IMG/VR virus record: IMGVR_UViG_3300025296_000034
Location: 1-42,022 of that record
DNA length: 42,022 nucleotides
DNA from: a virus
Lineage: Duplodnaviria; Caudoviricetes
Direction: 5' to 3' (one strand)
A program made the position numbers and the translations under genes. Below the pieces are notes generated by a model. That model saw only the letters and a program-made list of their open reading frames with translations, was not told the DNA's origin and did not search any database. How positions within the stretch are numbered: the first letter of the stretch is position 1; each line of letters opens with the position of its first letter. Shown here piece after piece: positions 1 to 42,022 of the stretch.

Positions 1-2
1 GG

Positions 3-3000
3 GGGGGGGAGCCGAAGGACTGGACCTCCAGCGAGCAAACGGAGTTTGCCGAGCTGATGGGTTTGGCTGAAAGGCACCGCGAGGAGCTTGAGTGGCGGGC
101 GAGCGAGCAGGCGAAGGAACGGGCGCTCGGCATCCTCTCTGGTACTCCCGTGCCCGCGCACACGATTAGCGAACTCGCCCGGCTGCGCGAGCGCGGCAAC
201 CAAGCCCTGGAAGAGTCCGTGATCTCTCAGCACGAAGCTGACCTCGCCCGGCAGGCAGAGGGGTTGGCCCCAGAAGCCGCTGTGGAGCCCGCTGTTGAGG
301 GCGGGATCCCTGAGCGTCCGAGGCCCACCCAGCAGCCTGCGGTCACTGAGGAGCCTGTGAGCGCCCCTCAGGCCCCTGTGCAGCCTGAGCCGCAGCCAGC
401 CCCCTCACCGCTGACCTCCAGTCAGGTCAAGCGGATACGGCTGAAGCGCGGTCGGATGGCTGCTCGGCTCGCGCGGCTGATCGAGCGGGACGTTGAGCAG
501 GGGCTGGATCCTGACAAGGACGAGGCGGTTCTGGAGCTACGCCAGGAGATCGACCGCATGCCGCGCCCGCCGATGGAGGCTGTGACGCCGCCGAGGCGGG
601 AGGAGCCGAGCCGCCAGGAGCAGGCCATCGAGGCGGCAGAAGCGGGCGAGCCCTTTGTCGCGCGTGAGCCTGGGGCCGAGTGGGGCGAGGAGCCCGCGCC
701 CGCGCGGCTAGACACGCCTGAAGCCTACGAGGCGTGGCACAAGCGTACCTTCGCCCCAGACGAGGCCGAGGGGTATGACGTAGGGGCTAACGCCGCGCTC
801 ATCGCGGACACCCTGCGGGACGAAGACGTGGGGATGCTCGTTCTTGTGGACATGCCCGTGGAGCGTTTGGACGTGGGCGTGGGGCCTGAAATTGACTACC
901 GGGCGGATCGGTACGAGGAGCTTCTGCGCATGAGCCCCGAGGAGGCTGCGGCTCTCCCCCCGATCACCGCCATCGAGCAGCGGGTTGTGTCCCCGGCTGG
1001 CGATGTGGGCAAGCAGACGCAGCCCATCGACGGCGCGATGCGCGTGGCGGCGTTGCAGAAAAACCCCAACGTCACGACGGTACGCGCCTACGTTTCTCAG
1101 AAGATGATGCCCAGGTATGTGATGTGGGGCGCTCGCCAAGTAGATCCCACGGTCGCAGAGCGTCCCACCTCGGGCATCGAGCCCGCGCCCGCGCCCGACA
1201 CGCCCGCCTTCCGCAACTGGTTCGGGGACGGGATAAGAGACAAGAACGGTGACCCGCTGGTGCTGTACCACGGGACGCGCGGAGCCCAAACCCCCGAGGG
1301 CCGCGCGCCTTTTGACGTGTTCGATGTGGAGGGCGAAATGGGTGCCCACTTCGGAACAGCCAGGGCTGCTCAAAAGCGCCTGGAGGGAACCCGCATGGCG
1401 TGGACCGGGCAGACCCGCGCGGGTTGGGGTGGCGAGGCCATCATGCCGGTGTATCTAGCCATCCAAAACCCATATCAGATTGACGACATGCTCGATTCTT
1501 GGGGTCCGGGGCATGTCTACCTACAGATGGTGCATGACGACGACCTCGACTGGAGTTTGTGGAAGGGTGGCCGACGCGGGATGGAGGAAGACTTGGAGTG
1601 GGGCGACCCCGCCCCTTTACAGGACTTCCTGAGACTCAACGGCTACGACGGTCTTGCATACATCAACAAGGTGGAGGATTCCGGCTCGACCTCCTACGTC
1701 GCCTTCGACTCCACCCAGGTCAAGTCGGCCACGGGCAACGTAGGCGCGTTCGACCCCGCCGACCCCAGCATCGTGCGCGAGCCCGCAGCCGAGTGGGGCG
1801 CGGAGGCCGCGCCACCTGGATCGTCCGTTCCCTTGGCGACCGGCGAAGAGACGCTAGACATCAAACCGACAGGCAAGCGCGGCCAGCCAAAACTGGTGGA
1901 CGTGGCTCGCGCAACAGCGCGGCGCGCAAAGCGCACAGGGTCACATATCCCGTGGGCGCAGCATGACGAGGAGGCGGAGGCCCTAATAGCTCGCTCCCTC
2001 GGCCACGAACTCGAGTATCAGTTGCAGCAGGGCGGCTTGGATAGCGGGGTTGGGTGGTACACAACCGCCGTCGATCAGATGTTCGAGGCCCTGTCGCAAG
2101 AGTTCCCTGAACTCGCCACCGAAGGCAGGGCTCGCGCAATCTACACGATGTTCCTGGCCATTGGGTCTAACGGGGTCACGGTACACCAGAACGTGACATC
2201 CGCGCTCACCGCCTATCGCGGCTTCAAGAAAAACGGGTCGCTATACCAGCCAAAGGCTACTCTCGGCGCGGCAGCGCCCGCCCAAAAGAAGGCCATGCGC
2301 ACCATGCAGGCGGTGGCGAAGCGTGTTGGGTTAGACGCTGCGCTTGCGGCGCTGGATCGGGAATCGACCAAGCGCGAGTTTGTGGCCGATGGGTATCGCG
2401 TCGGCGGCGAGCTTATGGACTCGACCGTGCCGGGCTCGGCGGTTTATTGGGGTCCAAAGGTTGGGGTCTTCTACGCCAACATGCGTGGGCGCACGCACCT
2501 GTTGACGATGGACCGATGGTTTGTCCGCTCGTTTGCGAGAGCCACCGGGAACATGGAGGGCAATACCCCGCGCGCCCTATCGAACCAGCGCGCCGCCCTG
2601 CGCGAGGTTTTGCCGAAGGGCCGCATCAAGGGGTGGCGTCGCGGGCAGTTGATGAAGGACGACGCCTACCTCGACGAGTACGCCCTTGAGCTTGAGGAGG
2701 CTTACCGCAACGCGGACTACGAGTTCAAGACGCCCCTAAACATCAAGGCCAATACATTAGGGAAAACCTTGAACAAGGGCGGCGTCCTTCGCGAGTCTCC
2801 TGCCAGCGGCGGGGAGAGGGCGTTCATGCGCCGCACGATTGTGCGCATACAGGCGGACAGAGCGTCGGCTGGCCTGCCGTTCGTCGCGGTCGCAGACATT
2901 CAGGCTGCGCTGTGGTACTATGAGAAGGCGCTACACCGTGGATTTGGGACCGCAGACCTAGCTAGTGCGGAGACAGACTATGCCCGAGCAACAAGAGAGC

Positions 3001-6000
3001 AACTTGGAATACCCGCCGATGAAGCCGCACCTCGCGGACGACGAGGTGGAAGAGCCGCTAGTGACGACGGGGGAAGAGGAGGAGCGCCACTTGGCGAGGA
3101 TGTCCAAGCGGGCGGCGTCGTCCGAGAACGACCCGCGCCCGCCCCAGTCGACTTAGGCTTCCCCGAGGGCACGGCGACCGAGGAGGAGGTTGCGCGCCCC
3201 GAGGCAGCTCAAGAGGACCAGCGCCTCGCCACGCTGCTGCAAGGCGGCGAGATCAAGATGGGGTCCGAGGACTCGATCTCCGCGCTCGCGAGCAACTACG
3301 TCCACAACCCTGGCCCCAACAGCTTCGCGGTCGTTGGCAGCCGGGTCGAGTCCGACACCGACGCGGCGGTTCTGTTCAGCCTGCTTCGCTCGCCGCACGT
3401 TGAGCGGTCCTCATACATGGTCGTGGACGAGGACGGGGTGGTGGTGGCGAGCGGCATCCTGAATGTTGGCGGGATGTCCATGTCTGTCTTCCCGCACCCG
3501 ATGGAGACTCCAGGTGCTTCGGCACCCGCCGCGCGGCCTCTGGTGGAGGCGGTGCAGGAGGTGCGAGGTCGCGGACAAACGCCGACCGTTTATCTGGCGC
3601 ACAACCACCCATCTGGCAACCCCAAACCCTCGGCGCAAGACATAGAAACATACGCTGGCCTTGGGGATATGGTGAACGGGCTTGGGGCGGGCATGGTGGG
3701 GCTCATCACGGACGGGGAGCAGTTTTCCGTATACGAAAGCACCGACACGTCGGTTGATCGTGAGCACCCCTACCGCGACATCCCTCCAGGTTCACCGCCC
3801 GAAGCCTACGTCACCCTCCACGACTACACCCCGCTGCGCGACAACTACCAAGGCCCGGCCTTCCTCCTCAAAGGACGCGCACCTAACGTGCGGAGCAACG
3901 CGGCTGTTGTTGACCTGTTGCGTCGGGTCACCGTCGACCCAGGGTCGGTTGTGGTGATCCTTCACGACACCCTGGGGCTGGTGCAGGGCGTGGTAACCAT
4001 GCCCGCAGCGCCGAGCCCTGAAGCCTTACGGGCGCTCCTCGACCAGCACGCGGGCTCGGGTGCGATCCTGGTGATGGAGAAGGATGGGCCGGGGGGGACG
4101 CCCCATTCGGCGCACCGCCTCGGGGAAGGCTACGGGGGCGCGGCAACCAGTGTCGTGCTCGTCGATAAAGACGGGCGTAGCGGGCTGGGGTGGCGGGGAA
4201 TTCCCGGCGAGTGGAGGAGAAGGCAAGGCGAGGAGGCCGTGCAGTCTTGGATGGAAGGGCAGGGCCTGCTGAACGAGGCTCAGGCGGCTAACAACAACGC
4301 CAACAGCGAGTCGGTCACGGTGGCGCGCGAGAACCCGGCGAAGCACAAGGTTGATGTTTCGATCCCGCTCGCCGCGCGCGCGAAGCGTCAGCTTTTTACG
4401 AAGGGCAACCTCCCCTCCACAGCCTTCGACCTGGATGTTGGGCGCAAGGGGCAGATCGCTGCGCGCGAGCACCAAGTCAAGGCTGCGCTGGAGTCGTTCC
4501 GCGTGGCGGCGAAGGAGGCTTACGGTTCCGACCGCCTCACGGACGAGCAGCTTGGCGCGCTCAACGAGGTGCTCGCCGGGCGCGCGGAGGTGGGCACGAT
4601 CCCCGAAGGGATGCGCCGCCCAGTTACCGGCATGCGCAAGATGGTGGATGCGCTCTCGCGCGACCTGATCCGGTCGGGGGTCATCGAGGGCGACATGCTG
4701 GAAACCGTTCAGAACAACATGGGGTTCTACCTCACGCGCTCGTACCGCGTGTTCGATGACCCGACTTGGTCGAAGAAGGTGCCGGAAGAGACTGTGCGGC
4801 GTGCGCACTCGTTCCTCGCTGCGGAGTTCCCCGAGAAGTCCGACGCGGAGATCAACGGGATGATCAAGCACCTGCTCCACGACGGCAAGGCGGCGGACTC
4901 ACCGATGGCCCTGATTGCGCAGAGCCAGTTGGGGGCGAAGGATCTCTCGATCCTCACGCGGCGCAAGGACATAGCCCCTGAGATCCGCGAGTTGTTCGGG
5001 GAGCACATCGACCCGCGCATCAACTTCGCGCGCTCGGTCGCCAAGATGTCCTTCCTGGTAGCCAACCACCGATTCCTCGAGGAGGCGCTCGCGGCTGGGC
5101 TGGAGGGCGGGTGGATACGCAAGCCTGAGGATGGGGCGACGCCCACGAACTTCGTGCAGATTGCGCCTGAAGGCTCGGACGTGATGAACCCGCTGTCTGG
5201 GCACTACACCAGCCCAGAGATTGCGCAGGCGTTCGAGGACGCCACGGCCAAGGAGGAGGTTCCCGACTGGCTGCGCATGTACCTGAAGCTCAACGGTGCG
5301 GTCAAGGTTGGCAAGACCGTCCTGTCGGTCACGACGGCGCAGCGCAACGTCCTGAGCAACATCGGCTTCGCGCTGACAGCCGGGCACTTTGAGTTCTGGC
5401 ACGCCAAGAAGGCGTGGGCCGCGACATGGAACCAGATCCTGCGCAAGCCCAAGGAGAAGCACCTCGAGTACGTCACCCACCTGATCGAGCTGGGCGTGCT
5501 GGACGAGGGGGCTCGGCCCGGCGAGTTGATGGAGATGATTCGCGAAGCCTCGCAGTCGGACATGGCTTCGCAATTCCTCGAGTCGCGCGCGATGCGGATG
5601 GCTAAGGCACCCTTCCGTGCGGCCATGCGTTACTACCGCGCGGGCGACATGCTCTGGAAGGTGTACGGGTTCGAGAACGAGAAGACGCTGCAACGCCGCA
5701 TGAACCCCAAGGCGTCGAAGGCGGAGATCGAGCGGCTCGCTGCGAAGACGGTTCGCTCGTCGTACCCCACCTACTCCATGGTGCCTCGCCTCGGCAAGCA
5801 CCTGCGCCGCTTCCCGGCGTTCGGCACGTTCATCAGCTTCCCCGCCGAGGTCATGCGCATCACGGGAACGACGACGGTTCGCATCAAGAGCGAGCTGTCG
5901 AGCAGCAACCCTGAGGCGCGGCGGGTTGGCGCTCGCCGTCTTGTTGGGGCCGGGCTCGCGGCATCCATCCCCAGCGCCCTCGCGTGGTACTCGCGCTACC

Positions 6001-6905
6001 TGTTCGGGATCGACTGGGAGGACGAGAAGGACATGCGCGAGTTCATGGCATCGTGGAACCAGAACGGGGAGCTGTATTGGAGCAAGGCTGGCGACGGCTG
6101 GCTCGGGTTCGTCGACCTGAGCTACGTCGACCCGTTCAAGTACGTCAAGACGCCCATCATGGCTCTGCTGGCAAACCACTCCATCGAGGACGCGGTGAGG
6201 GAGACGGTCACCGAGTCGATCAAGCCGTTCCTGGGGGAGGAGATTCTCTTCGGCAAGATCAAGGAGGCTTACGCCATCGGCACCGACGCCAAGGAGCAGC
6301 CTTTCTGGACCCGAGGGCTGCCCTTTGACGAGCGCGCTCAGGAGGTTCTCAGCACGCTGTGGGAGGCTTTTGAGCCCGGCACTATTAGGAGCCTCGACCG
6401 GACGTGGAAGGGCATACGCGGCTACGAGAGCCCTGGTGGGGTGACCTACGACCCCACCCGCGAGATGGTTGCCATGTTTACCGGCCAGCGGCTGACGGAG
6501 TTCAACCTCGAGCAGGCCGTGGGGTACAGGTCCAAGGACTTCTCGCGAGAGTGGGGCGACGCCACGCGCCTCATCACGGGCACGCTCGGTCGGCGCGGAA
6601 CCGTGACGGACGCGGAGATTCGCAAGGCGCTGGAGAACGGCGAGCACGCGCGGCGCGAGGCGTGGGATGGGATGCAGCGGCGGCACCGCGCGGCGATGCG
6701 CCTCGGCCTCTCGGACATGCTACTCGAGGACATCTACCGGGAGGCGGGCCTGTCCTCCAGGCTGGCCCTGGATGTGACCTTCGACGATTACCTGCCCTGG
6801 GAGATGTCTGGTTCGACAGAGAAGCGGTGGGAGGACAAGCTCGGGTTTGAGGAGTGGGATCGGCGGCGTGGTCTGCTGGAGGAGTGGGCTGGTGAACAAC
6901 GGTAA
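3..6905 (+). CDS. C-terminal ~2300 aa of a giant polyvalent internal virion (DNA-ejection) protein: ParB/Srx-like, ART-PolyVal-like ADP-ribosyltransferase, HhH-glycosylase-like, JAB/RadC and helical C-terminal domains; 5'-partial
   Basis: Frame is open from base 3, upstream of the tracked ATG at 57. Motifs: PPITA..PIDGAMRVAAL (ParB-like); FRNWFG..PLVLYHGT..PVYLAIQNP..GYDGL..YVAFDSTQVKSATGNVGAFDP (ART-PolyVal-like); GVGWY..GPKVGVFYANMRG..LTMDRW (HhH-like); YLAHNHPSGNPKPSAQD (JAB). Probably continues the ORF starting at 40065. Confidence 0.85.
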   Translation, partial: GGEPKDWTSSEQTEFAELMGLAERHREELEWRASEQAKERALGILSGTPVPAHTISELARLRERGNQALEESVISQHEADLARQAEGLAPEAAVEPAVEGGIPERPRPTQQPAVTEEPVSAPQAPVQPEPQPAPSPLTSSQVKRIRLKRGRMAARLARLIERDVEQGLDPDKDEAVLELRQEIDRMPRPPMEAVTPPRREEPSRQEQAIEAAEAGEPFVAREPGAEWGEEPAPARLDTPEAYEAWHKRTFAPDEAEGYDVGANAALIADTLRDEDVGMLVLVDMPVERLDVGVGPEIDYRADRYEELLRMSPEEAAALPPITAIEQRVVSPAGDVGKQTQPIDGAMRVAALQKNPNVTTVRAYVSQKMMPRYVMWGARQVDPTVAERPTSGIEPAPAPDTPAFRNWFGDGIRDKNGDPLVLYHGTRGAQTPEGRAPFDVFDVEGEMGAHFGTARAAQKRLEGTRMAWTGQTRAGWGGEAIMPVYLAIQNPYQIDDMLDSWGPGHVYLQMVHDDDLDWSLWKGGRRGMEEDLEWGDPAPLQDFLRLNGYDGLAYINKVEDSGSTSYVAFDSTQVKSATGNVGAFDPADPSIVREPAAEWGAEAAPPGSSVPLATGEETLDIKPTGKRGQPKLVDVARATARRAKRTGSHIPWAQHDEEAEALIARSLGHELEYQLQQGGLDSGVGWYTTAVDQMFEALSQEFPELATEGRARAIYTMFLAIGSNGVTVHQNVTSALTAYRGFKKNGSLYQPKATLGAAAPAQKKAMRTMQAVAKRVGLDAALAALDRESTKREFVADGYRVGGELMDSTVPGSAVYWGPKVGVFYANMRGRTHLLTMDRWFVRSFARATGNMEGNTPRALSNQRAALREVLPKGRIKGWRRGQLMKDDAYLDEYALELEEAYRNADYEFKTPLNIKANTLGKTLNKGGVLRESPASGGERAFMRRTIVRIQADRASAGLPFVAVADIQAALWYYEKALHRGFGTADLASAETDYARATREQLGIPADEAAPRGRRGGRAASDDGGRGGAPLGEDVQAGGVVRERPAPAPVDLGFPEGTATEEEVARPEAAQEDQRLATLLQGGEIKMGSEDSISALASNYVHNPGPNSFAVVGSRVESDTDAAVLFSLLRSPHVERSSYMVVDEDGVVVASGILNVGGMSMSVFPHPMETPGASAPAARPLVEAVQEVRGRGQTPTVYLAHNHPSGNPKPSAQDIETYAGLGDMVNGLGAGMVGLITDGEQFSVYESTDTSVDREHPYRDIPPGSPPEAYVTLHDYTPLRDNYQGPAFLLKGRAPNVRSNAAVVDLLRRVTVDPGSVVVILHDTLGLVQGVVTMPAAPSPEALRALLDQHAGSGAILVMEKDGPGGTPHSAHRLGEGYGGAATSVVLVDKDGRSGLGWRGIPGEWRRRQGEEAVQSWMEGQGLLNEAQAANNNANSESVTVARENPAKHKVDVSIPLAARAKRQLFTKGNLPSTAFDLDVGRKGQIAAREHQVKAALESFRVAAKEAYGSDRLTDEQLGALNEVLAGRAEVGTIPEGMRRPVTGMRKMVDALSRDLIRSGVIEGDMLETVQNNMGFYLTRSYRVFDDPTWSKKVPEETVRRAHSFLAAEFPEKSDAEINGMIKHLLHDGKAADSPMALIAQSQLGAKDLSILTRRKDIAPEIRELFGEHIDPRINFARSVAKMSFLVANHRFLEEALAAGLEGGWIRKPEDGATPTNFVQIAPEGSDVMNPLSGHYTSPEIAQAFEDATAKEEVPDWLRMYLKLNGAVKVGKTVLSVTTAQRNVLSNIGFALTAGHFEFWHAKKAWAATWNQILRKPKEKHLEYVTHLIELGVLDEGARPGELMEMIREASQSDMASQFLESRAMRMAKAPFRAAMRYYRAGDMLWKVYGFENEKTLQRRMNPKASKAEIERLAAKTVRSSYPTYSMVPRLGKHLRRFPAFGTFISFPAEVMRITGTTTVRIKSELSSSNPEARRVGARRLVGAGLAASIPSALAWYSRYLFGIDWEDEKDMREFMASWNQNGELYWSKAGDGWLGFVDLSYVDPFKYVKTPIMALLANHSIEDAVRETVTESIKPFLGEEILFGKIKEAYAIGTDAKEQPFWTRGLPFDERAQEVLSTLWEAFEPGTIRSLDRTWKGIRGYESPGGVTYDPTREMVAMFTGQRLTEFNLEQAVGYRSKDFSREWGDATRLITGTLGRRGTVTDAEIRKALENGEHARREAWDGMQRRHRAAMRLGLSDMLLEDIYREAGLSSRLALDVTFDDYLPWEMSGSTEKRWEDKLGFEEWDRRRGLLEEWAGEQR

Positions 6906-7122
6906 CGGCGTCAAGGTGTGGCAGATGTTGAGTACCGTGCTCGGTTCGGTTCTGCTGGTGGCGGGCACTAACTGGGCGATGATTGAAGTACACGGATCCA
7001 ACCCTCACAGGGACGCTGTTCCTCGCTTAGAGTTGGATGCGCGTCTTGCGGCGGTCGAGGCTGAGTTGTCTTCGATTCACCGCGAGCTAACGCTGCTCCG
7101 CGAGGGGTTGCGCGACCGATAA
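6892..7122 (+). CDS. Small membrane protein with one TM helix and a coiled coil (holin-like/lysis accessory)
   Basis: GTG at 6892 after GGAGGA; hydrophobic MLSTVLGSVLLVAG, then heptad-like LDARLAAVEAELSSIHRELTLL. Confidence 0.6.
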   Translation: MNNGNGVKVWQMLSTVLGSVLLVAGTNWAMIEVHGSNPHRDAVPRLELDARLAAVEAELSSIHRELTLLREGLRDR

Positions 7123-7142
7123 CCACAGCAAGGAGAGCCCGT

Positions 7143-7328
7143 ATGAAGGGCGGAGAATTCACTACAGAGTTTTGGATGTGCGCGGGCGCGATGTTCGTGT
7201 GTGCGCTTGCTTCGTGGTCCTGCATGGCTGCGGGACTGGACATCGGGGCAGGGGCCTCGGCCTTTGGCGCGGCCTGGGTTGCTGGCAGCTATGCCACCAG
7301 CCGCTCGGCGGCGAAGGGGGGGGAGTGA
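7143..7328 (+). CDS. Putative holin (two TM helices)
   Basis: AAGGAG RBS; 61 aa; TTEFW N-terminal motif seen in small phage holins; two hydrophobic segments. Confidence 0.6.
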   Translation: MKGGEFTTEFWMCAGAMFVCALASWSCMAAGLDIGAGASAFGAAWVAGSYATSRSAAKGGE

Positions 7329-7585
7329 TGCGTTACCTGATTCTCCTCCTGGGCCTGTCCTGGCTCTTGCAGTCTTGCGAGTCGGCAGGCGTGGTTGGTG
7401 AGTGGCTTGTTGCCCCGGCGGCTGGCGGTGAGGGGACGCAGGGCGACGCGGCTGTTGAGGCCGCTGGTTCCCTGGCTACGACCCTCGTCCCGGCAGCCGG
7501 TGCCGTGGTGCCAGCAGCCGTAGGACTCCTCAAGGTCACGCTCGGCATGCTCGCCAAGGCTCGCGGGGGCAAGAGCGAGGCGTAG
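7328..7585 (+). CDS. Putative lipoprotein (spanin-like)
   Basis: ATG overlaps the upstream TGA; signal peptide MRYLILLLGLSWLLQSC with lipobox-like LQSC; further hydrophobic segment near the C-terminus. Confidence 0.55.
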   Translation: MRYLILLLGLSWLLQSCESAGVVGEWLVAPAAGGEGTQGDAAVEAAGSLATTLVPAAGAVVPAAVGLLKVTLGMLAKARGGKSEA

Positions 7586-8178
7586 TGTCTTTCGCGACAG
7601 TCACATGGGGGCGCTCGATTGGGGACAGCCGTCCTGGGTCGGGCGTCATCTCTGAGGGCTGGGTCCACTACGACAACAGCAACAACCGCCTCGAGTTATA
7701 CGACGGCACCAACTGGAATGTGCTGCTGACGGCTGCCGTGTACCACGGTCGAGCGACCTCGGCGCAGACCGGCTGGGGTGCGTCGCTAGCATACACCGAG
7801 TGGGACGATGACATCGTGATCGACACGGCATACTACACCCACTCAACGACGACGGACCCGGAGCTTGTTCAGGTCGACGTGGCAGGCCGCTACCTGATGA
7901 TCACCTCCATCGGGTTTACTAGCACCGGGACCGGCAACGGGCGTTTTGGTTTTCAGAAGGACACCGCCGGAAACGGCACTTTCACCACCGTAGCGTCTGG
8001 GCAATTCTACGAGAGCATCGACACGGCTGGGGCTCGGGTGTCAACGGACCACGCCTGTGTTGTTTCCGCCGCCGTAGACGACCAGATCCGGGTAGTCATG
8101 CTCCGCTACGCGCTGGGCACCTTCGACACAATAGCCAACATCTCCACGTTGACGTTGGTCTACCTGGGGCCGAGCTGA
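7585..8178 (+). CDS. Virion fibre/spike-like protein with a C1q/TNF-like beta-sandwich
   Basis: N-terminal YDNSNNRLELYDGTNW fibre-type motif; VQVDVAGRYLM..DQIRV pattern typical of C1q/BclA-like domains. Confidence 0.5.
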   Translation: MSFATVTWGRSIGDSRPGSGVISEGWVHYDNSNNRLELYDGTNWNVLLTAAVYHGRATSAQTGWGASLAYTEWDDDIVIDTAYYTHSTTTDPELVQVDVAGRYLMITSIGFTSTGTGNGRFGFQKDTAGNGTFTTVASGQFYESIDTAGARVSTDHACVVSAAVDDQIRVVMLRYALGTFDTIANISTLTLVYLGPS

Positions 8179-8354
8179 TGGCGGAGAGGGGCTACTACAC
8201 GTTGGCGTGCCTGCGTTGCAGCAAGATCGTGGAGGTCGAGGCGGATGTCGTGGACGCGGCGTCTACTCCCGGCACGCTGCCCAACTGCGCGACGTGCTCG
8301 GCCAACGACCAGATGCGCCACATCGCCTCGCGCATCGAGGAGGACGGGGGGTGA
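8178..8354 (+). CDS. 58-aa zinc-ribbon protein (not in ORF track)
   Basis: Own translation: MAERGYYTLACLRCSKIVEVEADVVDAASTPGTLPNCATCSANDQMRHIASRIEEDGG; CxxC..CxxC; start and stop overlap both neighbours (TGATG, GTGA). Confidence 0.7.
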   Translation: MAERGYYTLACLRCSKIVEVEADVVDAASTPGTLPNCATCSANDQMRHIASRIEEDGG

Positions 8355-8911
8355 ATCCCCTCACCGCCGTAGACGAGAGGTTGCAGGCGCTTGAGCCTGT
8401 TGCCCGTCGGGCGGTGAACAGCCTGTGCGTCCCGCTCTCAGTGTGGGAAGACGCACACGCGGCGGCGATGGCTAGAATTTGGCAGGAGCTTGATCGCTAC
8501 GACCCAGAGCGGTTCCCCGGCAGGCCGCTGGAGGCGTGGGTGTACCAGCGAGCCCGGTGGGGTGTTCAAGACGAGTTGCGGAGGATCGACCACCTGGGGG
8601 GATATGACCGCCCCCGGCGGCGGTGCGTCGAGTACATCGACATGGCCGACCCGCGTTTCCAGGGGCTTCACGGCATGTTGTGTTCGCAGGCTGGCCCCGC
8701 CGACGTGGCTGCGGCCAAGGATCTTTGTAGCCACATCGTCGGCCTAGTATCTCCCGAGCAGGCGGAGGTGTACCGGCTCAAGGTGAGGGGTTTGAGCATG
8801 CGTGAGATTGCCGGTCTACTCGGCGTTACGCGCAACGCGGTTTACTCCCGAACCCATTACGCGCGGAAGCGGTTAGAGAGACATTCCTCTGCCCTGACGG
8901 CAGCAACCTGA
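8351..8911 (+). CDS. RNA polymerase sigma-70 family factor (ECF/FliA-like, regions 2 and 4)
   Basis: GTG 8351 after GAGGAGG; region 2 LDRYDPERF..AWVYQRARWGVQDELRRID; region 4 HTH GLSMREIAGLLGVTRNAVYSRTHYARKRL. Confidence 0.85.
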   Translation: MNPLTAVDERLQALEPVARRAVNSLCVPLSVWEDAHAAAMARIWQELDRYDPERFPGRPLEAWVYQRARWGVQDELRRIDHLGGYDRPRRRCVEYIDMADPRFQGLHGMLCSQAGPADVAAAKDLCSHIVGLVSPEQAEVYRLKVRGLSMREIAGLLGVTRNAVYSRTHYARKRLERHSSALTAAT

Positions 8912-8921
8912 GAGGACAACG

Positions 8922-9452
8922 ATGGAAGCGTTTGGCGGACAGGAGCTCGCGGGGCTGGCAGCCCTGCTGTTTGTTTTTGTGGGCCTGTGGGGTTGCGGCA
9001 CAACGTCGAGCTTTCTCGACGCTGCGCTGCCCGACCGCTACGGGCTGGGCTCGTCGTTTACTTCTGGTGGTTATAGTGGGCGTCAGATTGGTCAGACGGG
9101 AGCGGATACGATTCGAGAAACGGGCAAGTACGAGCTAGACAGCATCGTCACTTGGCTCGAATGGGATATTCCCTCGGTGGGGGCTGACCCCGTTTCCGTG
9201 CGCGGCGTGCGCGAGCGCGTTGTGCAGGACTACCGCGATTGGCGGGAGCCCGAGCCTGAGAAGGAGTCGCTCCTGTCCGTCACGCGCCACACCTCGGTCG
9301 ACGAGGCGACTGGTGCGGTCAGCGAGTCGTGGTCGTTTGGTGCAGCCGAGGCGCTGAGTAGCGCGCTGATTGGGCTACTCAGCTTCCTCGGCTTCAGGCT
9401 CGCGCGGTCGCGGTTCACCGGATCGTCGGCAGTTGCCGAAGACGACGGCTAG
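8922..9452 (+). CDS. Putative lipoprotein with C-terminal TM helix
   Basis: GAGG RBS; hydrophobic leader ending LWGC; C-terminal hydrophobic ALIGLLSFLGF. Confidence 0.6.
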   Translation: MEAFGGQELAGLAALLFVFVGLWGCGTTSSFLDAALPDRYGLGSSFTSGGYSGRQIGQTGADTIRETGKYELDSIVTWLEWDIPSVGADPVSVRGVRERVVQDYRDWREPEPEKESLLSVTRHTSVDEATGAVSESWSFGAAEALSSALIGLLSFLGFRLARSRFTGSSAVAEDDG

Positions 9453-9895
9453 CCCTCCTCGATTGGACCGACCGTGATGTACGCGCCGCACCGCGTGGCG
9501 TCATCCGAGTAGGTCTTCTCGCCAGAGATCTCGACGACCTGTGCGTCATTCGCGAACAGCGGTCCCTCGAGGGCGTCGAGCACAGCTCGCAACAGCTTGT
9601 CAACGTCGGGAGACTTCGCTCGGTGCGTCGGGACGCCGTCCTTGAGCGCGCCGCTCGCACGGTAGTGAGACTTGGGTCGTGGCATGGCGAAGCGCACGTC
9701 AACTCGCAGCGCGCCTGTGAGCGCGCGTGGTGCGTGCTCCTGCGCGACGGCGTGCAGGGCGGTCATCCAGTCGCGCAGGTTCTCTCCCGCCGACTCGACC
9801 ATGACTGGCCGCGTCCCGCCCTTGGGGATGAAGGCTCTCTTCGATCCCTTCGGGCGGGGCACGCCGAACACGGCGAAGCTGACCGCGCCGGTCAC
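9449..9895 (-). CDS. rusA: RusA-family Holliday junction resolvase
   Basis: GVPRPKGSKR, FAMPRPKSH, PDVDKLLRAVLDAL and DAQV motifs; GTG start at 9895 overlaps the upstream stop. Confidence 0.9.
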   Translation of the reverse strand: MTGAVSFAVFGVPRPKGSKRAFIPKGGTRPVMVESAGENLRDWMTALHAVAQEHAPRALTGALRVDVRFAMPRPKSHYRASGALKDGVPTHRAKSPDVDKLLRAVLDALEGPLFANDAQVVEISGEKTYSDDATRCGAYITVGPIEEG

Positions 9896-10011
9896 AGCAC
9901 CAGAAGAGCGATGAGTGTGAGCCAGAACAGCAGGCAGCACCCGCACGCGATGGGACAACCGGGGTAGCGCAACCCCTCCCTGGTCAGGTTGAGGTCGCGC
10001 GGGTCGCTCAT
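9892..10011 (-). CDS. 39-aa Cys-rich membrane peptide
   Basis: MSDPRDLNLTREGLRYPGCPIACGCCLLFWLTLIALLVL; ATGA and GTGA overlaps with recT and rusA. Confidence 0.5.
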   Translation of the reverse strand: MSDPRDLNLTREGLRYPGCPIACGCCLLFWLTLIALLVL

Positions 10012-10703
10012 TCCGCCGGTCGAGGCGCGATAGCCTCCACCTCTCTCACGGTGTTGAGCGGAGAGCTGTAGTCCTGCAACTCCTCGCGAACCGCGAGCCC
10101 CCCCAGGCAGTCCGCGAAGAGGTCGCGCATCGCCCAGGCCATCGAGCGCACCCGCAGCATCCGCATGGGGTACTCGGTCCATGGACCCTTCTTGCCCCAG
10201 AGCCTCGCCCGCTTGGCGTCAGCGACTGAGAATCGTCTGGTCACGGACGCGCCACCTGTGCGCGACAGGCTGGTCGCCGCCGTCAGGCTGTCGGGGAAGG
10301 CCCCGGCGGGCGGGTCTTCAAAAGCCTCGCCGTCAACCTCCCAGCACTCGGTCCAGCCCTCGACCTTCCCGCTGGCCTCGACGAGCCCCTTAGCCCCCTC
10401 ACCCCAGATCGCTGCGCGTCCGTTGATCACGGCGATGTAGTTTAGGGACTGCATGGGCTTGAGCCCAACCTCCGCGCCAGCCTGCAACGCGATGACAATT
10501 TGGCCGCGAGTCCGCAGCCCCTTGGGCGCGAGCCCCTCCGACAGGATCAACTGCGCAAACTGCAAGAGGTCGGTCGTGTTGTTGAGGGCCAGACCATGCT
10601 CGGTAAACTCGAGCACGGGCTTGGTGTTGTCAGACGAGGGAACGGCCAGGGTTTCCTCGATGGGGGGCGGGTCGGGTTGCCCGCCGTCGTCGCTAGCTCT
10701 CAT
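10008..10703 (-). CDS. recT: RecT/Redbeta-like single-strand annealing protein
   Basis: GAEVGLKPMQSL..IAVINGR..WG, PWTEYPMRML..RDLFAD.LGGL..EE; in an operon with a RecE-like exonuclease. Confidence 0.8.
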   Translation of the reverse strand: MRASDDGGQPDPPPIEETLAVPSSDNTKPVLEFTEHGLALNNTTDLLQFAQLILSEGLAPKGLRTRGQIVIALQAGAEVGLKPMQSLNYIAVINGRAAIWGEGAKGLVEASGKVEGWTECWEVDGEAFEDPPAGAFPDSLTAATSLSRTGGASVTRRFSVADAKRARLWGKKGPWTEYPMRMLRVRSMAWAMRDLFADCLGGLAVREELQDYSSPLNTVREVEAIAPRPAE

Positions 10704-10953
10704 GCGCTACCTCCTTTGTCGCCGCCGCGAGGGCCTCCAGGCGGTGGAGTACTTCCCCCGCCTGCGCCTCGATGGCGCGCAGGGTTGCGATGATATCGTC
10801 CGAGTACAGGGTGTACCCGTTTTCCTCTGGGTCGCTGTAAGTTGGGCTGGACTTCACGGCCAGCTCGAGCCAGCCGTGCGGCGTTCCGCTGCTGGCTGAG
10901 AACAGGTCGCCTGTCACCTTCACGCGGGTGACGTTGTGTTGGCTAAACTCCAT
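10693..10953 (-). CDS. Hypothetical protein
   Basis: ATG at 10953 (or 10959) after GAGGA; fills the gap between exonuclease and recT with overlaps. Confidence 0.6.
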   Translation of the reverse strand: MEFSQHNVTRVKVTGDLFSASSGTPHGWLELAVKSSPTYSDPEENGYTLYSDDIIATLRAIEAQAGEVLHRLEALAAATKEVAHES

Positions 10954-11842
10954 CGGCATAGTCCTCGGGGTACTGGAATTCGTCGTAGTACATAGGCAGC
11001 TCGCCGCTGTGGACGTGCGTCGAGTAGTCGGGGAAGTTGCCGGTGTCCTGGCACCAGCGGACAACCTCGAGCATGCGGTCAAGCTCGCGGTTGGCTAGCT
11101 CTCGCGTAGAGCCGCCAAGCTCGAAGACTGCCGCGTGGTGAGGCGGGGTCGGCTCGAACGCCACGAAGGCGAAGGCGTAGCCGTCACCGAAGATGGGGTC
11201 GGGCGTGACGCCTCGAATCGTTTGCACCCCTCGCGTGTAGAAGGCGTCCTGGATGTGCAGGCGCATCTTCGGCACGGTCGAGTTGAAGAAGGTGGCCGGG
11301 CGCACAGAGTGCGTGCGCTTCAGGTCGACGATGGTCATGCCGCCGGTCATGTTGTCGAAGAGCCGGTCGAGCCGCGCCTTGCACCGCACGCCGTGGGCAA
11401 CGTCGTCCCAGACCACGGTGACCTCGCTGTCCTCGCGCTCGCCCTCGAGCAGAACGCGCGCCGCCTCGCAGCGGTGTACCGCGTTGGCAATCCCTAGCGA
11501 CTCGTCGCGCACACTTCCTTCGATGACCTCGAGCCCTTCATGCTCGGCAAGCCACTCGGCTTTCGCTTCGCGGCCTCCATCGTAGCCCTTCTCCACGGCG
11601 TTCTCGTCCTTCATGCCGCCGTGAAAGCGCGGCATCACCGCGACGGTGCTCTCGAATCGCTCAGGCTCGAGAACCGCCATGTGCGTGTACGTCCCGCCCT
11701 TCATGGCGAGCGTCTCCTCCCTCTCCTCCGCGTGCTTGAACGCCGCCGGGGAGTGGAAAAGGCGTAGGAGCTGGGAGCGAGACACCGCGTCGATGGCGAG
11801 GTACTCGTCCCAGCTCAGGTTGGGGAAGATTCCAGGGTTCAA
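10943..11842 (-). CDS. RecE/exonuclease VIII-like PD-(D/E)XK nuclease (DUF3799-like)
   Basis: SRSQL, GTYTHMAVLEP, CKARLD, IVDLKRT and Q.AFY motifs. Confidence 0.88.
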   Translation of the reverse strand: MNPGIFPNLSWDEYLAIDAVSRSQLLRLFHSPAAFKHAEEREETLAMKGGTYTHMAVLEPERFESTVAVMPRFHGGMKDENAVEKGYDGGREAKAEWLAEHEGLEVIEGSVRDESLGIANAVHRCEAARVLLEGEREDSEVTVVWDDVAHGVRCKARLDRLFDNMTGGMTIVDLKRTHSVRPATFFNSTVPKMRLHIQDAFYTRGVQTIRGVTPDPIFGDGYAFAFVAFEPTPPHHAAVFELGGSTRELANRELDRMLEVVRWCQDTGNFPDYSTHVHSGELPMYYDEFQYPEDYADGV

Positions 11843-12177
11843 CGCTTCGCCCTCTTGCAGGTAGGCTGGTGTTTGGCGAGCCCCTGGGGTGCGAACTTCC
11901 TACCGCAGCCGGGACAGCGTTGGTTCTTCGTGTAGGTGCGCCCCTTCAGCGGCGAGTCTCCGTTGTTGCGGTGTCCGCGAACGGCGTGGCCGGGGGCGGG
12001 CTCGACGTTAGCGGGGGAGATGATGCTGGCGTAAGCGTGCAGGTGCTGGCGAAGCTCGGCCTCGAACAGGTCGAGGGCTCGTCGCAGCACGACGTACTGC
12101 GGCACGCCTACCGCTTCGGCTGTTGTGCGCAGTCGCGCGTCTTCCTTGCTGGATGCGTGTTTCGTTGCCTTGGTCAT
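11839..12177 (-). CDS. Putative DNA-binding protein (ribbon-helix-helix-like plus C2HC zinc finger)
   Basis: ATG 12177 overlaps the upstream TGA; AEAVGVPQYVVLRRALDLF; CPGCGRKF..LAKHQPTC. Confidence 0.6.
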   Translation of the reverse strand: MTKATKHASSKEDARLRTTAEAVGVPQYVVLRRALDLFEAELRQHLHAYASIISPANVEPAPGHAVRGHRNNGDSPLKGRTYTKNQRCPGCGRKFAPQGLAKHQPTCKRAKR

Positions 12178-12320
12178 CGGGGGCTCCGTTGTCGTGGTTT
12201 GTTCCAGTACGGCGACTGACATTTAGGGCAGCGCACGGGGCGATGAGCCACGCGGCCAACCCAACGGTGGCCGCACCGTTTGCAGGTGTGGCTCCGCCGT
12301 CGTCTTCTTGTTGTTGTCAT
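12174..12320 (-). CDS. Small basic zinc-ribbon protein
   Basis: CKRCGHRW..PVRCPKCQSPYWN; ATG at 12320. Confidence 0.75.
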   Translation of the reverse strand: MTTTRRRRRSHTCKRCGHRWVGRVAHRPVRCPKCQSPYWNKPRQRSPR

Positions 12321-12551
12321 GCCCCTACCACTACCAACTAGGGGCAGATGGGTCAAGGCCCGACCGGGGAGCAATCTGGCCGAGCCCTGACCCTGGTCGA
12401 CACCGTGCCGACCTGTGTGCGGTCGGGGGCTGGAAGGTGGGGCGAACGGGCCGGCCCCCCCTCGCCGTCGCGTTGGTGAGCCCGCTCGCCCCTCGGTTTG
12501 AAACCGATGACCCCCTCAGGGTAGGCGGACCAGAAATAGCCGTCAAGGCCC

Positions 12552-12580
12552 TTGCCCGTCACCGTGACGGGGCTCATTAT
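12552..12580 (+). promoter_or_regulatory. Sigma70-type promoter TTGCCC-N17-CATTAT overlapped by the palindromic operator CCCGTCAC-C-GTGACGGG (12555-12571)
   Basis: Canonical 17-nt spacing; initiator ATG lies 6 nt after the -10 box (leaderless geometry). Confidence 0.6.
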
Positions 12581-12586
12581 AGGTCC

Positions 12587-13354
12587 ATGACATTCGTGAA
12601 GCTGTATGCCACCATCCTCCGCTCGTCCATCTGGCTGGAGTCCCAGCCCACCCGCCTTGTTTGGATCGCCATGCTCGCCATGGCAGACGAGGCCGGGGTG
12701 GTCGAAGCCTCGGTCGGCGGGCTGGCCCACACCGCCAACGTCCCCCTCGATGACTGCCGTGAGGCGCTCAGGGTTCTCCTGTCGCCCGACCCAGACAGCC
12801 GCGACGGCACGACCGGCGAGCGCATCGAGAAGGTCGACGGCGGGTGGCTGGTGCTGAACCACGCCGTCTACCGGGACAAGCGCACAAGGCGGCAGATCCA
12901 GACCGCCGAGCGCACACGCCGCTGGCGAGAACGCACCCGCGTCACGGGTGACGATGTGACGTTGGGTGATGTCACGTCACACCCTGTACGCACAGATGCA
13001 GAGGCATATACAGATACAGAGAAGAAGAAGACCCCCCCTAACCCCCCCGCCAAGCGGAGGGGGAAGAGGGTGGAGGATCTTCCCATCCCCGACCCGCTGG
13101 ACACCGAGGGCTTCCGCACCATGTGGGCAGAGTGGATCGAGCACCGCAGGTTGATCAAGTCGCCCATGACGGCCCTGGCTGGCAAGCGCGTGCTCGCCAA
13201 GTGCGAGTCCATCGGGGAGGCAGAGGCCCGGCGCTGGATGGACAACGCCATCGAGAAGGGCTGGCGCGGGCTATACCCGCCGGGCGATGACGAGCAGGGC
13301 AGCGGCACTACCGCCGATGCCGACGAGGCCATCAAGGCCATGCTGGAGGATTGA
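12587..13354 (+). CDS. Phage replication initiator / replisome organiser (lambda O-like architecture)
   Basis: MTFVKLYATILRSSIW..RLVWIAMLAMAD N-domain; AERTRRWRER; TDAEAYTDTEKKK linker; C-terminal WAEWIEHR..AIEKGWRGL. Confidence 0.8.
   Translation: MTFVKLYATILRSSIWLESQPTRLVWIAMLAMADEAGVVEASVGGLAHTANVPLDDCREALRVLLSPDPDSRDGTTGERIEKVDGGWLVLNHAVYRDKRTRRQIQTAERTRRWRERTRVTGDDVTLGDVTSHPVRTDAEAYTDTEKKKTPPNPPAKRRGKRVEDLPIPDPLDTEGFRTMWAEWIEHRRLIKSPMTALAGKRVLAKCESIGEAEARRWMDNAIEKGWRGLYPPGDDEQGSGTTADADEAIKAMLED
12940..12980. repeat. Cluster of GTCAC/GTGAC pentamers inside the initiator gene (candidate origin iterons)
   Basis: cGTCACggGTGACgatGTGACgttgggtgatGTCACGTCAC lies in the linker region, where lambdoid origins sit. 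Confidence 0.45.
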
Positions 13355-13357
13355 CAC

Positions 13358-13747
13358 ATGCTTGCAAACGCCCAAGAGGCCCCCGACCGCACCTGGATTG
13401 ACGCCCACGTTCAGCTCTCCCTGGAGGGCTGGATCCAGGCGCTCAAGGAGACGTGGCCCGCCAAGTCCGTGGCTGGATCCCACATGGGCCGCGCCGAGCG
13501 CGCCGACTCGATCCGCACGGTGCTCGGCTGGAAGCGCCCGGCCTGGATTGCGTACCGCAGGCTGGTCGAGGAGTACGACGGAATCTGGGGCCGCACCAGC
13601 GAGGAGGCGGCTCGGCGCGAGCGAGCGGCGCAGAAGTTCATCGACACCCTACCGCTGCGTGAGGGGGGCTACCGCGAGGGCTGGAACCTAGGTCTGCACC
13701 TGCGCGCCTTGCGCTGGGCCGGGACCAAGCCCGTCAGCGCCGCCTGA
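13358..13747 (+). CDS. Hypothetical protein downstream of the initiator
   Basis: GGAGG RBS; 129 aa ORF; no recognised motif. Confidence 0.65.
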   Translation: MLANAQEAPDRTWIDAHVQLSLEGWIQALKETWPAKSVAGSHMGRAERADSIRTVLGWKRPAWIAYRRLVEEYDGIWGRTSEEAARRERAAQKFIDTLPLREGGYREGWNLGLHLRALRWAGTKPVSAA

Positions 13748-13840
13748 GCGCCACCAGGGCACGCGGGCCGCACAGGGCGACCCACGGGGCCTCGAGAGCC
13801 AAAGTCCAGCAGGGAGGCTTACAGCCCCGCTCAGGCGGAG

Positions 13841-13897
13841 GGAGCCCCCTACCGGAGCCCTACCGGATTAGGGCCGGATCAGGGCCGGATCAGGGCC
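13841..13897. repeat. 11-bp-period tandem repeat (CCGGAKYMSSD-like units)
   Basis: CCGGA at 13852, 13863, 13874 and 13885; units ccggagcccta / ccggattaggg / ccggatcaggg / ccggatcaggg. Confidence 0.8.
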
Positions 13898-13900
13898 AAG

Positions 13901-13939
13901 AAAAAAGCCCTCGCCAGCAGAGGAGGTGCTGGCGAGGGC
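13901..13939 (-). terminator. Rho-independent terminator of the leftward operon
   Basis: Perfect 13-bp stem GCCCTCGCCAGCA / TGCTGGCGAGGGC, 7-nt loop, then T6 on the minus strand, just after the XRE gene stop. Confidence 0.9.
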
Positions 13940-13963
13940 CAAGGGGGGCTCGACCGTGAACCC

Positions 13964-14305
13964 CTACCCGCGCGGAATCCAGGTTAGCTCGTAGTCCATG
14001 CGCAGGCAACCCTTCGGCACGCGCAGGGCGTGCTCGAGCATGTCGGCCTGCAGTCGGGTCGGGCGCGTGTCCCCACGCTCGTACCGAGCCAGGGTTCCCA
14101 GGTTCAGGTCTTGCCCGTACTCGGCCCGCATGCGCTCGGCTAACTGCTCGAGGCTCAGGTCCGCACCAGCCACACGCGCCGCACGCATCGACCGCCCGCT
14201 GAAGTCATCGTCACGGGTGACGTTGGCGGTCAGCTCGCGAGCGGTGGCGCGCAGCGACTCACGGATCTCGTCGTCCGACATCCGCGCCGTCATGGTCTTA
14301 GTCAT
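13964..14305 (-). CDS. XRE-family helix-turn-helix regulator
   Basis: MRAARVAGADLSLEQLAERM..TLARYERGDTRP..LEHALRV. Confidence 0.85.
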   Translation of the reverse strand: MTKTMTARMSDDEIRESLRATARELTANVTRDDDFSGRSMRAARVAGADLSLEQLAERMRAEYGQDLNLGTLARYERGDTRPTRLQADMLEHALRVPKGCLRMDYELTWIPRG

Positions 14306-14537
14306 CGCCTCCCTCCTCCGTCTGGCCGAGCCCGTACTTAGCCTCGAGCCCTTCGATCCCAGTCTTCACGACCAGCCGGTCGACCGCGCGCACGTTGAGC
14401 ACGGCCCACGCCAGGGCGTCGTCTTCCTCGATGGACGAGTAGATTTTGGAGATGCGTACCTGCTGCGGTTCGGTCAGCGGGACGCGGCGGATCTTCTTCG
14501 CGCTGTCGTCTGCGAAATTGTCTTCTTGCTCGCTCAT
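14298..14537 (-). CDS. Hypothetical protein
   Basis: AAGGAG RBS; ATGA overlap with the upstream peptide gene. Confidence 0.65.
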   Translation of the reverse strand: MSEQEDNFADDSAKKIRRVPLTEPQQVRISKIYSSIEEDDALAWAVLNVRAVDRLVVKTGIEGLEAKYGLGQTEEGGDD

Positions 14538-14668
14538 AGCCACTCCTTGGGGTTGTGGTGGGTGCCGCCACTCGGCGGCTCGTTGATGTCCTCGATCCAG
14601 GCTGCAGCGTTCAAAAGAATGAGCGCCGCGAAGCCTACGGCGAGGAGGATGGTGATGGCTGTGGTCAT
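14534..14668 (-). CDS. 44-aa single-TM peptide (not in ORF track)
   Basis: MTTAITILLAVGFAALILLNAAAWIEDINEPPSGGTHHNPKEWL; AGGAG RBS; ATGA overlaps at both ends. Confidence 0.65.
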   Translation of the reverse strand: MTTAITILLAVGFAALILLNAAAWIEDINEPPSGGTHHNPKEWL

Positions 14669-15729
14669 AGCGTGGTAGTCTCCTGGGGTTGGCCCGCCTC
14701 GCTAACGCTAGGCAGGTGCGTGATTACTTCATAGTGCTCGCCGCCGTGGGTGGCCTTCCTAGGCCCAACCCAAGACTCGCGGACCAGCACACGCTGGCCT
14801 CGCTTCAGTCGAAAGCGAGGGCTGTCCAGCCGCCGCCAATGTGCGCGCCGACGATGCGGCGCTCGCCCGATGTGGTCGCCCCCCTCGTTGGGGATGCGCA
14901 GGACTCGGTCAAGGCTGCGATCAGGCACGACGATGTAGCGCGAACGCTTCTCTCGCCGCTTCTTGCCGCCGCGCTTTACCACGCGGGCATGCTCGTCAAT
15001 AACGCGCACGACCCAGTTGGCGGGAGAGTTGGCCGTCTCGAGCAGGATCAGCCCGCGCAAGGCAACCTCCACCGCCGCTTCCGTGAAGTTGCGCCCAGGA
15101 CCGCCGCCCGCAGGGCTGTCAGGCTCTACGAAACTCATAACGGGGCCGTGGACGCTCTCCTCCCAGAATGTCCCCGGCGTACACTTACCCGTGGAGGGGG
15201 AGAACCACCCATGCGAGAGCATGCGGTGTTCAAGGTGTATCTGGGGTTCCCCGGCAGACCCCGCCCCGGCGAACAGGCTGTCGGAGTTGGTGGCCGCGCT
15301 CAGGGGGCTGACGCCACGCAGGAGAAGCGTGGTGAGGGTCACGTCGCGGTGGTTCTCGTTCCGGATGACCAGAAGAACGGGCCACTCCACCTCGCCTCGC
15401 CCCAGCCCGAGCTCATGCCCGACCGGGCGCTGCACAATGACGAGCGACGCCCCACGCGGATCGCCCTCCTTCGCGTCCCATGTGCCCGGCACCGAGAACT
15501 CGGCAGCGCAGAGCGGGAAGGGGAGAAAGAAGGTGTCGGGCGACAGCCGCTCTACGGGGCCAAGGGTGGGCTCGTCCCGCCCGCCCGTAAAGTCGAAGAC
15601 GCTGGCGGTGGCGGCGATCTGGCCTATCGGCGGCATCAGCCCGTCGATCCAGTCGCGCGCACGCCCGGCGTCATCGCACCGCGCATCCATCCTGTCGACG
15701 AGCTTCGCGAAGGTCGACCAGAGGCTCAC
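14665..15729 (-). CDS. Phage protein with C-terminal PHxRRxHWR..WVGP motif, function unknown
   Basis: RAPHRRRAHWRRL..VLVRESWVGP; GGAGG RBS; GTGA overlap. Confidence 0.75.
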   Translation of the reverse strand: MSLWSTFAKLVDRMDARCDDAGRARDWIDGLMPPIGQIAATASVFDFTGGRDEPTLGPVERLSPDTFFLPFPLCAAEFSVPGTWDAKEGDPRGASLVIVQRPVGHELGLGRGEVEWPVLLVIRNENHRDVTLTTLLLRGVSPLSAATNSDSLFAGAGSAGEPQIHLEHRMLSHGWFSPSTGKCTPGTFWEESVHGPVMSFVEPDSPAGGGPGRNFTEAAVEVALRGLILLETANSPANWVVRVIDEHARVVKRGGKKRREKRSRYIVVPDRSLDRVLRIPNEGGDHIGRAPHRRRAHWRRLDSPRFRLKRGQRVLVRESWVGPRKATHGGEHYEVITHLPSVSEAGQPQETTTL

Positions 15730-16190
15730 GGCTGCACCTCCTTCTTGGAGTAGTAGCCATAGACGCAGCGGGTGCCGTCGCGGCTGGGGTCATGGATGTC
15801 GTGAATGACTCCGTCCACGACAGCGCACAGGTGCTTCGACAGGCGCGCAATCAAGCGACCCGAGGGAAGCTCGTCGGCGCGTAGGTGAACCTTGCACCCT
15901 TGCCCAATCTTCATGGTGGGTGTCCACGTCCATCCCTGGTCAAGGAGCCACTGGTGGTACACCTCCTTGTGAACGCCGCCCGTCACGCTGCTGCGACCGC
16001 TCAGTCGCTTCCGCTTGCCCGCCGCCGCCTTCCTGTTTAGTTCGGTGCATCGCGGGCGAAGGGCGTCCGCCACATCCTCGTAGCGGATCTGCCCGGCGAT
16101 GGCGATTGCGCGCACAACGCAATCACCTTTGCCTTTGATTGACTCCGGCTTTCCGCCGTCATCGAAGACCCAGGCGTTGAGGAGTTTCAC
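15726..16190 (-). CDS. Putative papain-like cysteine peptidase-fold protein
   Basis: GDCVVRAIAIA..KHLCAVVDGVIHD gives a Cys-His-Asp arrangement; AAGGAGG RBS. Confidence 0.6.
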   Translation of the reverse strand: MKLLNAWVFDDGGKPESIKGKGDCVVRAIAIAGQIRYEDVADALRPRCTELNRKAAAGKRKRLSGRSSVTGGVHKEVYHQWLLDQGWTWTPTMKIGQGCKVHLRADELPSGRLIARLSKHLCAVVDGVIHDIHDPSRDGTRCVYGYYSKKEVQP

Positions 16191-16933
16191 GGCGTCACCT
16201 CCTTGGCGAGGGCATCCACGCGCCGCTTCGCGCCAGCGACAGCGGCCTCGCTCGGCAGCGACACCAACTCCGTGGTGCCCTCATCCCAACTCATCTCGAC
16301 GCCAACGTCGCTGTTCTCGAGGAACTCCTCGAGGCTCTGCGGCGGGAGGAAGACGCGGACGGACGCCTCGTTCTCCTCGTAGGTGTTGCCCCCGTCCACG
16401 ATGTCGGCGTGCGCGCCACCGAGTATGAGGGCGGCGTCCATCGCCTCCTCCAGATCGCTGCGCGTGCGCCCGGTAAGAAACTGGCCCGTTTCGTCGTAGT
16501 CCCAGAACTGGCCTACGCGGAGGTCGATGGGGACCATCTCGACAGGAATCTCCCGAGCTGGGAAGCCGAGAGAGAGTGCAGTCTCCCGCGTCAAGATCAG
16601 CCGCGTCTCGCGGTGGGCGGTGCCGAAGCTGTCAACCTCGAAGCCCACGACGCTCTCGACAACGACGAGTGGGCCGTGCTCGCCGTCGAGGGCGACGGTC
16701 GCGGCAGGCCCCACGTCTGTGGGCGAAGGACCAAAGTAGCTCTCTGCGTCAGCTCGCAGGATCCAGGTCCAGCGCAGCGGGCCTTCGCCGTCAGGTGGCG
16801 TGATGCTTTTCACAACGTGCGACGCGCCAGCATCGGTCAGCGTGACGGTCACCGCCCCGGCGGGCGAGACGGCAAGGAACCGCAGCTTGTACGGCAAGCG
16901 CGCGGCGGGTATGTCGAAGATTATGGATGTCAT
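16187..16933 (-). CDS. Hypothetical acidic protein
   Basis: ATG 16933 after AGGA; GTGA overlap with the next gene. Confidence 0.7.
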   Translation of the reverse strand: MTSIIFDIPAARLPYKLRFLAVSPAGAVTVTLTDAGASHVVKSITPPDGEGPLRWTWILRADAESYFGPSPTDVGPAATVALDGEHGPLVVVESVVGFEVDSFGTAHRETRLILTRETALSLGFPAREIPVEMVPIDLRVGQFWDYDETGQFLTGRTRSDLEEAMDAALILGGAHADIVDGGNTYEENEASVRVFLPPQSLEEFLENSDVGVEMSWDEGTTELVSLPSEAAVAGAKRRVDALAKEVTP

Positions 16934-16974
16934 CGGGTTTCCTAGTAGGGGGCTACGGTCAGGCCCACGCTGGC

Positions 16975-17052
16975 TGCGTGTCATTCGAGCGTGACCGGGC
17001 TGCGTGTCATTCGAGCGTGACCGCCGGCGTGGATGCGTGTCATTCGAGCGTG
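16975..17052. repeat. Three exact copies of a 19-bp repeat TGCGTGTCATTCGAGCGTG
   Basis: Copies at 16975-16993, 17001-17019 and 17034-17052; the last contains the methyltransferase stop codon. Confidence 0.95.
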
Positions 17053-18579
17053 GGCCATAGCAGTCGCACGGCTCTCTCAGCTTGTGCGGGGACCACGCTG
17101 TTGCCCAGGGCTCTCAGCCGATCGGTTCTGTATCGCTGGGCAGCGTCCACCAGATCGGAAAGCCCATCAGCCACTCCACGAAGGTCGGGTTGAGTCGGCG
17201 CTTCTCCGAGAGCTGGGTGGAGGAACTCGGGGATGCTTCCCCAGTTGTCGCCGGGGCCGGGGGGGAAGGCAGGTAAGGGCTGTGGTCCCACTCCTCTATC
17301 GAGGGACACGGGCACTCGTGGGCGTGGATCGCGTGGATATTGCACAGGTAATTCTCGCAGTCCGGGCACGGCGTCCACGCCGGCGTCTGTTCTTGGTGAT
17401 GCACTGCGAAGTTCGCGACCTGTAGATCTCCCCCCCCGCTCTCGTGGCGCCCCAGTTCCTGCTTGCGTTGGGCGCTCTCCGCTCCTCCCGTCAGCGCCCT
17501 GGGCGTCGGCCACTGTCGGCCCTCCGAGTTCCCGCTCACCGCTGCATCCGTGAGAGACACGCCTTTGTTCGCCTTTGAGTTTGGGGTGTTCCTCGACCCC
17601 GCCGCCTTGTGATCCCCTGCTGTCGGCGTCGGCCACTGCAGACTCGCGATCGTCAGCGGCGTCCCTGCGCCGTTGCTGTTGTAGCCCTTCTTCTTCAGTT
17701 CTTCCCGACGAGCCAGCCAGGTCGTGGGGTCTTCCCCGTCCTGAGAGATCCTCGCATTCGGCGTCGGCCATGCTTCTCTGGGAACCTCCTTCGGCCACTG
17801 CCCCGCCTGGATCTCCGCTACCTGTTCCAGCCCCGGCGAGCTGCTCTGCCCCCCCCCTGACCGGCGACCGTTGTTCACCGACCTCTCCATCGCCCGCGCG
17901 CTCTTGCGATTCGTTCCCGCGCAGGGCGTCGGCCACTCCCTCGCCATCCCCTCGAGGATGGGTTCGTTGCGGCTTGTTGTAAGCCACATGAGCCCCCCCC
18001 GAGGTCGGGGTTGACCACTCCTTCTCGGAGCCATCGGCCACACTCGGAGGAGTCGAGGTCGCGGTCCCAGGCGCAGATGAACAGCCGCTCCCGGCGATGC
18101 GGTGCGCCGACATCAGACGCACGCACAAGGCCCCAGCGCGCATCGAACCCCAGCGAGGCAAGGTCGGAGAGGACAACGTCGAATCCCAGGCGAAGGTGCC
18201 CTGCGACGTTTTCAAAGAATGCGAATCGTGGTCGTACCACGCGAAGGGTGTCGCGGATGGCCGGCCAGAGATGACGCTCGTCGTCGGCACCCTTGCGGGA
18301 ACCGGCGTGGCTGAAAGGCTGACACGGGTAGCCACCGCAGACGAGGTCGATGCTTCCGGCAAGAGGTCGCAGGTCCAGCTCACGCAGGTCTCCGCACCAA
18401 ACAGGCGCTGGATCCAGGGCCTCGTCCTCCATCCGTCCCAGGAGGACGGACGCACAGAAGGGGTCCCGCTCGACATAGGCCACCACTCGCGCATGGAGTG
18501 CGCGGCGGATCCCGAGGTCGAGACCCCCGATGCCTGAGCAGAGCGATAGCACGCGGAGGGGAGTATCCACATCGGTCAT
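17040..18579 (-). CDS. DNA (cytosine-5) methyltransferase, alpha-type polypeptide, frameshifted near a G8 tract (17993-18000)
   Basis: Motifs I (SLCSGIGG), IV (GGYPCQPFS), VI (ENV) and VIII (HRRERLF) are in ORF 17875-18579; motif X (RLRALGNSV) is in frame 17040-18572; deleting one G gives a continuous 512-aa ORF. Confidence 0.85.
17114..18572 (-). CDS. Overprinted alternative-frame WPTP-repeat polypeptide carrying MTase motif IX (beta-type subunit), frameshifted in the same region
   Basis: N-part MWILPS..SLKTSQ..LPRWGSMRAG; repeats WSTP and WPTP x4; C-terminal RRLNPTFVEWLMGFP; deleting the same G gives a 485-aa ORF. Confidence 0.65.
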
Positions 18580-18818
18580 GTCCTTTCCGGCGCCGAGCCG
18601 GGGACGGCAGCTTCGTGGTAGAGCGCGTAAACGGCGGTGCCGTCATCGAGGTGACGCTCGAGGCGGTCCTCGGTCGTGCCCGTGAAGGTGACGCTGATAG
18701 GCGCGACGCCAACCTTGCTGGCGCGCTTGTTGATTCGCTCCACGCGCTTGTGGACCTCATCGAGGAGGTCTTCGCGCACGAAGGCGGAGGAGGCTTCGGT
18801 CGTGGTTGTGGTGGTCAT
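18576..18818 (-). CDS. Hypothetical protein, possibly a truncated N-terminal fragment
   Basis: 80 aa; TGATG and ATGA overlaps with both neighbours. Confidence 0.6.
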   Translation of the reverse strand: MTTTTTTEASSAFVREDLLDEVHKRVERINKRASKVGVAPISVTFTGTTEDRLERHLDDGTAVYALYHEAAVPGSAPERT

Positions 18819-19240
18819 CAGCCGTTCTCCCTGGCGTAGGTGCGCTGCGCGGCGAGCCCGCAGTCCTCGCAGAGGTATTCCTCCTCCACCGAGGTGAACT
18901 CGTCGCTGCAGCCGTCGCCGCAGTTGTGGCAGTAGTGAGGCTTGGACTGGTCGACCTCGATGCTGTGGATCACGGACTCGGACAGGTCGCCCATCCCGGT
19001 GAAGAGGCCGCGACGGCGAATCTCAGCGAAGTACACGGAGATCTCGTCGCGGTAGTAGCCGCCGGTCTTGCCCTTGCAGGCACCGGCAAGCTCGAGAGCG
19101 TCAGCGGCAACTGCCGCTTCGTGCGCGTCGCGACAGGCACCGCAGAGTTGCGCGAGGTCCATCTCGCGAGCACGGGCGGCGAGCGCAGCCCAGTCAGGGC
19201 TGGCGTCGCGCGGGGAGGCGGGGATGTGATAGGTGGTCAT
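18818..19240 (-). CDS. Hypothetical protein with C-terminal zinc finger
   Basis: ATG 19240 after AAGGA; CHNCG..LCEDC. Confidence 0.7.
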   Translation of the reverse strand: MTTYHIPASPRDASPDWAALAARAREMDLAQLCGACRDAHEAAVAADALELAGACKGKTGGYYRDEISVYFAEIRRRGLFTGMGDLSESVIHSIEVDQSKPHYCHNCGDGCSDEFTSVEEEYLCEDCGLAAQRTYARENG

Positions 19241-19263
19241 CGGTCGGTTCCTTCTAGGTTGTT

Positions 19264-19311
19264 GGTTTCGCCCTGCCGGGCTCATCAGGTGCGCGGCGTC
19301 AGCGCACGACC
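19264..19311 (-). ncRNA. Type III hammerhead ribozyme
   Basis: Minus strand reads GGUC^ GUGCGC-UGACGCC-GCGCAC CUGAUGA GCCC-GGCA-GGGC GAAA CC: intact core, GUC triplet, 6-bp stem I, 4-bp stem II, 3-bp stem III. Confidence 0.85.
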
Positions 19312-19335
19312 GGGGCCGAAGCCCCTTTCGGTCAT
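19285..19335 (-). CDS. Possible 16-aa ORF spanning the ribozyme (MTERGFGPGRALTPRT)
   Basis: GGAGG 7 nt before the ATG; ATGA overlap with the upstream stop; its TGA is the first UGA of CUGAUGA. Confidence 0.4.
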   Translation of the reverse strand: MTERGFGPGRALTPRT

Positions 19336-19592
19336 CGCACGCCCTCCGTGAGGTTCTGGAGTCGGACACCGTCCAGGAGGCCGCGACCGTAGGCTTCCGC
19401 CTCGCGGATCCCGTGGGCCGTGTTGATCCTCTCGGAGATATTCATGGTCTTCTGGTAGAAGTAATATCTGGTCACGCCGTCGCCGCTGGCGAGAACGCAG
19501 GGGCCTCCCCGCCGAACGGTCACATAGGGCAGTTGGCATTCGAGCCGACCCCGAAGGGCCTGGAAGCGTTGTTTGTTGGATTGGGTGGTCAT
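19332..19592 (-). CDS. Early hypothetical protein
   Basis: 86 aa; AAAGG RBS and shared ACAGACCGATGAC start cassette. Confidence 0.7.
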   Translation of the reverse strand: MTTQSNKQRFQALRGRLECQLPYVTVRRGGPCVLASGDGVTRYYFYQKTMNISERINTAHGIREAEAYGRGLLDGVRLQNLTEGVR

Positions 19593-19631
19593 CGGTCTGT
19601 ACCTTTCGGGGTGTTGGGGGTTGGTCGGATG

Positions 19632-20006
19632 TTAGAGGAGGGCGTCGTTGTGCGCCTCGACGCCGAAGGCCATGCCTTGCTGCTGCGCGTACTCGTCGCG
19701 GTCTGCACGCTCGTCGGCGGCGGCGGCGGCGGTACGGTCGGTTGCAGTCTCTTTGCGCAGGCAGCGCACGCGCAGGGTCTTCAGGGAGGCGAGCCCCTCG
19801 TTGGTGCGCGTACCCTGAGCCAGTTCAACCCACAGTTCCCCGCCCGTCTGGAACGGGCATTCAGCGACGTGATCGGCGCTGGGGCGAGAGAAGGCGGTGC
19901 AGGCTTCCTTCAGGGTGGAAAAGTCCGCGCCATCCCAGCATTGGTCAAGTTCGAGGCGCGGGTCGGATCCGTGGTAGTTGATGGAGTAGTTGCTGATGTT
20001 CTTCAT
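19632..20006 (-). CDS. Early hypothetical protein
   Basis: ATG 20006 within the repeated GAACGGAGACCAAGCCATGAAGAAC cassette; 124 aa. Confidence 0.75.
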   Translation of the reverse strand: MKNISNYSINYHGSDPRLELDQCWDGADFSTLKEACTAFSRPSADHVAECPFQTGGELWVELAQGTRTNEGLASLKTLRVRCLRKETATDRTAAAAADERADRDEYAQQQGMAFGVEAHNDALL

Positions 20007-20323
20007 GGCTTGGTCTCCGTTCTTGGTGTGGTGTGGTGGTGAGTGGTTAGGAGCGGCTGCGAAGCCACGCGATGTTGCGGAGAGATTCCCGAGTTTGCCC
20101 GGAGAGGTGAACATCTTCAGAGAGGAAGTCGGCAGGCATACGGCGTCCTGTTTTCGAGACGGCGAAGCCTTCGATGACTCGACCGCTTGCTATCAGCGCG
20201 TCCATAGCGGGCTCTCCTGCCGCGTAGCCGCCCACGGTGTCCCAGTTGAAATTCGCTCCAGGCTTCTTCGCCAAGATGGCGATGATGAGGTCGGTGGGGT
20301 TCTTCATGGCTTGGTCTCCGTTC
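19998..20323. repeat. Exact 25-bp direct repeat (19998-20022, 20299-20323) covering the RBS and first codons of two adjacent genes
   Basis: GTTCTTCATGGCTTGGTCTCCGTTC present twice. Confidence 0.95.
20047..20307 (-). CDS. Early hypothetical protein
   Basis: ATG 20307 within the same 25-bp cassette; 86 aa. Confidence 0.75.
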   Translation of the reverse strand: MKNPTDLIIAILAKKPGANFNWDTVGGYAAGEPAMDALIASGRVIEGFAVSKTGRRMPADFLSEDVHLSGQTRESLRNIAWLRSRS

Positions 20324-20348
20324 GGGGTAGGTGGTGAGGAGTCAGGGG

Positions 20349-20621
20349 TTAGAAGGGCTGGCCGTGGGGGCCGAACTTGAGCAGCTCGAACTCGTCCTTG
20401 GTGGGCTGGTCGCACTCGTCGCAGACTCCGAGGGTGACTAGCTCGGCCTTCAGCGCATCGTCGTGGGCGACGATCTGGGACAGCGCATCCTCGTCAACGG
20501 GGGCGTATCCGATGAACTCGTCGCGTGACCCGTACATACTTGTGTCGGAGATTGCCTCGTAGGTGGCGCGGGCAGCTTCGCGGAGTGCGAGGAGGGTTTC
20601 GATGCGGGAGTCGTGTGTCAT
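20349..20621 (-). CDS. First gene of the leftward early operon; acidic hypothetical protein
   Basis: AAGGA RBS; 90 aa; one CxxC. Confidence 0.7.
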   Translation of the reverse strand: MTHDSRIETLLALREAARATYEAISDTSMYGSRDEFIGYAPVDEDALSQIVAHDDALKAELVTLGVCDECDQPTKDEFELLKFGPHGQPF

Positions 20622-20648
20622 CGGTCTGTCCTTGTGGGTAGTGGTTAG

Positions 20649-20679
20649 CCGTCACCGTGACGGTAGGAGGAGACTAGCA
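20649..20679 (-). promoter_or_regulatory. Extended -10 early promoter (TGcTAGTCT) with operator CCGTCAC-C-GTGACGG (20649-20663) at the predicted start site
   Basis: TGn-TAGTCT on the minus strand at 20679-20671; the palindrome is identical to the one at 12556-12570. Confidence 0.55.
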
Positions 20680-20843
20680 CAGGATCGACCGGAGGGGGAG
20701 GCACCTTCTGCAAGAAAGTTGCACGGACGCAAGAAAGTGTCACAGGGCAAACCCTTGAAAATGAGGGATTTACGAGCAGGATCACCTACTTGCTACCGAT
20801 TCTGGCGCTTTACAGCTCTGAGATTTCTCCCCGAGGCAGCGAC

Positions 20844-21362
20844 ATGACCCAGGACATCACCGTTACAGGACAGGTCACAGCCGTCATCCTCCGCGCAGAC
20901 GGCTCGGTGAGGCAGAAGCTCGAGGGCAATAACCTCGTCACTACCATGGGGCTGCGGCACTACGCTGAGAGGTTCGAGGAGTCGTTCAACGGCACAGCCG
21001 TCACCAGCACCTTCACGACCTTTGTCGTAGGCACAGGCTCCACCGCCGCCGACATTGGCGATGACATGGCGGACATGACCCAGTTCACCGGCACCACGGG
21101 CGAGCAGGTGCTCGCGTCGGGCTACCCCAAGATCGACGACGACGACACGGACAACAGCGGGCGAGGGGCGTTCGTCCTGACCTGGCACGCGAGCTACGGC
21201 ACGGGTACGACACTCTCGGCAATCAGGGAGGTGGCTATCAGCATCGCAGCGCCGGAGGAGGTCACGCCTGACCCGCTGCTCATGCGGCACGTCTTCGGTG
21301 CGCCATTCACGAAGACCACCGACGAGACGCTGAAGATCTTCGTCAATCACACGCTCGCCTGA
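20844..21362 (+). CDS. Virion structural protein (head/tail accessory)
   Basis: NLVTTMG..VVGTG..IREVAI..MRHVF..KTTDETLKI pattern of phage structural proteins; GAGG RBS. Confidence 0.6.
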   Translation: MTQDITVTGQVTAVILRADGSVRQKLEGNNLVTTMGLRHYAERFEESFNGTAVTSTFTTFVVGTGSTAADIGDDMADMTQFTGTTGEQVLASGYPKIDDDDTDNSGRGAFVLTWHASYGTGTTLSAIREVAISIAAPEEVTPDPLLMRHVFGAPFTKTTDETLKIFVNHTLA

Positions 21363-21368
21363 CCTGAG

Positions 21369-22307
21369 ATGACTAAGTGGTCACAGGGCGGCGACGCGGC
21401 GGACGCTGGCGCTGTGACGATGTGCGCTGGCGGCGTCCTCGCTACGACCCCGCAGGCGAAGGAGGCGGTCGTGCGCTCGAGCATCCCGGTAGGCGGGTCG
21501 ACCACGGTGTCTCAGAACGCCCCAGCGACCGGCGTGCGCGGCGTGATGTTCCAGGGCGAGCCTGGCTTCCCCGGGCTGCTGACGTGGCCTGAGAGCGACT
21601 GGACCATCCAGCTGAACGTGACCACGGCTAACGCGGACTGGACCTGGACGGGCACCAGGGTCTGCCGCGTCAGCGCCAGCAACGCACCGAAGGTCACGGT
21701 CGGCGAGGCGACGCGGCAGCACTTCAACCTCGGCGCTACCGGCGTGCTCACGATGTCGGTCTACGGCGACGAGACGGTCGGGCTGACAAGCGACGAGGTC
21801 TACATCGTGCTGTACTTCGACGTGTCGGGGAGCGCGACGCCCTCGAGCTTCGCCTTCCAGCCAGACCAGGGGATCGTCGCGAACCGCCTGCCCATCGTCG
21901 AGGTCGTGAACGAGACGGTCACCGTGACAGAGACGGTGAAGGAGAAGAACGACTCGGACATGGACCCGGACTTCGAGGAGACGGTGACCGTGACCGAGAC
22001 GGTGTTCGCGCTGCGCGTTCCGCTGGTGCGAGCTGTCAACGAGACGCTCACGACGAGCGAGGCCGTGGTCAGCATCGTCGGCAAGTTCGCGGTCGTGAAC
22101 GAGTCGGTCAGCGTCACCGAGGCGGCACCCGTGACGGTCGTGACGCTGATAGGCACGGGCTCGGCCAAAGGGCTGGCCGTGATGACCGGCGTGACGCGCG
22201 GGATGACCGGCGTGGCCGGTGCAGCGAAGGGCGACGTGGGCGTGGCCGGTGTGGCGAAGGGCATGGTAGTCGCGGCGACCGCGACAGGATCAGGAGTGAG
22301 CGCATGA
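21369..22307 (+). CDS. Virion fibre-like protein with (N/E)E(T/S)V(T/S)VTE beta repeats
   Basis: Thr/Val-rich; repeats VNETVTVTE, EETVTVTE, VNETLTTSE, VNESVSVTE; C-terminal GxAKG repeats. Confidence 0.6.
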   Translation: MTKWSQGGDAADAGAVTMCAGGVLATTPQAKEAVVRSSIPVGGSTTVSQNAPATGVRGVMFQGEPGFPGLLTWPESDWTIQLNVTTANADWTWTGTRVCRVSASNAPKVTVGEATRQHFNLGATGVLTMSVYGDETVGLTSDEVYIVLYFDVSGSATPSSFAFQPDQGIVANRLPIVEVVNETVTVTETVKEKNDSDMDPDFEETVTVTETVFALRVPLVRAVNETLTTSEAVVSIVGKFAVVNESVSVTEAAPVTVVTLIGTGSAKGLAVMTGVTRGMTGVAGAAKGDVGVAGVAKGMVVAATATGSGVSA

Positions 22308-22714
22308 AGCCGATCAAGATTCAGGGCAGCGTGTGGGAGGGTGCCGAGTTCCGCATCCTCGCGCAGGTGGTCGACCTCGACAACACGCTGCTGGTGCATT
22401 CGACCGACCCCGGCGCGTACACCTACGCGCTAAACATCTACGACCTCGGCAGCCAGACGCCGAGCACGGCGTTCGCGACTCCGAGCGCGGGGACGCTGCT
22501 CGAGACATCATCCCAGACGGGACCGGAGTGGACGCTAGACAGCACGGGCTACACGTTCGACTTCAGGTGGACTAAGACGCTCAACGACGCCAACTCGCTG
22601 GTCGGCGGGCACACCTACAGGTTCGAGTTCACGATCACGACAACCCTAGGCACGCCCAACATCGGCATGGTGCCGGTCGTGGCAGACATCAAGACCCTAC
22701 CGAGGTTCTCCTAA
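22304..22714 (+). CDS. Putative virion beta-sandwich protein
   Basis: ATGA overlap; beta-rich; GHTYRFEFTIT. Confidence 0.6.
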   Translation: MKPIKIQGSVWEGAEFRILAQVVDLDNTLLVHSTDPGAYTYALNIYDLGSQTPSTAFATPSAGTLLETSSQTGPEWTLDSTGYTFDFRWTKTLNDANSLVGGHTYRFEFTITTTLGTPNIGMVPVVADIKTLPRFS

Positions 22715-23091
22715 TGAAGAGCAGCAACGAGATCGAGCATACGACTGACGGCGGCGAGCAGGACGAGGCGACGGTGCGTCGACACAGAGACGGGACGTTC
22801 ATCCCAGGCCAGAGCGGCAACCCTCGAGGCAGGAAGAAGGGCTCGGTCAACCTGATGACCCGCGTGAAGCACCTGCTGCTGAAGGAGGTGTCGGACGGCA
22901 CGATGCGCGCGGACGTGGCGGCTCGGGTGTTCGTGGAGAAGATGATGGAGGGCGACTTGGGCTTCGTGAAGGAGTTCCTGAACCGCGACGAGGGCATGCC
23001 CCGTCAGCGGGTGGACGTTCGCGAGGTTCGGGAGTCCATCACCGTGGTGGATCGACGTGGCAAAACCCCGCTGGACACAGAGGACAACTAA
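22714..23091 (+). CDS. terS: Terminase small subunit (DUF5681-like)
   Basis: GTFIPGQSGNPRGRKKGS motif; lies upstream of TerL. Confidence 0.8.
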   Translation: MKSSNEIEHTTDGGEQDEATVRRHRDGTFIPGQSGNPRGRKKGSVNLMTRVKHLLLKEVSDGTMRADVAARVFVEKMMEGDLGFVKEFLNRDEGMPRQRVDVREVRESITVVDRRGKTPLDTEDN

Positions 23092-23314
23092 CAATGGCCC
23101 ACAAGAGTGGTTATGGCGCTCCGGTTGGGAGCCGTGCAAAGGCGGCGGGTGGCGGCACCCGCGCCTCGAGTTCGAGTGGCCGGAAGACCAGGCGCTCCTC
23201 CTCGAACTCGACGCGCTCGCGCTCGAAGGCGAGGCGACGGCGCTCCTCGGCCCGTGGCGCGAGCGCGAGAAAGAGGCGCGGCGGCGGCGGGTACTGAAGG
23301 GCAGTCGGACATGA
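23057..23314 (+). CDS. Hypothetical protein between terS and terL (start uncertain)
   Basis: PQEWLWRSGW..WRHP.. frame ends with an ATGA overlap on terL; the best RBS/ATG (23094) is in another frame. Confidence 0.45.
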   Translation: MAKPRWTQRTTNNGPQEWLWRSGWEPCKGGGWRHPRLEFEWPEDQALLLELDALALEGEATALLGPWREREKEARRRRVLKGSRT

Positions 23315-24855
23315 CGCATCAGACGGTCGATGAGCCCGAGGTCATCAGCAGAGAGTTGACGCTGCAGGGTGCGGCGGCTGACCTGTTTGCTGCGCGTGAC
23401 CTCGAGGTGTTGGCGACCTCTGGTGCTGGCACGGGCAAGTCGTTCTCGCTGATGGTGAAGGCGAACTACACGGCACGGGAGCATCCTGGCTGTCGACAGT
23501 TGTTCATGCGTCAGACGCGCAAGTCCCTGAGCGAGACGATCCTTCCAGACTGGGAGGAGGAGGTGCTGTGGGATGGTCACCCGGCGATCCACGGCACGGC
23601 GAAGCGCGGCAACCGCGACGACTACATCTTCCCGAACGGGTCGCTGATTGGTTTGGGTTCGGCGGACCACATCGACCGCGTGCTGTCATCGAAGTGGGAC
23701 CGCGTGTACTTCTTCCAGGCGGAGGAGACGACGCTGGAGGTTTGGGAGAAGCTCACGACGCGGCTTCGCGCGTTCCGCACGCCCTACCATCAGATCATCG
23801 CGGACGTGAACCCGACGGTCCCGACGCATTGGCTGCTCGGTCGTGTGAAGGGTGGGCACATGGCGCGGATTGACTATCGGCATGAGGACAACCCTGCGTG
23901 GTACGACGTGTCGACTGGCGAGTGGACCGAGCAGGGGGCGAGCTACCTTGAGACTCTGCGCAGTTCCCTGACGGGCGTTCGGCGTGATCGTCTGCTGCGT
24001 CACTTGTGGGTGAGTGCCGAGGGGATTGTGTGGGAGACATACGACAGCGCGCGGCACCTTGTGTCGGGCGAGTGCGTGTTCGACGAGGGTCGCGGTCGCT
24101 GGCTGCTGCACGTTCCTCAGGTGGACGAGGAGCCCATCGAGGTGAAGTGGTTTGGTGCGTCGATGGACTTCGGGTTCCGCGCTCCTGGTTGCATGCAGGT
24201 GTGGGCGTTTGACGAGGAGGGTCGCGCGTTCCGCGTGGCGGAGGTTTACCACACGTCGCAGAACATCGACTGGTGGGCGGACTGGGGTGCTCGGTTGTGG
24301 GAGCGTTACGGGTTCTTGATTGGCGTGTGCGACTGGGATCCTGGTTCGATGGAGAAGTTGAACGGTCGCGTGGGTGAGGCTGGTGGTCGTGAGGCTCCTG
24401 GGCTGTGGCGCGAGTGGTCGAAGAAGCGCGGCAAGACGAAGGAGCGCGCGGGGATAGACGAGGTGCGCGTGGGCTTCGATCAGGACCGCATCTACCTGCT
24501 GCGAGATGCGCTGCAACATCCTGCCGACCCTTCGCTTGCTTCTGTGCGCAAGCCTGTGTGTACGGAGGACGAGGTGCCTGGGTACATCTACCCTGTGGAG
24601 GTGGACGGCCAGCCGGTGAAGGAGGAGCCGCACCCTGCGTGTGCAGACCACGGGTGCGACGCTATGCGCGGGATGATTGACTGGGCGTGGAACCGCACGC
24701 TGGCCGTGGAGCCGCCGAAGGTGGAGTACAAGTCGGGGACGTATGGCGCGACGTTGTTTGACGGGAAGTGGGACGAGATTATTGCTGGGCGTCATCGCCC
24801 CAAGAGCTTGCGTCTTGGAACGCGGCGTCGCGGTCGCGTGAGGCGTGTGCGATGA
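23311..24855 (+). CDS. terL: Terminase large subunit
   Basis: Walker A SGAGTGKS; coupling motif DVNP..HWL; nuclease DFGF..DHGCDAMR. Confidence 0.93.
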   Translation: MTHQTVDEPEVISRELTLQGAAADLFAARDLEVLATSGAGTGKSFSLMVKANYTAREHPGCRQLFMRQTRKSLSETILPDWEEEVLWDGHPAIHGTAKRGNRDDYIFPNGSLIGLGSADHIDRVLSSKWDRVYFFQAEETTLEVWEKLTTRLRAFRTPYHQIIADVNPTVPTHWLLGRVKGGHMARIDYRHEDNPAWYDVSTGEWTEQGASYLETLRSSLTGVRRDRLLRHLWVSAEGIVWETYDSARHLVSGECVFDEGRGRWLLHVPQVDEEPIEVKWFGASMDFGFRAPGCMQVWAFDEEGRAFRVAEVYHTSQNIDWWADWGARLWERYGFLIGVCDWDPGSMEKLNGRVGEAGGREAPGLWREWSKKRGKTKERAGIDEVRVGFDQDRIYLLRDALQHPADPSLASVRKPVCTEDEVPGYIYPVEVDGQPVKEEPHPACADHGCDAMRGMIDWAWNRTLAVEPPKVEYKSGTYGATLFDGKWDEIIAGRHRPKSLRLGTRRRGRVRRVR

Positions 24856-25370
24856 CGGTGCAGGCTCGGACGTGGAACGTGATCACCTCGCTGTGCGCTC
24901 ACCCTGTGAGCCGCAACTTCCTGGCGGCTGGACCTGTGATTGCGATGGGTGAGGGTTGGAAGCGTTTGCGAGGCATGCAGCCGAACGTGTGGATGAGCTG
25001 CGGTCTTGCGCCGCAAGAGTGTCCATCGGGAGTTGTCGAGGTGTGGGCACCTGAGCGTCACGCTGCGATGTGGCCGATGTCGTCGCTGTACTTCGGCGCA
25101 GGGGACGAGGACATCCCCGTGACGCTTTTGGAGGACGGACACGTTCGCGACATCGCGGGCATAGCGCGTCCTGCGCCATTCGTGGCGTTGGTGGCGGAGG
25201 AGTGCATGAAGCGTGGCGCGACGAAGGTGTTGTTCTACGGTGCGCACCTCGACGGCGGGAAGACGACCGACGGCATTGTTTCCGGCAACGTGTGGTATCA
25301 GCTTCGCAAGAAGGGTCTTGAGGCTGGTGTTCAGATAGAGCGGCTCAAGCCGACGATGGTGACCTTATGA
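24852..25370 (+). CDS. Hypothetical protein
   Basis: ATGA overlaps on both sides; GATKVLFYG weakly recalls Rossmann-like transferase folds. Confidence 0.65.
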   Translation: MTVQARTWNVITSLCAHPVSRNFLAAGPVIAMGEGWKRLRGMQPNVWMSCGLAPQECPSGVVEVWAPERHAAMWPMSSLYFGAGDEDIPVTLLEDGHVRDIAGIARPAPFVALVAEECMKRGATKVLFYGAHLDGGKTTDGIVSGNVWYQLRKKGLEAGVQIERLKPTMVTL

Positions 25371-27271
25371 GTTTCAACGTAGAGCCTGACAACCTGTGGC
25401 GCGAGGTGCAGAGCGCGACGGAGTACAACCAGCGATTCCTCGGTGCTAACTACGAGGATGACAAGCGTCGGTATGCCGGTGCTGGTTATCGCGGCGACTG
25501 GGCTCAGGACGAGCCTGACATGGAGAACCATGCGTTCGAGTGGGTGTCGCTGTTTGCGTCGATGGTGTTGTCATCGAACCCTCGCGTGAAGACGAGCACG
25601 CCTCGCGGGGGGACGATGCGCGACTTGGTGCGCGCTTCTGGCTACGCGATCAACCGCAACATCGTGGACACGGACATGGTGTCGATGAACGAGTTGTTGT
25701 TCTACGACTGGGCGTTCCGCTGGTGCGTGGCGTTGACGGTTCAGGAGCCAGCGGCTGGCGACTACACGGGGTGGTCGGACCCCCCGTTCAGGCCGCGCTC
25801 CAAGCGCATCTCGCCTTTGTACTACGTTGCGGACCCGATGGCCGATACGCATGAGGGCGAGCGTTGGCGTGGTCACGGGATGATCGTGGACAAGGAGACG
25901 CTGTTGCGCGATGCGCGTGCGCTCGGCAAGTCTGGCGGGTGGAACACGAAGATGATCGACGCGCTGCCTGAGGAGGCGGGCGTGGACGAGTTGCGTCGTT
26001 CGACGGAGCGCGGGTACGGTGGCGGCACGCGGGGAGAGGTGACGCTGTACGAGGTTTGGGTGCCAGAGGAGCGGTTGGAGAAGGCGGTCGACGCGAACGG
26101 CGAGGAGTTCGAGCCTCTGGAGTCGGACGGGTATCACGGTGTGATCTACACGATCCCTCACGGTGGCGGCACGCAGGGTTTGGCGTCGAGCGACTACATT
26201 CGCAAGCCGCGCCCCTTCTACGGTCCTGCGGCTGGGCCTTACACGGTGGGCGGCGCGTACCTTGTGCCTGACGAGAACCGCTATCTTTCCCCGATTGCTG
26301 CGGTGGTGGCGCAGGCGGCAGAGCTGAACACGCATCGGCGTTCGATGTCGGCGCGCATGGCGGACTACAAGAAGGGGTTCGCGGTCGACTCGACTTCGAT
26401 AGCAGACCTGGGCTCGTCGCTGGCTGAGTTTGAGGACCACGGCATCTTCCCTGTGAACCGCGCGGACAACATCGCGGCGCAGATCAAGGAGCTGGAGATT
26501 GGTGGTCTGACCGACCAGGACTTGCGTCACTTCATGTTCTTGCGGGAGACGTTGGAGCGTGTGAGCGGTCTGCATGATGCGCAGCGCGGTGGTACTGCGC
26601 GGGGTGTGACCGCGACTGCGACTGCGATTGCCAATCAGTCGAGCACGCGGCGGTCTGGTCACCTCGCGATGAAGTTCGTGAAGACGCTCGAGGCCGTGCT
26701 TCGCAAGGAGGCGTGGTATCTGGTGGAGGACTCGCGGTCGGCTGTGCGTCTTGGTCCTGAGGCTGGCGGGTTGTTCTTGGATCCTGTGACCGGCGAGCCC
26801 ATCGAGGAGCCGGTCTGGAAGGGTGGCGACCTGAAGTTCGAGGACATGGAGATGTCTGTGGACTTCTACTCTGTGAGCCAGACGAGCGAGGAGCAGGAGC
26901 AGGCTCGCGCGTCGGCTGTGGATCAGATCGTTATGACTGCGCTCCCTATGGTGCGGTCGTTCCCTGAGTTTGACTGGGAGACGTACTTCGCGGAGCGCGG
27001 AGAGGCGTTGGGGATGCCGCAGTTGCCCAAGCTGTTCAACTACGAGGCAGCGCGCATGATGGGTGCGATGCAGATGGAGATGCAGCAGCCCTTGCCTGAT
27101 ATGCACCCCAAGCAAGGCACGCCGCGCCTTCCTGGCAACGTACAGCCTGACAGCGTTTGGAATCCTGGTGTCGGGTTTAGCGGGGCTGGTGGGATGCGTC
27201 CTGGTGCTGGGATGAGCGCGGCGGGCGACGCTCCCGACGTGCCTGCCTCTGTTCAGAAAGGTATCGAGTAG
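25367..27271 (+). CDS. Portal protein
   Basis: 634 aa; follows TerL; ERVSGLHDAQRG..TATATAI motif typical of podoviral/P22-like portals; Pro/Gln-rich tail. Confidence 0.88.
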   Translation: MSFNVEPDNLWREVQSATEYNQRFLGANYEDDKRRYAGAGYRGDWAQDEPDMENHAFEWVSLFASMVLSSNPRVKTSTPRGGTMRDLVRASGYAINRNIVDTDMVSMNELLFYDWAFRWCVALTVQEPAAGDYTGWSDPPFRPRSKRISPLYYVADPMADTHEGERWRGHGMIVDKETLLRDARALGKSGGWNTKMIDALPEEAGVDELRRSTERGYGGGTRGEVTLYEVWVPEERLEKAVDANGEEFEPLESDGYHGVIYTIPHGGGTQGLASSDYIRKPRPFYGPAAGPYTVGGAYLVPDENRYLSPIAAVVAQAAELNTHRRSMSARMADYKKGFAVDSTSIADLGSSLAEFEDHGIFPVNRADNIAAQIKELEIGGLTDQDLRHFMFLRETLERVSGLHDAQRGGTARGVTATATAIANQSSTRRSGHLAMKFVKTLEAVLRKEAWYLVEDSRSAVRLGPEAGGLFLDPVTGEPIEEPVWKGGDLKFEDMEMSVDFYSVSQTSEEQEQARASAVDQIVMTALPMVRSFPEFDWETYFAERGEALGMPQLPKLFNYEAARMMGAMQMEMQQPLPDMHPKQGTPRLPGNVQPDSVWNPGVGFSGAGGMRPGAGMSAAGDAPDVPASVQKGIE

Positions 27272-27606
27272 TGCCTCTGTACGACTACGAGTGCGAGCCC
27301 TGCGGGGATGTGAACGAGGTGTACCACGGCATGTTCGACGACGCGCCTGTGGCGTGCGTGTCGTGTGGTGTGTCCATGCGCAAGCTGGTGACTGGTGAGC
27401 GCGTGACGATGTGGACGCAACCGATCCAGCGCACGGAAGGGTTCGCGTCGAAGTCTCTCCCGCTGAACTACGCGGCGCACAAGAAGGCTGGCGGCACGTT
27501 CAACGCTCGCGGCGAGTGTGTGTTCGAGAACAAGCGGCGCATCCGCGAGACGCTGGCGGTAGCGCGCGACGATGATCCTGGTCTGACGTGGGACGGGAGG
27601 ATCTGA
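27271..27606 (+). CDS. FmdB-family zinc-ribbon protein
   Basis: MPLYDYECEPCG..CVSCG. Confidence 0.85.
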   Translation: MPLYDYECEPCGDVNEVYHGMFDDAPVACVSCGVSMRKLVTGERVTMWTQPIQRTEGFASKSLPLNYAAHKKAGGTFNARGECVFENKRRIRETLAVARDDDPGLTWDGRI

Positions 27607-27848
27607 TGCTGGTTGCCGACGGGTTCGACGATGCAATTTTGGGTGTGGCGCGTCGCTGCGGTCAGCCCGATCTGGTGGCCTACTCGGTGGAGAAGCGCCT
27701 TAGGGTTCTTGTGGAGTCTGGCCTGGACGAGGATCAGGCGCTCGAGCACTTCGAGTTCAATGTGTCCGGTGCTTGGGTTGGCGAGAGCACGCCCGTCTGG
27801 GTGTATGGGGTTGAGGATCGCGCGGAGCTTGATGCTCTCGCAGACTGA
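27606..27848 (+). CDS. Conserved phage hypothetical protein
   Basis: ADGFDDAILGV..VAYS..FEFNVSGAWVGESTP, a pattern common in environmental phages. Confidence 0.75.
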   Translation: MLVADGFDDAILGVARRCGQPDLVAYSVEKRLRVLVESGLDEDQALEHFEFNVSGAWVGESTPVWVYGVEDRAELDALAD

Positions 27849-27932
27849 AATGTCAACCCCCACCATCCCGCAACATTTTTGCACCCCGCGTAATCTCTTG
27901 TGCGCGCTGGTGCCTTGCCGTAGGAGCAGTAT

Positions 27933-28988
27933 ATGCCGAAGCCCGTTGTAGAAGACCTGTCAGCGACGATGCCCGACGCCCCTGGCGCTGCCGCGCCGGA
28001 TGCTGGCGTTTTGACGCAGGCGCGTATGGCGTTTGACGAGGCGCTGGCTGCGGCTCCTGAGCCGCGCCCGGTGACGGCAGAGCCCGAGGAGGCCGCTGGA
28101 GGCCCCTCAGAGGCCGCTGAGACGACGAACACACCAGAGGCGGCTCCTGAGCCCTCTGGTGCTGAAGAGCCCACAGAGGCCCAGGGGGCGAGCCTTGACG
28201 ACAAGGCCCGCGCCTACCTGCGGCTGAAGTTAGGGCTAAACGACGCTGCGATTGACGCGATACCGGACGCCCAGGGCTTGTACAGCAAGACCTTGGAGCG
28301 TGAGGCGGTCGTGGATCGCACGTTCAGGGAGCGAGCCGAGCTTGCAGCCAAGCTGGAGGAAGTTGAGGCCGCTACAGACCCGGAGCCCGAGAGTGCGGTG
28401 CCCGCCGGGAATGTGGACCTCAAGGCCCCAGAAGGACTGCTCGATGAGCTTGGGCTCGAACCCGATGGTGCGGGAGCCAAGGCGCTCGAGGGTTGGTTGA
28501 GCAAGGCGCTCGAACCCCTTCGCGAGCAGGCTGCTGAAACGCGGTCTGTGAATGAGGCGAGGGTGGAGCGAGGTCTTGTCGAGCATCGCGAGCGTCTACA
28601 GGTGCACGTCCCGCAACTAGGCGCGAGCGAAGCGGCATGGACGAGTGTTCTGGCGGTTGCCAACGATATGGCGGTCAGCGCGCAGAACAGGGGCGAGGTC
28701 GTTGACCCCGCCGCTCTTCTGAACCAAGCCGTAGAGGCTATCTACGGTTCCGGTGCGCTCACCCAGGCTGCGGAGGAGGCTCAGGCGACGGCGACGGCCA
28801 CGGGTAATGCCCGCAAGGCCGCGTCGAGCCCGACGCCTCCGTCTCGCAAGGGTGCCGAGGGCGCGGGCTTCTCGGCGCAGGATATCCAGCGGAAGATATT
28901 CAACTTCACGCAAAAGAATCCGCACGACGCAGAGGGTGCCAGGGCTCTAAGCCTTCAGCTTCGCCGCGAGGCTGGTCTGGAGAACTAG
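27933..28988 (+). CDS. Capsid scaffolding protein
   Basis: Acidic Ala/Glu/Pro-rich N-terminus, helical core, immediately upstream of the major capsid gene. Confidence 0.75.
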   Translation: MPKPVVEDLSATMPDAPGAAAPDAGVLTQARMAFDEALAAAPEPRPVTAEPEEAAGGPSEAAETTNTPEAAPEPSGAEEPTEAQGASLDDKARAYLRLKLGLNDAAIDAIPDAQGLYSKTLEREAVVDRTFRERAELAAKLEEVEAATDPEPESAVPAGNVDLKAPEGLLDELGLEPDGAGAKALEGWLSKALEPLREQAAETRSVNEARVERGLVEHRERLQVHVPQLGASEAAWTSVLAVANDMAVSAQNRGEVVDPAALLNQAVEAIYGSGALTQAAEEAQATATATGNARKAASSPTPPSRKGAEGAGFSAQDIQRKIFNFTQKNPHDAEGARALSLQLRREAGLEN

Positions 28989-29036
28989 GTCACGGCTCCC
29001 GCACACAACAACACTCAGCAGAAGGAGGGCTAGCTC

Positions 29037-30257
29037 ATGGCTGGCACCGCACTCACGGCCTTCTCGTCGTTTGCAGAAGCGACCGGGCCTCTCTACTTGT
29101 CTGGTCCGCGACATGTGATCGCGGACGCGGCGAAAAACACTTATTCCTTCGGGCAGCTCATGTCGGGCAACCGGGGGAACAAGAAGACGATCCAGGGCGG
29201 GGAGTCGATTCGCGAGAGCGTCAAGCTCAACGTGACTCGGCGCACGCGCTGGCACCTTCCCGGCGACACGCACAGCTGGAAGAACCCGCAGAACCTGAAG
29301 AAGATTCAGGCTCGATTCCGCTACCTGATCACGCACATGGCGTGGACGAAGCAGGAAGTGCTTCTCAACGACAAGATCAAGTACGGGACTTCGGACGCGC
29401 AGTTCCAGCAGTACGTCGACCTTCTGTACGACAAGGAAGGCGAGATGTGGATGGACAAGTGGAACCTCCTCGAGGAATCCATGTGGGCTCTCCCGATCTC
29501 TGCCGACATGGAGTCAGACGACGGCGTCCAGATGTACTCGATCCCGGCGTTCGTGAACGGGTTTCCCGACGGCAAGTTCGTCCCCGGCAGCGACAACGGC
29601 GCGACGTGGACAACGGTCGAGGGCATCAACAGCACGGACACGGGCATGAGCAACTTTACCCCGACCGTGGACACCTACTCGGCCACGACTACCAACTCCG
29701 ACAACATCATCTCGACATTCGACTCGATGTGGAAGGAGTTGCGTTTCGAGGCTCCGCCGTCGCACGCCGACTACTTCACGGATCCTCGCTACGGCAAATA
29801 CTGCATCTTCACCTCGAAGGTCGGCCACACGGCTTACCAGCAGTTGCTGCGTGAGCACACGGCGGAGGGCTTCCACAACGTGACGGGTTCCCAAGACCCG
29901 GCGTTCCCCGACCCGGCCTACTACGGGATTCCCGTCAAGTGGGTCAGCGAACTGCAAACCGCAACGCTGTATCCCGACGCCGGGAACGGCGTCGTCTCTG
30001 AGGGCGACGCGGCCTGCGAGATGCAAACCACGGGTGCTACCGGCATTGGTCCGCGTTTCTACTGGATCAACAGCGAGTTCCTGCACCCCGTCTTCCACGA
30101 CGAGATGTACTTCGAGAAGGACTCGGTCAGCCGAGCCCACGAAGACCCCGACACCTATGTGATGCCCGTCTCGACGTGGTGTCAGATGCCTTGCACGTCC
30201 CGTAAGCGCCAGGGCTACATCGAGCCCAGCGGCGACCACTACACCGCTCTTTACTAG
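29037..30257 (+). CDS. Major capsid protein
   Basis: 406 aa; strong AGGAGG RBS with CA-rich leader; GGESIRESV and C-terminal CTSRKRQG patterns; position after the scaffold. Confidence 0.85.
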   Translation: MAGTALTAFSSFAEATGPLYLSGPRHVIADAAKNTYSFGQLMSGNRGNKKTIQGGESIRESVKLNVTRRTRWHLPGDTHSWKNPQNLKKIQARFRYLITHMAWTKQEVLLNDKIKYGTSDAQFQQYVDLLYDKEGEMWMDKWNLLEESMWALPISADMESDDGVQMYSIPAFVNGFPDGKFVPGSDNGATWTTVEGINSTDTGMSNFTPTVDTYSATTTNSDNIISTFDSMWKELRFEAPPSHADYFTDPRYGKYCIFTSKVGHTAYQQLLREHTAEGFHNVTGSQDPAFPDPAYYGIPVKWVSELQTATLYPDAGNGVVSEGDAACEMQTTGATGIGPRFYWINSEFLHPVFHDEMYFEKDSVSRAHEDPDTYVMPVSTWCQMPCTSRKRQGYIEPSGDHYTALY

Positions 30258-30270
30258 GAGACTTTCTCTC

Positions 30271-30783
30271 ATGGCTCAGTTTTTCTCACGCTCTACTGAG
30301 GGGCCGGGCGGAGGTCTTTTTCCTGCGTCCGAGCGCCACGGCTGCCTCAACCGCACGGGGGGCTCCCTCGCGCAAGGCAGCATGGTGTCTATCGACCTGA
30401 TAGGCACCCTTGCCGAGGTGGATGACACGGACGACGACACCTTCAAGGCAGACGGCGCGGCCACATCGGCGTGGCGTCAGGTGGGGGCGATTGTCGCCGC
30501 CGACATCATCGCCGGATTCGTAGGCACGGTCTTGGATGTTGGCGGCATTGCCAACGACGAGGAGGCCGAAATCGGCTTCTTCGGCCTGTTCGACAAGGTT
30601 TCGGTGACGGGCTCTATTGCTGCGGGTGCCGAACTCTCCGTCGTCGCGGCTGGCATCAGCTTGGCGGCTTCTGGCGCAAACGACCGCATCGTCGGCCTCC
30701 TCGCGTCACCTGACGTTACGGCTACACCGGGTCTGACCCGCGTGATGCTGAACGGCATCACCGGGTGGGGTTACTCGGTCTAG
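30271..30783 (+). CDS. Capsid decoration/cement protein
   Basis: Ala/Gly-rich, directly after the capsid gene and before a terminator. Confidence 0.65.
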   Translation: MAQFFSRSTEGPGGGLFPASERHGCLNRTGGSLAQGSMVSIDLIGTLAEVDDTDDDTFKADGAATSAWRQVGAIVAADIIAGFVGTVLDVGGIANDEEAEIGFFGLFDKVSVTGSIAAGAELSVVAAGISLAASGANDRIVGLLASPDVTATPGLTRVMLNGITGWGYSV

Positions 30784-30803
30784 GGCATAAGCCCTGACGC
30801 TAC

Positions 30804-30847
30804 AGGCCACCCGGCCTCTTACTACTGGTCGGGTGGCCTCCTCTTTC
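30804..30847 (+). terminator. Terminator-like hairpin after the capsid genes
   Basis: AGGCCACCCGGCC / GGTCGGGTGGCCT 13-bp stem (one G-U), followed by a weak pyrimidine tail CCTCTTTC. Confidence 0.65.
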
Positions 30848-30890
30848 ACTCCTTCGACAACTCGAATCGCGGCGAGGCCGCTAGCAGCAC

Positions 30891-31277
30891 ATGGCTATTC
30901 CTCACACAACACTTCCCGCCGCGTACTGGATCGAGGTCGCTGGAGCAGCCCCACTCTTCCCAACCGATGGGCAGGGAGGGGCCAACATCGACGACGCCCT
31001 CTTCGACGCGCATTTCGCCTCGACATCCAACTGGGGCACCATCGTCGAGGGGTTCTCGGTCGACGTGGGCGGCACGGAAGATGTCGAGCTGTACAACGCG
31101 ACGGACCCCACCACGCTGGTCCTGGTCGACACGTTTCAGATACCGGGCACCACGTTCAACGGCTTCTACGAGGCGTTCGGGTCCGAGGGAATCTTCCTGC
31201 CGTTCCCTGTTGCCTACGGCATCACCGGATCGGGGTCCGAACAGGCCAAGGTCTACTTCAGGATCGTCCAGCACTAG
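30891..31277 (+). CDS. Virion protein, paralog 1
   Basis: 128 aa; PAAYW..PTDGQGGA..VYFRIV. Confidence 0.75.
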   Translation: MAIPHTTLPAAYWIEVAGAAPLFPTDGQGGANIDDALFDAHFASTSNWGTIVEGFSVDVGGTEDVELYNATDPTTLVLVDTFQIPGTTFNGFYEAFGSEGIFLPFPVAYGITGSGSEQAKVYFRIVQH

Positions 31278-31278
31278 C

Positions 31279-31665
31279 ATGATCCCCCGCAGCCGAACGC
31301 CCGCTGCCATGTGGATGACCGTGGACTCGACCACCGCCAAGTATCCCACAGACGGGCAGGGCGGGGCATCGCGCACGCTGTCCGCTAGCCTGTTCGCGAG
31401 CGCCGTTCGCGGGGTGTGCATCGAGGGATACCGCCTCGAAACCGATGGTGCCACCGACGAGCTAGAGATTGTGGACAGGTCGGGCACCCTGATTGAGCAG
31501 TTTCGCAAACCTGCGGTCACGGAGTTGCTGGGCATAGAACCGGGCGGGGGTCTGGGGAGGCGCGACGCGGGCTTCTTCATCCCAGACGGCTTCGGCGCTC
31601 GGCTCTATGACGACGAGACTTCAGCCGACGCGGTCTACACGGTCTTCTTTCGAATCGTCGACTAA
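31279..31665 (+). CDS. Virion protein, paralog 2
   Basis: ATG 31279; 128 aa; PAAMW..PTDGQGGA..VFFRIV. Confidence 0.75.
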   Translation: MIPRSRTPAAMWMTVDSTTAKYPTDGQGGASRTLSASLFASAVRGVCIEGYRLETDGATDELEIVDRSGTLIEQFRKPAVTELLGIEPGGGLGRRDAGFFIPDGFGARLYDDETSADAVYTVFFRIVD

Positions 31666-31686
31666 GCGCATGAAAGGCACACAGCG

Positions 31687-32631
31687 ATGGCTCTCCCGGT
31701 AACGACAGCCCTGGACGAGATCAACCACGCCGTGCCTGGGGGCATGTCGGAGGAGATTGACTCGATTGCGCTGATCAACCGCGCTGGCGAGTTCTTCGTG
31801 GGGATCCACCGCTGGGCGTTCCTGATCGGGCGCGAGGCGTTCCTCGACCTTCGCGGGGCGATCTCGCTCACGGGCGCGTCTTGGGTGTCGTCCACAAAAA
31901 CGCTCACGAAGGCGGGCGCGTTTGCGGACTACACGTTTCTCAGCGGCGACAGAATCGAGATCACGTCTGGAACGGGTGCCACGACCGGGCGCTACACCAT
32001 CGCGTCAAGGTCCAACGACAACGCCATCGTCCTGAGCACCACCTTCGGCGCGGACGCTACGGACATCGCTGGCACGATGCGGCTGGACTTCATGGCGCTT
32101 CCCAGCGACTTCGGTGAGGCGTTGTCGGTTCGCTACGACGACACGATCTTCAACGGCTTCCGGCTGACCAGCATGGCGCACCTCAATCAGATGCGCGCCA
32201 TCGGCACGGAGGTCGACGGCCCCTGGTACTACAACGGGGCTATCGGCCACGCGGGTAGCCCGCCCAACCCTATCCTCGAGCACTACCCCAGGGCGGGCTC
32301 TAACGTGAACGAGGCATTCAGGCTGGTCTATCGCGCTGGCTGGTCGACGGTGTCTGGGGACACGGACACGCTCGAGATCGAGAGCTACGCGAATCAGGCG
32401 TTCCTCTCCACGGTGCGGGCGTTCGCCAAGGGCTACGAGGACGAGTCGGACGGTCTGGCGCTTGACGCCTACCTCGCGTCCGTGGTGACCGGCCCGGTCA
32501 TGCTCGCGGCCAAGTCTGCCGATGGGTTCCAGCACGGGAACGTGGGTCGAATTCGCAACGGCGCGATCAGCGGCGTGAACCGCCGAGGGTGGCCGGGTCT
32601 GCTGCGCACGCGCGTAGCCGCGCCGGGGTAG
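31687..32631 (+). CDS. Head-tail adaptor / tail tubular protein A-like
   Basis: LINRA..HRWAFL and ALPSDF motifs with an inserted Thr/Gly beta-domain; upstream of the nozzle gene. Confidence 0.7.
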   Translation: MALPVTTALDEINHAVPGGMSEEIDSIALINRAGEFFVGIHRWAFLIGREAFLDLRGAISLTGASWVSSTKTLTKAGAFADYTFLSGDRIEITSGTGATTGRYTIASRSNDNAIVLSTTFGADATDIAGTMRLDFMALPSDFGEALSVRYDDTIFNGFRLTSMAHLNQMRAIGTEVDGPWYYNGAIGHAGSPPNPILEHYPRAGSNVNEAFRLVYRAGWSTVSGDTDTLEIESYANQAFLSTVRAFAKGYEDESDGLALDAYLASVVTGPVMLAAKSADGFQHGNVGRIRNGAISGVNRRGWPGLLRTRVAAPG

Positions 32632-32634
32632 GCC

Positions 32635-35600
32635 ATGCCTGACGTTCCTATTGGTCATCCCTACCTGGGCATCGACGAGGACAATGCGTTCTCCGAGCAG
32701 CCCCCGGCCACGACCCGCGACGCGCAGAACGTGCGGGCGATCCAGCCGAAGACAGGCAGGCGTCGCACAGCGCAGAGGTCTGGCCTGTCGTTGCACGCGA
32801 CCCAGATAGACGCCACCGGGAAGATCGACGCAATCGCGACGGTGACCCTTGACAACAAGAACGTCACCTACGCCTCTGCTGGGAGCACGGTCCTGGCGGG
32901 CGACGCGGAGTGGACATATGAGACGCCCAACAAGAAGAGTGCGTTTGGGGCGGTCGTGGACCGCAGCGGAAACGTCTATGTGATCGAGGGCAACAACTCG
33001 ATTGTGAAGGTCAGCGCGGCGGGAAAGGAACTCGCCGTGATCCCCCTGCCTGTCGAGGACGAGTCGCATGTGGTGCGCGCTCTGGCGGTGGACGAGCTGG
33101 GGTGGGTCTACGCTGGCGTCAGCGAGGTTGAGCGCACGGTGAAGGACGCGCAGGAGGGCAAGCTGTCGGGCAAGGCCGACGAGGCGCTGCTGTTCGGCTT
33201 CGCGCCGTTCCTCGACGAGAAGTACGAGATGATGTGGAAGGTCAGCCCAGGCGGCTTCATCTCAGACATCAAGGTGCGCGACGGCAGGCTGTACGCTCTG
33301 GTGAACAAGCCGCAGACGCATCGCTGCTCGCTGGTGAGTTATCTGGCGATTCGCTCTGCGTCCCCGCTGAAGGACACGGAGAACCCCTCTCTGCCGTACC
33401 TGAGTATGGCGATGGCGGTCAACTCGTCGGGCGACATATATGTGACGGCCCCCCCGTTTGCCGAGCGCGCGACCAACCCGCAGAACCCTGACCTCGCCAA
33501 GTCCGTCGTGGCGTGGACGCCTTCCGACCTCAAGCCCGGTACGGTGCTCTCGGACACTACCGGCCTTCCTGTCGGCGCTGATATCGAGCCGGTCGTGTGG
33601 GCGCACTACGACGCCACGGACGCTAGCACGCTGGTGACGCTGGGCGGGGAGTCGGCGGACGTGGAGGACGGCGACGAGGTTATTACCTGGGAGGACAAGA
33701 GCGGGAACGGTCGCAACCTCACGCACGCACCAAATCAGGGCTATTTCGTGACCGGCGAGCCAGAGCAGCGCCCGCTGTATGCGTCGCAAGGTATGGCTGC
33801 TGGCGGGGAGATTGTCACCGAGCGCGGAAAATGGCGCGCGTTGCGCAGCGGGCCGGGTCCGTCACAGTCGCTTGCGCACCGCAAGATGGGGACGCGGACG
33901 ATCCCAGGATACTACAACCCGGCGTTGGGTTCTGGTGTCGCCGAGACGACAGGATCAACGGACCCAGCGAGCGCGGGGTACGCGATGCTTGCCGTGATCC
34001 GCCCGGTGGGAAACGCTGAGGACGGTATTTCGGGCAACGCTCCCGCGCCGATCTTTTGTTGGGGGCTCGACCACACGTCAGGTGGCAAGCCTGACCCGAA
34101 GCTCATCACCCTGGCGATAGACAGGCTCCAGACCTTCAACCAAGCCAATTTCTACGGCGGAACCTCCAAGTTTGGCGAGGGCCGCATGTCCCTCATCTTC
34201 GGCAATAACGCGGCGAGTACAGACTCCTCGACGGCTCTCGATAAGATCGAGGGTGGTTTTGAAAGGGTTGGCACATCGACACCCCTCGCGGGCCACCTGA
34301 ACTCCTGGGACTACAAGAACAGCTACCAATACGTCCCGCTCGTATCCGCACCCCACGGCCTCGGCGCGGGTCTGTTTACGCTTACTGTGATGCCGCAGCT
34401 AGTCGCTGCTGGTGGAACCCCGATGGGGAGCTCGGTGTGGTGGAACGGCGAGCTGAAGGGCCACTTCTTTCTTGCTACCCACAAAGCAAAGGAAGCCGAC
34501 GGTGGGTTTGGCCTCGGTACGGACCACGGGATAGGCCCGTACAGCTCCTACTACGGATACGCTAGCTGCGGTTACAGCGAGATCATCGTCTTCGACCGCC
34601 GACGGCCACAAGACGCGGGGGATGCTCTTGAGCAGGCGGTCACTACCGACTACGACGTGCCGCTGACCGCACCGAGTTTCCCCGAATACTATGACGACGC
34701 GCTGCCCGCCCCTACGGTCAAGCGCGTCGCGCGGATTGAACTCACAACGACCAACACCGAGGCGCAGACGGGGGCCAGCCTTGGCGCGCACGCCGTGACC
34801 TTTCACGGCCTCGGAGGGCTCACGGAGGCGAGCGCATTTACGGGCACGGTCACCGTCGAGCCGACGGATGACACCGATCTCGCGGGTATGTCCACGCAAG
34901 GCTTCCTCGTCCACAGCGCGGTCACGTCTCAGGGCGCATACACAGGCGACGTATCTAGTTCAACGGTCCTAAAGGTGCAGGCTCTGGATGATGAGGGCTG
35001 GACCAACCTTGCCGTGCCAGGCTCGGGGGGTGCAGCAGGTGCTAAGACGTATTACCTCACCATCAACTGGGACTGGGACGGGCGCAACCCCACGCAGCAG
35101 GAGAAGGTGGAGGGATACCTCGCGCACAAGCACGGTATTGCCGCCGCCCTTCCGTCCGCTTCGGTCGCCTACGAGATGCCGAACAAGTGGGGCGGCAACT
35201 ACAAAATCCTCCGCGCTCACCCCTACAAAGACGACCCGCCGACGACCGAGACGACGGAGCACAACAAGACCATGGCGACGAGCGCCAGCGGGATGCTGGC
35301 GAAGGTGTCGGCTGGTTCGCTGGCGGTGGACTGGCTTCAGGAGGACGCGGGCGGGCTTGGGTATGGGGTTGCCGTGGACTCGACGGACGGCGTGTACACG
35401 GTTGGGCCTGATGGCGACAACGCCGACAGTCTTGAGATCAAGCGGTACACGGACGCCGGGGACAGCGTCACGGAGGCGGCGACGCATACCGTGTCCCCGG
35501 CGATGGTCAGTCAGAACGTGTACATTCGCCTTGCGGTCGACAACTTCGACAACCTGTACGTCCCGCTCGCAGCCGACAACGCGGGGCCTTCGCTGTCCGG

Positions 35601-37323
35601 CGGGCAGACCACCCAGGACGCGATGGTGCGCGTCTACAAACCAGACCTGAGCCAGATCGCGCTCTTTCAGGAGGCGGAGGCGGATAAGAACCAACGCGCC
35701 TACGCGGTGGCGCTGCCCATCAAGTGGGAGGACGGTTCGCTCGTCGCCACGAATCCCGACTACGAGGACGACCTGACCAAGACGACCACCCCCGTGGCGA
35801 GGTCAGAGTTCATGTACGTCGCGGCTGGCAAGAACGGCGACGACCACGCGACCGCTCCAACGGACATGCAGCGCGAGCTGATGAAGATGAAGCTGGTGAC
35901 CTCCACGCCGAACGGCGCTGCGGCGAGGACCGTGTACAACGTAGCCGTCGCCAACGGGTTCCTGAAGGGGTTCAACGCGACGCAGGTGTGGGCCGTGCAG
36001 GACGAGGACGGAAACGAGCAGAAGCTCTCGGTGACCGCGAGCACGGGCAAGCGGTTCGTAGACCACGCGACGCTGTACGAGGAGATCGTGTTCTGTGACG
36101 GCGGGCCGTTCTATCTGGCGTACAAGCCCTCGCTGGACAAGACCACCGGCTCTGCCCAGGACGCCTCGCAGATTCTCGAGGCGGACAAGGGGGGCAGCAT
36201 GCCCACGGGTGCGCGGCTGGCTGCGGCGTGGCGCGGGCGGCTGGTGTTTGCGCGGTTCCAAGACTCCCCACAAGACTGGGCGATGAGCGCCGAGGGCGAC
36301 ATTCGAGACTGGCGCGACTTCCTTCCTGGGCTTCCTCCCACGCAGTCCATTCGCGGCGCGAACGTCGAGGGTCCGGGGATTGTGCCGGATGTCATCAACG
36401 CGCTGATTCCCTACGACGACGACCTACTGTTCTTCCTGTGCGATCACTCGGTCTACCGCATGACCGGCAACCCGCTCGACGGTGGGCAGATAGACCTCGT
36501 CTCGAACGTGACCGGCGGCGCGTTTGGGCGGTCGTGGTGTCGCGACCCAGAGGGCCGCATCTGGTTCTTCGGTAGTCGCGGTGGGCTGTACGTCATGGCC
36601 CCAGGCGGGGCGATTGAGCGCATCAGCCAGCGCAAGGTTGAGCGCAGCTTGCAGGGGGTTGACCTGTCGACCTACAACGTCGAGCTGGCCTACAACTGGG
36701 AGGACGAGGGCGTCCACATCTTCCTGTTCCCGCACAACGACGATCAGGCTGCGGCGGATCATTGGTTCTTCGACATCAAGAACGGTGGGTTTTGGAAGGA
36801 CGCCTTCACGAACCCGCCCAAGTCGGACCCTGCTGGGGCTGCGGTTGCCACGTCTCAGCCTACGGCGGTTTTGGTTCTTGACGGCGACGCGGTCGGTGAC
36901 CGCATCATGATCCTGGGCACGAACGACGGGTATCTCAAGAAGTGGAACCGCGACGCGGTGTCTGACGCTGCAATAGGCACCAATCAGGCCAACGCTCCCA
37001 TCGACAGCTACGTCACGTTTGGGCCGTACATCGGTGACGCGAACCGCGAGCTTCGCACGACGCGCGGGGAGCTACTGCTGGCGGAGGATCTCGACGGAGC
37101 GGTGCTCGAGGTCTTCGCGACGAACACGCCCGACGAGCTGGGTTCTTCGGTGAAGACGCGCCTTCTGGGGACAGGGCGCAACCACCTTCCCTTGCGCTCG
37201 AGGGCGAAGTATGTGTACCTGCGCATTCGCAACGGGGCGGTCGCGCAGGCTTGGGCCTTAGAGGACGGTTCGCTGACGGCTCAGGTTGTCGGCAAGGTAA
37301 GGCGGAGGCAGTCACATGGGTAG
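32635..37323 (+). CDS. Tail nozzle / tubular protein B-like with large inserted beta-propeller and LamG-like regions
   Basis: N-terminal PPATTRDAQNVR; C-terminal WRGRLVF..WAMS..DW, WFFGSRGGLY; SBBP-like VDxxGxVY repeats; WEDKSGNGRNL..KVEGYLAHKHGI. Confidence 0.75.
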   Translation: MPDVPIGHPYLGIDEDNAFSEQPPATTRDAQNVRAIQPKTGRRRTAQRSGLSLHATQIDATGKIDAIATVTLDNKNVTYASAGSTVLAGDAEWTYETPNKKSAFGAVVDRSGNVYVIEGNNSIVKVSAAGKELAVIPLPVEDESHVVRALAVDELGWVYAGVSEVERTVKDAQEGKLSGKADEALLFGFAPFLDEKYEMMWKVSPGGFISDIKVRDGRLYALVNKPQTHRCSLVSYLAIRSASPLKDTENPSLPYLSMAMAVNSSGDIYVTAPPFAERATNPQNPDLAKSVVAWTPSDLKPGTVLSDTTGLPVGADIEPVVWAHYDATDASTLVTLGGESADVEDGDEVITWEDKSGNGRNLTHAPNQGYFVTGEPEQRPLYASQGMAAGGEIVTERGKWRALRSGPGPSQSLAHRKMGTRTIPGYYNPALGSGVAETTGSTDPASAGYAMLAVIRPVGNAEDGISGNAPAPIFCWGLDHTSGGKPDPKLITLAIDRLQTFNQANFYGGTSKFGEGRMSLIFGNNAASTDSSTALDKIEGGFERVGTSTPLAGHLNSWDYKNSYQYVPLVSAPHGLGAGLFTLTVMPQLVAAGGTPMGSSVWWNGELKGHFFLATHKAKEADGGFGLGTDHGIGPYSSYYGYASCGYSEIIVFDRRRPQDAGDALEQAVTTDYDVPLTAPSFPEYYDDALPAPTVKRVARIELTTTNTEAQTGASLGAHAVTFHGLGGLTEASAFTGTVTVEPTDDTDLAGMSTQGFLVHSAVTSQGAYTGDVSSSTVLKVQALDDEGWTNLAVPGSGGAAGAKTYYLTINWDWDGRNPTQQEKVEGYLAHKHGIAAALPSASVAYEMPNKWGGNYKILRAHPYKDDPPTTETTEHNKTMATSASGMLAKVSAGSLAVDWLQEDAGGLGYGVAVDSTDGVYTVGPDGDNADSLEIKRYTDAGDSVTEAATHTVSPAMVSQNVYIRLAVDNFDNLYVPLAADNAGPSLSGGQTTQDAMVRVYKPDLSQIALFQEAEADKNQRAYAVALPIKWEDGSLVATNPDYEDDLTKTTTPVARSEFMYVAAGKNGDDHATAPTDMQRELMKMKLVTSTPNGAAARTVYNVAVANGFLKGFNATQVWAVQDEDGNEQKLSVTASTGKRFVDHATLYEEIVFCDGGPFYLAYKPSLDKTTGSAQDASQILEADKGGSMPTGARLAAAWRGRLVFARFQDSPQDWAMSAEGDIRDWRDFLPGLPPTQSIRGANVEGPGIVPDVINALIPYDDDLLFFLCDHSVYRMTGNPLDGGQIDLVSNVTGGAFGRSWCRDPEGRIWFFGSRGGLYVMAPGGAIERISQRKVERSLQGVDLSTYNVELAYNWEDEGVHIFLFPHNDDQAAADHWFFDIKNGGFWKDAFTNPPKSDPAGAAVATSQPTAVLVLDGDAVGDRIMILGTNDGYLKKWNRDAVSDAAIGTNQANAPIDSYVTFGPYIGDANRELRTTRGELLLAEDLDGAVLEVFATNTPDELGSSVKTRLLGTGRNHLPLRSRAKYVYLRIRNGAVAQAWALEDGSLTAQVVGKVRRRQSHG

Positions 37324-37783
37324 AACGCGAGGGACACCGCAGACATCTGAGATGCTGGGGCCGAGGGATCCTCGCTGGCGGCGGGACTTTCAGACACGCT
37401 CGCGCGCGACCTCCGTGGGTGCTGGCCTTGGGCTTGACGAGCAGCGCCGCGCCGCGTTGACACCTGACATGCGGTCTGTGCTGATGCCCGAGGGCGACGT
37501 GCGTACAGGCGGTGGCTTGAGAAAGCATAAGGGGAAGCTCGAGATCCGCGTGGGTCGCGGGCTTGCGATGGACGCTGACGGTGCCCTCACGGCTGCCGCA
37601 GCCAAGGCGGTGACCCCGCTTCCCGACAACACGACGGGTTCGGCGGGCGTGGCGCTGGACGACTCCGGGGCTTCGTACTCCAGGGCGACGCTCAACAACA
37701 ACTTTGCCACCATGAAGGCGCACATCGACGAACTTCGCCACGCTCTCGAGGGCGTTGGGCTCATAAACAAGGGGACAGACTGA
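37316..37783 (+). CDS. Putative tail protein
   Basis: ORF between nozzle and ejection genes; C-terminal IDELRHALEGVGLI trimer-like helix. Confidence 0.65.
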   Translation: MGRTRGTPQTSEMLGPRDPRWRRDFQTRSRATSVGAGLGLDEQRRAALTPDMRSVLMPEGDVRTGGGLRKHKGKLEIRVGRGLAMDADGALTAAAAKAVTPLPDNTTGSAGVALDDSGASYSRATLNNNFATMKAHIDELRHALEGVGLINKGTD

Positions 37784-38520
37784 TGGGACCGTTATCGGCA
37801 GGGATTCTGGCGGGCGGCTCGCTCCTGGGCGGGTTGATGGGCAAGAAGAAGAGCATGTTTGGTTTGGGCACGTCCTACCGGCGTGCGCGGCGTGATGCGA
37901 CTGCGCTACAGAAGGCGTGGAAGGCCCAACTGACCGACCAGACTGCGCGGGAGCAGGAGCTGATTCGGTCAGCCACAAAGAAGTCCCTTGGCGGGATTGA
38001 CGCCGCCAAGCGCGAGATGGCGCTCGCGGAGAACCAGGCGATTCGTGGTGCCCTGGAGCGTGGGGCGGTTGATCAGGCAAGAATCAAGACGCAGGGCGGC
38101 GGCTCTGGCCTTAGCGAGACGAGCGCCCTCTCGCAGCATCTTGCGGAGGGCGGTCGCGCTAGCGACCAGCGGCTGGCCGACATCCGTGTGAAGGCAGGCG
38201 AAAGCTTCGGGGAGCTTGAGCTTACCAGGAGCGCGCTGGGTGCGGCTGGGGACGCCGCGCTGGCGCAGTCGACGATGCGCCACTTTGCGAATCAGAACAT
38301 CCTGCGCGCCTCCGAGCTGTCCGCGAAGACCGGCCTCAATTTTGGTGGTGGGCAGGTGATGAACTGGGGTGGTGGTGGCAGCGGCGGCGGCGGCTTGGAC
38401 CTGTCTGGGCTGTACATGATGATGGACATGTTTGGCGACAAAGACACCGCTGGATCGTCGGGCGGTCACTCGGCCTTCATGGGCGGCTTGGGCACCTATG
38501 CAACGCCAATGATGGAGTGA
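37783..38520 (+). CDS. Internal virion / DNA ejection protein
   Basis: N-terminal AGILAGGSLLGGLMG amphipathic segment; Ala/Gln helical body; Gly-rich tail. Confidence 0.7.
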   Translation: MGPLSAGILAGGSLLGGLMGKKKSMFGLGTSYRRARRDATALQKAWKAQLTDQTAREQELIRSATKKSLGGIDAAKREMALAENQAIRGALERGAVDQARIKTQGGGSGLSETSALSQHLAEGGRASDQRLADIRVKAGESFGELELTRSALGAAGDAALAQSTMRHFANQNILRASELSAKTGLNFGGGQVMNWGGGGSGGGGLDLSGLYMMMDMFGDKDTAGSSGGHSAFMGGLGTYATPMME

Positions 38521-38529
38521 GGAGAACAC

Positions 38530-40065
38530 ATGGCAATCATCACAGGAGAAGACTGGTATCGCGGACTTCAGGGTCTGGCCGCTACGGCTCGCGGCATAGC
38601 CGGGTACGAGTTGCAGAAGCGCAAGGACGAGGAGGCGCGCAAGGATGTCGAGCTAAAGCGCCGTGTGCTGGCTGACGAGATCAAGTGGCAGGTTCAGCGG
38701 CGCGAGCGTGAGCTTGTCGAGCAGCAGCAGGCAGACGAGGACCGCGCTCGTCAGGCGCAGGAGCGCGCGACTGCCGAGGGCCGAGCGCAGCTAGAGAGCG
38801 GGGTCTGGAGCGAGCGTTACGGTCGTGAGGCGGGCGCTGCGGAGACTGAGCAGTTCAGGCGTGGCATGGATCGCCTGCTGGAGCAGGATCCGATAGCGCC
38901 CCAGGAGCTTCGCGGTGGTGTTGCGCGGGGAGGCCCTGTTTTGGGACCGGCGTTCGGTATGGGTGAGGCCGTGGCGCGGCGCGGGGAGGCTGTGGGTCAA
39001 GGTATGGCCCCAGATGTCGCGTGGCATCAGTCGGTGAAGGAGCAGTTGCTTGGTATCCGCGACCGTGGGCTCCGCACGGAACTCTTCGAGGAGATCCAGA
39101 ATGAGAGGGAGACGGAACTCGTCATCGGGAACCTCTCGAAGGAGCGCCGCCGAATGCGCGACTACATGCGCAAGGGGACCATGCCCGAGGCCGAGGGGGA
39201 GGCGTATCTCGAGCTGTTGCGGGGGATTGAAGAGAGCGGCGTTGGCGTAGACGCGATGGAGGCAAAACACGATGAGGTGAAGGCGGAGATAGACGCGGTT
39301 GTCGGTGCCTCTAGACGCCAGAAAAACTCCATCAGGTCGTGGGAGCGCGAGGCCGCAGCGTTTGAGGATTACCGGACTGGCATCTCGGAGCGCGAGAAGG
39401 AGGACGGCATCACCGCGCCGCGCGGGCGGGAAGAGGCGTTCGACGAGAGAATAGACAGCCTAGATGACCGCTGGTCGGAGATGAGCAAAGAGGAGAGGTC
39501 GCAAGCGTGGTCGGATCTGAAGAAGGACTATCGCGCCTACAAAGGGGAAACCCAGGGGCAGCCCCCCGCCGCCGCCCCCAAGTCTTTCCGCCAGACAGAG
39601 ATGGAGCGGATGATCCTGTTAGCTTCAGAGATGGACCCCCGCATCCCGGGCGGTTTTGCTGGGCGGTTGCGGCGTGCTGGTCTGAACGAAGAGCAGGCTG
39701 CGGCGGTTGTTGCGGCCACAGATGCCGGGGCCGACCTCGAGGGGGTGGCTAGCGCGGCGTTGGGTGGCGCGGTTCCAGATAAGGTCGGGTGGTTTGCCTC
39801 GCGCGACCCTCGCGACGTGGGTGGACGAACCGACATCCCTACGAATATGGAGCTGGAAGGGATGTCCGAGCGCCAGAGGACAGAGAGGCTGGACGGGCTG
39901 GGCAGCGATGAGATTCGCGCGCTCGGGGAGAGGGTTGGTCTAGCTCCCGCCGAGGAGCTGGGGGCGCTGTCCGAAGAAGACCTGACTGCCCTGCTGGCCG
40001 AGAAGGGGCCCAGCTATCACTATCTCATAGCGAAGCTCGTTGAGCTTGTCCCGCTCGAAGACTGA
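38530..40065 (+). CDS. Internal virion / DNA ejection protein
   Basis: GAGGAG RBS; Glu/Arg-rich coiled coil; lies between the small and giant ejection genes. Confidence 0.7.
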   Translation: MAIITGEDWYRGLQGLAATARGIAGYELQKRKDEEARKDVELKRRVLADEIKWQVQRRERELVEQQQADEDRARQAQERATAEGRAQLESGVWSERYGREAGAAETEQFRRGMDRLLEQDPIAPQELRGGVARGGPVLGPAFGMGEAVARRGEAVGQGMAPDVAWHQSVKEQLLGIRDRGLRTELFEEIQNERETELVIGNLSKERRRMRDYMRKGTMPEAEGEAYLELLRGIEESGVGVDAMEAKHDEVKAEIDAVVGASRRQKNSIRSWEREAAAFEDYRTGISEREKEDGITAPRGREEAFDERIDSLDDRWSEMSKEERSQAWSDLKKDYRAYKGETQGQPPAAAPKSFRQTEMERMILLASEMDPRIPGGFAGRLRRAGLNEEQAAAVVAATDAGADLEGVASAALGGAVPDKVGWFASRDPRDVGGRTDIPTNMELEGMSERQRTERLDGLGSDEIRALGERVGLAPAEELGALSEEDLTALLAEKGPSYHYLIAKLVELVPLED

Positions 40066-42022
40066 TGGCACAGGGGGTCGACAGCCCGGCGGATGAGGGG
40101 GCCGTTGAGGTTTCCCCCGACGTATACGCGCTTCTCCAGCGGCACTTCGCGCGGAAGAAGAAGCGGGAGCGCGACAAGAAGCTCACGGGCTGGCTGGCTG
40201 GCCCCGAGCCCGAGGGGATGCTCGCGCGCGGGAACATCGACCTGACCAAGCGCGTCCCGGTTCAAAACCCTGATGGGTCGACCAGCACCATTCGCTCGGC
40301 GTCTTTTGGCTCTGAAGGCGAGACGGTTCTTCTCCCTACGCTGGATCCCCTGGGGGAGCAGCTGACGGACGACGAGGCGTGGGGTCTTTACAAGGCCACG
40401 GGCCAGCACCTCGGGCGCTTTTCCTCGCCAGCCGCTGCGGACGAATACTCCAAGGAGTTGTCTGCCCGCATGGGCGGTGAGAAGCGCCGCCAGTCGCGGA
40501 CGGAGTATCTCGGTGGGGATCGCGGTGTAGCCAAGTCCCCGCGTGAGCTTCGCCAGACCATCGCTGGCGCGATCCTTGGTGGACCGGAGTATGGCGGGCC
40601 GGGGCCAGGACCCGATGGTTGGGCAGAGTCGGAGGGTTTCGATCTCGACACGCTGACGAAGGCGGACAGGGCTGCAATCGACCGCATGGTCAGCGACATG
40701 ACGGGCGGCAAGGATCCGAGCGAGTTTGCCCAAGCGTCGCCCGCAGAGCGGCTGATCGAGCACTCACGATACCGCCGTTCGTTCTATAAGAAACACGGGG
40801 TGGACATCGACGAGCTTGGTCCGCCCATCCCACGGTTCGGGGTGAGGGCTCGGTCGTCGGCTGCCCGCATCCAGGAGGCGGCGATTGGTGGGGCAGCGGA
40901 GTCTGTTCTGGCCCCGGTCGACCTTGCGGGCAAGGTATCGAAGTGGCTGCGGGAGGGCCCGGTTACCCAGTACTCCCCAGAGCCCTGGAAACAGGCTCTT
41001 CAGCGCCTGAATCCAGTCGCGCTCGCCGCCGAGGCCCAAAAGTTGATGGAGCCTGTCATCCCGCTTACGCTTGCTGGTGAGCGTGCGGTCAACCTGCGCG
41101 AGGGGTTGCGCGGATTCCTGGGCAAGCTCCAAAAGGAAGACCGCGAGCGCGTTGACCGCTACATCGAGGAGAGCGAGAGCAAGGCCGCTCGCTTTTTGCT
41201 TGGGACGTTGCCGCAAGCTGGCGGTTCGGTCATCTCGATGATGACGCCGGGTGCCCTGACTAGGAGCACCAGGATTGTGGGTCTTACTGGCGGAGCCTTT
41301 CAGTCCGCCTCGATGTACTACGAGGCTCTCGATAAAGACGCAACCTGGGGGGAAGCCGCGCTCATGTACCTGGTTGGCTGGCCCATCGGTTTTATCGAGG
41401 GCAAGCTCGGCATTGAGAAGCTGATTGCCAAGGGCAACCAAGTGTCTGGCGGGATGCTGATGCGTAAGGCCATCGCTAAGGGTGTCGTGCGCGGGGCTCC
41501 AGAGGAGGGGCTCGAGGAGGCGATACAGACCGTTTTGGAGAACGCGGCGGCGCGGCATGTGTGGGATCCTAAGCGCGGCTACATGGATGGCGTTGGCGAG
41601 GCGGCTCTTGCGGGGGTTGTCCTGGGTGGGCTTATTGGCGGCGCGGGCCCGGTAGCCGCCGGTTCCCAGAAGCCCATCGAGGTTCGCCTGCCCCGTGACC
41701 TCTCCCGCGAGGGGTATGTCAAGGCCGGGGTTGACCTTGCGGGTTCCTTGGGTGTGGACGCGGAGGGGCAGGGGATTATTGGGAAGATCATTCAGGAGTC
41801 GAAGCACCCCGACGTTGCGTTCCTGGAGTTTGCCGTGGGCATAGGCGCGGAGGGTGCCGAGCAAGAGCTTGCCGAGGTGGCGGCGCGGTATCCCGACGAG
41901 GCTGCCGTTCAGCGGTCGGTCGACATCCTGCTCGGGCGCGACCCTGGGCCAGCGAGAAGCGTGGCTAAACCCTTCGGCCCTCGCACCACAGATGTTCGTG
42001 CGCCTGCCCCCACCCCGGATGC
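40065..42022 (+). CDS. N-terminal 652 aa of the giant ejection/polyvalent protein; 3'-partial (not in ORF track)
   Basis: Own translation from ATG 40065 (TGATG overlap) has no stop before the window end: MAQGVDSPAD..GNIDLTKRVPVQNPDGSTSTIRS..GQHLGRF..EEGLEEAIQT..GVVLGGLIGG..APTPD. Confidence 0.85.
   Translation, partial: MAQGVDSPADEGAVEVSPDVYALLQRHFARKKKRERDKKLTGWLAGPEPEGMLARGNIDLTKRVPVQNPDGSTSTIRSASFGSEGETVLLPTLDPLGEQLTDDEAWGLYKATGQHLGRFSSPAAADEYSKELSARMGGEKRRQSRTEYLGGDRGVAKSPRELRQTIAGAILGGPEYGGPGPGPDGWAESEGFDLDTLTKADRAAIDRMVSDMTGGKDPSEFAQASPAERLIEHSRYRRSFYKKHGVDIDELGPPIPRFGVRARSSAARIQEAAIGGAAESVLAPVDLAGKVSKWLREGPVTQYSPEPWKQALQRLNPVALAAEAQKLMEPVIPLTLAGERAVNLREGLRGFLGKLQKEDRERVDRYIEESESKAARFLLGTLPQAGGSVISMMTPGALTRSTRIVGLTGGAFQSASMYYEALDKDATWGEAALMYLVGWPIGFIEGKLGIEKLIAKGNQVSGGMLMRKAIAKGVVRGAPEEGLEEAIQTVLENAAARHVWDPKRGYMDGVGEAALAGVVLGGLIGGAGPVAAGSQKPIEVRLPRDLSREGYVKAGVDLAGSLGVDAEGQGIIGKIIQESKHPDVAFLEFAVGIGAEGAEQELAEVAARYPDEAAVQRSVDILLGRDPGPARSVAKPFGPRTTDVRAPAPTPD

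Follow-up and report, generated by a model that had tools for sequence, protein, structure and literature searches.

The question raised by this locus is whether the gap between two small phage genes encodes a self-cleaving ribozyme and, if so, what cleavage would mean for the message in which it lies. The window (the whole stretch of DNA that was analysed, 42,022 nucleotides) is a whole 42-kb contig, which carries terminase, RecT-like, exonuclease VIII-like, RusA-like and methyltransferase genes and has a GC content of 65%. It had been proposed before, from the letters alone, that the minus strand of the gap specifies an unannotated type III hammerhead, which would split an early polycistron upstream of the methyltransferase (the original prediction). 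Direct reading of the minus strand from 19311 to 19264 gave exactly the sequence quoted there. Judged by this sequence, the segment is an intact type III hammerhead motif, for which cleavage is predicted. The features of the locus are listed in Table 1.

Table 1. Coordinates of the hammerhead motif and of the elements around it
Feature	Position	Strand	Description or basis
Type III hammerhead ribozyme motif, intact core	19264..19311	minus	sequence, Rfam match, shuffles, pair list, custom model
Stem I	19307-19302 with 19294-19289 (within 19289..19307)	minus	6 Watson-Crick pairs, 7-nt loop UGACGCC
Core CUGAUGA	19288-19282	minus	sequence
Stem II	19281-19278 with 19273-19270 (within 19270..19281)	minus	4 pairs, loop GGCA
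GAAA box	19269-19266	minus	sequence
Stem III	19311-19309 with 19264-19266	minus	3 pairs, U-A included
GUC triplet	19310-19308	minus	predicted cut between 19308 and 19307
GC hairpin GGGGC-UUCG-GCCCC	19312..19325	minus	UUCG loop; flush against stem III
Strand of the predicted anti-ribozyme helix	19330..19343	minus	last codons and stop of upstream gene; predicted pairing to cleavage strand and stem I
16-codon ORF	19285..19335	minus	ATG overlaps upstream stop (ATGA); GGAGG 7 nt before; ends at core UGA
Upstream ORF, 86 aa	19592-19332	minus	no PHROG match
Leader of downstream gene	19241..19263	minus	AAGGA at 19253-19249
Downstream ORF, 140 aa, Cys-rich C-terminus	19240-18818	minus	no PHROG match; one other homologue (82 aa)
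13-bp direct repeat, copy 1	19584..19596	minus	around upstream start codon; boundary of 352-bp unit
13-bp direct repeat, copy 2	19232..19244	minus	around downstream start codon; other boundary of 352-bp unit
Strong intrinsic-terminator-like hairpin	13906..13940	minus	end of the leftward gene run holding the ribozyme

All bases of the hammerhead core (C3 U4 G5 A6 N7 G8 A9 and G12 A13 A14 A15) are present. The cleavage triplet conforms to the NUH rule, with U16.1 opposite A15.1 (U19309 with A19266); stems I and II are closed by loops, stem III is open, and the G10.1-C11.1 pair is represented by G19281-C19270. The type III topology with both boxes and three stems was confirmed by the sequence, the pair list and the shuffle test described below, and the pair list also showed that the cut after GUC, 67 nt before the downstream ATG (19240), had been placed correctly in the original prediction. 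With the Rfam family RF00008 (Hammerhead_3) the motif shares the common core, the GUC triplet, the three-way junction and the open stem III, whereas its loop I is longer, its loop II shorter and its stem III reduced to three pairs, a length also found in 6/64 members of the viral family described below.

The two catalytic boxes by themselves are compatible with chance: the window has 2 matches where 1.15 would be expected, and the second of these (at 39517) is inside a coding ORF. The full-topology descriptor had one match in the window, and 1000 dinucleotide shuffles yielded three loose matches and none with stems of 6, 4 and 3 pairs. A chance origin of the motif was ruled out by the lack of an equally strong match in the 1000 shuffles.

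RF00008 matched the motif over model positions 5-50 of 54 with 25.8 bits (E 0.0055 in a 1001-base search), which is below its gathering score, a curation threshold, of 48.5 bits. No Rfam gathering score was reached anywhere in the window, and for this reason the motif is, as had been claimed, unannotated. Other clear phage copies scored about 40 bits and thus also fell short of 48.5; the RF00008 model therefore under-calls the phage class of hammerheads. For a custom model, 48 representative copies were taken from other viral contigs and the three with a 7-nt loop II excluded, which left 45 for training. The model gave 60.6 bits here, a value that is partly by design, as the training set was selected for the same geometry, and that indicates likeness rather than independent proof; the next best match in the window had 10.5 bits. 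The covariance-model search named as a check in the original prediction was thus positive in that both models recognized the motif, and negative with respect to the RF00008 gathering score. Rfam, the box search, the descriptor and the custom model detected no further hammerhead in the window, where the motif is a single copy.

Similar motifs are frequent in viral contigs. One stem III variant alone was present at 122 loci (about 250 stretches estimated), and a descriptor search gave 86 matches in 73 of 125 sources. Context statistics were derived from 64 representatives with enough flank, taken from 187 matches in 245 loci. A Shine-Dalgarno sequence and a start codon followed within 70 nt in 48/64, the values for the opposite strand and for random positions being 3/64 and 9.6%. 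A GC hairpin ended at most 15 nt upstream in 24/64 (random, 11.7%), and in 16 of these it was at most 1 nt away. Upstream 35-mers had z values below -2 in 19/76 cases, against 7/76 further upstream, and the enrichment of upstream stop codons was weak (41/64 versus 32/64 on the other strand). The idea that a flush hairpin compensates for a short stem III was not supported, such hairpins being present in 1/6 members with 3-bp, 7/15 with 4-bp and 8/43 with at least 5-bp stems.

Loop I contains GCC (19297-19295) and loop II the complementary GGC (19277-19275), allowing three possible pairs. In a metagenome scan with loop II fixed and loop I free, loop I ended in GCC in 17 of 20 representatives, one of which was the window's own sequence in the close relative L173. 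In the first viral set GCC or GCU was found in six of the seven copies with GGCA, and GCC in none of the 51 with other loops. A geometry-only scan, which imposed no pairing constraint, yielded at least 121 loci; among the matches listed, 114 of 123 had a perfect 6-bp stem I and a full stem II. Among these listed matches, all three loop-loop positions were paired in register in 31/60 representatives (18.8% when permuted) and not in the remaining 29/60, values whose significance is overstated by permutation because the representatives are not phylogenetically independent. At least seven complementary loop variants occurred (GCC/GGC, GCU/AGC, GAC/GUC, CCC/GGG, AUC/GAU, UCU/AGA and UUA/UAA), and in a 45-sequence alignment 68% of the loop-loop cells were paired, with all three pairs changed on both sides. 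The covariation in related phages that had been suggested as a check was thus found in the loop-loop pairs, and it indicates that loops I and II probably form a tertiary contact.

The first base of loop I is U and the last of loop II is A, as expected for the conserved reverse Hoogsteen pair. In type III hammerheads of viroids and satellites (sTRSV, CChMVd) the loop-loop motif (PMC6155905, available part) likewise has U first in loop I and A last in loop II. In contrast to that motif, the family of the present copy adds three covarying Watson-Crick loop-loop pairs, and the U:A:U triple is uncertain here because of the base 5' of the final A and the C ending loop I.

In the gap, the stop codon of the 86-aa gene is followed by the hairpin, the ribozyme, the AAGGA leader and the ATG of the 140-aa gene; the methyltransferase is two genes further on. 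The ribozyme sits in a leftward run of small genes, which starts at 20621 and is divergent from large rightward genes. Between 20621 and 14642 no minus-strand terminator-like site was found, and the one at 14642 is weak. We infer that the leftward run is one early transcript, the label "early" resting on gene content and position because no sigma-70-like promoter was detected in 9000-21000. The three gaps upstream of the ribozyme gap contain unstructured leaders and no ribozyme. The six sequencing runs that matched the phage best were marine DNA; there were no RNA runs among the 23 runs listed with the phage, which is neutral as to expression.

Several other features of this region were observed. 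Hairpin, ribozyme and leader lie between the two copies of an 8-bp repeat (19337 and 19242), an arrangement suggestive of their insertion into a coupled stop-start junction. The 16-codon ORF that ends in the core is possibly incidental; a small ORF running into the ribozyme was seen in 6/64 family members, a count made without a control. Between 20651 and 19232 (minus strand) the small leftward genes have repeated C/A-rich leaders of two families, ending in GACCGATG or AAGCCATG, and these leaders are likely exchange points for gene cassettes. The methyltransferase is split over two overlapping frames (18579-17875 and 18043-17114, minus strand), each of which matches methyltransferase PHROGs. 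In the gap after it, a 26-nt repeat occurs three times (16972-17056), and L125, the second close relative, has 10 gap openings over the surrounding stretch. Between convergent genes, the non-coding DNA at 13966-13750 (minus strand) is long and strongly structured; it includes short tandem repeats and a terminator-like hairpin of 14 bp.

Comparison with the two close relatives showed what the ribozyme is associated with. L125, which is 99.9% identical upstream, lacks a 352-bp segment bounded by the two 13-bp repeats and running from the start codon of the upstream gene to that of the downstream gene. The upstream gene, the hairpin, the ribozyme and the leader are missing from it, whereas the downstream genes including the methyltransferase region are retained. 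In L173 (99.8%) an identical ribozyme copy is followed by a different gene (51 aa). The ribozyme is an accessory module tied to the upstream gene and not to the methyltransferase: L125 keeps the methyltransferase without the ribozyme, and in L173 the ribozyme precedes another gene. These two relatives contradict the association with the methyltransferase contained in the original prediction, and we rejected it. Because L125 does without the whole unit and the three upstream gaps are ribozyme-free, the ribozyme must be dispensable. As to persistence at homologous loci, which had also been raised originally, the answer was mixed, one close relative having an identical copy and the other none. 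Diverged orthologous loci were not found, the downstream protein leading to one locus and one 82-aa homologue and the upstream protein to none; nor was there a DNA match among cultured phages. In the four sequencing runs examined, a 151-nt contig (depth 2.6) with a third downstream leader and a 403-nt contig diverging just before the upstream stop gave weak hints of further variants. Variable neighbouring genes, as in L125 and L173, are also a property of the phage hammerheads described by Perreault et al.

Polycistron processing is the best reading of the locus and agrees with the family context, in which the hammerheads are in sense orientation with a ribosome-binding site just downstream. 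We estimate at about 70 per cent the probability that the ribozyme, as its sequence suggests, cuts the leftward, probably early, polycistronic mRNA of the phage at the site given in Table 1. Hammerhead cleavage generates an upstream piece ending in a 2',3'-cyclic phosphate and a downstream piece with a 5'-OH. At its 3' end the upstream product would carry the UUCG hairpin, its last bases being folded back, so that 3' exonucleases would be slowed. In the downstream product the 5'-OH would be directly on the stem I hairpin, an end on which RppH and RNase E would act poorly, and the piece would keep its own ribosome-binding site. The message could in this way be punctuated into separately stabilised pieces with no need for host RNases, and the ribozyme would travel with the upstream gene as a 352-bp cassette exchanged at the shared start-codon repeats. 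Protection from RppH and RNase E by 5' structure is documented in PMC3997798 (available part).

Polycistron processing by phage hammerheads is not a new idea. Perreault et al. 2011 (PMC3088659, referred to throughout by the available part of its text) described hammerheads that flank variable prophage genes and proposed that they cut transcripts into operon- or gene-length mRNAs; prophage hammerheads cleaved native transcripts of about 2 kb in vitro and in E. coli. The HHphage of haloviruses HF1 and HF2 is 13 nt before the start codon of an early gene. The motif studied here is likewise in sense orientation, between phage genes and just before a start codon, and its stems of 6 and 4 pairs agree with what is given in that work. 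It differs in being a single copy outside any cluster, clustering being common and not required. The flush hairpin, the U-NNN-GCC / GGC-A register and the 352-bp indel are not mentioned in that part of PMC3088659, whose supplementary figures may show the register.

Folding predictions, made with an energy model that ignores the loop-loop contact and Mg, complicate this picture. At 37 C the hammerhead is predicted to be the fold of lowest energy when the RNA contains the motif alone or the motif plus hairpin (e.g. 19325-19255). From 19300 on, before stem I is complete, the predicted minimum-energy fold is instead the helix between the end of the upstream gene and the cleavage strand (anti-helix, Table 1). 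In a fixed window the active fold costs 7.1 kcal/mol, a value reached by 3/64 family members. This copy may thus be slow, as the family median is 2.1. The predicted cost is 9.0 kcal/mol in the naked transcript and 2.3 when the upstream gene and its stop are masked; once the downstream start region is present it is 5.0, and with both ribosome sites masked 2.2. By these values, and as a less firm conclusion, cutting would probably be efficient when ribosomes cover the upstream gene, as in coupled transcription-translation. For the in vitro assay suggested with the original prediction, the anti-helix means that a naked full-context transcript could be cleaved poorly. The original prediction had mentioned the upstream hairpin, but neither the anti-helix nor the loop-loop contact.

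These folds invite a reading that refines, and overlaps with, polycistron cutting: the ribozyme would be held off by the end of the upstream gene and cut only during its translation, with gating as the selected function. As the cut would also remove a strand that pairs beside the downstream start, downstream expression would come to depend on upstream translation. The fall in fold cost on masking and the early appearance of the anti-helix point this way, and the alternative fold is predicted to overlap the translated region, as expected of a translation-controlled switch. When the nine final codons of the upstream gene were recoded synonymously at random, only 17 of 500 variants were as inhibitory. 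Among random upstream stretches from this GC-rich genome the number was 48 of 500, and the helix had been seen before the test was devised. The exact complementarity of 19312-19307, on the cleavage strand, to 19246-19241, next to the downstream start codon, speaks for the same reading, yet the downstream complement belongs to a leader motif found before several genes of the phage, and its last base differs in L173. In the family the alternative pairing is not conserved. Fold-back on the cleavage strand among 81 representatives was 0.519 against 0.512 for shuffled sequences (p 0.82), and a 5-nt complement near the start codon was present in 2/48, so that neither fold-back over the triplet nor pairing with the downstream start region can be regarded as a conserved family design. 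Taking into account also that the energy model leaves out Mg and the loop-loop contact, we consider a translation-gated switch unlikely; the anti-helix is peculiar to this copy and may be an accident of its GC-rich genome. It is correspondingly doubtful that this is a natural hammerhead switched by translation, in which folding is decided by ribosomes that terminate on the upstream gene, or that translate the 16-codon ORF as far as the core, and the downstream start region is released by the cut. If it were, this would be a new mode of hammerhead control, phage mRNA processing would report host translation, and the swappable gene-hairpin-ribozyme-leader cassette would be a natural insulator.

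Other outcomes of the same facts have to be weighed against polycistron cutting. With all core bases, both stems and the loop-loop contact intact, and with a predicted fold cost that falls to the family median on masking of the upstream gene, it is quite unlikely that the motif is a slow or dead passenger, which arrived with the cassette, misfolds in this context and has little effect on the mRNA. That view could draw on the strong competing folds, the short stem III, the L125 relative without ribozyme, and the outcome for consensus hammerheads in PMC3088659, where 14 of the 18 tested were active and 4 inactive; the identical L173 copy speaks against it, even if a 99.8% relative is too close to show selection. 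Cleavage might also act as a dampener: from the 140-aa gene on, through the methyltransferase and the genes behind it, the message would become open to decay by 5' exonucleases and expression would fall. RNase J1 degrades the 5'-OH RNA left by glmS self-cleavage (PMC3997798, available part), and the best terminase matches (33-35% identical or lower) are uninformative for the host, which, if it has RNase J, could degrade the 5'-OH end. However, the downstream piece would have a fully paired hairpin at its very 5' end and retain its ribosome-binding site, and the three or four hammerheads that several phages (L001, L016, L047, L134) carry, each before a nearby gene, fit punctuation better, and we regard lowered expression as distinctly unlikely. 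A role in cassette mobility, in which gene-length or circular RNAs set free by the ribozyme would be reverse-transcribed into DNA, is extremely improbable. The ribozyme is gained and lost together with its gene, and there are relatives with genes flanked by hammerheads on both sides, but the phage has a single copy and the available text of PMC3088659 reports no spliced or circular products. DNA recombination suffices for the exchange, because the difference to L125 is bounded by repeats and RecT-like and exonuclease VIII-like proteins are encoded.

Synthetic insulators of the RiboJ type cleave themselves just before the ribosome-binding site, so that the mRNA begins at a defined 5'-OH and is capped by a hairpin. 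The putative polycistron-cutting ribozyme differs from these in being natural, in lying between two genes and in having an extra hairpin on the upstream product. Like the glmS riboswitch-ribozyme (PMC3997798, available part), it is predicted to leave a 5'-OH by self-cleavage before an ORF; in contrast to glmS, it has another fold, comes with no evidence for a ligand, and its downstream product would begin with a hairpin. The biological purpose of such hammerheads is called unresolved in the available parts of PMC6765202 and PMC10085705. A literature search, most subscription papers lying outside it, found no report that phage hammerheads have an upstream hairpin or are gated by translation. 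Phage ribozymes of this kind are common and already described; what is unusual here is a predicted fold that forms only during upstream translation. The family statistics (ribosome-binding site downstream, flush hairpin upstream, covarying loop contact) sharpen the model of punctuation or insulation and reveal a phage class missed by the Rfam threshold. For a compact test, natural controls exist in the close relatives, which differ in the presence of the 352-bp unit and in the gene downstream.

The searches also turned up other arrangements of the hammerhead. Three or four type III hammerheads, spaced by about 200-1500 nt, form arrays in L016/L017, L046/L047, L134, L148, L171, L175 and L180, many members having their own upstream hairpin and downstream ribosome-binding site. 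In five contigs (L128, L135, L137, L161 and L165) the same hammerhead subtype is present on both strands, about 265-290 nt apart, and L128 has a terminal redundancy with a period of 2138 nt; these are probably circular RNA replicons with ambisense ribozymes. L136, a contig of 1172 nt, contains three copies at intervals of about 441 nt, resembling a repeat or a circular RNA. Finally, the subtype is preceded by a conserved element of about 45 nt in L141, L169 and L172 and in six marine Rhodobacterales genomes (L304-L309; Ruegeria, Tropicibacter and others), in the latter with no start codon close behind and, in L309, with a convergent ORF with a P-loop motif nearby. Some of these Rhodobacterales carriers are cultured strains and hence testable.

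Follow-up and report, generated by a model that had tools for sequence, protein, structure and literature searches.

Does a self-cleaving ribozyme that lies between two small phage genes depend on translation of the gene in front of it? The question arises from IMGVR_UViG_3300025296_000034, a 42,022-base record of an uncultured virus (~53% complete, GC ~65%) whose sequence occurs in marine metagenomes; "the window" refers to this whole stretch of 42,022 bases. A sequence-only reading had proposed that a hairpin and a very short open reading frame (ORF), both immediately upstream of a hammerhead ribozyme, couple cleavage to ribosomes that terminate or re-initiate there.

A type III hammerhead between two small genes

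The ribozyme is located within a minus-strand series of small genes without assigned function, from about 20,600 to 18,600. This series is upstream of a DNA methyltransferase gene, with RecE- and RecT-like genes further along. Repeated leaders (families D2, D3 and D7) and frequent AUGACC starts are common to the series, AUGACC being the commonest gene start in this phage. The ribozyme sits between small genes of the same strand, directly before a ribosome-binding site (RBS).

The upstream gene (19332..19592, minus strand) encodes 86 aa of unknown function (GC3 0.78). An 84-codon overlapping frame from 19539, which includes the small ORF, was rejected as a real gene (GC3 0.46 vs 0.78). Two substitutions in run X12, read by eye and too few to weigh, both change the 86-aa protein, and in the overlapping frame one of them is silent. 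The 86-aa protein gave no match in Pfam or PHROG. One protein search returned the query alone, others gave no other viral loci and no longer relatives, and we conclude that true syntenic homologues are lacking outside this phage population. A further search gave a single weak match of the same size (E 2e-4); its remaining matches, mostly multi-stretch and in long proteins, were left out.

The downstream gene (18818..19240, minus strand) encodes 140 aa of unknown function, and its leader and purine-rich RBS (19241..19263, minus strand) would lie on the 3' cleavage product. To judge from its sequence, the 140-aa protein is probably a fusion. An 82-aa relative (P0003, 70% identity) covers its first half alone, and two CxxC motifs are found in the second half.

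Other parts of the window were also annotated. A 2282-aa polyvalent protein (57-6905, plus strand) has matches to ART-PolyVal (E 3e-14), a RadC-like JAB domain (E 8e-6) and a virion protein. Matches to DNA cytosine methyltransferase occur in two overlapping minus-strand frames, 17875-18579 and 17114-18043, and the arrangement suggests that the gene at 17114-18579 is split or frameshifted. A 99.9%-identical genome, L125, is without 60 bp of this region (17407-17466). The gap after the methyltransferase (16972-17056) contains a 26-nt repeat three times (family D1), two of the copies being identical and head to tail.

The ribozyme itself (19311..19264, minus strand) was assigned to the type III hammerheads from Rfam RF00008, its sequence and covariation in 46 relatives. 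On the minus strand it comprises GGUC (19311-19308, with the cut predicted after C19308 of the GUC triplet), a 6-bp stem I (19307-19302/19294-19289) with loop I UGACGCC, the core CUGAUGA (19288-19282), a 4-bp stem II with a GGCA loop (19281-19270), and GAAA (19269-19266) followed by a 3-bp stem III. The CUGANGA...GAAA core and NUH triplet required of a type III hammerhead are present as CUGAUGA, GAAA and GUC. Stems I and II are closed and stem III is open (6, 4 and 3 bp), and the minimum free energy (MFE) structure without the upstream flank is the hammerhead fold. The Rfam Hammerhead_3 model (RF00008, clan CL00010) gives 25.8 bits (E 0.008), a score that does not reach the gathering score of 48.5.

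Stem I and three loop I–loop II pairs covary in the 46 relatives. The three loop pairs are paired in 31, 43 and 36 of these, compared with 23.5, 37.8 and 30.6 after shuffling, in a set partly selected with these loops in the search pattern. GCC/GGC pairing between the two loops is possible at the locus, and all three covarying pairs are kept. Across the window, 19288-19282 is the sole core with a closed stem II. Readings as type I or type II were tried and rejected: the sequence holds no partner strands for them and, if the upstream GAAA and hairpin are taken as stem III, there is no way to form stem II, and two Gs would have to bulge out. A search for intrinsic terminators (GC hairpin plus U tract) over 18500-20900 on both strands found no terminator-like site.

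The outer arm is the predicted blocker

A GC-rich, cUUCGg-capped hairpin (19312..19325, minus strand), of a kind common in the relatives, adjoins the cleavage triplet. Outside it lies an arm (19330..19343, minus strand) made of the last codons of the upstream gene, its stop and AUGACC, and folding predicts that this arm pairs with GGUC as well as with stem I and loop I. The hairpin of the sequence-only reading is indeed present and part of the MFE structure, where it is longer than had been claimed: its 5' arm begins at 19343 and additionally pairs into stem I and loop I. The proposed pairing of GACC with GGUC, at the expense of the 3-bp stem III, is likewise predicted in silico by MFE and constrained folding, with the outer arm as the blocker.

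We estimated the ensemble cost of imposing the active fold on the RNA, using folding energies that leave out Mg2+ and the loop–loop contact. This cost is 1.1 kcal/mol without the flank and 1.4 kcal/mol with the inner GC hairpin alone; it rises to 4.6 kcal/mol once GACC is included and to 7.7 kcal/mol with 45 nt upstream. Since the inner hairpin alone adds 0.3 kcal/mol, it is harmless, and the outer arm is the element that blocks. GGUC can likewise be captured by a GACC that lies downstream, ahead of the next start (cost 5.1 with 35 nt of downstream sequence), which illustrates the ease with which this phage's start motif pairs with the cleavage site.

How far this exceeds chance depends on the comparison. 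The hairpin segment of 46 nt has a z of -2.2 (6/200 shuffles equally stable) and the entire 111-nt region a z of -0.9 (32/200). The active-fold cost is matched by 6.4% of 500 shuffles in which the inner hairpin was kept, by 11.7% of 300 full shuffles and by 19.8% of 490 actual 31-mers of this phage; with a 50-nt flank, it is matched by 3.5% of 200 shuffles. The sequence features are thus real, and on these models the blocking arm is borderline in its excess over chance.

When the upstream stop region was masked (through stop+3 to +9, mimicking a terminating ribosome), the cost fell from 9.1 to 1.4-3.5 kcal/mol. Mutually exclusive folds, one of them overlapping a translated stretch, are therefore present in silico. 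On the upstream piece, the hairpin is predicted to reach 9 bp (-13.9 kcal/mol) once GACC closes onto the freed terminal GGU.

The translation signals were found at the claimed places. A Shine-Dalgarno-like GGAGG (19343..19347, minus strand) lies within Thr-Glu-Gly codons of the upstream gene and is followed, after a 7-nt spacer, by an AUG (19335-19333) that overlaps the upstream UGA (19334-19332). This AUG opens the 16-codon ORF MTERGFGPGRALTPRT (19335..19285, minus strand), whose stop is, as stated, the first UGA of CUGAUGA. The GGAGG, its spacing and the AUGACC of the small ORF look like other starts of this phage.

Related phage hammerheads share the layout and rarely the arm

Contigs from viruses, metagenomes and genomes were scanned by pattern, which yielded 151 raw type III matches, reduced to 93 non-redundant loci, of which 85 were usable (enough flank and a stem II of at least 3 bp). 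The scan patterns fix GGUC and GAAACC, so the sample is biased, and one contig scan covered 33/64 parts of its collection. Loci L219-L224 were kept out of the counts. Locus L191 failed the stem I filter through one mismatch and was added by hand to the AUG-frame and masking/shuffle analyses. An upstream stop was assigned at 56/86 loci; the source locus is not among the 56, and the assignments at L160, L173 and L175 are weak. No match was obtained in an exact-core scan of viral contigs, and cultured phage genomes likewise yielded none. Stem III has 3 bp in 22 of the 93 loci and 3-5 bp in 78.

Within the 30 nt preceding the cleavage site, a stable hairpin (z<=-2) was found in 37/85 relatives and in 5/85 control windows (p 9e-9). 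A stable structure lies within 8 nt of the end of the upstream piece in 56/85 relatives, a count made without control windows. The median distance from upstream stop to cut is 32 nt (56 loci; 26 nt at the source locus), and that from cut to next start is 66 nt (67 relatives; 68 nt at the source locus). By sequence, the order stop, GC hairpin, ribozyme, RBS and start is recurrent across phage hammerheads.

Blocking follows a different pattern. Interference from the upstream flank is below that of the locus's own shuffles in 62/85 relatives (p 3e-5), with a median added cost of 0.3 kcal/mol. Only 5/85 are in the upper 5% tail of shuffles, which is about chance, and strong blocking (at least 5 kcal/mol) is seen in 9/85. 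With 6.6 kcal/mol of added blocking, the source locus ranks 6th of 85 and is an outlier.

An AUG overlapping the upstream stop is present in 9/56 relatives, and these loci are not more blocked than others (p 0.29). Of the nine overlapping-AUG frames, two (L105 and L191) have the core UGA as their stop, a share not above the one in three expected by frame. An A precedes TGA stops, giving AUGA, in 8/20 cases, against 10.7% A at third positions (p 7e-4); this is not significantly above the A before TAA/TAG (6/36, p 0.10). The AUG of the core is in frame with the downstream gene at the source locus and at 29/67 loci overall (p 0.057). The expectation that hairpin and small ORF would be conserved together beside homologous ribozymes mostly fails: the GC hairpin recurs, whereas the blocking arm and the ORF do so rarely.

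The scans gave some further observations. Two to four hammerheads per contig, one small gene apart, were seen at L194, L200/L199, L131, L183 and L174. About half of the matches in the L126-L185 scan are type I hammerheads with an identical stem II, and in many of these type I matches a stop codon lies within or just before stem I. At L041 and L042, a hairpin ending in GGUCC is followed by a second GGUC that the ribozyme uses, a layout resembling a duplicated cleavage-site strand that absorbs an upstream GGACC.

The two closest relatives, L202 and L191, resemble the source locus in having a hairpin that adjoins GGUC and an AUGA 6-9 nt before the hairpin. L202 is closest in its upstream flank and is 2nd of 85 in added blocking (11.5; matched by 2.5% of 200 shuffles). 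Its upstream GGCAU pairs with loop I, as GGCGU does at the source locus (GGCRU in both), and masking of its stop region lowers the cost from 13.3 to 0.7-3.7. Its AUG frame continues past the core for 57 codons. At L191, AUGA opens a 20-codon ORF that stops at the core UGA, blocking is at chance level (31.5% of shuffles) and masking gives partial relief (8.5 to 4.5). Strong blocking and a core-ending ORF thus each recur once, in L202 and L191 respectively, and never jointly. Of the three closest ribozymes that were compared, the source locus included, two are strongly blocked. The upstream frame of L191 resembles what we take to be a methyltransferase start, cut off after ~30 codons, and this truncation fits relic starts left by shuffling.

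Gene cassettes are shuffled around the ribozyme

Neighbouring genes at the ribozyme vary between sister genomes and runs (L210, L125 and X10). In L125, 352 bp are missing, comprising the 86-aa gene, the hairpin and the ribozyme. The junction lies in a 14-bp gene-start repeat (family D7) with copies at 19232..19245 and 19584..19597. This deletion junction was seen as a loose end in runs X1 and X5, and read depth in X1, possibly the source sample, was 9.2 on the gene–hairpin–ribozyme unit vs 22.6 and 19.7 on its flanks. In L210, also 99.9% identical, the unit precedes a different downstream gene and the core AUG is out of frame. A single contig of X10, read by eye, keeps the 86-aa gene and GGAGG unchanged and has other sequence from 19339, where the frame stays open for the 30 letters shown, without AUG or hairpin. 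A second X10 contig, likewise single and read by eye, carries the 140-aa gene behind a different leader, and this leader also precedes the 86-aa gene in P0005. From sequence comparison, we conclude that the small-gene region consists of cassettes shuffled at repeated gene-start leaders: some alleles carry a deletion, others a different downstream gene or a different leader. On the same comparison, the arm and the small ORF arise at a junction that is one among several alleles.

A probable processing site with by-products

The reading that we favour, and hold to be probable, is that of an intergenic phage hammerhead serving as an mRNA-processing site with a 3' end-cap hairpin, of which the arm and the small ORF are by-products. 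Hammerhead cleavage produces an upstream piece with a terminal 2',3'-cyclic phosphate and a downstream piece that begins with a 5'-OH. Here, the hammerhead would cut a polycistronic message between two small genes, so that the upstream piece ends in the GC hairpin and the downstream piece starts with the 5'-OH stem I hairpin, 68 nt before the start codon. After the cut, GACC closing onto the terminal GGU may lengthen the end-cap hairpin. Both pieces would be expected to resist exonucleases and to decay independently. The inner hairpin is likely a 3' end cap or a folding insulator.

The outer arm may have a more accidental origin. Cassette shuffling would have placed the module after a gene end or coupled start of the ordinary GGAGG..AUGACC form; the GACC of this sequence presumably complements GGUC by accident, and the 16-codon ORF is likely a relic coupled start. 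In naked RNA the arm is predicted to block cutting; a ribosome that completes the upstream gene is predicted to cover it. The arm would then be tolerated because translation normally clears it; with a terminating ribosome covering the arm, the locus would function under translation and may cleave slowly without it. Ribosomes translating the small ORF would act oppositely, by unfolding the ribozyme, and would be left on a non-stop message by a cut in codon 10.

Part of the earlier proposal is retained in this account. That a terminating ribosome could free the ribozyme agrees with the lower folding cost under masking, and folding models make it plausible that the upstream gene's own ribosome acts as a gate. 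A designed switch finds no such support in conservation: a purpose-built ribosome switch is unlikely, and translation dependence, if any, is probably a passive side effect. A selected gate would have the arm keep the ribozyme off until the arm is covered by a ribosome ending translation of the upstream gene, leaving untranslated messages uncut. Masking relieves blocking both at the source locus and at L202, and the arm is transcribed before the ribozyme, within the last codons and stop. Against selection, however, L191 is blocked to an extent within chance and only partially relieved, relatives in the 5% tail are as few as expected, AUG overlap does not go with blocking, the pair formed by the source locus and L202 was chosen post hoc, and the GGC of GGAGG-type gene ends and the GCC of loop I exist for separate reasons. 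We hold a selected gate to be doubtful. The narrower version, in which a small marine phage clade (the source locus, L202 and perhaps L191) has a translation-gated self-cleaving ribozyme that cuts translated messages only, is in our judgement just as doubtful.

Control by re-initiation at AUGA, with translation of the 16 codons unfolding the core and so setting cleavage, is highly improbable. The start signals resemble real starts of the phage, comparable core-ending ORFs exist in L191 and L105, and the core AUG shares the frame of the downstream gene at the source locus. Yet the small frame is not conserved (2/56 relatives, chance level among the overlapping AUGs, with the L202 frame running on), and GGAGG persists in the X10 sister allele with no AUG after it. 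The in-frame core AUG is similarly inconstant, falling out of frame in L210, and the small peptide lacks any regulatory codon run. The non-stop ORF that a cut in codon 10 would leave also argues against this route. It is unlikely, too, that recent recombination accidentally silenced the module by setting the ribozyme behind a misfolding sequence, so that it cuts poorly and is being lost. The high predicted cost of the active fold and the absence of the unit from part of the population would agree with such a loss, but the core, stems and three loop–loop pairs are intact, no substitution is listed in the hairpin or ribozyme among the sequencing runs covering them (2017 and 2024), and the leader-repeat deletion takes the whole gene rather than the ribozyme alone.

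For the favoured processing site, the layout measured on 85 loci points to the cutting of long early transcripts into end-protected single-gene messages. Since alleles that carry the module and alleles that lack it both occur naturally, the source locus lends itself to a compact test.

Relation to known systems

In ribosome-mediated attenuation with leader peptides, a short ORF overlaps alternative RNA structures. The source ORF also overlaps alternative structures, whereas the run of regulatory codons, the terminator and the conservation are lacking.

Compared with the type III hammerheads of RF00008, the ribozyme shares the CUGAUGA/GAAA core, the GUC triplet, the closed stems I and II and the open stem III, as well as a loop I starting with U and a loop II ending with A. 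It differs in its score below the gathering value, in a stem III of just 3 bp and in its setting in a DNA phage operon.

Hammerheads of phages and prophages were reported to flank variable genes and to form loop–loop pseudoknots in each of the three types; a role in processing long phage transcripts was proposed, and cleavage was shown for three clusters (Perreault et al. 2011, PMC3088659). The source ribozyme is likewise between small genes with variable neighbours and has loop I–loop II pairing; it stands alone in its 42-kb fragment and not in a cluster. Regulated cleavage is raised there as a possibility. The main-text passages of that paper make no mention of an upstream hairpin or of translation control, and its supplements may hold these sequences. 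The function of phage hammerheads was described as unresolved in the relevant part of a 2019 review (PMC6765202). In the literature, where coverage of subscription journals was thin, we found no natural translation-gated phage ribozyme.

According to the same review, as far as its relevant part goes, glmS was as of 2019 the only well-understood regulated bacterial self-cleaving ribozyme (PMC6765202). Both glmS and, by prediction, the source ribozyme self-cleave within an mRNA. As described there, glmS depends on a cofactor, has another fold and occurs in a conserved gene context, and nothing comparable is seen at the source locus. The predicted effect of the outer arm is closer to that of an engineered upstream strand, which pairs into a ribozyme and lowers its self-cleavage in the passages describing it (Jacobsen et al. 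2020, PMC7192461). That system is synthetic, eukaryotic and not ribosome-operated; if the outer arm does gate cleavage by translation, the phage locus would be a natural ribosome-operated ribozyme.
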